A stretch of 64,000 nt of DNA from Sarea resinae (Eukaryota): assembly GCA_026026165.1 (NCBI GenBank), contig JAPEUD010000006.1, positions 124,001 through 188,000 on the forward strand, given 5' to 3'. Positions within the stretch are counted from its first letter, which is position 1, and each line of letters opens with the position of its first letter. The translations under genes were made by a program, and so were the position numbers. Under the pieces are notes generated by a model. That model made no database searches and was not told the DNA's origin. It saw only the letters and a list, made by a program, of their open reading frames with translations. Below are positions 1 through 64,000 of the stretch, piece after piece.

Positions 1-805
1 GCCATCCACCGAAGAACAATTCCGCGACCTCATGCACATATTCGCCGAGATCCTCCGTCGCATGACCACACTCGACCCGGCTGTCCTCAACGACTACGTC
101 TTCGAAGAAGAGAGGTACTTCGGAGAAGAAGAGTTTGACTCCACGTTCCCAGACAACTCTACCGAGCGCGGCCGTGACAGAGACGGAGACGTATATGAGG
201 ATGGCGCAGCGTCGATCCCGTCCCAGACGGCGTCAACGACCCAACTCCACCTTCCGCTCCCCTACTCGTACCGCACGCGCTCCCGCTCCTCTAGTCCCTT
301 ATCCGAGCACAGCACAACCTCGACGACCGGCACGATCCGCACGGCGCCAAGCTACCTAACGCGCAATTTCCACACCCCAACATCCATCTTCCCACGCACG
401 CCCTCAAGCTCCTCTCTCTCATCCCTGTCCACAACGGCGACGCGGTCGCGCCCGTCTCCGGCAACGCACAATTCCTCGCACACGCTCTCCCTGCCCCACC
501 CGCCGCGCCGCCATCACTCACAATCCCAGCAGGGCACGCAGCCGCAGCAGCCCAGAGGCGGCTACTTCGCACACAGGGAACACAGCCTGACGCACCAGTC
601 TCACCATCATCATCATCATAATCACCATCGCAACGAAGATGATGCGTCTCGGTCCCGCGATCCATTGCCCGTCGGCCAATCCGAGGACTCCTCTGACGCC
701 TCGTCCGTCATCCGCCTGCGACACTCGCCGGGGCCAGACGACCTGCCATATGAATTTGCTCTAGCAGCTCCACCCCCGCGGGGGAGAAGGACCTCAATGT
801 CATGA
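1..805 (+). CDS. 3' end of an unidentified protein (5'-partial); acidic segment followed by Ser/Thr/His-rich disordered tail
   Basis: Frame is open from the window edge (PSTEEQFRDLMHIFAEILRRM...) to TGA at 803-805, with strong C-ending codon bias; followed by a microsatellite-rich spacer. Confidence 0.7.
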   Translation, partial: PSTEEQFRDLMHIFAEILRRMTTLDPAVLNDYVFEEERYFGEEEFDSTFPDNSTERGRDRDGDVYEDGAASIPSQTASTTQLHLPLPYSYRTRSRSSSPLSEHSTTSTTGTIRTAPSYLTRNFHTPTSIFPRTPSSSSLSSLSTTATRSRPSPATHNSSHTLSLPHPPRRHHSQSQQGTQPQQPRGGYFAHREHSLTHQSHHHHHHNHHRNEDDASRSRDPLPVGQSEDSSDASSVIRLRHSPGPDDLPYEFALAAPPPRGRRTSMS

Positions 806-1779
806 GCGCGACTGTCTTGTCTGGGGAAGGCGCTGAAGTGACGGAGGAAGGGAGGAAGGGATCGATGGGAGAGGATGCGGGAGTTTTGCCAGAAGCCCGG
901 CTTCTTGGACGTCTTTGATGCACGTTGATGACTTGATGAATGAAATCGGTTGGCGGTCATCTTAGAATGGCATGACATGACATGACATAGCATAGCGTGG
1001 TGTAGCGTGGCGTTTTTTTTCGAATTTTTTTTTTCTTTTCATCTTTTGGCTTGTTCTTTTTCGCCAGCACTCTTCTCACTGGATCCGTGATCTGTCATTT
1101 TTGCCTTTATTTCGACCGTCGGCATTGGCTACTTCAGTACTACTGTGGTCCGTACAACGACACCACGGTACGCCCTCGTTTGGATCGCGACTATCGTTCT
1201 TGGCTCGTCATTTCTGAGACCAGCATTTTGGGGAGGTCTGTAGAACAGAACTGAACAGAATAGAAGAGGTCGAGAATAGGGGTTAGGGGTTGGGTTCAGT
1301 TTCAGGGGTTCAGGGGAGGGGCTTGTTTTCAAATCCATTACATAGATGGATGGATGGATCGATACTACTGTAGATAGGTGGATAGGTGGATAGGTCAATG
1401 GACGGATGGGATGGGATGGGATGGCGTGGATCGGATAATAATATTCTTTCATGATCAAGGACTTGCTTGCTATCTATAGAGTACTGCAAATGCGCAGCCG
1501 ACGACTGAAGTCAAGTAAGGTACCTCAGTGATGACAGCCGTATTTCTGCGCCGATAGTTGAATGCGTAATGGAAATCTATCTTCCAGGTTTCCCGCTTCG
1601 CTATTCCCTCCTTCTCTAGTCCATTGTCCCGTCGCCCGTCCCCTTTCCCCCTTTGCCCCCTTTTGCCCCTTTTGCGAATTTTCCCCTTTTCCCAATAATC
1701 AGACAACACCTCGCTCACAAACAATACCCCACGTGCCCCTTTCCGCCTCCGCGCCCTACAAGAGGAAAGCCGACCCAAT

Positions 1780-3106
1780 CTACCAGCTCACGACGCCCCT
1801 CTCGCGATCGAAGCCGCCTCGTAGCTGGGTCGCGGGCTTGACGACTTTGCCGGCGAGGATGGTGTATTTGACGATGTTCTCGCAGTCCTCGGGGCGCACG
1901 CGGGCGAGCCAGATGGCTTGTGCTGCGCCTTGTGGTTCTGGTGTTTGGGGGGTCTGAGCTGATGAGGTGGTGGTGGTGGTAGTGGAGGAGGAAGGAGGAA
2001 GCGCAGGAGGAGGGGGAGACGGGAGATTTTCTTCGTTTTGGACGGTGGATTGGGCATCGTCGTCGACGGCGCCGCCGCTGCCCCGGCGGTATACGATGAC
2101 GTTGGCGGCGAACTTGTGGCCGCCAACGTGGCTGATGAAATAGATGCCCACGCCGCCCGGGCGGTCGTCGTGCGCGTCGCGATAGAGGCCCAGGGGGCGC
2201 AGGTGGCGCTCGAGTTCGCGCTGGAGGAGAGGGGCGGATTGGCCGCATCGGGCGTCGCGGGTGCGTTGGGAGCAGAGGAGGACGACGGCGGCGTGGGGGC
2301 AGGGTTTGGTTCTGAAGGGGTGGGATGGCGCGGAGAGAGTTGTGAGAGCGGGTGAGGGTGTAGTGGCGGTTTCAGAGGTAGATGTGGCGTATAAGGGCGT
2401 GGTGGTCGTTGGCGCCGGATTGATGTAGTGTGTTACTAGCTCTGGCACGGATGCTGGGGTGACGTTTTCAATGAGGGTGAAAGCGGGCAGGAGAAGGACG
2501 GTTGTTGGCCGCTTTGGTCCTGGGGGGTGGGCGTAGTACTCTTGTGGCGGGACCATGTTTGAGGCAGAGAGCATGAGGCGCTGGAGTATGGCTTGATGTT
2601 AGTGTGTCTGATGGTCGGTTTGTGCGTCTCCCCAAAAGGAGCTCCGGGTTGACAGATCAAATCAACGCAGAAATTGCTGACACGCCTTGATCATTCTGGA
2701 GGCTTTTCACAAGGAGGAAATCGTGACGACTTACCCCATTTGTTGGGTGCACGTTTCCCTTCACCAACGCTTCCATCACACTGCCCTTTTCATCCTCCAC
2801 GTCCCGGACCCAGTCCGCCTTGCCCGTCGCGACCAGCAACTGTGTCGCCCAGCCCTTGACATGGCCGTATATTTCCTCTTCCTCGTCGATGCTCCATTTC
2901 TTCGGGTATTTTATGGTGCAGCTGAGACAGTCGTGGATGCAATCTTCGCCATCGATAGCAGGGTCGACCGAGGGGAAAAGGGTGTTGAGATCTTGTTTGG
3001 CCAGGTTGGTGCTCAAGGAGGAGGGCGTGAATAGTGAAGCACCGCTCTTGATGAAAGACTTCAGGGACGAGGACATTCTTTTGCTGCTTTTGGCGGGCTG
3101 TGGCAT
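1780..3106 (-). CDS. APD1: Apd1/Aim32-type thioredoxin-like [2Fe-2S] ferredoxin (sucrase/ferredoxin-like family); exons 3106-2735, 2580-1780
   Basis: C-x8-C (LLCSQRTRDARCG) and H-x3-H (SHVGGHKFAAN) ligand motifs; N-terminal CIHDCLSC; GTAAG..CTAAC..CAG intron joins the two ORFs in frame. Alternative ATG at 3076. Confidence 0.85.
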
Positions 3107-3547
3107 TATTGTGGATGGAAAGTGTTGCCTACGAGGATAGTGGATCGCTTATCTGATCGAGGGGCCTGGTGGGAGCGGAACGAGCCCGCTGGCGAAGAAT
3201 ATATTTCCTTTGACGCGTTTGCCGGGTGCAAGGCGTTTGCTGTTTGGGCTCAGGAGAGACGAATACAGCCTTGGAAGGTGTCGAATATCATAGTACGGTA
3301 GAAGGGTCCTGTCTGCGAGCTTACGGGCCTCTCTCGATATTAAAGGACGTGATGTCCGTGATGCTCGCCATGTCCGAGGTCATGTCCGAGAGGCAGCAGT
3401 GCTTATCTGATGGCACTACGATCACTAATGCAGACGCACTGCAGCCACAGGGCCTCAGGGCTGTCAATCATCGTCGCAGGGTTGGCCGTCGGGTTTAGTG
3501 CTGACGCCCGACCCCCGAGCCGAACCATTTGCTCCAGCGTACGGCTG

Positions 3548-3592
3548 CTGCTTACTGTTCCTGCTTACTGCTCCTGCTTACTGCTCCTGCTC
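3548..3592. repeat. 13-nt tandem repeat (CTGCTTACTGYTC) x3.5 in a divergent promoter region
   Basis: Read directly from sequence. Confidence 0.85.
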
Positions 3593-3940
3593 CGATGGGT
3601 GCCTAAGGGCAGCGACAAAGAATGCTCTGGAGTCACGAAATCACTTGAGAGGGGCACGCAAACATGAGTGGCCAAGTACAAGTCAAGCCTCTTCCCATGG
3701 ACATTGAAATCTTGGAGGGATGGATCCTGATTGCCAGCTTCGATGGTGGGAACGGGGCATCTTATCAGATCTCTAACCGACATGGGCACGGGTGCAAATA
3801 AATAGAGAGTTTGGCCCCCCCAGCCGATGCCTGTTTACCTTTCTACAGCTTACAGTATATATCTACGCCCCTAGTCGCAAGCAGTTTTTATATAGCACCC
3901 ATTCAACACGCATATATACAGGCCTCATGGCTCGCTCATC

Positions 3941-5062
3941 ATGGCATCTTCCGTACCCAAGCTCATCTTTCTCACAGGAGCGCCGGAATCGCAGTCCCTG
4001 AGTTGGCAAGATCACGACTTGCTGGACGATTTCCTACCAGCTCTAAAGAATTGTCTTGCCGGCACCTTCTATTCGTCGACCGAGAGTCACGTCGCGTCTG
4101 GCCCCATAGGACCAACATGGCGTGTATTAGATAGAATACATCCTGATCCACCTGCGGCCTTTTCAAAGCCGAGGCAGGCAGCCTCAGCGGAGCCGGAACG
4201 GCCTCCACGAATTGATGAAAATGCGTCTTTCTTCACGGCAACAAATCACTCTTATGATTCGACTGACAGGGAGGCCAGCTCGCTCTTCGTGTCCTCTGCC
4301 GAGACGGATGAGGAGTTATTGTCTCAGTTCTACGAGCAATCATTTGCTTTGCACAAGAACGTCCCGTCTTCTCAGCTCCCAGGACCCGAAGTCTTCACCC
4401 TGCAATCAATCAATTCGAGCGTAGATGGCACATCTTCTTTCACCACTACCACGTCGGAGTCTTCGTCCAATAGAGTGGAGTCTTCGATTAAAAAGGCCAC
4501 CCGGATCTCAGAGGCACCATCAGGAGGGCATCTGAGTGACATTGAAGATATTCCGAATGCGGCCTATCTTCACTCCATTACCCCGCAAACCATGACTGTT
4601 AATCTCATAGTCGGTATCATATCTATCGCGCCAGGGCGCATAATCACAACACGTCGGAACGGCCAAGAGATGGAGATTGTTGAACTACTCGTTACGGACG
4701 AGACGAAAGCGGGATTCGGCATCAACTTTTGGCTTCGCCCAGATGAAAGCCAAGGGTCAGCCGTCCAACAAGACAGTTCAAGACGTCGGCTGGAGAGCTT
4801 GAGGCCGCAGGATATTATACTGATCCGAAATGTCGCGCTCAGCGCCTTTCGAGGCAAAGTGTTCGGACAGAGCTTGAGAAAGAACGTGACTAAATTGGAT
4901 CTGCTCTACCGGAACGTGGTGGATGCAGACGACGAACCGGGTGCCTATCGTCCCAATGATCTCCAAGGAGAGATGTTACATCCGCAAATCCAAAAGGTGA
5001 AGCTCGTCCGGGACTGGGTTATGAGGTTCGTCGGTCCTGTCGCGAACACACCCGGCCCGTAG
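3941..5062 (+). CDS. OB-fold nucleic-acid-binding protein, SHLD2/FAM35A-like
   Basis: 373-aa single-exon ORF; C-terminal OB-like pattern (TVNLIVGIISI..ELLVTDET..GINFW..QDIILIRNV); N-terminal LIFLTGAP motif. Confidence 0.65.
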   Translation: MASSVPKLIFLTGAPESQSLSWQDHDLLDDFLPALKNCLAGTFYSSTESHVASGPIGPTWRVLDRIHPDPPAAFSKPRQAASAEPERPPRIDENASFFTATNHSYDSTDREASSLFVSSAETDEELLSQFYEQSFALHKNVPSSQLPGPEVFTLQSINSSVDGTSSFTTTTSESSSNRVESSIKKATRISEAPSGGHLSDIEDIPNAAYLHSITPQTMTVNLIVGIISIAPGRIITTRRNGQEMEIVELLVTDETKAGFGINFWLRPDESQGSAVQQDSSRRRLESLRPQDIILIRNVALSAFRGKVFGQSLRKNVTKLDLLYRNVVDADDEPGAYRPNDLQGEMLHPQIQKVKLVRDWVMRFVGPVANTPGP

Positions 5063-6124
5063 ATACCAAACGAGACTCGAAAGACGAGCATCCATGAAGG
5101 GAGATTCAACTGTGGACAAGCAGTAGAGCCCGTCATACAGATAATTGTCGACATCCGATTCTTCGCCCATCGACACCATTTGACGTCTAATAGATTCGAA
5201 ACTTCACATGGCGGCACAAAGCAAGGCGCGGTGAGTGGTGTTTGTATGGTCGTTGCATGTAGGTATCTGTCTCAGCTTGGAATGCGAACGCCATCAAGCA
5301 GCAGCTTCCAAACCGAGAGGGTACCTCGTACCGTGACTTAGGTAGGTAGTATGCAGGGTGTCTTGGGACGCCTTAGCTGAAGCTTTCAGATCTTACGGCG
5401 GCATCCCCACTCCCCCCTTACTACTCGGAGTAGATGATCGTGGGCCGGTCAGACGACCTGGTGGGTGGCACAGTGTTCGCCGCAAAGGGCAAAGATTGAG
5501 GTACTTGGTAGTGTGTCGGAATAAATAGCATAAAAAGCACAGCCGAGCCATCGTCTTATGAATTCGTCTACAGCACAAGGGAGGAGTACGTGGGCGCGTA
5601 CCGTGTACCTCGAGCGTTCATCTATCGAGATGCGCCATCGAGGGAGATGTCCTGCATTCGCCGCGTTGATTGGTCCCGAAGCCGACCCCTTTCCGGGCGT
5701 GGCTGCCCCTGTGAAGTCTCGAATACTTCGCCGATGCGCCCACTACGATGTAGAGTCTCAGCTTCTCAGACCGCCCTGAAATGAAGAGTGACCTTAGAGC
5801 GTTGCCAAGCGGAATTGATACGAATTTCCTGCCCCTGCATCATCCCACTCGGCCACCCCCTACCCCCTACTCGACATGGTCGGTACTTCGTGCCCGGTAC
5901 TCTGTACGTGTCGAGCCCATCGAGGGGCCCGGAAAGTGAGGGCAAGTGACTTGTCGAATGAGTATTCTCCCCGCCCTGATCTCAGGTACCACCACCTCAC
6001 CTCCCCAAGTAGCGCCGGAGGGCTGTACTTTGCACAAGGTGGCCTCTCTTCTCCAAACCCTACGAGATCTATTTCCGTTCCCTGAATCGAATGGCATTAT
6101 TCCAGGTTGCCAAAAAGTAAAGAA

Positions 6125-6167
6125 CATCACCACCACCACCACCACCACCACCACCACCATCATCATC
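6125..6167. repeat. (CAC)n/(CAT)n microsatellite upstream of PSA1
   Basis: Read directly from sequence. Confidence 0.9.
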
Positions 6168-6411
6168 GACTCTGACCACCAACCACTACTGCAGCTTCAC
6201 TCTTCGTCTCGTCACGCCATACCAGAACCATCCCCTTCCGTATTCCTGTCTTACGGTTTCTTTAAGACAGTTGCGATACGGCTTTCGACCATTGTGTCTC
6301 TCTTCCATCCGTCGTTCTTGTAAGGCTGTACAACTCGCAAGACCGCCAGATCCCAGCTTCTCCACCTCGACCCCAAGCTTCCGGAATACTACCTTTTAAT
6401 TACTTTCTAAG

Positions 6412-7763
6412 ATGAAGGGTGAGCTCCCTTCTGATATGCTGCAATTCCCTTACTGACCTTCTCTCAGCCCTCATTCTTGTTGGCGGTTTCGGAACCCGTC
6501 TACGACCTCTTGTACGCCTCCCCTGATGCTCGCTGTTGCGACGATAGCGGCAGACGTTGTTCACAACGATCCACCGCACAATTTCTGGCACCATGGCCAC
6601 TGACTCGGTTGCTAGACTCTCACCCTTCCCAAGCCATTGGTGGAATTTGCCAACCGTCCCATGATCTTGCACCAAGTTGAGAGCTTGGCTGCTGCGGGAG
6701 TTACCGATATCGTCCTTGCCGTCAACTATCGGCCAGATGTGATGGTCGCAGCATTGAAGCAGGTGTGAAAGATGATAATCATTCGGACACTCGGTGAAGT
6801 TGCTAATCTTTACAGTACGAGGAAAAATACAACGTCAACATTGAATTCTCCGTCGAGACCGAACCGCTTGGGACGGCTGGCCCCCTCAAGCTCGCAGAGA
6901 AGATTCTCGGGAAAGATGATGCCCCCTTCTTCGTCCTCAACTCGGATGTCATTTGCGAATACCCATTCAAGGAGCTCGCCGCATTTCACAAATCACACGG
7001 CGAGGAGGGTACGATCGTCGTTACAAAGGTTGAAGAACCCTCGAAATATGGTGTCGTTGTTCACAAGCCAAACCACCCGAGCCGCATCGACCGCTTCGTG
7101 GAGAAACCAGTCGAGTTCGTCGGCAACCGCATCAATGCCGGTATCTATATCCTAAACCCTAGCGTCTTGAAGCGCATTGAGCTCCGTCCCACATCCATCG
7201 AGCAGGAAACATTCCCCGCCATCTGCAAGGATGGACAGCTCCATTCTTTTGACCTTGAGGGCTTTTGGATGGACGTCGGCCAGCCAAAGGACTTTTTGAG
7301 CGGAACTTGCCTGTACCTTTCCTCGTTGACGAAGAAGGGTTCTAAGCAGCTGACGCCGTCTTCCGAACCTTTCGTCTACGGAGGGAACGTCCTGGTGGAT
7401 CCTTCTGCAAAGATTGGAAACAACTGTCGCATTGGTCCCAACGTTGTGATCGGCCCGAACGTGGTTATCGGTGACGGCGTGCGGCTCCAGCGGAGTGTGA
7501 TTCTTTCCGGGAGCAAAGTCAAGGATCATGCTTGGGTGAAGTCTACCATTGTTGGCTGGCACAGCACTGTTGGAAGATGGGCACGATTGGAGAACGTGTC
7601 GGTTTTGGGAGACGATGTGACGATTGGCGACGAGATCTACGTCAACGGCGGATCTATTCTCCCTCACAAGTCAATCAAGCAGAATGTGGATGGTAAGAAG
7701 AGCGTTCATCATGCAATCGAAGCGAAGCTAATGATTGATTTAGTACCGGCAATCATCATGTGA
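6412..7763 (+). CDS. PSA1: Mannose-1-phosphate guanylyltransferase (GDP-mannose pyrophosphorylase); exons 6412-6418, 6468-6511, 6616-6762, 6816-7692, 7744-7763
   Basis: [28 protein letters not shown] after splicing; [13 protein letters not shown]-terminal hexapeptide beta-helix ending VPAIIM; four GT-AG introns. Confidence 0.97.
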
Positions 7764-8039
7764 TTGGACATTTCGCCCTTTCTAATCTTGCTTTTGAACT
7801 CGTCGAATGTATTGCATTGCGCCATGGACTTCTTTTTTCGTTCATACATACTATATTATTGCGCGCTCCCGGGTGGCGCTGGAACAATCTCGCTATCTTT
7901 TCTCTCGAAATCTGGTCTCGCAAAAAGTCTTTCTAGGGATCTCTCAACTACTTTGTAATAGTCGCTGGTCTGCACTTTTCTCTGATTTGCAAACCAGCTT
8001 CTTTTTTTTTGGCCGCCTTTCTTCTGCTATAGGCTGCAT

Positions 8040-8456
8040 GGATGGATGGACGGGTCTGTGAGTGCGTGAGTGAGTGAGTGGGTGACTGAGTGCGTGAGTG
8101 CGTGTCTGGAATTTTCAAAGAACCTGTCTACTTCTCTGTTCGGGGTGCGGGAGGGAAACGCTTGTGTGTGTGGCATGGGTTATGGGGCTGGGGCTGGGAC
8201 TTTGTGGTTGCTTGATTGATTGATTGATTGATTGACGGTTGCATGCAGGTGGTATCGGCTTTTGCATTTCCCCTGGTTTTACACTTTCTGTCGGTCTGTC
8301 TGTCTGTCTGTCTGTCTGTATCTCTGTGTCTTGAACGCACACGGCACATGTATGGCGACGATGGCGACGAAAATAGACAAAAATGAAAGAAAGACGTCAA
8401 AACTAGCTTGCCTTATCTTGCCTTACCTACCTACCTACCTACCTACCTACCTACCT
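8040..8456. repeat. Cluster of microsatellites (GAGT, TTGA, CTGT, TACC units) in a convergent intergenic spacer
   Basis: Read directly, e.g. (TTGA)n ~8212-8234, (CTGT)n ~8295-8319, (TACC)n ~8424-8456. Confidence 0.9.
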
Positions 8457-8981
8457 TAGTCCCTAGCACTCCAAAAAGGCGGACAAGGGGGAAAGGGGGG
8501 AAGAAGAAAGGCGGAAGGCGTCTGATATGATATAATATAGAAAAAAGGGTAAGGTACCTCAGGTAGACCGGACCTAATATTAAAAGGGCATTTGAGCACC
8601 AAAGGATAGCTCAGGTAGCTCGATAGATGGATGGTGTGTTTTCGAGTTGGTACTTGGAAAAAACAATGGCAATGGCAATGGCAATGATAGTAAATACTTA
8701 CGATTACAATCACAAGACCATGTATTATATTGTATCGAATCGTATGAATATCAGTATGGATATAACAATATAGCGAACAAGAGATCAAGACAAGATCAGA
8801 TCCCTATACCCATACATGCCCTGCGCCGTGCCCCGCCCCCAAAACCAACCCCCCACCCCCCCGCCCAAGCACGGCCAACACATCCATGTCTATCTATCTA
8901 TCCAGCTATCTATCTAATCATCTATCCATTTATCTGCCTACCTCTGCACATAAGTATGCATGTACGAACGTATGGACCTAC

Positions 8982-10319
8982 CTACATGCGCCTAACAGGC
9001 ACGGCAGCGAGCCAGTACTGGATCCTCTGCTCCCAGGCGAGCTGTGCGGCGGGCGAGTCCTCGTGCTCGTGTTCGTGCTCGTGCTCATGCTCGTCTGGGT
9101 GGGACGGCGGGCTGGAGGGGGTGGAGAAGCTTTGGCTTTGGCTGGAGTAATAGGAGGATGGGGCGGCGGTGCTGGGATGGTCTTGTTCTTGATATTGCTT
9201 TTGGTGTTGGTGTTGATGATGGGGGTAGTGGTGGTGGCAGCTAGGAGAGTTGTGTGTAGTATGTTGTTGTAAGATGTTCATATAGGAGAGCGTCCAGCGC
9301 AGGGCGTCGTGTGTCGCGCGGTAATAGTCTGCCCAGTACGCTTGCAGGCCGTCCTCTTCGCCGTCACGGACGTCGTCATGGAGTGGTGAATGGTGAGCGT
9401 ATGTTCCCGCTGCTGCTGCTGCTGCTTCAGCCTCTGGAGGCGGCAGTGGAGGTGAAAGTGAGAGCGCGAGTGCCTGTGCGCGTAGTGAGGCATAGTAGGC
9501 CAGTGCTCCGGCGTGGTAGAGCGCGTAGATCGGCATGGCTTGCGCTTGTGCCAGCAAGGCCGAGGAGGAGGCCGTGCAGGCTTCTGGAGGGTGGTAATAG
9601 CTGCGTCCGGCTGAGAGGTCGGCCACTTCGGCTTGCAGCGCGGCTGAAGGGAGCGTGTATCCGTATGCGGCTGCACTGGCGTTGAGGCCTGCTTCAAAGT
9701 CGGCTTCTGCCTGCGTCTTGGCTTCGGCGGTGGTGCGTTCGTATTCAACCGCCCAGGCGGCTATTCTGGCTTCGTAGTCGGCTTCTGCTTGGGCTTCTGC
9801 TTGAGCTTCTGCTTGAGCTTCTTCATCTTGAACGTCGGCTTCTGGGAAAGTATATTCGTAATCAGCTGCCAAGTGTATTCCAGCTTCATCGTCTACTGAT
9901 GCTGCTGCTGCTTGGGCGTCGGTTTCTGCAGTAGTATATTCAGGTTGAAGGGCTGAGGCGTCTGTTTCTGCTCGGTGATGTGCTTCTGTTTGAACATCTG
10001 CTTTTGCATCAGGATTTTCATATTGAAATGCTGAGGCGCGTTTTCCTGCCTCGCTATCTGCTTCGGCGGGAGCATATCCGTATTCATCCACGCAGCCACT
10101 TATGCCTGCTTGTAAAGTGGCTTGAAAGTATGTCGCTGCCTGGACGTATGCTTCGGCTTTGGCTTCTACGTCTCCTTCGCCCTCTAGGTCTGCGTGATAG
10201 GTGTTGATTCGAATGAGAAGATTTGAACAGCCGCTCAAGCTGGGAGAGCTATGATCGGCGCTATAGTTGTTGCGAGAGCCATGGGAGCTGACTTTGGATT
10301 CATGAGTTGCCTCTGTCAT
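8982..10319 (-). CDS. Hypothetical Ala/Glu/Tyr-rich protein with imperfect internal repeats and a His/Gln-rich C-terminus
   Basis: About 445 open codons from ATG 10319 (the ORF track starts at TTG 10328); no family recognised. Confidence 0.55.
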   Translation of the reverse strand: MTEATHESKVSSHGSRNNYSADHSSPSLSGCSNLLIRINTYHADLEGEGDVEAKAEAYVQAATYFQATLQAGISGCVDEYGYAPAEADSEAGKRASAFQYENPDAKADVQTEAHHRAETDASALQPEYTTAETDAQAAAASVDDEAGIHLAADYEYTFPEADVQDEEAQAEAQAEAQAEADYEARIAAWAVEYERTTAEAKTQAEADFEAGLNASAAAYGYTLPSAALQAEVADLSAGRSYYHPPEACTASSSALLAQAQAMPIYALYHAGALAYYASLRAQALALSLSPPLPPPEAEAAAAAAGTYAHHSPLHDDVRDGEEDGLQAYWADYYRATHDALRWTLSYMNILQQHTTHNSPSCHHHYPHHQHQHQKQYQEQDHPSTAAPSSYYSSQSQSFSTPSSPPSHPDEHEHEHEHEHEDSPAAQLAWEQRIQYWLAAVPVRRM

Positions 10320-10784
10320 TGCTGGCAATTACCAGCTTGTTTTATTGACTGCTGGTTCTGATATTTTTGTTGCTGGGTTAGGTTTCTGCATTGCTTTGAT
10401 AGAGGTGGTATTGATGGTGATGGTGATGGCGATACTATAGTCTGAAGCAATAGTGGTTAGTTGATTTCTATCTGGGCCACGATGGACGGTTCCTGGCCAT
10501 TGAAGACTGGTCTCTTTACTGTTCTCACGCTCTAGGAGGGGATGCGAATGATGCAGCTAGGCTACGGTCAGTATGTGAATATGAGGCCGGGCTCCAGTTG
10601 ATTTTAATGTGAGCTTCAACCTATCACATCGATGTCTCTTGCTCCAGTCGTCCCGATGGATTGACATGATGAGTGTCGAACCAGCCCGCAGCCTGGAGTG
10701 ATCCATTGGAGGGCAACAAGCACATGATCATCATGATTATGCCCAATGTGAAATCTTCCCTTCCCTTGCCCACCACTTGCTCTA

Positions 10785-10827
10785 TTTCACTTCATCTCAT
10801 TTCATTTCATTTCATTTCATTTCATTT
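10785..10827. repeat. (ATTTC)n pentanucleotide microsatellite
   Basis: Read directly from sequence. Confidence 0.9.
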
Positions 10828-11994
10828 CAGGGGAGACGCGTGGTGCCTTGCAGGTGTTCTTGCATTTCCGCCGTGACCACTTTCGTGCACCGCGGGAGTG
10901 GGACATGGCGAGGGACGTCGAGGTTGCGTATGCCCCCGTCGATGGCTGCTCAAACGGGCAATCCAATCATCTTATCTGTGGGACGGCTCTCATGGATCTA
11001 CTCCGGAGGACGAGTACTCTTACCCGCCGCCCGGAGGGCATGGCGACCTGGATGCCTGTCTTGCCTTCTCGTCTGGGCCATGGAGAGCGTGAGGTTGACG
11101 TGGCCCAGCCGGGCGCCGGCTCTCGAGCTGGGGGGATGTGGCGTCGGTAAGGTACCAAGTACCAAGTACCAAGTACTGCGTACTGCGGCCGTCGCTGACG
11201 ACACCTCGTCTCCACCTGCGCATGGAGCATGGCATTCCATTGTTTCCGGTTTCTGTGTCGGCGCCCAGGGCTCCCCTCATCATGATTGCGAGAAGATGGA
11301 TTCATCATTCATGCGTGCATCAGTACGAGGGATTGTAGTCGTACTGTCCGTCAGGTGAGACTGCCTCGATCATCCGTGCTTGTCTCGTCGTCTACGTAGA
11401 GTAGTACTCCAGAGTAAAGCCACTCTACTCTCGACTCTACGCTCGTCGTGGCCCTGGAGGTCGGGATCGTGATTCCCAGCATGTTCGGTCTGCCGTACTC
11501 CGGATGGGGACTGACCAGAGAATCCCATTCTTCTTTGGTCTCTCGCCGGCTTTCCCATACCCACCTGCTGCTGCTACTCGTACTAGTGTGCCCACCCGCC
11601 GCCCCCACCGCCCCTGCTCGACCCGCTTGTTTGCTCCTTCACACGTATCACCGTGTCGACGTGAACTCATACCGACGATAGTCTTGGCCTAACTCTAACT
11701 CCGCGCGCCAACCAACTTTCTGTTTCCTCTTCACCGTGTGCTGCCCGGTGAGTACTTCACTCGTCTGAAGTACTCACCCTTCTCCGCCGTCTTCCTACCT
11801 GGCCTACCTGCTCTTTTCCCTGTTGTTTTGCTGGTCAGCTTTTGCTTGGCAAATGTCCCTTCATCTCGCGACCGCTGTCTCCGTCTTGTCGATAACATGA
11901 TCTCAGAAGTCTCTCTTACCTAGGCCTAGGACACTGCGTTCTCTTCCTTTGTTCTCACCTCTTTGCTTCCAAAGAGTTCCCTCTATCCACCAAG

Positions 11995-13335
11995 ATGGCT
12001 GCACTGTCGATCCGACGATATGGGCTTTTTGTAGTTCCGGCTCTCTTCCTGGTCCTCTCTTTTGCCTATCTCACCTTCAGAGTCGGGCCTTTTCACCATC
12101 CGTTGACGGGCTCAGATGCCAAAGCCGGACCAGAGAAGCCAGATGGACCCCCACCGCTTCCACGCCACCCCATCTACAAACCTGCCCGTCCTGCGCCGCC
12201 ACCCTATGAAGACAACTTCCCTCTCGCCGTTGCTGCGAAATCACCCGCGGATCTTCCTCCGGTTCCCTCCTGGAATAGGCCACCTCAAACACATGTGCCG
12301 GAAAAGACGCCCTTGCTCATTGGGTTTACTCGCAATTGGCGCGTCTTACAGGAAGCCGTCGTAAGCTACATCACCGCCGGATGGCCACCGGAGGACATCT
12401 ATGTGATTGAGAATACGGGCACCATGGACGCCAACAAACGCGGCCAGCTCAGTCTGCAGAATGCCTTTTACATCGACTACAAGCGTCTGACTGACATCTT
12501 TGGCGTCAATGTCATCTCTACCCCCACGCTTCTCACCTTCTCTCAGCTGCAGAACTTTTACCTGCACGAGGCTATTGAGCGAGGTTGGGGATATTATTTC
12601 TGGAGCCACATGGACGTCGTCGCTCTCCCTGCAGAGGATATCCCGCCGCCTTACAAGTCGCTTTATTTGCGCGCCGTGGACACCCTTCGCCAGACTCTTG
12701 CGCCGGGCTACGCACGGAAAGACGATCGCGAAGGACGGTGGGCCATTCGCTTTTTTGCATATGATCGCCTGGCTCTTGTCAACGCGGCCGCTTTTGCCGA
12801 AGTGGGCGGCTGGGATACCATGATACCATTCTATGGCACGGATTGCGACATGCACGAGCGTTTGAGCATGGCAGGCTTCAAGCAAGAAAACGCCAACGCG
12901 GGATTCGTCTACGATATGGCATCTACCCTCCCCGACCTCGAGGTGCTTTATCGACAGAGGCCGAAAGAATATACGCCCCATTCTGAGAACAAGGACGAAA
13001 AGACTGATGCAGAGCTGGAAAGGCAACCCGGTCACAATGGCTGGGTCGAGGATACCCTGAATAGCTCTGAATGGTGGCGTCTCAAATCCCAGCTCGATAC
13101 CATGCAAGAAGAGAAAAACCACCAAGCGGGTGGCCGCAACTCATGGCAGAGCAAGCAGGCCGGCGGCCAAGGCGAGCCCTATTATCGTGACCCAGACGGC
13201 TTCCAGCAAGGCATTTGGATGACCATCGATTTTGGCCGTGGTGTCCTCGATGAAAAATGGGGACATAAGGGTTGCGATCTTCGAGGCGTCGGACTAAGCC
13301 TCGGTGATGCATGGAGAGTCGAGCATGACTGGTAA
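11995..13335 (+). CDS. Type II membrane GT-A/GT2-like glycosyltransferase (fungal, uncharacterised)
   Basis: N-terminal TM anchor, Pro-rich stem, YFWSHMDVV and VGGWDTMIPFYGTDCDMHERL motifs resembling GT2 GGxD..D. Possible 5'-UTR intron near 11748-11923. Confidence 0.7.
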   Translation: MAALSIRRYGLFVVPALFLVLSFAYLTFRVGPFHHPLTGSDAKAGPEKPDGPPPLPRHPIYKPARPAPPPYEDNFPLAVAAKSPADLPPVPSWNRPPQTHVPEKTPLLIGFTRNWRVLQEAVVSYITAGWPPEDIYVIENTGTMDANKRGQLSLQNAFYIDYKRLTDIFGVNVISTPTLLTFSQLQNFYLHEAIERGWGYYFWSHMDVVALPAEDIPPPYKSLYLRAVDTLRQTLAPGYARKDDREGRWAIRFFAYDRLALVNAAAFAEVGGWDTMIPFYGTDCDMHERLSMAGFKQENANAGFVYDMASTLPDLEVLYRQRPKEYTPHSENKDEKTDAELERQPGHNGWVEDTLNSSEWWRLKSQLDTMQEEKNHQAGGRNSWQSKQAGGQGEPYYRDPDGFQQGIWMTIDFGRGVLDEKWGHKGCDLRGVGLSLGDAWRVEHDW

Positions 13336-13990
13336 GACATTTTTCAAACGTTGAATTTCTCAGCTGACCACATGTTCTAGGGATCGGCCACGGGAAGAGG
13401 AAAAGAAGGGTCATTGAAAATCCTCTTCTCACTTCTGATAATGGATCATTGGCAGATGGCGTCTGGATTTTCAGGGTGATATTCAATTCAACGGCGTTCA
13501 AGCATTGGCTGCGGCGGCATAGATAGCATTTGTTCTTACGAGTTCGATGGGCAAAGCATAATGAGTGGCGTACATCGTTTAATCGATCTGTATCGTTAGA
13601 ATCAAGTCATCGATTGTAAAGTCAACAAACTACTGAGAAGTGGAGATGCAAGCGTGAGGGTCATCTCTTTGTTGACAATTACGGACGAGGTATGCATTTC
13701 GGTTGGCTTAGTCATCAACCCAAAGCTCATGAGCTTTGGGCCAATCAAGACTTGAGCTGGCTATGTCAAGCGACGGAGGGACCATCGCCATCGACGACTT
13801 GCCTCATCATCACACTGGAGAGTCTCGTTACCAGCTCCCACTCCAGGCGGTCCGACGGATCCTGCTTCAAATAATACTCAACCATAGCGCTCGCAGCCTG
13901 CCTGGGCAAGGCTTCTGGGACCACGTGGAACCCCATCGTCGAAGACCTCTCTCCAAGCCATCAGGCAAGACTACGTAGGCAACCGGCATC

Positions 13991-16973
13991 ATGGGTGCTC
14001 GCAAGGACACCCTGTTCCGCTCGTCGGACATGTCCTTGACCCAACTCTACATCGCCAACGAAATTGGTCGTGAAGTTGTCAGTGCCTTGGGGGAACTGGG
14101 AATTGTTCAATTTCGAGATGTAAGCGACCCGCAAAATGCTCTCAAGTCTTGAACCAGTCGACAAAGATGCAACTCTTATACATATACTACGACGGCATAC
14201 GAATGAATGCTCTAGGCTTTCTCAAGCCTGTTAAGGGATTTACTGAATCGAGACATACGACGTCCCATTCATGAATCGCGTCTTTAGGTGCATCAGATGG
14301 CTAATGTCTACGTTATCTGTAGCTCAACTCCGAGACCACAGCATTTCAACGGACCTTTACCCAGGAGATCCGGAGGCTGGACAATGTGGAACGACAGCTA
14401 CGTATGTCGCCAGAGTCCTCTCCCCCTGACCCTTCGCTTATCCGTTTACAGGATATTTCCTCTCTCAGATGGAAAAGGCCTCGATCCCTCTTCGGCCGCT
14501 ACATGAATTCACAAACATTCTGGCCGCTCCGTCGGCGTCTGAAATCGACGAGTTGGCTGAAAGAAGTCAGGGCCTTGAGCAACGGATAGCTTCGTTGAAC
14601 GACAGCTACGAGACGTTGAAGAAGAGGGAGGTTGAGCTGATAGAATGGAGGTGGGTACTGAGAGAAGCTGGTGGCTTTTTCGACAGGGTAGGAACTCTCA
14701 CAAGGAATAACCCAACACTATAAATAACGAGTTCCTAGGCACACGGGCACACTGAGGAGATTCGGCATTCTACCGACAACGACGAGGCACCTTTATTAGA
14801 AGACGTCGAGCAGAATGGCAGAGGCCAGAATGGCGATGCTCAAGGCGAGCCTTCGTTTTCGATGATGAACATCGGTTTCGTTTCAGGCGTCATTCCCCGC
14901 GAGCGTATCGCAGCGTTTGAGCGGATTCTGTGGAGAACTCTTCGTGGTAATCTCTACATGAACCAGTCAGAAATCTCGGAGCCGATCACGAACCCCGAAA
15001 ACAACGAGAAGGTCAGCAAGAACGTCTTCGTTATTTTCGCCCATGGAAAGGAGATCCTCGCCAAAATCAGGAAGATATCGGAATCCCTCGGTGCGGACTT
15101 GTACAGTGTGGACGAGAATACCGACCTCCGGAGGGACCAGATCAACGAGGTGAACACGCGCCTCGAAGATCTCGCCAGCGTGCTGCGGAACACCAAACAG
15201 ACTCTCGATGCAGAGCTGACCCAGATAGCTCGAAGTTTGGCCATCTGGATGGTGATCATCAAAAAAGAGAAAGCCGTCTATCAGACTCTAAATCGATTTT
15301 CCTATGACCAGGCCCGGAAAACACTGATCGCGGAGGCTTGGTGTCCCACAAATTCGCTACCGCTCATCAAGTCGACACTCCAGGACGTTAATGACCGAGC
15401 GGGTCTATCCGTGCCCACCATCGTCAATCAAATCAAGACATCAAAGACTCCGCCAACATACAACAAGATCAACAAGTTCACAGAAGGATTTCAGACTATC
15501 ATTGACGCATACGGTACGGCAAAGTATACCGAAGTCAATCCTGGACTCCCCACCATCGTTACATTTCCCTTTTTGTTCGCCGTCATGTTTGGAGATTTTG
15601 GACATGGGTTCATTATGGCCGCGGCAGCAACGGCCATGATCTACTACGAGAGGACGCTACAGAAGAAGAAGCTAGACGAGTTATTCTCCATGGCATTCTT
15701 CGGACGGTATATTATGCTCATGATGGGCATCTTCTCAATGTACACGGGTCTGATCTACAACGATGCCTTCTCGAAGCCTTTCAATCTTTTCCCTAGCGCC
15801 TGGGAGTGGCCGAAGGATTTCAAGGAGGGTGATGCCATCGAAGCTCAACTCAAGGGTAGCTACCGATACCCCTTTGGGATAGATTGGATCTGGCACGATA
15901 CCGAGAACGATCTTCTGTTCTCCAACAGCTACAAGATGAAGCTGAGTATCTTGCTCGGATGGGCACATGTAAGTTTTGATTAATTGATTGGTGTTTTTTG
16001 CTGATGAATACTCAGATGACGTACTCGCTGTGTCTTGCATACATCAATGCACGCCACTTCAAGACACCCATCGATATCTGGGGCAATTTCCTCCCGGGCA
16101 TGGTCTTCTTCCAGTCCATCTTCGGCTATCTCGTTTTCACCGTGGTCTTCAAATGGTCCATTGATTGGATCAAGATCGGCGCGTCGCCTCCTAGTCTGCT
16201 GAACATGCTCATCTACATGTTCCTGTCCCCGGGAACGGTCGAGGAGCCGCTTTATCGAGGCCAAGCCGCCGTCCAGGTGATTCTGGTACTCATCGCTGTC
16301 GCCTGCGTCCCCATTCTGCTTCTGCTCAAACCGTTGTACCTTCGATGGGAGCATAACCGCGCTCGAGCGTTGGGATACCGAGGTATTGGAGAGAATACTC
16401 GAGTCAGTGCTCTCGACGAAGACGACGAGGGCGGGCAGGGAATGAACGGTGGCGGACGAGAGAGCATGGGCAGTGATGGCGAGGGCATCGCCATGATTAC
16501 GCAGGATATTGGAGACGAAGAGCATGAAGAGTTTGAATTTGGCGAGATCATGATCCATCAAGTAATCCACACCATTGGTACGTCTTGCCTTTGCTTTGCC
16601 ATATTTCTGTCATACTGACACGCGTTCAGAATTCTGCCTCAACTGTGTCTCACACACGGCCTCGTACCTGCGTCTGTGGGCGCTCTCGCTCGCGCATCAG
16701 CAGCTCTCGATCGTGCTGTGGAACATGACGATCGGGATCGCGTTCGGCATGGGCGGCGGCGCCGTCGGCGTCATCGCCGTCTTCGCCCTCTTCTTCCTCT
16801 GGTTCTTCCTGACGGTCGCCATCCTGTGCGTCATGGAGGGCACGAGCGCCATGTTGCACTCGCTGCGGCTGCACTGGGTCGAGGCCATGAGCAAGCATTT
16901 CCTGGGTGACGGCGTGCCGTTTGAGCCCTTGAGCTTCAAGCTGCTGCTCGAGGAGGAGGCCGCCGACCTGTGA
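13991..16973 (+). CDS. VPH1: V-type H+-ATPase V0 subunit a; exons 13991-14119, 14323-14401, 14452-14687, 14739-15968, 16016-16577, 16630-16973
   Basis: [10 protein letters not shown]-terminus; [39 protein letters not shown] (essential Arg); [10 protein letters not shown]; canonical introns restore the frame. Confidence 0.97.
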
Positions 16974-17416
16974 TTTTTTTTCTTTTTCCTTTCAAGAGTT
17001 GAGCTCGTGATGCAGTCGGCTGGGTGGTGGTGGTGGTATGTATGGCATGGATGGTGGTGGTGGATGTGTGAACAGGTACGTGTACGTATATAGACAGAAT
17101 CGAGGATTACTTCAGTACTCTTGGATCTGTAAGGGATCGGTGAAGGATGCGGACGGAAGTGATCCGGATCTAGAATTGTAATCTATCCGGTAACTGTAAT
17201 CTGTAATTAATCGGTATGGTTTCGTCTCCATCTCCGTCTCCGTACCGTGGTGTCATGAGTGTGGCTATCCATGAATGCCATGAGCGTCATAAATGCCATG
17301 GTTGTGAATGTCATGAATGTCATGCTGCCCCTCTCGCCGTCGCTGTCGCTATTACCGTTGCTGTGCCCATTACAATGTACCCATTCCATTGTACCCAATC
17401 CATTGCACGCACGCAC

Positions 17417-17467
17417 GGATGGATGCATGGGTAGATGGATGCATGGGTAGATGGATGCATGGATGCA
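17417..17467. repeat. 16-nt tandem repeat (TGGATGCATGGGTAGA)-like within a microsatellite-rich spacer
   Basis: Read directly from sequence. Confidence 0.8.
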
Positions 17468-17750
17468 GAGGTCATCTTGATCCTGGCGATGATATGAAGT
17501 TGTCTGATATAGTATGGTATCTCATCTATCTCATTAACTCATCCATCTCATCCATCTCATCCGGTCCATCAAGCCAAGCCAAGCCAAGCCATCCAAGCCC
17601 TCTCAGCACTCCCAGCCAAGCCCTCCCAGCCAAGCCGAACAACAACGAAATCCCCAAGCCTAACACCGTAAGCCATACTACGCCATGCCACGCCATACCC
17701 AAGCCCAAGTCAGAGAACCAGCCAGCCAACCAGCCAGCCAACTAACTAGC

Positions 17751-20553
17751 TCAACGGCCGCCGCCCGCAGAAGCAGACGCGGACGCGGAAGCGGCGTGCG
17801 AGGAGCCGAGACGGCCGCGTTTGAGACTTTCTTTGCATTCGTCACAGTACCATTTCGCTATAGCGGGTGAGAGATGAAGTTAGCTCTGTGTTGTGCAAAG
17901 GATGGGTTGGTATGGGGATGATGGTATGGCATGGGGATGGTATGGGATGGGATATGTGGGGTGAGACGGGTGGGGTGTCATGTGTGGTAAGAACGGAAGG
18001 AAAAGAACATCTGGTGGGATGAGAATGGAGGGAAAAAGGGGCAAGACAGGCCGACGAGAAAAATGAACATACCGTTCTTGGTCGGCGCCTTGCTGAGCCC
18101 GACACAGGACAGATGGAACCACTCCCTCGGGCAGTCGTCCGCGTCGCACGCCACCATCTCGCCGTACGACACTTGGTTGCAGTAGCAGTAGCGCGGCTCC
18201 GAGTCGTCTTCGTCTTCGTTCTCGTTCTCATTGTCTGAGACACCGACACCGACGACGCCGCCACCGCTACCGCCACCGCCAGTGCCAACGCCGCTACTAA
18301 CAACATCTTCGCCTTTGTTGTTGTTACTGCCGTGGTGTGACGAAGACGTGTGATGGCTGCGCGTCGTCGTCGTAGTGATGGGCGGTGAGTCTGCCGTGTC
18401 GGCCGTGGTGAGCGACGTGGACTTGCTGCTGGTGCTGTTGTTATTGTTTTCGTCGCCGGCGTTGCTATGGGTGGCCGTCGTGCCGGAACCCGTCTGGTGT
18501 GCAGCAGCCGCTGCGGCAGCGGCGGCGGCGGCGACGGCACCGGCGCCCTTTTTGTGTGACCGTTTCGCGGTTGGGGCCGCTGTGGTGGTATTGTTGGATG
18601 TCGACGTTTCCGAGGCGCGCGAGGAGCGGGCGCGCGGCGCAGGCAAGGGGGGATCGGCCACGGGAAAAGACGCAGTGGTAGGAGTAGAGGTTTTGGAATT
18701 CTTGCCGCTGGTCGTATTGTTGGTACCACTGGCGTTCCGGGCAGAGGCAGGTTGGGGTTGGGACGGAGGAGGAGCGGCGGCGCCCGTGTGCTCGACGCCA
18801 GGCATGGCGTCTACGGCGCTTTCGGCATCTTCGACTTTGAGGGAGCTGTCTTCGGGCGTCTTAGGTTTCTTGCCGCTATCACTGCCACTGTTACCGACGA
18901 GGAGAGCGCCCTTGAGTTCGGGCTCGCCAGGGTTGCCATTGCCGGCCGGCTCTTCGATTAGGTGCTCGCCTTTGGCAGTAACAGATTCCTTCATCGAACT
19001 CTTGACGTCTGCGACGCTTCGTCCAGTCAGTCCCGCGACGCTGTTCATGTCTGGCGTGTTTGCTGTGCCGGTAGCATGGGAACTGGTAGGTTTATTCGAC
19101 GCAGCGGGCGATGGCCGATTTCGCGCAGTGGCAACCCCGGCATCCTGCTGGATCGAGTGGGTCGAGTTCTGCCGCGCCCGAGAGGATTGCGGCCGCTGCC
19201 CTGGGCCTGCACCCGGGGCGGGACTGAAGGCCTTGGCGGCCGCAAATGTACTGTGGACTGGCGACGAGGCAAGTGAGGGAGACTGTCCCCCCGATGCATT
19301 TGTGTTGTTTCTAGGTAGATCAATTAGCGTGGATGAAATGCAGGAGAGAAGTTTGCGCACCGTTTCCTCGTTCCCGCGGGCGCTTTTGCTCGTTTCTTCG
19401 GTCCTTCTGCACCTTGAGTCTCTCGTGGGCTGCCCGCGCCACCCTTTCCTCCAACCTGGCCCAAGGCCCCAGCAGATGGCCGCTCTGTCGCTGCGGCTCC
19501 ATTGGCAGCCTTTTCCGTCTTTCGACGCTTAGTCGGAGGGGCTGGCGCTCCATGAGAGATGCCCAGGCCCAAGGCCTTTCCATCCGCAGCGGCCGCGGCT
19601 TCGGCAGCCTTGCGAACCTTGGTAGTACCCGGTGTTTTCTTGTGATGCGATGCGCCCTCCCGGTGTCTGTCGTCGACATCCGAATCATGGTGATGCTTCT
19701 TGTTCCGCATTGCCTCGCGTCGGGATTCGCTGCGCGATGCCGCTTCTCCATCGTGAACGGCCGCTGCGGCAGCCGCTAGACTGTTCGTAGCCGCCACATC
19801 GCGCCGAGATTTCTCATTGTTTGCACCACTGGCTATAGCAGCTAATTTATCGGCGTAGGCCCAGTGCATGAGGCTTCCCTTTTGCGCTTCTTCACTTACT
19901 TCGTTGTCGATGTAGGGAAACGAGCTATCGACGCGTGCGAGCTGCCTGCTGAGGGCCTCAGTAGCCGTAGATATGACGTGGTTCTTCTCATCGAGTGTCA
20001 TGAGCATCTCGGACACGAGGTAGCGGAGATTCAAGAAGAGCTGCCTGCGCGCGAGGTCGGCGTTCTCGTCAAAGGCTTGCGACGGACCCGCGACCGCTTG
20101 TTGAAACGGGTGGCCTCCATTGACAGTAGGCGAGGCAACCCCACTACCGGTCTGACTGTCAGCAGCATTGGTGATCTGTAGTTCTGAAGAAGGCTGCGGC
20201 TTGCGAGGCGGAGCGGGCATCTTCAGCGCCGCCTCCACTAGCTGTCCGAGCGTCTCTTCCGGACCGCAGGCTTTCGCGTCAACCTCCTTGAGTAATGTGA
20301 AATGTCTGATGATCTCTTTCGGTAAGGCGGTGATGGAGTCGGTAAAGTGTGTGATCGCGGGAAAGAAGCCAGGCGCACTGTTGGTGTTGTGGGCGGTGTC
20401 GGGCGCACCACTCAAGGATGCTCGCCCACTGAATGACCGAGAGGCGGCCGACGCACGAGAGGGATTCGTGCGTGCTTGGCGAACCGGCTGACGACGATTT
20501 GATGAGCTCGCCGCTGCTGCATTTGCAGTCGCATTTGTATTTGGAGGCTTCAT
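17751..20553 (-). CDS. PHO23: ING-family PHD-finger chromatin protein (Pho23-like, Rpd3L complex); exons 20553-19361, 19310-18073, 17857-17751
   Basis: N-terminal ING domain ([26 protein letters not shown]); C-terminal PHD finger [42 protein letters not shown] completed by splicing. Pho23 versus other ING paralogues is an inference. Confidence 0.85.
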
Positions 20554-21400
20554 GGTGAAGTCTGCCGCTGTCTGCCGCTCAGTCGCTCGGATTCTGAAGC
20601 TGGAACTGAAAGCTCGGGGATGGACGTGACGGAGGATTGATGGCTCTCGGTCTTTGGCGTCACTGGCGTCCTGGAGATGATCCCATCAAAAGATATGGGA
20701 AAGGGGTGGCGATCAGAATGACCCAATGATCAGCACGAGGAAGAAGGGGAGATGAGCAAAGCCAGGTCAGATCAAGGGGAATGGCGCAGGCTGTTGGTGA
20801 TTTGGAGATCGAAGCAGCTGAGCAGAGCACGAGTAGTGCGTTACCGTACAGATACACAGACCAATACGGTAGACTACGGGAATTGCGCGACACAATCAGC
20901 TCGAGGCGGGCTATGTCATTGTTTGCATTGTTTGCATTATTTGTTCGTCCCTTTAGCGCGAGGTCGCTCGCGTTATCAGAATAATCGAGAATTAGACTCG
21001 AGGAACGAGGCCAAAGGCAAATCAGAGACTGACTATAAATTATGGATCTATTATGAACCTGGAGTAAATTTACTGTGAATAATATATCTATCAAGGCTTC
21101 AGGAATACATAATGGAATTAGCAACTTCCCATTATTATTAGGACTTTCCTCTCTGTCATGAGGTATATTTCAATATCATCAAGAATTTTCAATAGGCTTC
21201 AAGAAGGTCAGTTAAATTCAAATTCAAAGAACGCCCACCACTCCACGGCCCCCAACGCCATTCCGCTAATCTGCAAACACTTTTGTGTATTCCAAACTTG
21301 ACAGTGAGCATTGAAATACTCTGGTCCAAAAGCCCGTCCCAATGAAGCATCATTGAAGGTGGTCATCAGCTCGGTGATCTCGAAGAAGAACTTCAGTGCC

Positions 21401-23579
21401 TCATCTCTTGAACATGTAATGGCCATAAAGTCCACCAACTTCGCCCCAAGCAACCGGGATCTTTCTCATCCCCCACCATAAGGCCCCCATTTTCCACGCC
21501 CTTCGTCCATTATCTGGTGGTCCACTCTTTGAGAACTCTCGGACATACCAAGCCCTCCTCCCCAATTCTCTTACCACCCAGCCTAATTGTTTGCTAGTCG
21601 CAGCGCGCTCGCGCAGCCCTTTGATAACTCTTTCACTAAGCTCCAAGACTTCAAGAGGCTCAGTCATCGAACTAAGCAATACCGAATTGTGTGTGAACAG
21701 GCTGCCTATGGTGATCGAAGCAACTCCAGTCAGGTCAAGATAACGAAGAGCGGACGGCTCCCAGTTCAACTCTTCCTCAGAGATGTCTTCCCCTTTGGCT
21801 GGAGGCGCGGGGACGAAGAGAGCGGTGATGTCGTCCATACTTAGCTCGGAGTAACCCACGCCCAGCTCCTCTAGATGCTTGGTCAATGGTAGGAGAAGTG
21901 GGATATGATTACTCGTTACTCTGGCTCCGTTCAGATTCAAGGATCTTAAAGTGGACGGTAATCTGGGGAGGAGCATTTCAACATCTTCTGATGACAAGAG
22001 CCGATACCGGGATATATCAAATAGAAGATTCAGGTAGAGCAAGCTGTCCTTGACCGCCGGATGAGTCGTAAGGAATTCGACCACTCCTTCTCCGGAAAGA
22101 TGCGTGCATTTGCCCAAGTTCAGGTGCGTTAATCGAGCTCTTTCGGGAATAGATACGAGCGCCCTATCCGTGACCCGCGTATGATACAAGTCAAGATGAG
22201 TAACATAAGCGAGCCTTGGGAGAAATGTCTCTAACATTGTCGAGGATAAGCTGCTGCACTCATGCAGACTAATACGCCTAATGGTGATAGGAGATGGTAG
22301 TGTTTGATTATCGAGCTTTATGACCGACGAAAACGCTTGCTGAAATGTGTTCGAAGAGCAGGCGCAAAAGTCGATGGCCTGGAGGGTGGGAAGGTCACAA
22401 AATAGCTTCTGAATTATGCTTTCGTCTAGGTCGTCCTCGATATGCTCCTGAACGAGAAATTCTCGCAGATGCGTGGTAAGATCGAGACATTTGAGAAGCG
22501 TAGCTGCAGTGACATTCTGAATCTCTAGATTCATTTGACGTGTCCGGCCAAGCCCCACCGAAGTGAAATGGGAAAAGTCGAGGCGTTTCACCACGGTACC
22601 AAGGGAGGGATACCTGTAAAGATGCTCGAGGAATTTCGAGAATATTTGTGAATGGGGAATAATGATGCGACTATATAATGTCGCGATGGTGGCTGCGTGG
22701 AGAGTTCGTGAAGTCAACAGAGTCGACATGAGGTCGATGTTTCGAGGTGTATAGCCATTAGGAGGAAGATCAATCCCCAGGAGAGATATGATGTAATCTA
22801 CAAACGTTATTACTGGAGCGATAGGGAAAGAAAGAGAGAGAGAGCGGCAGATTTCCAGACATGTCTCCGAGAACGAGACAATGGTACAGATGAACTAGAT
22901 GGACGAATACTGGATCACGTACCTAAAATTTCTGGAGGCAACCTTTCCAACGCAGATTGGCTTGGTGGGTATTGCTCAACCGTTTCCTTTTTCTCGGGAT
23001 TCTCAAGCATCTCGGGGTTTGAACGGACAACGTTAGGCGTCTCCCAGCCCCAACCTTGCCCTATATTGCCGCCAAGGAATCTGAGATCGGAAGAGCTCTT
23101 GCTCATACGTTTCCCACCCAATCTGATCTGCTTCCAACCTTTGAAGCCGCCGCAGGGACAACAAAAGTTTGGGGACTCTATGCCCCCAATAGAGCCTTGA
23201 GTGTGCATGGCGTCGTGAGTTGGCTCGACCGACTGCATCGAATCAATAAAGGACTGAGGTACGCCTGCCAGATCGGAAGGATCAGCTTCCATTATTGTCA
23301 ATCTAAGCAAGGAAAAAGGTCATCCATTGAAGATTACAAATCCTTCTACCTACTGCAGCTTTCTTCTTTTACTGAAGAGAACGACCCGCGAGCGTCTGTG
23401 CGAGGAGTTCCGATGGGTGAGGGTGATGCACTTCGTGAAGCCTGAGGACTCGACCCGAGAGCCATGGCCAACGCTTTATGTGGAGCGGTCATTGAGGGAT
23501 TCCGCGCCTCCCTTGAGGCCGAAGAGTTCCTCGCGACGTTGGGTGTGGATGATTCATCAAAGCTTCCTGCGTGATCCAT
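21401..23579 (-). CDS. F-box/leucine-rich-repeat protein (yeast Ylr352w/Lug1-like); three exons, last 22797-21401
   Basis: F-box-like start LERLPPEIL|DYII; RNI-like LRRs (LTHLNLGKC, LRSLNLNG); C-terminal WGMRKIPV..GGLYGHYMFK; GT-AG introns at about 23352-23267 and 22922-22798. Confidence 0.8.
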
Positions 23580-25252
23580 TGCGCCAATTGACACATCAGT
23601 CGATCAGGGCCCAAGTCTAGTGGTTGCAGTACTCTAGTATGTGACGAGCGAGCTGTCTTGGTTTCCGTGACAAGGTTACCCCGCAAACAAACAAGACTTC
23701 AACGGCTTCTTAGGGCTGGTTTGGCCCAGTAGAGTACGGGAATGGTTGTCGAGAATGAATAATAGAAATCCAGGATCCTCATTACACAACTTTCAGTGTG
23801 GATGGTGACGATTCGGACTCCGCCAATGATATGATAAAATAGAGGCCTTGCATTGGAAGTGGTATGTCGTCAGAATGGATGAACTAGAGCAATCAATCCG
23901 CTCCACATGGACACCGAACCTACAGATAATTACTGGAGAATCCGGGCTCTTGCTGGAGACACGTCGAAGGGTCATCAACGTAGGAAGTTTTTTAGAAGAC
24001 GGCCCAGAGGAGATATGACAATGACAGTGTCTGCCAGCTCATTCGTATTCGGGCTCTGCATTCTGTACGTATAATACGCAGTACATCGATGAATCTTTTC
24101 CGCGGCATCCAAGTCCGACCGTCAGACCGATCGAAGAGTCAGAGGGCTCGCGCCGTGAAGGTCCGGAATTCTATGGCGTAATAGCGTCCCAAGCGTGAGC
24201 GGCGAAGTGCGCACGTGGACCGCAGAGTGATGACGGGATGGATTGGATGGATTGGATGGATTGGATGTATCCTTGGCGCATCGAAATGTATATACTGGGC
24301 GGGGAAGAGTCGGAGATCAATGGATGTTCCCCAAATACAGTAGACTATGCACCGATTGTCTAGATTCTACTATGTAGGTAGAAGATGATGAAGATGATGA
24401 AGATAGGACCGATGCTACGAATTAAGCTTCAATTTAGAGCGACCAGGCTTGTAAGGCGCTGATCGGCACATCAGGTTTTGCGGTTGTTGTGTTCCACGGC
24501 TTAAGTCTTAGGTGCAGCATTGAGTGCGGCACTGGGGCATTCTTGGGGAAAAAGCAAGTACTCCGTATGTATGGGTCGTGTAACGGCGCGACCGAGGATC
24601 AGACGAGATCCAGGATGCAACGATGGATATCTTATCGCTACAACGTGGGAAACGAGACGCTCGGAAGCGTGCTGATAAGGAGAAGGTCAAGCCCCTTCAG
24701 GAACCTTGAAGTCTTTCCTCATCATCGGTCCGCTTGCCAACAGTCCCGTCCGTACCGCTCTGGATAAGGTCCTAGGTAGCAATGGAGCAATGGATAGCAG
24801 AGATGCCCCAGCTGGTTCTCTTTGCGATCATGCAAGAACGCGACGTTCAAAACCCTCGGGTTCCTCAACTTCATATTGTTCTTGCCATCTTGAATATCGA
24901 TGCTTACTTTGCAGACCCTTGTCGGCGTCCCACACCGTGCCGACTGCCAAGAGCTCGGCGTGCTCTGATCAGGCAATCCACAGGACGCAACACACTGCAA
25001 GCCAAGACTCTGCTCTCCCCTCTCATTTGCTCGCCCGTCTCGCAGTAACGGCGTACAGCGAAGTAGTCGACTGTGCTGCCAAGCCTTCTCCTTGACTATT
25101 CCTATTCGTGAGATCGCTCCGGGAGGTAGGCAAGGAAAGGCAAGGTAGGTAGGTCAGGAAGGTAGGGAAGGCAAGGTAGGTATGCGTATGCACTCCAATA
25201 TCATCACCAGAGATACTCTCTTTCGGTCGTCGACTCGTAAGAAACAACCACC

Positions 25253-27259
25253 ATGGTGATGGGCATGACCCATAAAGCCCGCCAGCATCACGATGATGCG
25301 CGGCTGGGTGACGAACAACTTCAACCGTTGACCGCCGACTGGTCTGACCAGGAGCACGCGAGCTCTGATGATGATAATATGAAGCTGTCGACGCAGAGAA
25401 ACGATGAATCGGCAGACGGGGTTGTAGTTGAGGTGGCACCAACCTCAGAGCAGCCGCCAGCATACGAAGACTTCGATGGGCAAGGGAGATTGATCGAGTA
25501 CCGAGTCTATCGGCAGCGGTGGTTTGGACTGATACAGCTCTCGCTCTTGAATATCATTGTCAGCTGGGATGTGCGTGACCGATCTTAGTGATCAAGACAT
25601 CAGTATATTAAAAGACTCAAGTTAACGTATATCATCTGAAAGTGGCTCTCCTTCGCTCCCGTGTCCGACATATCAGCCTCCTACTTCTCCGTCTCGGAGA
25701 CTGCCATCAACTGGCTCAGTACGGCCTTCCTCTTCGCCTTCTGCGTGTCAAGTCCGTGAGTCGTCTTTCATACCGATCTTTCATGCCGGTGCCCGCCTCA
25801 TTCAGCTCACTCAGTCTTCACTTAGAGCTGTGATATGGACGCTCAATAAAGGCGGCCCGAAGCCCGCCATCATAGTCGCCAGCGTTCTCATCCTCGCCGG
25901 CAACTGGATCCGTTATGCCGGGACGAGGAGCGGTCCTAATGGCCATTTCGGTGTCGTGATGCTAGGGCAAATATTGATTGGTCTAGCGCAGCCTTTTGTC
26001 CTATCTGCACCAACGCGCTACAGCGATCTTTGGTTCACGGATCAGGGTCGAATATCTGCGACGGCTCTGGCATCACTTGCGAATCCATTTGGTGGAGCGG
26101 TAAGCCAGGATCTCCAGAGGACCGCCATTGTATCTTCACCACTGACATCTCCTATCTTCAACAGCTCGGGCATTTGATTGATCCCTTCCTAGCCACCAAA
26201 GCAAAACATATCCCGAACATGGTTTTGTACGTTGCTATTATCGTATGTCCACTATGCCCTATCCACGCCTCCTATTTCCCAGTTTCTCGATTGACTCGAT
26301 CCTGAAAACACAGTCGAGCATCTCCACCCTGCCCAGCTTCTTCCTCGCATCCGCTCCTCCCACTCCGCCAAGCGCTTCCTCTCTCACTCCTAAGCCCCCT
26401 CTCAAAGCAGCGGTTCGCACGCTGCTCCGATCCGCCGATTTCTACCTCATATTCATTCCCGTAAGTTCTTTCCTTTTGCCCTACCAAACACCATGTATCC
26501 TATCTCCCCCCAACCAAACTCCACTGCGACATAGACTCAATCAAACTAAACCAATGCCCGCAGTTTGCAACCTACGTAACGCTTTTCAACACGCTGTCGA
26601 CGATCCTCGCACAGACCCTGACGCCATACAACTACAGCGCCCAAACAGCAGGCATAATAGGGGGTCTCCTAATTCTCACGGGTCTCGTCAGCGCCGCCAT
26701 CACCTCGCCCCTAGTAGACCACTACAAATCGCATCTGCTAGCCATCAAACTGCTCGTACCGCTGCTCGGGCTAACCTACATTCTCTTTCCGATCGCGCCA
26801 CCGACGCGCACGCTCGCGGCCCCGCTAACGCTCTCCTGCGCCCTGGGGGCCGCGTCCTTCAGCTTGGTCCCCGTCGCCCTCGAGTGGCTGGCCGAGTCCA
26901 CGTATCCACTCTCGCCCGAGGCAGGCAGCACCCTGTGTTGGGCAGGCGGCCAGTTCGGCGGCGCCGTGCTGGTGATCGCCATGGATGCACTCAAGGGCGT
27001 TGGGGGCCGGCCGAAGGGAAACATGCAGGCTGCGCTGTGGTTTATGGGCGCTCTTGCGATCGTCGTGGTGCCTGTGCCTGTATTCGGGTTGGGCAAGTGG
27101 GGTACTAGGGGGAAGGGCCGGCGGTGGGAGATTGAGAGGTCGAGCAGGGGCGCGGGTGGTAGTAGGAGTAGCAGTAGTGGTGCGAGTGGGAGTAGACGGG
27201 GAAGGGCCGGAGCATCTGGCATTAATCATGTTGATGATGGAGAGGATCGAGGCGTTTAG
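25253..27259 (+). CDS. MFS transporter, FLVCR/SLC49-like; exons 25253-25570, 25643-25755, 25826-26099, 26165-26242, 26314-26460, 26564-27259
   Basis: [60 protein letters not shown]; multiple TM helices; five GT-AG introns in phase. Confidence 0.88.
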
Positions 27260-28344
27260 GGTCTTTCATTCTTGGTTATTGGCGTCGGAAATAGACAATC
27301 CTGCTCGTTCCTCTTTCTTTCTTCTTCCTCTTCTCTACTCTCTCTTCGACCCTCATATCTGCGTGAGAGAAGCCGATGGTTTCGTCGATGCATAGATATC
27401 TATCACCTTGCTTTCCGGACATCGGTGACATCACCTCACTACGCCTCTACCTCCTTGAGCATGCTCTCTCTCTATCTACTTACTATCTCTAAACTACCAT
27501 AGATCCTCTGACCTACCTACCTCCCCATACCAATATAATTCGCAGCCATAAAACCGCAGGTATTATGTGCGTACGCTATCCTACTTACAGTAAGTCGAGC
27601 CGTATAAGAGAGGGTAAGGTAAGGTAAGTCAGGCAAGCCCAATAAAGCAAGAGCGAGCCCTGGTATTGTAAGTACCCTTAGTCTCGCAGCCCAGGGCAGT
27701 CTACCTTGTTTATTCACTCCCGGGCTACCTTTACTTTATATCCAGCTCCTCACCACTAGGTAGGCAAGTAAGCTTAGGTACCTTCTATCTAGGTATCTGT
27801 CGATCACTTTGAATGATTGTCTCTTGTATTTAATGCTTGCTTGAGGTGTACTACTTTTTTGATTGAATCGTTGTTTTGGTCGGGAGTGTGATTCTCTACC
27901 TACGACATCTACTCTACTCAAACTTAAAGGGCCTCACACCCTCGATCCAACCACCACTTGATCTGCATCTACATCCACCGCCTATGATCGAAATTCTGTT
28001 CTCTGCAATGCTACTCTTCCTTCCCTCCCTTCTCACTCCCTCCCGCACAAATCCAAAGCTCGAGAAAAGAGAATATCACGTGTTATCATGGGAGCGGGAG
28101 TGATGGAGGGAAAGCGAAGGAATCAAGGTATGTTTAGGTGAGAGAAACGAGTAGTGCAAAAGTTCGGCATGGAAGATGACGGTCTCTTAACACCTTTCTT
28201 TGATGCTGTTGAGGGCGGAATCATGAATGGGAAGTCTGTTCGTTGATGGAAGGATTGTTGACTCTTGCGTGTCTTACAGATATCTAGGAAATAGGCTTGA
28301 GAACGCGATTAGCTACGACTGAAAGGGTGACGCGATACCTCATC

Positions 28345-29346
28345 TCAGCCCGCCTTCGCGGCCTTCTTCAATCTCTGCCGATCGCCAAGTGCATAGACCC
28401 ATTCCGCGACGAACTTGTACAGAAACAAAGTTATCAGCCATAGCACTAATATCAGCACCAATCCCAAGCAGGCGACACTAAACCATCGACATAGTCCCCA
28501 ATATCGCCGCCATTGATCCGACGTCTTCAGTGCTTCTATTGCCATTCCCACCTGCATTGCGCTGAGCACGAGTGACAAGATGGCGAAAGCGAACAGAATC
28601 GGACCATAGAATGAAGCAAAATAATCGCTGTACTGCGCACTGATCCGATGGAAGTTAAATTTCCCAAGAAATATCTTGGAATAGAAATTCAGTCGCGTGA
28701 GGCGAACTTCGCCATAAGCGTAACGCCCGGAGACCTCGCTGTCAAGGATGTTTCCCAGATGGGCGGCAAAGTCGCAGAATTCGAGATAGGTTATGCCTGC
28801 AGGAACGAGTTGAACATCGGCATTTATGGCGATCCGGAAATCGGACTCGTATCTTATGAGGTGGTAATAGGTTCGCAGAAACCCAAGGGCTGCTTTTCGA
28901 AGATTTTCCTGTTCCAAGGATGCGCGAAAATCAATTGAAAGGTAGGCCTGCCAGAATTTGTGGGAGAGGAGGTATTTCGGAAGTGGCTTGATGAAGATGC
29001 GATCATGGTACCAGACTATGTGGAGTCTTGGATCCTCGGTCACAATGATCTCGCGATTTTTCACCTTTTGACGATGCAAAGGTGAAACATTTGCGCTGTC
29101 TTGCTTCGACATCATCCATAAATGACTGGCAAGTTCTTCGAAGTCTTTGAGGAGGAACTCTCTGCGAAGGTAATCCGTCACCGCTGCCGGATCGTTCATA
29201 TGGATTCGTGGCTGCCCTGGTAGACGCAACGGACCTTCTTTCCCTGTGCATGGCGCTTGCAGTGAGTCAAGTTCATAGTTGAGTTGGTGCTCGAGGGGAA
29301 ATGGAGCTCGCTGCATTGGGATGTTGCCGGGAGCAGGAATGACCAT
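28345..29346 (-). CDS. DUF6601-like fungal protein with two C-terminal TM helices
   Basis: PLHRQ..REIIVTEDPRLHIVW..RIFIKPLPKYLLS, ESDFRIA and RYAYGEVRLTRLN motifs (family recalled, not searched); hydrophobic segments ILFAFAILSLVLSAMQVGM and FSVACLGLVLILVLWLITLFL. Confidence 0.75.
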   Translation of the reverse strand: MVIPAPGNIPMQRAPFPLEHQLNYELDSLQAPCTGKEGPLRLPGQPRIHMNDPAAVTDYLRREFLLKDFEELASHLWMMSKQDSANVSPLHRQKVKNREIIVTEDPRLHIVWYHDRIFIKPLPKYLLSHKFWQAYLSIDFRASLEQENLRKAALGFLRTYYHLIRYESDFRIAINADVQLVPAGITYLEFCDFAAHLGNILDSEVSGRYAYGEVRLTRLNFYSKIFLGKFNFHRISAQYSDYFASFYGPILFAFAILSLVLSAMQVGMAIEALKTSDQWRRYWGLCRWFSVACLGLVLILVLWLITLFLYKFVAEWVYALGDRQRLKKAAKAG

Positions 29347-29810
29347 TGAGGCGCACCTTCATGGGGACTGGGGTTGCAATGATTTAAATGAAGCATCATG
29401 AGAGTTCCGAGATGATAATTCCATCAAATTGACCTGGCTGATGAGGGCTGTGTGGTCGAAGCACAACCAATTGGCTGAGGGCGAGGTTCTTTGCTATGTG
29501 CAAGTGTACGGCACAGGAACAATATGGTATGTTCTTCCACCTTTACAGACGATAACCTCTCGATATCCGGGATCTTGATCCAATCACTTGCAAAGTAGTA
29601 CGAAGTACAAAACATGGATATGATCCTCCAAGAAGTGGCGGTGTTGCTGTACATAGCGCGCGGCTGAAACGATCTCAGGCGTCAATCTTGGACATCCTTT
29701 TCTTTACGCAGTACTGCATTATATACGATCCGCCCTCACTCTCGAACTCTTACTTCGCAACATGATCTTGTAGCAATCTGGTCTGCAGATATGTGCGCGC
29801 ATTTCATTCC

Positions 29811-32800
29811 ATGTCTTCCGTTCTGACCTTCGCTCATTGGAAAGCTTCTCTCTTGATTGCTGCGGTTACCCTGTTGCTATGGAACACTGCATCGGCACTT
29901 CAACAGCCTCGTCGTCCGCTAGACTCAAAGTCTCCTTCCAGCAGCACAAGTGCGGCAAGGCGCAGTATATACAAGCTAAAGACTTTTCGTATCTCGCGCA
30001 TTCCAAGGGATGTCACTCTCGAAGAACTGCGGGAATGGCTGGAGAAATCACCTACGGAACCGGACACAGTCTCCCAGAGCGACTTCACTGTCCACAAACC
30101 CAGCATCATCAAAGTGTCCCTCGCCCCGGTTGACTCGAGGTTTGCGCAGGCAGTCGTCACAACGGACCGAGACTTACTCCAAGATGGCCAATCGCAGGAC
30201 ATGCAGGGTCCTCGGGGTTGCGAGCTTACCATTGATGATCATTTCGAAGGCATGACGGTCCTGTCCACCGATGACACTGCCGATAGTCCGGACAGTATTG
30301 CTGCAGAGTAAGGGATCTATCTCTTCTTAAAGTCAGATATTATACTAAAATGAATCAAAGTATCATTGCCGTTCATGGCCTCGGTGGCCATGCTGTAGGA
30401 AGCTGGACATCACGTCAAAATTCCAAGTTCTGGCTACTTGATTTCTTGCGCCAAGATGTCGAGAGAGCTCGGATTTTGACATATGGGTACAACACAAAAT
30501 TACACATTCGCGATGGGGATAAACATCATGACAAGAAGACGATCGATAGCCTCGCCTGGTTATTGTTGGAAAAAACCTTTCTCATTCGAAACAATGAAAG
30601 GGCACGTGGCCTTCTTGTCTTTCTTCTCTAGCAAGCAATTCCCTTACACAGATATAGTGCCAAGAACGACCAATCATTTTCATGGGACATAGCCTGGGTG
30701 GCCTCATTATTAAAAAGGTGATACTTCTGGATCTATTTTCGCGTTTTCCGATTCCAATATCGTGCTCATTATCTGTTTCTCTGTCAGGCCCTTGTTTTAG
30801 CTTCGCAACCCCCACTCAATGAGCAGTGGCGAAATACCCTCGACAAGTGTCAGAGCTTGGTCTTCTTTGGTGTCCCAAATCTTGGCATGTCATTTCCAGA
30901 ACTCGGCAGAATGGTAGAGGGCAAAGAAAGTGAACAGCTCGTTCGTGATCTGCTGGTTGATGCGGATCATGACCCGCATCCTCTTCTCAATCAATTGAAT
31001 GAGGATTTTGTCAATCATGTCATCAGAAACCGAGAGCTCGACATACTCTGTTTCTGTGAAACAAAGCGGTCTCCGCCTCTATTGGACGAGGTAATATGAC
31101 TGGGAGAACTTCGGCTGAAGCATGAGCTAACCTACAGTAGGGAAGTACGCTCGGAGATCACAAATGGACTCTCTTAGTGAATCGGACCTCAGCAGCATAC
31201 AGTGGGCTAACGGGCAGGTCTTATTTCTTACACGACCTTGAAGGCGATCATCGATCAATGGTCAAGTTTTCAGACAGGACCAGAAGCGGATATCAAAGTG
31301 TTAGCGGAAATGTCAATGAGTTTGTCCAGCGTGCAGTGAAAGAGCGGGCTGGAAAGATAGAAGAAAGAAATAAAGGCGCGTCCTTACAAAGCTGTAGACT
31401 TTAAATGAATCTGACCAAGACCGCAGAGATCCTAATTGCGAAAAACGAATTAAACCCTGGAGATCAATGTGAGAATTTCCTTCTTTGTCATTTTGTCACA
31501 GATTACTGATGAGAAGTCCAGCTTGTCTTCAATCTCTGGGGTTTCCCGAGATGAGTGACCGTCGAAACGATGCAAAAAAAGCCCAGGAGGGTACATGCGA
31601 ATGGCTCCTTCGAAATGAAAATTATACAGAATGGATAAGCCGAGAACGTGAGCTTCTTTGGGTTATGGGGGTTCCAGGATCTGGAAAGTCAACTATCATG
31701 GAATACCTTTATCAACACTTACAAAAATTGCCCGTGACAGAGCACGACTTGCGTCTGGACTTTTTCTTCCATAGAAGAGGCACAGGATTGCAGAAGACTA
31801 TGATTGGGATGCTGCGATCACTTTTATACCAATTGTATAAAGAGGACTCGTCGGTGCGAGAACCGATACTGAATGCCTTTCGGGAGAGACAGCTATTCGG
31901 TGAGGCTGGAAAAACGTGGCAGTGGCAGATCTCAAAGCTAGAAGAATTGCTTTCCAATGCTGTCATCAGCGCAGCAAGTTCACGGCCATTACTCATCTTT
32001 GTGGACGCTCTCGATGAAGCCGGTGAAGATGGTGCCAGAGAAGTCGTTTCTTTTTTCCACCGTCTGAATGACCGGCTCGCTCGTTCAAATGGCACAGTAA
32101 AGATCTGTATCTCCTGTCGGCACTACCCAGTCGTGGCTACCGTTCCTGGTCTCCATGTATGCGTTGAAGATCACAATAGCAAAGATATCCTCTCCTTTGT
32201 TCGGGAAAAACTCGGCACAAATATTCAGGTCGGGACCCTGTCAACAGAATCGTTGCAAATTCTCGAAAAACATATTGTGGACAAGGCCTCCCCGGTGTTC
32301 CAGTGGGCTAGCCTAGTCTTGCCTCTGGTCTCTCAGAAAGCCAACGATGGGGAGTCATTCGAAGATATTATGGCAATGTTAGCAGAGGTACCAAAGGGAT
32401 TAGATGAAGTCTATGAACACATCCTGACGAGTGTGATCAAGCCTCAACATCGAGTAAAATCATTGCACTTGATGCAATGGATTTGTCTTGCCGAAAGGCC
32501 CTTGTCCCCGACTGAGTTGCGCCATGCCATAGCATGTGACGATGCATATATCCATCCTTCACGATTGAAATGCTCAGACGCGAAGGGTTTTGTTGAGTCG
32601 GATAGCCGCATGGAAATATTGACGAAGAGTTTATCTGGTGGCCTTGCTGAAGTCAAGCATCACGAGCAAGGCAATACAGTCCAGTTTGTCCACCAATCCG
32701 TTAATGACTTTCTGCTGAACACCGGCCTTGGATTCCTGATGTCGTTTTCGCCCGAAGCTTCCAATCAACCACTCAATCCTTCTCCTGATCTTGTCATTGG

Positions 32801-34964
32801 CATCAGTCAGCATCGACTATCTAGGTCGTGTATCAACTATTTGCGATTAGACGAAGTGATTCTTGCAGAGAGCAAAGACGAATACACATTTTGTGCAGAG
32901 GAGAGCAAAGACGAATACATGTTTCGTACAGAGGAGAATAAAGACGAATACTTGTTTCGTACAGAGAACAAATTCCGGGACAAATTACGACACGAATTGC
33001 CGTTCATCGACTACGCAGCCGCATCATGTTTTGTTCATGCAGGCAAGGCTGAAAGCCACGAGATTTCACAAGAGTACCTCGCACAAGTATTCGGTTCAGC
33101 CTCAGGAAAGATCTTCAAGAGCTGGATTGAGATTTGTGATGTTCTTCGACTTTGGTACTATAATGTCAAAGTTCCCGAAAAGGGGTCAACCCTACTTCAT
33201 ATTGCCTCTACTCACAATCTTCAAAGCACCGTACGAGTCCTTCTAGAGAATGACACAAATATAGAGGCCGAAGACGTTTTTGGGAACAGACCGCTACATT
33301 TTGCCTCGCAATGGGGTTTTGGCAAGTTGGTAGATATGTTCCTGGGAGCGAAAGCTGAGATAGGAGCAAAAAGAAATGACCAGAATACTGCCTTGCAGCT
33401 TGCAGCTGCGAACGGGCATGAAGAGATCGTGAAAAGACTACTGAGATATGGGGCTGATGTCAACGAAAGCACCGGCGAAACTGGAAATGCCTTACAAGCG
33501 GCGGCTTACAAAGGTAGCAAGATGTTGGTCCAGATTTTACTGAATAATGGCGCTGAAGTCAATGCACAAGGCGGCGCCTATGGCAACGCTCTGCAGGCAG
33601 CTTCAGCAACTGGGCAGGATGCAGTTGTGCAGTTGCTACTTGAGAAGGACGCTAAAGTTAATGTGCAGGGAGGCAACTATGGCAGCGCGCTGCAGGCAGC
33701 CATATACAACAGACACAGGGGAATAGTGCAGCTGCTGCTTAAAAAGGGCGCTGACGTTAATGCGCAGAGAGGAAAATATGGTAACGCGCTGCAGACAGCC
33801 TCAGGGGCAGGAGACAAGGCAATTGTGCAGCTGCTGCTTAAGGAGGGCGCCGAAGTCAATGCGCAGGGAGACTACTACTACGGCAATGCGCTGCAGGCAG
33901 CCTCAGTAGCAGGAGACAAGGCAATTGTGCAGCTGCTGCTTAAGGAGGGCGCCGAAGTAAATGCGCAGGGAGGCTACTACGGCAACGCGCTACAGGCAGC
34001 CTCATACTCTGGAAACAAGGCCGTTGTACAGCAGCTACTTGAAAAGGGCGCTAGAGTTAATGCGCAGGGAGGTGAGCATGGAAACGCGCTGCAGGCAGCC
34101 TCATATAAAGGAAATAAGGAAATGGTGCAACTGCTGCTTGAGCAGGGCGCTAAAGTCAATGCGCAGGGAGGCTACTGCGGCAACGCGCTGCAGGCAGCGA
34201 TAACTGAGGGACATGAGGAATTAGTGCCGCTACTGCTTCAGGAGGGCGCTGAAGTCAATGCGCAGGGAGGCTACTATGGTAACGCATTACAGGCAGCCTT
34301 ATGTAATGGAAGCAAGGAAGTAGTGCTGCTGCTGCTTGAGGAAGGCGCTGAAGTCAATGCACAGGGAGGCCTCTATGGCAACGCGCTACAAGCAGCCTCA
34401 TCTAAAGGAAATAAGGAAATGGTGCGGCTGCTGCTTGAGCAGGGCGCTAAAGTCAATGCGCAGGGAGGCAAGTATAGCAACGCGCTGCAAGCAACCTTAT
34501 ACTCAGGAAACAAGGCAGTTGTGCAGCTACTCCTTAAGGAGGGCGCTGAAGTCAATTTGCAAGGAGGCGAGTATGGCAACGCGCTTCAGGCAGCCTCATA
34601 CAGAGGAGATAAGGTAGTAGTGCAGCTGCTACTTGAGAACGGCGCTAAAGTCAATGCGCAGGGAGGTAAGTATGGCAACGCGCTGCAGGCAGCCTCCTTA
34701 TCTTATAGAAATATAGAAGTAGTGAGGCTACTGCTTGAGAAGGGTGCTGAAGTCAATGCGCAGGGAGGCGAATATGGCAACGCGTTGCAGGCAGCCTCCT
34801 CATCTAATAGAAATATAGAAGTAGTGAGGATACTGCTTGAGAAGGGCGCTGAAGTCAATGCGCAGGGAGGCGAATATGGCAACGCGCTGCAGGCAGCTTC
34901 ATTTTGGAAACAGAATGCAATTGTGCAGTTGCTGCTTGAGAAGGGCGCTGGAGTCAATGCCTAA
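29811..34964 (+). CDS. Fungal NLR-like protein: SesB/lipase-like alpha/beta-hydrolase + NACHT + ~18 ankyrin repeats; proposed exons 29811-30307, 30361-30601, 30658-30717, 30788-31090, 31141-31375, 31427-31468, 31522-34964
   Basis: IIAVHGLGGH, RILTYGY, GHSLGG nucleophile elbow, FFGVPN, DHRSMVKF; Walker A GVPGSGKST; Walker B IFVDALDE; FVHQSVNDFL; GNALQAAS ankyrin repeats. Two donors are inferred as GC. Confidence 0.9.
32868..32969 (+). repeat. 33-nt in-frame tandem repeat x3 (ESKDEYTFCAE/ESKDEYMFRTE/ENKDEYLFRTE)
   Basis: Read directly from sequence. Confidence 0.9.
33180..34964 (+). repeat. Ankyrin array of ~99-nt units; 18 repeats, the last ~15 highly similar
   Basis: Recurring GTCAATGCGCAGGGAGGC..TATGGCAACGCGCTGCAGGCAGCC units. 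Confidence 0.95.
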
Positions 34965-35195
34965 GGTGGCCGGTATAGTACGCCAATGCGCTGCAAGCAG
35001 ACTCAGAGCAGGGACATAAAGTGATTATGCAGCTGCTGCTTGAGAATGGTGCCGAAGTCGATGATCTTGCGCTGTGAGATGGCTAGGGCCAGAGGGGACG
35101 ACGACCTCGTGCAATTGCTTGAGAAGAGCGCTAATGCCGAGGCCGAGACAAAGGAAGACAAATCCAACGAGACGCATCAGCTATCTCCATACTGA
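34965..35195 (+). pseudogene. Decayed ankyrin repeats beyond the NLR stop codon
   Basis: After TAA: GGRYS, frameshift, NALQADSEQGHKVIMQLLLENGAEVDDLAL, frameshift, EMARARGDDDLVQLLEKSANA. Confidence 0.85.
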
Positions 35196-36387
35196 GAATG
35201 CTGGAAATTACCATCCTACGCGCACGGAACAGCATGGACATTCCTTTCCCAGGTCTGCTCTAAAACCGACAGCCTGGTGGACAGTGGAAGGATGCCGCAG
35301 TTTGAAAGCCCGTTCGTGTCATACTCGCTGTCCCCAGTTTCTTCTTATTAATCCATCGGCGGTGTTGTAGAGTAGAAATAGGTTTTCACTTTCATCCCTT
35401 GGATATACTGCAAAGGCGCCGTCCGCTGGTGTGATTTTGGAGGATGGATCGACATAGTGTAAAGTCAAATGAGCTGATGTGGATATCTCTAATGAGAGGC
35501 GAGACGAGGATATCCGAAGAGAAAGTAGAGGGTGGCGAAATGCCGGCCGGTATGAGCATATCATGTTGAATTCGGCAAGGGAGATGAGAATAAGAGTAAA
35601 GAAGACAAGGCGAAGAGAAGAAGGGAAGAAGCTGAGAGACTGGACGATGGAGAAGTTTGAGTGATTACTTGCTTACTGATGGCCTTTACGATCTTGTCGT
35701 CAATGGACCCCAGTCTGGGTGAGTAGAGTTGCTAGCCTCGCAAGGACACAAGGATGAAACCGGAGTTGGTCTTTCTTTGACTCCCGAGGGGGGAGTGATA
35801 TGCGGGTTTGGATACTGGTTGTTGATATAGGATAGTGGAATATGTTCACAGGCTCCGCCCTCTCCGAACTTTCGTTTTCTCTATCTTTTAGTCTTTCATA
35901 TTTTTCATTCTCTCCACACAAGTTTTCATGCCATGCATGCAGCGCAACCAATGCGGAAAGGCAGAGGGGGCGGTCGAGATCTAGGTAGTTATACGTACGT
36001 ACGTGTAGACAACGAGAAACATACAAAACAGACAAACGAGGAGCCAACTAAATTTACAGTGCAGAGAAACCCCTTGCGTTTCTTCTCTTTCCATTCCATT
36101 GGCCCATGCTTTCGTTTTCCTTCTCCATCCCTTTCTTCGGCCACCGCCTCACCACCGGTTTTCCGATATGTTCGCGGATGCTAGCTGTCAGACGTATATG
36201 TGCGCGAGAGAAAGAGGGAGGAGAGGATGACGTTTGCTTCCGCTGTAAAGGATTCGCGGGTCGACGGGTCTGAAAGAGCAGGATGGAAAACGGGGCGCAT
36301 GGGTAATCGAGGGACGGAGAGAGAGGGAGGATTTCCAGGTGGGAACATTGGACGAAGAGGTTCTCGGCGGTCGTTGGTATGGAGCGG

Positions 36388-37083
36388 CTACTTGAGCTGG
36401 GCCCAGAGCTTAGGCGCAGCGCATTGGGTAGCGCAGTGGGCGAGGTGGAAGACTGAAGACTACTGTTAGATAATGGCGTCCAACTTTGAAGAGCAATAGA
36501 CGACGAGAAGATCAAAAGCGAAAGAAAGCAGATGGGGGCCCTTACATTCTTCGACGCAGTCTTCCTTGGGGCCCTTGGAGTCGTCCGAGGCAGAGGTGAC
36601 GCGCTCGACGCACTCGTCGTAATGGTGCTTGAGTGGGGAGCAGGCTTTGGACTCGGCGCATTCTGTTTGTTCGGGCGAAAGTATCAGCCATTCGGATGAG
36701 ACGCATGACACAATGAAAACCGTAATGACAAGAGACTCCGGTTCAACCGCAGCGAGCTCAATTGGAACCACCCCCCATTCCTGAACCGACTCGAGTGACG
36801 ATAATTGACTCGTCATATGCGAGTACAGTGGGTGAAATGATATCGAGAACGGGACGGGCGAACGACAGAACTTACCTTCTTCTAACTTGGTCTTGGGATC
36901 CTCAGGCTCCTCCTCTTCCTCCTCTTCCTCCTCATCACCGCCCTCCTCGCCACCTTCCTCTTCCTTTTCTTCACCCTCGGCCGGGGCAGACTCGTCCTTC
37001 TCCTCCTCGGCGGGAGCCTCGGCGTGAACCTCGGTGAAGGAGAGCGACGAGTAGATGTCGGAGAAGAGGTCGGTGAGGCCCAT
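36388..37083 (-). CDS. QCR6: Cytochrome bc1 complex subunit 6 (hinge protein); exons 37083-36876, 36662-36546, 36452-36388
   Basis: Acidic N-terminus; DPKTKLEE|ECAESKACSPLKHHYDECVERV..EDCVEE|FFHLAHCATQCAAPKLWAQLK. Confidence 0.95.
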
Positions 37084-37695
37084 CTTGATCGATGTGTGCA
37101 GGGAGAGAGAGGGGGAGAGAATTGATGAGCGGATGGGCGAAGGTAAAAGTGATGGTGGATGGATCGATTGAACTGAGTGGAGAGTGAAAGGTCGAGAGCG
37201 TCGCGATGATCGAGCTGTCCGGAAGCTGAAAGGCAACTCTTCACGCCTCTGCCGGGCGTTCGGGGAAGAAGTTGGTGTGGAATCGAGGTACCCGATGAGC
37301 TAAGCTATTGCGAAGACTCTCATTGGCCAGTAGCAGGGAGCGTTCGCTATCCGCACATCATGTGACCTCGACCGGCCAAGAAGACTATACGGCGCCCCAT
37401 TTGTTGCCGGAATGCAAAGTGAATGTCCCCGCGGTGTTGATTACGAGGAGCACAGTGAGAGCAAGATGAGGAGCAGGCCTTTCTTGTTTTTCTCCAAGTC
37501 AATGGTCTAGAGACTATTCTCTCCGTCTACAAGGAATGATCCCGAACTTCCTACCGAGCGCCACTCCTTTTTCGTGGTACTCCTCACAACATAGATATGC
37601 GCGTCCAACTCCCGATCCCAGAATGACGCGAATCTCAAAAGGGGAAATATCTCAAAGCATTCTCATTATCGTCATAGCCATTGTCATGAGTGGCT

Positions 37696-38752
37696 TCATT
37701 GCTCTTCTCGTTGTCGTCTCTCAAGCTCTTCGGCAACGCTGTCCCGTTGAACCTCTTCGTATCCTGGTGGCGGCTCGGATGGTGCATTGAATGTCTCGTT
37801 TGGTGAGCCTGTACTCGGTGGTTGCGAAGGTTGCCCTCCATTGGATACTTCTAGGCCCGGGGCTGCTTGACTTAGCCCGTTCTGAGGAACATATAGTGTA
37901 TTTGGATCGCCCATTTCGTAGGCCGGTAATTGCTCAAGGTCCACGGCAGCCATATTGATACCAGCCATTGGGCCTGCACCTCTGCCGCCACCTCGGTCCG
38001 TCCCGTCGCCAGTCATATGGCCGCTTTCTCTCGCGACATCGACTGCCTGCTGCAATCGCTCTTTCATCCTCTCAAACTTCGAGTGGAAGTCGTAAGCCCC
38101 CCCCTCCTTGAAGACCATCTTCAATTCCACAAGAGCATGATGAGCGGGTATGCCGCCACCGGGGACAGGCTCGAACTTAGCACTCCATACATTAGGGCCG
38201 AAGAACGGAGCAGACACGTGAGCATCCTGGAAATTTAATATAGGCGCTGTTAATGATTTGAATTGTGGCGGCTCAGAAGCTTGAAGATAGGCCACCTGTG
38301 GCGTCTCAGAAGCTGGGAGATAGACCACCTGTGGCATAAAACATCAGAAATGGTCTTCCTGACAATCAACGTTACTGACCCTCTGGTTTGTTAGATAGGC
38401 ACGTCCCGCACTAATACGAATGGACAGTGGCTCTTTTCCTGGGTACTTGTTTGATGTCTGGAGCGCCAAAGTTGTGCGAGAAGACGATGTATATAATATT
38501 TGCTCTCCAGGAAGTCGTGTGAAAGCTTCTGACCCCGAGGGCATTACCCAACTATCGCAACGCGCACGTATTCGCTTTAGCATGTTGATCCTCTGAGAGC
38601 AAGCAATTGTGGTGAAAGTCTAAGGAATATCTTTAAAAAATAAGGGAAGTTGCTGCAAGATTATGCAGATAGAGAAAGACAGATGCTTAGATAGACGCAC
38701 AGATCTCATCGAGATCATGTACAATTGGAAATCTCACTCACTTTATGGACAT
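37696..38752 (-). CDS. WW-domain-binding protein 2-like (PH-GRAM domain + PPxY motif); exons 38752-38742, 38551-38380, 38328-37696
   Basis: MSIN|WVM start; GRAYLTNQR|VVYL; APFFGPNVW; FKEGGAYDF; LPAY and PPPGYEE motifs. Confidence 0.85.
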
Positions 38753-39274
38753 GTTGGTAGCGTCGAATGCGAGTGATAGCCCTCACCCTTGAAGCTTCGA
38801 AGAGTAAGGAATTGCGCAAACGCTCGGACGACCACGAGCTCAGGCTGCTGAGGATGACGGTAAGTATGTAGGTAGGTATGTGCGTGGGTAGTGTTCGCAC
38901 TTGCGATGACGGATCGTTCGGGGAACGGGGAAAGAAGGAAATCGTGAAATGCGGAGCGAATGAGCTTCCAAGCCGGATCAGCAGAGCTGCAGGGGACGGG
39001 ATTCCCAGTCAGAAAAGGCGTTGGCGAGGTCGGCAGCCAACAAGGGTCAAGGGGGCGAGAGCTGGAAATGGGGAGATGCAAAGGGTGAGAGAACGCGAGT
39101 AGCAATACGCAATGGTCTTTCCGTGACATACCTTGGCTTCTGGGGCAAAGAGGTAAGATAAGGGATCGGCGGCAAATGTGGAGATGAGATACAGCCGACA
39201 CCCCCTGCTGGTGGCGTGCAGAGGAAAAGGAACGTCGCTGTGATGGCGTATAGGAGGATATCGTTGTCTTTTTG

Positions 39275-39763
39275 ATGGCGATCGGGGAATCTACTGAAGT
39301 AAGACCAGCTGGAGGCCAGGTACTTCATACGTCAGGAGGGTCCGGTCCGACCTGGATATTGCCCGTACGAGGTACCGCCTCGAGCACAGGTGAAACGACC
39401 CGACCTTACTCGACTCCAGTATTTCTCGCGGCCACGGCCAGGACCGCATATAAGATAGATGATGTAGTTACTCTCGCCTCATGGGAAGGAGATACCCACC
39501 TCATACAGCAGCAAGAACAGGCGTTGATATCAAAAGCCCATGGCGAATGCCCAGGGTCGAGGTCGAAGGCGGTCGTCGAAGTCGATCCAGACGCGGGAGA
39601 CGAAGATCTACAAGACGGTGACCTAGTCACGGCCATCACGCAACACATCCGGATCCCATCGCCGAGATTGAGCCACGTCTGCAGCGAGAGAAGAGGCTTC
39701 AATTATCCATTCAGACTCTTTGTAGAGACGGTATATTACAATCATGATCGCACAAAATGCTAG
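39275..39763 (+). CDS. Possible small hypothetical protein
   Basis: 162-codon ORF in an otherwise empty spacer; no motif recognised. Confidence 0.2.
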   Translation: MAIGESTEVRPAGGQVLHTSGGSGPTWILPVRGTASSTGETTRPYSTPVFLAATARTAYKIDDVVTLASWEGDTHLIQQQEQALISKAHGECPGSRSKAVVEVDPDAGDEDLQDGDLVTAITQHIRIPSPRLSHVCSERRGFNYPFRLFVETVYYNHDRTKC

Positions 39764-40141
39764 TCCTGCTCTGCTCTTCATGCGAGCGTCGACAGGAGGC
39801 TCATCCGCATAGAGGCCAGCTTTCCAGTATCGTGAGAATGTTATTAATTATAAGTCTACCGGCATTACTGTCGTGCCGTGACTGATGATAATGCAAAGAA
39901 TATGCACGCGATCTCAAGTACCGCAAAAGACTCGCTTCAACGAAGACTCCAACCATGCAATGAAATAAGATGAACAGCCCTCGACGCAGCTCCATCTACA
40001 TGATGGCTTGATTGAACGACTGAAATCGAATCCGAACTGTAATCCGAACTGTGAGACGAACGAACGAAGACCTAACCCAACGACACCCCCTAAATCAAAG
40101 TCTGATGGACCATCCATCCATGGGGTCCAGCCGCCATAACT

Positions 40142-43112
40142 CTAGGGGCCACTGAAAAACTTGCTCGCCTCCATGATCTTCTCATCTCCATTCGCAAAGT
40201 CCCAACCCACGATCCGCGGATCCTGGGAACAGCAGATGATTCTCCTGCTGTCAAATTGCAGTTTGAAAACCCGGAAATTTGATTGTTGGTTATGAGGGGC
40301 AGGGGTAGGGAAATGTTCGTGCCATGAATGGACATCAGCAGGGGCTGCTTGATGATGAGCATGGACGACAGGATGGGGGTGAGCCTGAGTGGTTTGCTGT
40401 TGATGCTGCGTTTGAGTACCATTTTGACCACCTTGATTCAATGCGACTTGAAAATGGCCCAAAGCAGTGCCGATATTAGCTTGACCAGGTTGATTATTCG
40501 GATGGAGAGCTGCATGCAATCCCGGATACAGAGTATGCGGAACATGCTGGCCAGTCTGCGATGCTAGAACATTGGCTTGGCTACCGGGTTGGCCATGAGG
40601 CGCAGGATGATGAGGATGGCCAGTAGCCACTGCACCCGTAGCACCATTTGGAACTGTACCGGCAACAGGGGCCGTCGCTTGACCGTTGTGCATCAAATTG
40701 TGTTGCTGGTGATTGACTGTGGTAGTGACCACAGGAGCCAATAAGTCTGGATGCCGGGGACCTGCCGCAGCGCGGACAGCATCCTCCTGACGAAGTCTCT
40801 TGCTGATGACCCATTTGCCTTCCTCATTTCGTCGCCAGATTATGACAGTCTCATCGTAGGACCCAGAAACAATCCTGCCCCATCTGCTGCCACCACCGCC
40901 AGGAGGTATCTTGGCACCGATTGTGGTGATATCCCTCGGATTTCTCGATCCCGCATTGCGCGGCTGGCCTTTGCGATTGGTATTCGGTATCACGCCGCGT
41001 TGTCTTGCTCTGAAGAATTCCCGATCGACAGCCTCAGCCTCAGCTCTGAGATCATCTTCATTTCCAGGCAAATCTCCAAAACCAGCTTGAACGGTCCGGA
41101 CTAGGTTGCTGTGGCCTTCTAAAGTTCCAACGTCCCCTCCAGTAACGTGATCGAATATCATCACAGTATTGTCACTGCTACCACTAACAATTCTTCGGCC
41201 ATCAAATTGAACGCAGGCAATTCCTTTTTTGTGGCCAGGAAGAGTTTTCAAGCAATCGCCAGTGTGGATATCCCACACTTTGATGGTTCGATCTCCTGAC
41301 GCAGAAACAATTTGATCCTCGTACACTTGTATAGCATTGACGGCAGCACCATGCCCGTCCAATGTCATTAAAAGACTATACGTGGGTAGAGGCTTATGTT
41401 TCTTGATCAATTGTCCACCTGCGTAAAGGGAAGGTAGAATCTCCATGGAAATGATATAAGGAGGAAATCGATTGGCAGACGCGGTACGCGCTTTCGGATA
41501 GTCTTTGTCCTCAGGATCCAATTCCTTGCGATTCCAGACCTTGATCGTCTTGTCTTTCGAACACGTAACGAGGAAAGTTTTGTCAAACCGAAGATTGAGT
41601 ACCGATTCATTATGCGCGTGCTCCAGCTTTTTGATCATTTCGCCTGTCGAAAACCGCCAAAGAATAACATCAGTATCGCTACTTCCAGATACAATGATGT
41701 CCTCTTCCTTGCTGTCGTCGAATTGAAGGCAGAGAACCGATCCGGTATGTCCCACCAGAGGAGGCTTCATAAGGCGCCGAGTGTCCAAGTCCCAGATGCG
41801 AACTGTCCTATCTCTGCTGCCACTGACTAGGTGCCTTCCAGAATACTGTATGGTGTACACGCATTCACGATGAGCCTCGTAGGCGTGTTCAGGATGTGGA
41901 AGCTGAAAGTTTGTAAACCGCCCAGCATTCCAATTATCTTCTAGTCTCCTTCTTTGCTTGTATAGATAATGCCAATTGATTTTCGGAGTGCTGAATGGGT
42001 ATCGGAGTACGAGAGAAGGCTCAATTATCGCCGGCGAAAGACTTAGTGGTGGGACTGAGGAAGTTGCCTCCTGTTCAGACAGTGTGGGGGATGGATACAT
42101 GTTGTCTTCCTCGGCAGATGTCGATATTTGCGAATTGGGCGATGGCTCGTGTTCAACCAGGCTCCAGCTGCCTATAGATGGGCGTGTGTCGGAGGACGTT
42201 GCCGACTTCTGGTATTCCACATCTTGCATCTCGTCGCTTCTGGCGTCCAATACGGATCCCGCGTTCGCTAAGGTAGAGTAATTATCATCCGCCTCAACTA
42301 TGCCATGCTGTTCATTCCACCCATCAGGCCCTTCGCTGGAACTGGATTGCGGCCTTTCATTTCCGCCGAAGAGGCCTCCTTCACCTGCTCTTCTTCGTTT
42401 GCGCACTGATCCTCTTCGCGGCCGCATTCTTTTGATTTGACCTGGTTGCTCTGCGTCTGCATCTAGCTTTCGCATCCGCTGGCTCACTGTTCGGTCGGGG
42501 TAAGTATACTCTTGTTCGAAGTTATGGACCTGCTGCGTCTCCACCCCCCAGCCTTCAAAACCATAGAGTTGCTTCCATAATCGGGAGTCAAGAGTTCGCT
42601 CCCTCCACGCGCGTGAAGCCATCGATGCCTTGAGCAGGGTTGATGGGTCCAGATACGAGAATATTTCGGACGTAAGCTCCGGAGGTAAACAGCTTACGGG
42701 GTCGAGATGAAGGAGTGGGTCGAGCCTTTCCACGATTGCGGCCACAGAGGATGTACGAAGGGATCTAACAACAGCATATCCAAATTCTACAGAGCCATGC
42801 GTTAGCATTCGATAAGTCCCGAAATACGTGAGTGAATCATCAGGTCAAGTTCATACCCATTCTGTCCGTCTCATTCATTACCAAAATCCAATTCGGCAAG
42901 GTGACTTTTGGTGCTGGTACTCGTCTTGCTGTTTGCTCCGAGTTTGAGTCAGGCCTCATCGCCTCGTCACTTCCATTTTGGCTCCTAGTTTCTTCTGAAT
43001 AGCCCTCATCCAACTTTGAATTCGCCTGCACCGATTCCGGGAAAGACGCAGGATATGATGAATGCGGACTCGGAAAGGATGAAGGAACATCACCCATGAA
43101 TGGGCTTGTCAT
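40142..43112 (-). CDS. FWD1: F-box/WD40 SCF substrate receptor, beta-TrCP/FWD-1-like; exons 43112-42857, 42786-40142
   Basis: F-box LPPELTSEIFSYLD; WD repeats (GHTGSVLCLQFD, HNESVLNLRFD, GHGAAVNAIQ, GHKKGIACVQFD); terminal RVFKLQFDSRRIICCSQD. Confidence 0.88.
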
Positions 43113-44940
43113 TCCGCCCGGCTGTGAATCGCTCTTCTTGACAGACAGCGCTGGTGGAGATCGGCTCGTGCTTGATAAGCGTGCTCGCGGCGTTATGTAC
43201 TGCCTTGATGCAGGCCTCTCCACACCTCTCTATGTTCGGCCACCGCTTGACGATGAGAGTCTATTGCCGACCGGGGAGGTGGGGGGAAGGAGCGGGAGCG
43301 GTAATAAAGGAAGTCAAGACTTCACTCAGCCAGTCACGTCTCGATCTGTAGTACACTCTGGAAAGGGTGCTTGGAAATGGTGAATGGTGAATGCAGCGCT
43401 CGTGTCACTGATCGGTCTAGGGCTAGCTTTTCGAGTAATCGTAATCGTATTCACACGCGCAGATCACGTATGAGTGCGGTGAGATGGAGATGCAAAGGAT
43501 GGAAGACTTGGCGCCCTGTCCTGGTGATGATTGAATGGTCTGGATGGAATGACAACCCCAGAGGGGTACGAAGTAGTTGGTCGGCACGGGTACCGAGTAC
43601 AGGGGACGCATGTGGAAGGAGAGTGGCAGAAGTAAGTAGCCTGTACCAGTATTCATAAGGTACATACAACGTGCATCTACTACTACGGAGTACGTGGTAG
43701 AGTATCGTGCAGGTTAGGTCAGGTAGGTACGGCCGAGTATTCTGGTTGATTTGATCATTGCAGGTGACCCAACTACCTACTTCGAAGGTGGTACCTAATA
43801 TACAGGTAGGTATCTCTTAGGGAGAGACTATTAGCCCGACAGAAATGATTACGGGATGTCTCTTTCTGAAATTCGTTCATTTGCTCCATCTGCTCCATGT
43901 GCTCCATGAAGTACGAATCTGCCCTCCATAGATATCTAGGGTAATAATCGGTAGAATCTCGTGCAAATCTCGTACATGCTACCTAGCAAGCTAGGCAGGT
44001 CGCTTCTTTCTCTGTCTGCGACAAATGTGAAACTGGATGTGGTCCAAATCGGGTGTGGAAGAGTTCCAGCAGATACCTAATGGGAATGGCTTCGGGCCGG
44101 TTCAGCCCAACGATAACTATCCTGGGCTACGGCGGTTAGCTCTGGGGGATACTTGCGGTGAGGTATGAAGTATGGATGTGAGGGTACTTAGCTCTTTAAA
44201 CGGGACAGTGCTATCGCTATCTACCCGTGGGGGCAAAGATGAGTGAGGGATGCTATTGATGAGAGTGATGGATTATGCTCTGCTATGTAGGTAGAGTCAT
44301 ACTCCTACCACAACAAAATTGTCCACTTTACTTCGACTACTGTGCTAAACCGCACTCACCCGTCTGCCCATCTTGTAGGTTATCAATCTTGGCACCTTAC
44401 GGAGACGGGGGGAAGGAAGAAGCGAGGAAGCGAGGAAGCGACGACTTAGAATTCGATATTGGTAAACCGTGACAGCCCGGGTCAAGAATGGCACGGACAA
44501 AGAGATGGCGTTGAGAAGGGCAGAGGGGCGGAGGGGTAGAGGCTCCCTCATCCCTACCTACCTTAGGTTAGCTATCCTCTCAGAAGAGCCCTCTTTACTG
44601 TACTTACCTTACTTATCTTACTGTACGAATACATATAAAAGCTGATATTTTTCAGAAGGTAGTCCGGTACCTTAGGAAATGCCTGAGGTTGGCGGACTCG
44701 GCGCTAAAAGCCTGACCTTAACAGGTCACCTCAAGTCACTCGCCTTCGACTCACACCTCTCGTCCTCGCCCACCTCCAGCTCTCTTGTAAGTTTTCCCTA
44801 TTGATGTATTTCCTCATTATTCTGCAGTTCTAGATCTTTCAAGTCATCTGAGGGGAGCATCTCTCTCTGACTCAGGTATGCGTACTTTCATGATACGCAG
44901 TAGTATCATCAGCCAACAGCACGCAAGGTTTGCCTCCTAT

Positions 44941-45005
44941 CACCACCATCACCATCGCCATCGCCATCGCCATCGCCATCGCCATCACTATCACTATCAC
45001 CACCA
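44941..45005. repeat. (CATCGC/CACCAT/CACTAT)n hexamer repeat upstream of CDC24
   Basis: Read directly from sequence. Confidence 0.85.
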
Positions 45006-45890
45006 GCGCTACTTCATGCTAGCTGTGATCCGCCCTACATGAAGTCTCCTCTGACCCCCGCAGCGCTCGAGTCTCCGCAGCCTCCGCAGCCACGGATTAG
45101 TACTGTATGAGCATAGTGAATGTGAGAGAGGCACATGGGTAGCCGTAGTGTACTGTGTACTTGCAAAGACGGCGAGGCACACGGCTGTCGCCCGCGTGTC
45201 CGTGTATGTGCCGGTACCTTTGTAGATTGACTCCCGGCCTATGTGGAGCCCCTCGGCCCTGAGGTTGCCCCCTTGTTTCAAGAACTCTTCGCGAAGGATA
45301 CGACTACGCGACTTGGCCTTACTCATCCACCCTCACTACCACGCCGGTACAGTAGTGTACCTCACTTGGACCGACAACGCCCGTACTATCGTTGAACTTG
45401 AGACTTCGACCACCACCACCACCACCACCACCACCGCCATCACTACACCACCTGCCAGCCAGCCATCCAGCCTCTCTGTCTCGGTCCACTCGCAGTGGAA
45501 GTGAACTGATCGACTCTGCCGTCCTCTCATTGTTCTGCTTCTGCACGGCACTGTATCTCATCGCACTATACCCTCGATCTGCTGCATCGCTGCAGTCTCC
45601 TGCCTCTTGATTCTTCACCCGCCTATTCCTACTTTCATCCCACTCTCCTATGGGTCCCTCGTTCTTACCGCCAGCGACCGATCTTGCCCTTCCGCATCTA
45701 TCGTGAAAGGGATCTTATACCCCTCCCAGCGGATTATTGCCCCACCTGGTCGGGCATATCAGCCGCTCATCCTACGATCGATAGAGAGTGGCCCAGCATC
45801 CACCTCGGGCTCTTCTTGTACTTGGGCGGTCAACGCCACGTCTCCAGTATCGCGTTGAGATTGTAACTCCGACTGCGACTCACGAGAGAT

Positions 45891-48800
45891 ATGCTCGCCA
45901 TGGACCTGGTGCCGGGGCCTCTGACTCGCACCTTTACTGCACCGTCTGCAGTTCACAATCGAGGGCTGAACCCTCCGCCTCTGGTTTCGTCGCATAGTCA
46001 TGGCGGTCAATTTGAGGTGCATTCACAGTCGTTCTCTGGATCGGCACAGAATAAGTTTCCAGGTGCCGGTGGTCCGGGTGGAGATTTCCCAGTGAATGGT
46101 GGGCCCGTCATGGCCAGTGACAATATCATCAATCAGGTGGCCGACAAAGACAAATCTCTTTTCCAGATCTGTATCAACCTAAGGCAGAGGTTAAGCAAAG
46201 TACCCGGCTTCCAGCAGCACTTGAACGAGATCCTCGAAGAAGACAAGCGGGATGACACAACTGATCCCGTCACCTCTCTCTGGAAGTGTTTTCGGCGCGG
46301 ATATCCACTGTTGACGTTGGCAAATGCCTTGGATATACCGGAACTGCAGCAAGTCGATGAGTCTCGAGTCGCCGAAGCGAAAAGAGGCAAGGCTGCTACT
46401 TTCAAATTTCTTCAGGTCTGTCTGAAAGATATGAAATTCCCGCCGGGAGAGTGCTTTCTGATCACGGATCTCTACGGCGATGATACGACTGGTTTTGTCA
46501 AGGTAGGATCGTCCACGACCCATCTCATGCTGATCAGGAGGCTCACCTTTTGCTGCAGGTGACCAAAGTTGTCAACCGAGTTCTCAATATTATTCTGGGT
46601 GAAGATGTATCTGCCGAGTCGGACAACAAGGCAGTCGGAGGTGAGGCAAAGGAACGTACGCACATGGATTGGGTTGTGGATGAATTAGTCACGACCGAGC
46701 GAACGTACGTTCAACACCTCGAAGTTCTTCAACAATTCAAGAAGCAGGTCGAGGAAGGTGGTGTCACGACGGGAGACGCTATTCATGACATTTTTCTCAA
46801 TCTCAACGCGCTCCTTGACTTCCAACGCCGATTCCTCATTCGAGTCGAAACTATGAATGCGCTGCCAAAGGAGCAGCAGAACTGGGGTAGATTATTCACT
46901 ATGTATCAGGATTCGTTTCAGGTCTATGAGCCATACATTGCCAATCAAAAACGATGCGAGGAGACGGCCATGCGCGAATTCGACAAGTTAAGAGATGCTG
47001 GAGGTCCCCCGGAGCTGCGACAGATAGTGGATTCCCCAACTGTTCTCACTGGCTTTTTGTTGAAGCCTTTCCAGCGTCTCGCCAAATATCCATTACTTCT
47101 CAAGGTAAAGCCATGCGAGAGCATCTGTGCGCGCCTGATGCCCTCTCAGATCATATCTCTGACCATACATAGGAACTTCGGGACAAGTGCGATTTGGATA
47201 AGGAGCTGCAGGCGGACTTAACGGCCGGCATGGAAGCCGCGTCTGCTGTCTTGGAACGAACCAACGCGGCGATCGATCGTGAAGCACGTGCTGCGGCCGT
47301 ATCCGACCTCTCAGGTCGCGTGGAAGATTGGAAAGGTCACAAGATTGAGCAATTTGGAGATCTTTTGCTATATGGTACCTTCACGGTCCTAAAGGGTGAC
47401 GGCGCAAAGGACATTGAACGCGAGGTTCGTATTTTCTTCAATGGATTTGATCCTGATAGTCGCAACTTTCTTCGTAAAGGGTCTCGCCCAACTGCACAGA
47501 TGATGATTCCGGTCTCTTCTGTGTTCAAGGATGCTCTCAGCATCACCACACAGCGAGATAGGTCTGATACATCTTCACCGCAATCTCCTACCTTAAAGCT
47601 CGAGGCGAGAACAGAATACAGACCAAAGGCGTGGGTGAAAACCCGGCGAGGCTCGGCAGAGACATCTTCCAGTCCGCTCAGCCGATACTGCTCTCGTCCT
47701 CCTGCTTCTCCTACATCTTCCACTTCTCCTTCATCTCCTATATCTCTTGCAGCTCATGCAGCTCCTACACCCTCTATAACTCCTAAAAATCTGGTGACTG
47801 TCTCACCGCCATCTTCGCGCGGTCGGCTGCCAAGTCTTGAGAATTCTACCAGACAAGTCAGAAATATGGCTTCGGTCCCTATTTCTAATGAAGAGGGGCT
47901 ACCAAGCACCTCTGAAGAATCCTCCCTGTTCAAGAAAACCCTGAAAAAGTTTTCTAGTACTATTTCTCTTCGGGAAAGGTCTGCACAATCTGCGCAAGCA
48001 CGTTCCCCCAACACATTGTCAATGTCACGGAGTGCGGCCAAGTCAACAGACACCCCTCCAACTCCCTTCAGTCCTAGTGAAGACTTTGGTAGTGCTAGCT
48101 CTTCGGATCCTTCTTGGACCGAGAGTCTCATGTATGGCATTGCAAGTCGGAAGGAACGAGCATCGACTAAGTCGAGTGCTTTCACAGCCTCGACACAACT
48201 GCTCACTGGGGGATCTTGTGACAACAAACGTTTCCCCCTCAGCAAATTTCCGGGGGAAAGTCTTGAATTGATGCACATCACCGAGCGCGCTTTTGATTCT
48301 GAGACGTCTCGTGTAACGAAAGGTGTAGCTAACGAGTCGAGGATTAATTCTTCGATTTATCTACAGTACAAAGTCTACCTATTCGAACGCATCCTTCTCT
48401 GCTGCAAAGAGATGAACCCGAACAAACAGAAGAATAAGATCATGAGCTCGACTCGACCCTTAGTCGATAAGAGGGGGAAACCGAGGCTCCAGTTGAAGGG
48501 CAGGATCTTTATGCAAAATGTAACGGAAACTGTCTTCCTCCACAGACCTGGTAAGTCTCATTCTAGGCTTATTCGTGCCCATTGCATCCGTCTCCATCCA
48601 TCAGCACTAACGCATTCTCCGACAAGGCTCATACACGGTACAAATATACTGGAAAGGTGACCCAGGGGTCGAAAACTTTGTCATCAAGTTTGCCAACGAG
48701 GAAACTATGAGGAAATGGGCAAAGCAAGTTGATCTGCAGCGTCAGCTTTACAGTGATTCGGCAAAGGCCTCTGGAGCCAAGCATTCGGGCACTTCTGAAA

Positions 48801-50134
48801 CCGAATTTACTTACATGAGAAGCCAGAGTGCAAATATCCAGAACCCCTATCAAGAAGACGACCTCGACGAAGACGAGCCAGAGCCCCCAGTGAATGAGAA
48901 TGCCAATATGCCGTATGATATGGCAGGCTATTCATCAAATTCGGACTTTTCCGCCAGTAGAAACGCTTCCAGCACGAGTTTACGGTCCAGATCTACCACT
49001 GGAGACAGTGGTCCACCGATGGGACAAGGCCAATTTCGCGTGCCTCCTCCCAGATTTCCCATGAATACATTTGCGGGAGCGAATCTTAGCTTGCACACTC
49101 AGCTGCCCGGCAATGCTCCGTCGCCGGGTGAGCGCGGAGGGAACTCTTACTTCTCTCCCACGGTTGACTCTCCTTTATCAACGCGTACAAGTGGATCATC
49201 CGGCATGTATCCTTTCCCCCGACAGGCGACTCCAAGCAATGGTTGGCCAGGAGGAGATGAGCAAAATCGCTTCACTGCTCCTGCCATGGGACGTACAGTA
49301 TCACGCGAGGGTCAGCCTGGTGCCAACGGACGTTCAGCTCAGCGTCCATCGCTTCCTGCCATGACGGCATCACAAAATGGTCATCAGGTGTCTATGTCTC
49401 AGAGTCGACTAAGATCAGCGAGCAGCCCCGATATCCACAACCCAATGGGCCCAGGCGGTCGTCGTTTGGCAAATGGCCACGGACACCAACCCCCTGTGCC
49501 AGATGTGCCCGTGCCTCCTTTCCCTCCTCATATGGCCCATATGATGTACCCCATCAATCGAAGCCAGACCAATTCTCCTAGTAACGGCCAAAATGGTATC
49601 CCTATCCGTTCAGCTACACAATCTCCAAACCTTATGAGGGAGCAGCAGGCCCACCCACACGTCAATCACCACCCGGGGCTTCAATACTCTTATGATCAGC
49701 AATCACGCATGGACCCCCGCCAAGTGTCGCAGAACACCACGCCTATACCTCTTTCTGGCGCGGAACATCAGATGATGTCTCCACCCACTCTAGCAATGTC
49801 GAATGCCGAAGAACCCATTCCTCCTACGCAATTGAAAGTCAAAGTTTCATACGAAGATTGCTACGTCACTCTTGTTGTGGGAATGAGCATCAGCTACCAG
49901 TCTTTAGCTGATCGTATAGACGCCAAATTGTCCCGCTTTACAAAGTCATCTATTGGTCGGAATATGATCTCGTTACGTTACGTGGACGAGGATGGCGACT
50001 ATGTCACGATCCAGAGGGACGAGGATGTGCAGACTGCCTTTCAAGACTGGAGGGAACAGAACAAGTACAAACTCGTATCAGGGCAACTTGGAGAAATCCA
50101 CATGGTGTGCCAGCCCATTGTCGCCTCTGCCTAA
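45891..50134 (+). CDS. CDC24: Rho-family GEF Cdc24/Scd1 (CH-DH-PH-PB1); exons 45891-46502, 46559-47104, 47173-47424, 48367-48550, 48627-50134
   Basis: CH-like FLITDLYGDDTTGFVK; DH ELVTTERTYV..LLKPFQRLAKYPLLL; PH FGDLLLYG..ERE|YKVYLFERILLCCKE..LQLKGRIF; PB1 LRYVDEDGDYVTI. Confidence 0.95.
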
Positions 50135-51397
50135 TATTTTTTTTTTCCATTCTTCTCGAACAGAGCAACAATTTTCTCTTCTCACGTTCAATATACCACC
50201 AAAAAGCAATCCTTAGAGATTTGTTGGCTCTGGCGCATAAAGGATCGTTTCGGCACCATGTGTTCTCTCTTCGACTTTTGCATTGACATGGTATGGGACT
50301 TCTAGAAGATTTCAGTCGGTCTCGGCGCATGAAAGGTGTTGTGATCTGGATATTTCTTTACTTTTTCTTCATATCTTTTCGCTTCTCCTACAATCTTTCC
50401 GCAACCCATGGAGCACGGATCATCATTTGGCATTTGGTATGTCGGCGTCGGCGTGCAAGGAGATGGGTCACCATGATAGATCGATCTACTCTACATCATC
50501 CTTTGTCTCTCTATAGGCTTGTGAGCTTGACACGGCCGCACCAAAGCTTGTCAAAGCTTGTTTATATCTCGTCACGCCCTCTTTCCCTTTTTGCAATTGC
50601 TGCTCTCATCTGAACATTGCCTCCTATCGTTCAAAGCCTCGACATGAATTGATACTAAGAATGACGCAATCATGCTTGTACATACATAGACCAGCTTAGA
50701 CCTCTGTCTAAGGTAGTTGAATGTACTGTCCTCACTCAGGCTCACAAAGAGAACATGATTCCAGGATTGTTTGACTTCTGTCCGTCCTCTGAATTCTTCC
50801 TCGCAGGTCTGTATGTCTTTCTCGGTCAGGATAGAGATTCACGATACGGAGTCACCCTGAACGAGCGAATACAAAGATCACCCTACTATACTCTATACAG
50901 CCAAACCAAATAGACCCCTAACGGCCTTGATGACAGAAACACATGTAAACAGCGAGCATGTCTGAATGTGTCTGTAAGTAAGCTACTCGGCTTCCACAAC
51001 TATTGCCACCTTCTGCCGTCGTCGCTATTATTTTACCATCGCTCCTGCTGTCATTAGCTTATCAGTGTTGGTGTTGGTGTCTGTTAGCCTCGGGATGCAC
51101 AATTCTGTTCATCTCTTCTCTTCTCTTTTGTTCTGATTCTGTCAAGAAACCTGGATATCTCTTCTTTGGTGTTGGTCTGTCTGTTACCTTTCACGGCGGC
51201 GTTTTTCTGTTTTTCTGTTTTCCTGTTTCTCTTGCATTGTGCGTGTAGGCCTGTGTGTATGCGTATGTGTATGTGTCTTTGTGTATATGTTTATGTGCCT
51301 TTGAGTCTGTAAATTCCCTTACCTGTACATGCAACGAGGGAGGGAAAGCTTGATCGGATAGATAGATGAATACTCTGTAATACTACGTACTCTGGAG

Positions 51398-51447
51398 TAG
51401 ACAGATAGGTAGACAGATAGGTAGACAGATGGACAGATGGACAGATA
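51398..51447. repeat. (GACAGATAGGTA/GACAGATG)n tandem repeat in a convergent spacer
   Basis: Read directly from sequence. Confidence 0.8.
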
Positions 51448-52051
51448 AGATCAGGTAGCTTCAATCACTTCTGTTACGGGTTCGGAAAAAGACATATATA
51501 CATACATACATGCAACGTACGTCGTGATTTCATTTTAGATTGACACGACACTCGACACGACACTCGACGCGACATACAAGGCAAGGTAAGGTGAGGTAAG
51601 ACGAGGCACGAAATAGGTAAGATGGGCAGGTAGGTGGGTAAGTAGGTATAGGCGATTTGGTATCTAACAGAGAGAGAAAAAAAGAAGCCTGCATATGCAC
51701 GACAAAAATCATAGACCTTAGGGCGGGCGGGGTTAAAAAAGGGGCGTGACTCACCCGGGGGGAAACAGGAAAACGGGAAACAGGGAAATAGGATCTCTGT
51801 ATCCTTAGAACCTCATCTCTAGAATCGCAATACGCAGTCTACCGTTTGTACCCGCGGATCCCCCCCCGAAAAGGCAACTCACATCAAACATGTCTCTAGT
51901 GATGTCCCGTCATGCACGCAAAACCAGGAAGGAAGAGACTAGAAAAGCCCCGACAAGAAAATCAAAGCAGGCTGTATGAGAACAGAGACAAACAGGGAGG
52001 CCAAGGAGTCGAGCAGGAAAGAATATTCCACCCAAGTAATGTTGTCATCAA

Positions 52052-54956
52052 TCAATGAGGTCTCGAGAGGCCTTGACGAGCCTGCATTGAATCATCGAAA
52101 TCAGCACCACCGTTCTCACTGTTCTTGTCTTTGAAAAAGCAGATACTCATCATGAAGAGCGGAGTGGGCGGGGCCACGAGAGGTGGTCGTGGTTGGGACG
52201 GTGTCAAAATAACTCACCTTCATCTGTTCAATCCTAGCCTTCAATTGACTCGTCACTTCGGCCGCCCGCTTCCAACTCTCGATTCCCTCCCCGTTAGCCC
52301 CACTCCCTGCGCTCCCTGTACGATCTCGACTGCTCTCCCGTTCGCGCCATCCGCCCCCAACAGTTGGGCTCGCTCTCCCACCGGTGCCGGAGCTAAGGCC
52401 AGCCGAAAGAGGCGGGGACAGTTTCGATCGCGACGGAGGTTCAAATCCGTTTTCTTTCTCCTCGCTCGGACTCGACACAAACGACATGCTCCCTGGTCGT
52501 CCGTGGGCGTGTCCATAGCCGCCCGAGTATCCGTTCATGCCGACGTCACGATAGATCTGCTCGCTGACGTCTGCTGGTGCTGGGCTGGTGGCTCGCACGG
52601 CACGGCTCAGTTCTCGCTTCAATCGTTCCATTTCGCGCTGTTGTTTCTGGACCGTAGCTTCAGCAGCTTCGGCGTCGCTTCGAGCGCGGACGAGCTGGGT
52701 CTCTTTGGCTTTGATGCTCAAGACATCACGAGTATGATCCTCGATCAGTTGCGCGTTTTGATTTTGCAGCTCGTGCACCTGAGAATGCAATTTCGACTTT
52801 TCATGCCGCAGATCTTCGTTTACCTGTTGCAGACGCTCCTTTTCCGCCCTGAGCTCTTCCAGTTCAGCACGTTCTACCGAGCTGAGTCCAGAAATAAGTG
52901 GTGGAGGTGTCGGCTCGGCTACAGCTGCGGCTGGCTTGCCCAAAGGTCTCCCAGCAAGTCCTCGTCCACTGAGTCCAAGTTTCGGAGCAGGAGCTGGCTC
53001 ATCGTCAACCGGAGCAGAAGCCACGGCCCGCCTGGGTGATGCTAGATGCGGTGGCGCTGCCCCGCCCGGGCCGACGAGCCTCTTTTGAAGTTTCAGACCT
53101 CCACCAGGTGTGGATAATCCAGATTTTGGCGGGCCGCCTAGCTTGGAAGGCACGCTCCTCGCTGTTGGCTTTGGCTGCAGAGGAGCCGAGGCTGGCTCTT
53201 CTGGTGGTGGGGCGGCGGCAGCTGCTGGCTTTTTCGCAACGGCAGCTTTCCTTCCAAAGACCTTTTTGGGCGCAGGCGCAGCGGCCTTCGGTGGTGGCGG
53301 TGCAGCCTTAGGCTTGTCCTTTGCCTTGACCTGTGCCGATTCAAAGTATTCCTTGATTTTAGTCTTCCGAATATCGTCTAGACCTTCGAGGAAAGGATTC
53401 ATCGCCCTCTCGCCCATGATCTTCATCAACGTCCCGAGTACCTCTGCCCCTCCGGATCTTGTAGCCTCAATTGTGTCGGTTAGAAGCTTTGTACCAGTAT
53501 CAGCTATTGACTTTGCTTCGGGTTTCGATGGTGCCTCTCTGGTGGTCTTCAGACATCTGATCAAAAACCGTAGAGACTCGAGCTTGACTTGGGGGTTCTT
53601 GTGCTTCATGAATTCCAAAATTTCTTCAAGACAGTCCGACAAACTCGTGGAGAGGAAAACGGCATCTAATGCGGACCCTAAAGCGTCCGCGACAGACTGT
53701 TTCTTCTCCTTGAGACGTTCCAACATTGGTGACAGGATTGTTGATCTGTACTTTGCAAAACTCTTGCGTAGGCCCTTGGCTAGTAATTCGACGCAATTTG
53801 CGGCGATCGTAACTACAGCGATGTTGGCATCTTTCATGCACTTGGCGAGAACTCGAATAATCTCATCGAAAGGTCCCTCTTTAATGCGAGGAACGTTGAC
53901 GACCGCGTGTAGCTCATCAAGAGCTTCCTTACGGTCTTTCCATTTTGTTGAAGCTAGTCTTTCATGAAAATCTTTCGGGACGTTTGCCATAACATCTTGT
54001 GGCTCAGCGAGATCAAATGCCTCCACCTCGCCACCCTCTTCTTCGCCTTCAGCATCATCACCACCGTCGGGTTCTCCAGCCGCTTCGGCGGCTGCCATGG
54101 CAGCTTGCTGAGATCGAGTGAATTTTTCCTGCTTTGGAGGATCCTCTGCTTTGGCCTTTTCAAATAGCGCCTCGAGGTCCGACTGCTGCACTGGCTTTAA
54201 GTCGCCCCAAAACACTGCTTTAATGGCTTCCCTCAGCCAACGATACAGCTCCACGGTCAGGTTCTGAGCCTCAGCTCTCACATTCTTGTCTGCATGTCCG
54301 AACACCTTAGGTAAGGCTTTGAGAACAGGCTTGGGATCAACTGTCTTGCAGCCATAGGCGTGATATATTGATGTTAGAGCCGATAAGGTCGCGGCGATGA
54401 TCTTGGGCTGTTTGTGAGATAGCGCTGGGATGAGCTCTTCTATGACAGGTTCCGACTTGTCGAGTTCAATGTATAAGAGGAGAGCTTCGAGTGACTTTTG
54501 TTTCGCAACCGGTTTGCTCGAGGAAAGGCCTTTCTCGACTATGGGAGTAATGGTAAGATTCCGAGTTCTGAGGCATAAATTAGTTGGCTTTACTTAAGCT
54601 CAAGGAAGCATAGAACCTGAGAGCATACCTTGTACAAGCTTGAACTCCGCCGTACTGTAGGAAGGCACATAAAGCTGTGATACCATCCTGCTGTGCCGCT
54701 ACATTCGAATCCGCCACTGCGCCTTTCCAAAGATTTGGGTCCTGCAGGAATGGTTTGAAGGCCGGATGGGCCTCGTCTGGTGTTTGCGCAAATTCTTTGG
54801 CTGCATCTTCGTATGCTTGCTTTCGAACTTTCCAGATCTAAAGCCCTCGAAACGTTAGATGCTGGAAAGACTCAAACGCAAGTAAAAGAAGCCCACCTTG
54901 TGTGTGAACCGATCGGTCAACGGTAGTGAACTGAACTCCTCGACTGGATCCGCCAT
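52052..54956 (-). CDS. STU2: XMAP215/Dis1-family microtubule polymerase (Stu2/Alp14); exons 54956-54897, 54837-54629, 54567-52218, 52081-52052
   Basis: Two TOG domains (HK|IWKVRK; STKWKDRKEAL; CMKDANIAVV; ERLKEKK), basic linker, coiled coil, SWKRAAEVTSQLKARIEQMK|ARQ tail. Confidence 0.93.
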
Positions 54957-55958
54957 CTTCGTAAATATCTGACGACCAAAACCTCGTGGATCAAGTTTCT
55001 CTGGAAAGATGCTGGTCAGCAAATGCGAGCGAGCAGGCGATTGAGAAGGCATGTCCTGGTGTTTCTAGGACGTGCCATCACCGTGCGGTCTGAAGCATAT
55101 TCACGCCAAGTTGCCGTAAATGAGGTGAAGACCGAGTGTGGCCAGAAAGGAATCAGAACACGCATAGCACTCACATAGGTCTATAAATTTGTGTTTGTCT
55201 TTTGGGTTCGAGCAAGTGCTTTGGAGGGGGGTAGCGAGTTCCCACCGGGAATGTCGATGTTGCGTCGCCGGATGCTGTTGGACAAAGGACGATGTAGCGC
55301 AAGCAAGGAGGTAGCGATGCGAGTTCGTGATGATGGTCGTAAGTACTGTCGTAAAGGCGACGAGGGCGAGCTCGGTGAGGTCAGGTAGGAAGGGTCAGTG
55401 AGGTGACGATGCTTGCCCGGATTGATGTTGACGATGATGTTGATGATTTGATGAATGTACGAGGTACGCAGGACTGCGTCGACTGGGGACGAGTACTTCC
55501 TCCAGCGTCAACAACGACAACAGGCGAGGCGCACGAAGTACCCTTTGTATGTGACTCTGTATGTACGAATACTCCAGAGTACTTGCACTTGGTCATAGCG
55601 AACGTTGTTGTCCCTGGAGATACCCCTGTGCGCCTGTCACGTCCCCTCGGTCCATACATTTCCCATCTTGTCTCGTCTCGTCTCGTCTCGCTTGTGCACG
55701 GCGACTTCTCCCCCACCATCAACAACAAGAAGACGCCACAAGACGAGTCCGAACGGGCCAGAACAGGACTGGACGCACGACAATAGACGGGTCCTGTAGA
55801 GTCGATAACTCAGTGGACTGACCCCATTGACCTGCCCAGCTTATCGCATACTCAGCCACAACCACGATCAACCCCGTGGGGTAAAGCTGCGGGGCGGTTC
55901 GAGATCGCGACGGAGAGAGGGCTACAGTGGCCCTGATGAATGGGCACGCTTGGTCACC

Positions 55959-57487
55959 ATGAGCCAAATTCTGACGCCGCGGCAAGCGCAGGAGCTGTAC
56001 GTTCAAAGCGAAACAGGCCTCGGCCGAGGCACGTCAAGATACTGAACGTGTGCTGCAGCCACAAGTCCATCATCGCCTATCTCAACTCGAATAACCTGGG
56101 AAGGAGCGCCGCAGCGTTACGAGAGGAGCTGAGCATAGGTGATAGCTTCGATGACGCCACGAGCAAGAAGTATGAAGGCCTGCTGGAAAAGAAGTGGACC
56201 AGCGTGGTCAGATTGCAAAAGAAGGTACAGTGTGCGCCATCACAACGATATACTATCATCAGTCCCGCTCACCGAATACCTGTACTCTAGATCATGGAAC
56301 TAGAGTCCCGCAGCGCCAATCTCCAAAAAGAACTCGATTCTGCGACACCTACCTCTCTCTCTCGTCGAAATCAAGACCCCTCGACGTGGCTGCCACGATC
56401 ACCAGCTCGTCACACTCTTCAATCCCACCGTCTTCCAATAACCTGCGTCGCCTTCCATCCTATCTTCTCCTCCCTCGCATCCGGATCAGAAGATACGACA
56501 ATTAAGATATGGGATTGGGAGCTCGGCGAGCTCGAACGTACAGTCAAAGGACACACCAAAGCCGTTTTGGACGTTGATTTCGGTGGCCCTCGCGGCGGCA
56601 CGCTATTAGCCTCCTGCTCCAGCGACCTGACCATCAAACTTTGGGACCCAAGCGACGAATACAAGAATATCCGAACCCTCCCAGGTCACGATCACTCGGT
56701 CTCTGCCGTACGTTTCATCCCCAGTGGTGCGGCCGGCCTACCATCTTCAGGGAATCTCCTAGTTTCAGCCTCACGCGACAAGACCCTGCGCATCTGGGAT
56801 GTATCAACCGGCTATTGCGTCAAAACCCTTCGGGGTCACGCAGACTGGGTTCGCGACGTCTCGCCAAGCCACGATGGCCGCTGGCTCCTCTCCGCCGGCA
56901 ACGACCAAATGGCCCGAATGTGGGACGCTGGCTCGGGCGAAACCAAATCCACCTTCCTCGGCCACGAACACGTCATTGAATGCTGCGTCTTTGCACCTCC
57001 GGCGGCCTACCCTCATCTAGCTTCCCTTGCGGGGCTCAAGAAAGCGCCACCGTCCAGCAGCTCCGCCGAGTTTATCGCAACGGGCTCGCGTGACCGCAGT
57101 GTCAAGCTCTGGGACTCGCGCGGCACTCTCATCAAGACATTGGTAGGACATGACAATTGGGTCCGTGGCCTCGTATTCCACCCCGGTGGCAAATATTTGC
57201 TTTCTGTTGGCGACGACAAGACGTTACGCTGCTGGGACCTGGCGCAAGAGGGCAAATGCGTCAAGACGATTGATGATGCGCACGGGCACTTCGTGAGCTG
57301 CATCCGCTGGGCACCAAGCGTCATAAAGGATGCGGGACTGCCGACGAATGGCGACACGAATGGGACGGGGTCTCCGGTAGTGAACGGAGCAGCGAAGAAG
57401 GAGGACCAGGGTGGCGGCAGTGGGAACATTCGATGTGTCATTGCGACTGGGAGTGTGGATTTGAACGTCCGGGTTTTCGCTTCATGA
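55959..57487 (+). CDS. nudF: LIS1/Pac1/NudF dynein regulator; exons 55959-55996, 56059-56224, 56291-57487
   Basis: [21 protein letters not shown] Lis[23 protein letters not shown]40 repeats. Confidence 0.97.
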
Positions 57488-58285
57488 TGGTGCATGCTTG
57501 CTTGAGCTGCTTTCGGATTCCTTTTCTTCTCCTCTTCTATCACTGAAAATCCCCCTTCGCCTTTTTCTTCTTCTTCTCGTGGTCAGAGCTATCTCCTCTT
57601 GTTGGAGGAAGAGAAAGTCCTGTTTGGGGTTTTCACCTTATGATCCGAATCTAGATGTCCATTTTTTCTTCCCCCTTCCTTTTCACCTGGCCTCAGATGT
57701 CAGGCGCATCACCTGCGCCCCCTCCCGCAATCTTGCACGAAAGGGAAAAAAGGAAACTTTGACCCATCTATGCCCCTTCCCCTTTTATCTCCACGACCGC
57801 TCATTCCCGTCCCTGTTCTCGCCCTCCCTCCCGCACGCCCTTCCATCCCTTGTCATTTCCCCCCCTTGGCGCAAGAAAGGCGTTTCCCGCTCTCCCGAGC
57901 CACTTCATCCCATCCCATCCATCCATCCATCTGGTCGGGCTTCCGTTTCCCGTCTTGCCCCCGTGGCTTGGCTACGCTTTTGCATACCTTGCGCGGGCTT
58001 GATTGAGCAGAAGGGGGAATACCGGCCTTTTCTGCTTACTTTAGTACTCATTCACCTGTTTGTTACCTACCTACCAATACTTTGAGACAATAGGAAAGTG
58101 ACAATTGATGAGTGAGATGAGATGAGGGTTTTGGTGGCACTCATATGTGCGTGTGCGTGTGCGTTGCTGTGCTAGACTCTGCTGGGCATCTATGCTACTT
58201 TGGGAGGGTTTTCTGGATGTGACACTTTCTGATGTGCATGTCCGTATATATCTATCTATATGCATATCTACACACACAGGATAAA

Positions 58286-60124
58286 TCACCCTCCCTGCCC
58301 CTTGCCCCAGATATCCTTCCAGAACTCCCTGAACCCATAATTCGGTTTGCGGCTATCAAAGACCCTGGCCTTGTCGCCGGCGCCAAACCGCTCCAGCACC
58401 GCAGCGCCCGGCACACGGGGCGTGAGATCGACATTGGCGTTCTTGGGCGCGCGCGCGCGCGCCAGAATCTCGGGGGCCAGCTGGGGCGCGACGTCGGCGT
58501 AGCAGGCGAGCAGCTCGCGCTCGAGGCGGAAATAGGGCTTTTTGGCTAGGTCGGGCGCCATCAGGTTGTAGGACCGGGTGAGGTTGTTGAGGGTGGTGAT
58601 GGAGAGGGCGTGGTAGGCGGATTCGGTGGCTAGCCAGGTGGGGTCGCGAAAGGGGGGCCGGGGGGGTGGTGGTGGTGGTGAGGAGGGGGAGGGAGGTGGG
58701 GATGGTGGGGAGTTTGTGGGCGTGGAGATGGTGGCCGAGGTAACATGGATCTCGGTCGTGGGCTCTTTGTTCTCTGAAGGTGGGGATGAGGTTGAGGTTG
58801 AGCTTGATGTTGAGGATGACGTTGAGGTTGAGGATGGTGATGATGGCGAAAGCGTGGGCTGGTCTGACGAGGAAGTCGGCTTCTCGAGGATGACGAGCTT
58901 CGACAGTCGACCTTCTTCGTCGATGGCGTTCATGGCTTCGACTTTCGGCCTGGTCGGATTCTCGCGCGCCTCCGCCCTGGCGTATTCCTCGGCCCTCTTC
59001 AGCTGCGACTCCAATGAGCCCCCCTCACTTGCGATCAGCCGCACGGCGTGCCGTTTCCAATCATTGCGCAAGCGACTGCGAAACACGTTCGCTGCCTTGA
59101 CGAGCTCCTGCTGCTTCTCGATCCACGGCGGCACAATCTCTTGTTTCTGTATGATCTTGTTCATAAAATATTCCGTCGTATCCAGAAAGGGGCTGCTGGC
59201 GTTGTAGTCCCTCTCGATGGCCTTGCCGCGGGGCAGGTTCTTGAACTGTCCCCGCGCAATGGCGTCCTCGATGCGTTCGTTGGCGAGGGAGGCGAGGCCC
59301 TGGACAGAGGTGGGCATGGGCCGCGCACCCGGGGTAAAGCGCTCTTTGAGCTCTTTGCGCATCTGCTCGCGCTCCTTTTCCGACATGTTGGGGTCTTTCA
59401 GCATCGTGTATGTCGAGGACCGTTCTCGCGCATTTACGATCCGGTGGCCGGCTGATTTTGCGGGAGCCTTGCGCTTGACGGGTGGCGGCGGGATCCCTCG
59501 CGGGGTGGGGATCTTGGCTGGCCCACCGCCTCGCAGTGGTTTATGTGCATCCGTGAGCATTCGTAGGGCGGCGTCTTCGAGGGCTTCGGTCCCGGTCCAG
59601 GGTTGAGCTGCTGCGATGTCTCGTGTGCCTTTGCCGGCGCTTGACTGTGGGAAGAAATGGTCAGCTTAGTGGTCCAAGACCGTGGCTGTGGAATTGCCGC
59701 ATTCTCTTTGACGTACAGGCATGTTGATTTGTGCAAACGCACTGGCATTTTCACTCCTGAAATTGCCAGCTTGGATCTTCTCCTCCAATTTCCTCTTGAG
59801 CTCCTCTGAGAAGCCCGCGTCTTCGACAGCCCTTCTACCGCCTCTGCCACCTTCGGCGATCGAGTCGTCTGTCATCTCAGACAGCCTTCTCGACATTGCC
59901 CCCTCTTCCTCCTCCTTTTCTGCTGTCTTTGGAGCATCTCGATCGTTGGAGTCGCCGGACTTTCCATGTTGACGCCTGACGACTGTCTGGGCGAGTGGCG
60001 AATTTACACGACGGCGAAATGATTGCCCGCCATATTGTGTGGACAGGAGATTCCCATTGCACAGCCGGCGAACTCGCAGGCAGCGAGCGCAGACGGATGA
60101 GGCGGGCTCTTGAACCGCCGGCAT
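58286..60124 (-). CDS. DUF1992/DNAJC28-conserved-domain protein, probably mitochondrial; exons 60124-59717, 59644-58286
   Basis: LANERIEDAIARGQFKNLPRGK, FMNKIIQKQEIVPPWIEKQ, YNLMAP motifs; Arg-rich presequence-like N-terminus (VCARCLRVRR). Confidence 0.85.
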
Positions 60125-61020
60125 ACGGTTCGGAGTGGGCGATTGAAGGATTGTGGTGCACCCTTGAAGGCGAAACTCGTCGATAAGGTAGGTAGGTATG
60201 ATATCGTCAACACTCGATGTATCGCCCATGCTGACGTAAAGAGATGCATCTCGGGTTTTTGGTACAGTGGAGGTACTGTCTCTACCTCGGAGCCATCTAT
60301 CCACCACCAAATCGGTCATTCAACGAATTACCTACTAAACCGTGGTATGCGATGCAATCAGAGCCTCACCCTCACCACCACCACCACCAAATAGCCAGTG
60401 CCTGAACATAGAGTGCAAATGACCCGTCGTCCTGCCAAGTATCATTTTGAAGGCTTCTCGTCTTTTGTCTGTATGCCTGCGTTGCTTTGCCGCATTCTGC
60501 TCTGACATTCATGATGCGCCTCTTCCCACCATGCACGACGATGCATGGAACTGTGGATTGGTGGATTGGTGGATTGGTGGATCTGTCGATGTCCGATTTC
60601 CTGGTTGCACGCCAGCTGGATTGGACGTGATGCTCCCGTTGGATCCATGCCATTGACGTTGGCGATGACTAATGCTGCAGATTGCGGCTGAGTTCAACTC
60701 AATTGCTGCCTACGACTCGACTGCGGACGAGTATCAATGTATTCGCACCTGACGTGACCACTTGACGGCCCTGAGAGGGCAATCAATGCTTTGTTTTGAC
60801 TTGCCTTTTCTTGCCTTGCCTTCTTGATTGATGCCACCTTTCTTGGGAGCTCACCTTGTTTTCAGCTAATCGAAATGCCATGGACTGCATCTCTCATTCT
60901 TCCCACGCTCACCGAACCTCTTGGCTAGCTTGATGCCTAGCGGTCAATGCTACGTCTCAAGTGCGGAGAGTTGACAGAGATGAGACGAGTCTCCTCGCAG
61001 TAGAGATTGTCATCTTGGAC

Positions 61021-63240
61021 ATGTTACCGGCATGGACTCGAGAGGCGACGCCCTCGATCCGATCGAGTGCTAGTCGAGCCTCTAGCATTATATCGACTCA
61101 CACAAAGACGAGTATCAATACGCTTCAGGACCCCGGATCAGATGTCATTGAGGTTCCCGTTGGACATCTGTTGTATCGCCTTCGTGCCGATGGCCACATC
61201 CTTTCCGTCCTGTATGATCCTCCTCCACCACCGTTCGAGCCAGGCACCTTCGGCCTTGGTGAGGAGCCTCCCGAAGCCGCCATCAGCGGTCCTGGTCCAG
61301 AGAGCATATCAGTAGTACCACCCGTGACTCCTCTCGATTCTCCAGATCGTGGCTACAGCTCGAGAGAAGTCGGCCAACTCACATCCTCTCCCCCTGGCGT
61401 TTCTCGCACACCATCATTCACACCTGGAAACGACAGCATATCTGTCGATCGGCGACGTGCGTCAACATCCTCAGGTGATGTCTCACAGGCTAATACTCCT
61501 GAGACGGAGCCCTCGTGTGGGATCTCGGAAATGAAATTACGCCGCCGCAACGGCGTGAAGTTGAAACTAGTAACGAGGTCGGGCGGAAGACTGTCTTCTG
61601 GCACAAGTCCAGCCAGCTCAGCACAAACTCCTAGCTCGTCATTGTCACCGTCAGGGCACCCTCTATCCCACCAAAGGTTATCACCAGGGCTACATGATCA
61701 AGAGCCTGGTTCCCCCGCATTTATTGGCAGAGGGGCAACCGGGACTTTCCCTTCTCCCATCGGCAAAGGCAGTATCGAGCCTCTCGGGATTAACAGCATC
61801 ACTGCGTTCTCCAGTCCCTTTAACCCGCGGGATTTGGAGAACGATGCGGACGGCCTTGGCGAACAGCCCAACGAACTAGATATTGCAGACGTGCTCTCGT
61901 CAGCAAAACAACAAGGCAAGGAGGGCTATTCCACCCCACGCACAGATAACGAAACAGAGATTGCGAATCACTATCGTGAACTCGTTCGTATCCTGGACGA
62001 GAAACACAATCGAGAAATCGAAGCGAGAGATCATGAAATAGCAGAAACCAGGGGCATGATGCGTGCTCTAACCAAAGAGGCCTTTGAATTGAAGATGAAG
62101 TCGGCGGGTGCAGATGCCGAACGCAGCAGGAACAAGAAATGTAGCGAAGAAGTTGCTAGAATGAAACGCGTCCTTACTGAAAACAAGAAGATGATCAATG
62201 CCCTATCAGAAGAGAATATCGAACTCAAGGAGAGGCTCGAAAAGACAGAAGGTGGAGTCAAAGCCAACAGTCCCTCGACTGCCAAACACGTGGATAATAC
62301 CGAAACCGCGCCCTTAAAACATATGCCTCGCACGACACTGGGTTCAGCGAGAGGTATGGCAATCCGAAGTGAAGAGCAAGCTTCAAAGCAAGACCCCCCG
62401 CTTCCGCCACTCAAGCGATCCCACATTCGGACATTGAAGAATTCCATGAAACGACGGGCTGAGAAGCTCAAAAATCGTGGTAGTGCGCCAGACTCCCACG
62501 ACACCTCTGTCACGGGCTTTCCACTACCAGAATACCATCGGCCAGTCAACGTGGAAAACGCTGAAAGCCACTTCAGTAAAGGGAATCAGCCCAATGTTGC
62601 TCAATTCCCCGCTCGTTCTGATTTAGACAGTTGGGATGAAGCCATGCTCCAAAACGAGACGCACTGGTACACCCATCAGCTCGTGTCTAATCTCGAGCGC
62701 GCGAGTAATCTTTTGGACCAACGCCGCCGAGCCTGGCGCCGAGTTTTCCTAAGATTCGAGCGTACAATGAGATCTCTCCTACAACAAGATGACGGAGATT
62801 GGCGCCGCGATCTCACCTCACTAGCCATCAGGATGAATCGAATCTCGGCACAGGAGGTTTTCGGCGACCAGCTGCGCATAACCGAGATCGTGGACGCAGA
62901 CAGAGAAGTCGAGAGGAAGTTTCGAGAGCGATGGGGGACGCGTGCCGAGCAGGTTGGGATCATTGTGCAGATGCGGCTGTCCTTGTTTGGAAGGTTACTC
63001 GCGACTCAGATTAGCGATCACGACGACGATGAGCATGACCACGAAGACGAATCAATGAGCCTCGACATCTCGAAGCCTCGTCCAGGTAAATTCTCCAGTG
63101 CTGAGGAGTTTATCGTGAAAGATACGCACCACAGCTAATCCCCTGCAGCCCAGCCACATGCTGCCTCCAAACTAGAGGACAACACCAGCGATGACACTAC
63201 AGCAATTGAAACCTGGAATAGGATCTTAGCTCCACCGTAG
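61021..63240 (+). CDS. Hypothetical Ser/Pro-rich coiled-coil protein; exons 61021-63085, 63149-63240 (possibly longer, see findings)
   Basis: About 690-codon first exon; intron GTAAAT(63086)..GCTAAT..CAG(63148) removes the TAA at 63136 and continues the frame to TAG 63238-63240. Confidence 0.7.
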
Positions 63241-64000
63241 CATCCACAGTCTCGAAGACACGATCAATCTTCCAGACCCACGACCACAACTCAAGCATGT
63301 GACGAAACCGAAAAGATGTCTCGGCCAGAGGAAGCTCCGGGCTAGCGTGCGCAGGAGTGGTTCAACGAACTTGCTGATGATCAAATGTGGGTAGGGCTCA
63401 ATCATATTGCTCCGACTAAAGGGAATGCCGACGTGCTCGGCATTGTAAATCAAAGCAAAGGAGAGGCAATGCAGTGGAAGAAGGGTGATGACAGGCGAAG
63501 TAGACATCTTCGTGCGCGGGAAGAATCTGGGACAATACCAGATGATGGGCGCAAAGACAGTACTGCTCACTTCCCTACAGATCTCTAGACGACAACGATC
63601 GAGCTAGAGGATCGCAGTAGTACGCGCGGAGCGGCAGACGTGGCGGGTGGCCCGCAGACGCCGGCGGAATTACCTCTCGTCCCACAGAAACAGCGCTGAG
63701 TGGTGAATCTGAATTCGAAAAAACGAATAAAGCTCGGCACGTCGTCTTGTCCAGTCGCAGTCCAAACCCCTCTCTGCTTGCTCTACTCTATAGAGAAAAA
63801 GATGCCCTACCTGCAAAGGTACTTTCCCCTCTCCTTCCCGCTCATCACCCGACGCGTTTCTAGCGCACTATCCCCGAAGCGTGGTATCTCGTCGTCACCT
63901 CTGGTCTGGAAAGGACTCTACTTTGCCAGTTACGAAGAGGACGTTTTTTCTCTCGTTTGTCTACCGTTATGCTCACCGGTCGGGTGGAATGGCAGATTGG

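Follow-up and report, generated by a model that had tools for sequence, protein, structure and literature searches.

A candidate conserved exitron in the PH domain of the Cdc42 activator Cdc24 of Sarea resinae

The CDC24 gene of Sarea resinae contains, inside the PH domain of the Cdc42 GEF that it encodes, a translatable intron of 942 nt (47425..48366, + strand), which lies in phase 0 and reads as 314 codons with no stop. It was found in a 64,000-nt window, the whole stretch of DNA analyzed here, to which all coordinates refer. With a probability of roughly 0.6, we consider this segment to be a conserved exitron that sets a disordered insert into the loop between strands beta1 and beta2 of the PH domain. 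The open frame and the splice signals are conserved jointly across several leotiomyceta classes, a pattern that an exitron predicts and that neither a plain intron nor a plain exon does. To go by the sequence, it is also rather likely that both mRNA forms are made in Sarea and that the long form is translated.

The CDC24 gene and its deposited model

CDC24 occupies 45900..50134 (+) in this metagenome-assembled genome (MAG) of S. resinae, a member of the class Sareomycetes according to the taxonomy look-up. Its product contains, in this order, the Pfam domains CDC24 CH (PF06395, E-value 3e-27), RhoGEF/DH (PF00621, 1e-24), PH_10 (PF15411, 1e-19, with an additional match of 1e-7 at the PH C-terminus), and PB1 (PF00564, 4e-7), which is the four-domain order of Cdc24/Scd1-type Cdc42 GEFs. 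Moreover, Cdc24 of Xylona heveae shares 78% identity with it in the DH-PH region. Cdc24 is the central activator of Cdc42, and hence of polarized growth, in fungi.

The deposited exons are 45900-46502, 46559-47104, 47173-48550, and 48627-50134 (all +), and together they translate exactly to P0002 ("MAG: hypothetical protein M1819_005562 [Sarea resinae]", 1344 aa, 100% identity), the sole database protein that matches 47425-48366. The third exon includes the segment; without it, the product would have 1030 aa. Upstream of the segment, the coding part at 47173..47424 (+) covers the last portion of DH together with strand beta1 of the PH domain (...FGDLLLYGTFTVLKGDGAKDIERE). Downstream, the part at 48367..48550 (+) begins with strand beta2 (YKVYLFERILLCCKE...) and matches positions 22-80 of the PH_10 profile. 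The beta1/beta2 assignment in these flanks was taken from the AF2 model of an orthologue, P0131.

Splice signals, reading frame, and composition of the segment

The donor GTTCGT (47425..47430, +), which fits GTNNGT and directly follows GAG, would be read as codons V-R if retained. The branch-site consensus GCTAAC (48328..48333, +) would be read as A-N, and its branch A lies 34 nt before the acceptor. The 3' splice site CTACAG (48361..48366, +) closes with the codon CAG, or Q. These three signals had been proposed from the letters of the DNA, and re-reading placed each of them exactly there. Removal of the segment joins ...DIERE to YKVYLFERILLCCKE, giving the 27-31-residue spacing found in 104/163 orthologue models, in agreement with the expectation that splicing would restore the canonical PH sequence.

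The original prediction had also described the segment as free of stops, more than ten times the usual intron length, and very unlikely to be open in neutral DNA, and all of this was borne out. Its translation gives 314 residues with 0 stops, and the remaining three introns of the gene measure 56, 68, and 76 nt. The three frames of the + strand contain 0/10/23 stops and those of the - strand 9/2/29. When the segment was shuffled 20,000 times with its dinucleotides preserved, frame 0 came out stop-free only once, and the composition-based probability of an open frame 0 is 9e-7. Log-odds of codon usage, trained on the exons of Sarea CDC24 itself, were +0.03 in frame 0 and -0.25 and -0.38 in the other frames, with flanking non-coding DNA ranging from -0.14 to -0.44 across six frames; GC3 is lower in the insert (0.41) than in the exons (0.53). 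A constitutive spliceosomal intron free of any frame or stop constraint was considered as well, and the shuffle test and the DNA survey described below speak against it.

The predicted Ser/Pro/Thr-rich character was likewise found: S, T, and P account for 65, 29, and 28 of the 314 residues, and there are 13 SP/TP sites, none of which has the form S/T-P-x-K/R. Two antisense ORFs were observed within the segment (47337-47753, -, 138 aa; 47754-48356, -, 200 aa). Neither these nor the +2-frame ORF of the segment matched a Pfam family, and the antisense ORFs most probably arise as shadows of the Ser/Pro/Thr-rich frame on the sense strand.

A survey of the intron site in raw DNA

Since gene predictors are biased towards open frames, raw DNA was used for the survey of the site. 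Scanning of metagenome contigs yielded 80 Cdc24 loci, and the 74 with both anchors were counted (L010, L025, L038, L065, L071, and L073 were left out for a missing anchor). Wherever an intron was found in the surveyed loci, it is located directly after ER[EDQ] and directly before a Y codon; on this comparison of sequences, the site in the PH domain of Cdc24 is an old phase-0 intron position.

The site has no intron in 15/74 loci. Introns of 52-140 nt occur in 42/74 loci, among which nine have a length divisible by three (3n) and seven are both 3n and stop-free. Seven further loci (7/74) have introns of 213-400 nt, one of them 3n and none 3n and stop-free. The remaining 10/74 loci have introns of 726-909 nt, every one of them 3n and stop-free. 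These long introns comprise 8/8 distinct sequences from approximately five lineages and contain 7-22 stops in their other frames. Orthologous introns had been expected to be 3n and free of stops if the proposal was right; this expectation held for 10/10 introns longer than 500 nt, whereas stops are present in 7/7 of those of 213-400 nt. The contrast between the long introns, open in 10/10 cases, and the mid-length ones, open in 0/7, means that the long form is a distinct class whose frame is kept open, apart from both short and mid-length introns.

The mid-length introns (400 nt in L057-L059, ~260 nt in L061, 213 nt in L018, and 245 nt in L052/L053) carry 2-5 in-frame stops, and no similarity between them and the long inserts was found. 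The flanks of L057-L059 and L061 read GEG[AP]KEVERE, as in named Lecanoromycete models, and those of L018 and L052/L053 read ...SGKDGERQ, as in named Dothideomycete models. In addition, L009 (4009 nt) is intron-less at the site, while the closely similar L001-L008 have an intron of 53-56 nt; L009 is probably a transcript-derived contig that reflects normal splicing of the short intron.

The survey bears directly on the reading that the segment is a plain long intron whose frame is open by coincidence, or foreign coding DNA that was captured recently. The insert does appear isolated in databases: phmmer returned 0 matches among 1.84 billion representatives, no Pfam family was matched, and a word-based search brought back only the Sarea model itself among 8000 candidates. 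Nevertheless, an open frame would arise by chance with a probability of only ~1e-5 to 1e-6, the open 3n state recurs in 10/10 long loci and in many named lineages, and the N-terminal block of the insert is common to lineages (see below). Nor does an Rfam family or snoRNA explain the length of the segment, as the only match, to an archaeal snoRNA, scored 15 bits against a gathering score of 45 and is at chance level. Coincidence or capture is therefore close to refuted.

Splice signals are kept alongside the open frame

In the six lineages for which DNA is available, the donors read GTT CGT, GTC GGT, GTA TGT, and GTT CGT. Sarea and 9/10 long loci have the branch motif GCT RAC at codons -13/-12, which sets the branch A exactly 34 nt before the acceptor; in the remaining long locus, L049, TTAAC precedes the acceptor by 21 nt. 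All long segments with DNA end in CAG.

The same constraints can be followed in protein models. We collected 183 Cdc24-like proteins and found both site anchors in 163, which comprise 104 canonical models (27-31-residue spacing), 14 short read-through models, and 45 long read-through models. The last are ab initio predictions with a bias towards open frames, as opposed to the unbiased DNA survey with its approximately five lineages. Of these 45, which served as the unfiltered set for counting start residues, 43 (all but P0067 and P0122) have an insert whose first residue is V and whose second is R, C, G, or S; these four amino acids are the ones with NGT codons, so such a start fits a GTNNGT donor. 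The last residue is Q in 45/45. An open frame can write CTRAC only as [SPTA][ND] or as L-T, the third phase giving a stop. Scored at positions -13/-12, A[ND] occurred in 19 of the 47 unique inserts, with about eleven lineages represented, compared with a background [SPTA][ND] dipeptide frequency of 0.02; these 47 had been pre-filtered on V[RCGS], which introduces no bias at -13/-12 and makes them unusable for the start-residue count.

The insert peptides of Sarea and the other fungi are only ~25% identical, and yet the splice signals are kept at the nucleotide level. Sarea thus combines a 3n length without in-frame stop with canonical 5', branch, and 3' signals inside coding sequence, and its orthologues have the same signals. 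The original interpretation is thereby supported in part. For the exitron-like architecture that it proposed, the co-occurrence of signals and open 3n frame across lineages is strong support; splicing in Sarea itself is predicted, and the regulated retention and phosphorylation switch for Cdc42 signalling that it also put forward are hypothetical.

These signals also weigh on a second reading, in which the segment is a constitutive coding insert that is never spliced in Sarea and its splice-like signals are relics of the source intron. Such an insert would agree with the deposited model P0002, which treats the segment as an exon, with the RNA-library contig inside it, and with an open frame that has frame-specific codon usage. 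Relics, however, would decay, whereas the donor GTNNGT, the branch motif GCTRAC with its constant 34-nt distance, and the acceptor CAG persist despite the ~25% peptide identity; moreover, a Letharia-like ORF lacks exactly the insert (P0172, see below). We regard a constitutive insert as distinctly improbable. A zipper stem, in which the 5' part of the intron would pair with the branch region, was sought in five lineages and gave inconsistent results (z = +2.2, -0.1, -0.7, +1.5, and -3.8).

Position in the PH fold and constraint on the insert peptide

An AF2 model was computed from an alignment of 49 rows for P0131 of Blastenia crenularia, whose insert has 192 residues (mean pLDDT 58.5). In this model, the insert sits between PH beta1 (325-335) and beta2 (538-543). 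The pLDDT of the insert, which has two short helices of low confidence towards its ends, is less than 50, compared with 75-92 in the PH core. By alignment, the Sarea insert falls in the same loop. On the strength of this model, the insert is probably disordered and located in the surface loop beta1/beta2. In PH domains generally, this loop lines the lipid pocket.

Residues 1-18 of the insert (47425..47478, +) form a block common to lineages, VRIFFNGFDPDSRNFLRK in Sarea, for which the profile consensus is VcviFDslsPrlRalvre. Profiles were built from 46 other inserts, and the Sarea insert was ranked together with 2000 composition-matched shuffles of it. With the N-terminal block profile, Sarea ranked first of 2001, at the correct position (residues 1-18), and it ranked 13th of 2001 when the first two, splice-constrained residues were left out. 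With the whole-insert profile, it came 7th by full sequence and 17th by best domain among the 2001. Neither the FNGP block (114th of 2001) nor the C-terminal block (588th) reached significance in this ranking, and an apparent match of TASTQLL in Sarea to P0116 is therefore unsupported. The N-terminal block codons vary synonymously between lineages, and a C-terminal block is conserved within Teloschistales. The homology of the Sarea insert to the others is supported by position, ends, and N-terminal block; the rest of the insert has no significant similarity to them. Translation of the retained form would have indirect support from the conserved frame and the conserved N-terminal block.

A comparison of dN/dS between orthologous introns, which had been suggested as a check, gave ~0.6 for L048 versus L076, a value at which protein-level constraint is visible. 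Close pairs (L075/76/78/79/80 and L055/56) have only 0-8 differences each, too few to be informative.

Such data could also reflect a fail-safe frame, that is, an ordinary intron whose removal alone gives a functional protein, but which is so long that it is often left in; its open 3n frame would then yield a tolerated protein with a functionless insert instead of a truncated product. The fast evolution of the peptide (~25% identity between lineages, dN/dS ~0.6), the variation in insert length from 173 to 453 aa, the predominantly predicted disorder in a surface loop, and the lack of significant conservation in most internal blocks would all suit this alternative. It accounts poorly for an 18-residue N-terminal block that is conserved through synonymous codon changes, and for the conserved C-terminal block of Teloschistales. 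Furthermore, introns of 213-400 nt at the same site have stops in 7/7 loci, so length alone does not enforce an open frame. We consider the fail-safe explanation unlikely, albeit less so than a constitutive insert.

Taxonomic spread and inconsistent gene models

Among named protein models, the long open form was observed in Lecanoromycetes (~20 Teloschistales models, Psora, Letharia, and Dirinaria), Candelariomycetes (Pycnora), Geoglossomycetes (four models), Thelocarpales, Trizodia, and Sarea. Across these lineages, the insert of 173 to 453 aa corresponds to introns of 0.5-1.4 kb. It was also present, with 341 residues, in P0074, from one cluster labelled Elasticomyces elasticus (Dothideomycetes). 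P0094, from a second cluster with the same label, is canonical, and the label is therefore uncertain; the conflict suggests that one of the two is a paralogue or a mislabelled record, or that an assembly is mixed.

Within Teloschistales, canonical models come from Xanthoria parietina, X. calcicola, and Usnochroma, as opposed to the ~20 others with an insert. In P0122 and P0139, a predicted internal intron removes the insert only in part, a sign of a break in the local frame, of faulty assembly, or of a predictor artefact in those MAGs. Besides, 14 public models translate a short 3n stop-free intron, which lengthens them by ~10-30 residues, the first being V and the last Q (among them P0012, P0030, P0077, P0065, P0079, P0083, P0103, P0010, P0026, P0168, P0177, and P0180); they resemble artefacts of annotation or of ORF calling more than genuine inserts. 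With 45 long, 14 short, and 104 canonical models in circulation, orthology tables, domain calls, and expression estimates are inconsistent at this locus.

Transcript evidence for the two forms

The original prediction had called for RNA data on spliced versus retained forms. In the wood-decay metatranscriptome run X2, a contig of 502 nt lies wholly inside the Sarea segment (47852..48353, strand not assigned), with one mismatch (C>T at 48056). Coverage of the gene in X2 consists of only 47852-48353 and 49934-50140; neither boundary of the segment is bridged, no spliced joint was seen, and the uncovered exons and boundaries carry no information either way. The contig is a weak hint of retention in Sarea, as pre-mRNA or DNA carry-over could also give it. 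Runs X3 and X4, which represent other organisms, matched only in short conserved pieces; one loose end in X4 reads ...CTGCAG|TAC at the intron site.

Evidence on the spliced form comes from Parmeliaceae. P0172 is an uninterrupted ORF of 993 aa whose start lies 15 codons ahead of the annotated Met. With P0151 of Letharia lupina (1281 aa), it shares 98-99% identity over residues 1-447 and 741-1281, and exactly the insert, residues ~445-744 of P0151, is missing from it. P0174 has the same insert-less pattern at 91% identity. ORFs from the same sources that lie on genomic contigs are broken at introns and begin inside them, which, set against the uninterrupted P0172 and P0174, suggests that these two derive from spliced transcripts. 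The orthologous segment thus appears to be spliced in Parmeliaceae.

The annotation of the X. parietina mycobiont was trained with culture transcriptome data, according to a preprint (10.1101/2024.08.16.608140). The canonical X. parietina model used here, P0141, may come from that annotation.

Proposed mechanism

Under the exitron reading, spliced mRNA would give the canonical 1030-aa GEF, and unspliced mRNA would stay in frame and give a 1344-aa isoform with a 314-residue Ser/Thr/Pro-rich insert in the PH loop. The long protein might then alter membrane or partner binding, or gain regulatory sites. At 12-17 times the length of its neighbours in a short-intron fungus, the intron is plausibly spliced inefficiently; if so, retention should be substantial, which would in turn explain selection for an open frame.

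More tentatively, and with the odds rather against it, an ancient intron in the PH domain of Cdc24 may have been made optional coding sequence and a splice-controlled switch in several leotiomyceta classes (Lecanoromycetes, Geoglossomycetes, Sareomycetes, and others). A disordered, motif-bearing module in the lipid-binding loop could thereby tune the place or the timing of Cdc42 activation, which might differ, for instance, from one growth form to another or between the symbiotic and the free-living state.

Comparison with known systems

Exitrons (exonic introns) of plants and animals were reportedly defined by Marquez et al. 2015. The Sarea segment resembles them in lying inside coding sequence, in having canonical signals, a 3n length, and no stop, and in keeping the frame either way; the removed part is enriched in disorder in both cases. 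Unlike in plants and animals, the site in Sarea corresponds to an ordinary short intron in most Pezizomycotina (42/74 loci), and the Sarea exitron may, judging from this pattern, be an intron turned coding rather than an exon that gained splice sites. A further difference is that the Cdc24 case is conserved across classes. No fungal exitron, or exitron in Cdc24, of such a kind was found in the literature searched, with subscription papers lying outside it.

The closest comparison within the gene is with the short introns of other Pezizomycotina CDC24 genes, which have the same position, phase, GT...YAG ends, and CTRAC branch. They differ in length (52-140 nt), in being 3n in only 9/42 cases, in their chance-like stops, and in a donor that is more variable at +5/+6.

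In split PH domains, the known large loop inserts are constitutive and often hold folded domains. They share with Sarea the tolerance of the PH fold for a long insertion between strands, whereas the Sarea insert is proposed to be optional via splicing and is predicted to be disordered.

A fungal parallel is the PTC7 intron of Saccharomyces cerevisiae and relatives, which is translated in frame when retained, giving two proteins, and is conserved between species (PMC7491326). Like the Sarea segment, it is a fungal in-frame translatable intron with consensus splice sites and conservation between species, as that text describes (PMC7491326). The PTC7 intron is described there as encoding one transmembrane helix and changing localization (PMC7491326), whereas the Cdc24 insert is predicted to be disordered, ~170-450 residues long, and inside a PH domain. 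Furthermore, both PTC7 isoforms were shown in the same account (PMC7491326), while those of Sarea are deduced from sequence.

If the exitron reading is true, CDC24 would offer a rare case, in filamentous fungi, of alternative splicing that expands the proteome and is deeply conserved. The gene would also give a tangible way into the morphogenesis of lichen fungi, a group that is difficult to study.

Simple repeats were additionally observed upstream of CDC24. A His/Arg-rich run of the CAC/CAT/CGC type, one frame of which reads HHHHHRHRHRHRH, extends over ~44900-45040, and a (CAC)n run lies at ~45410-45440.
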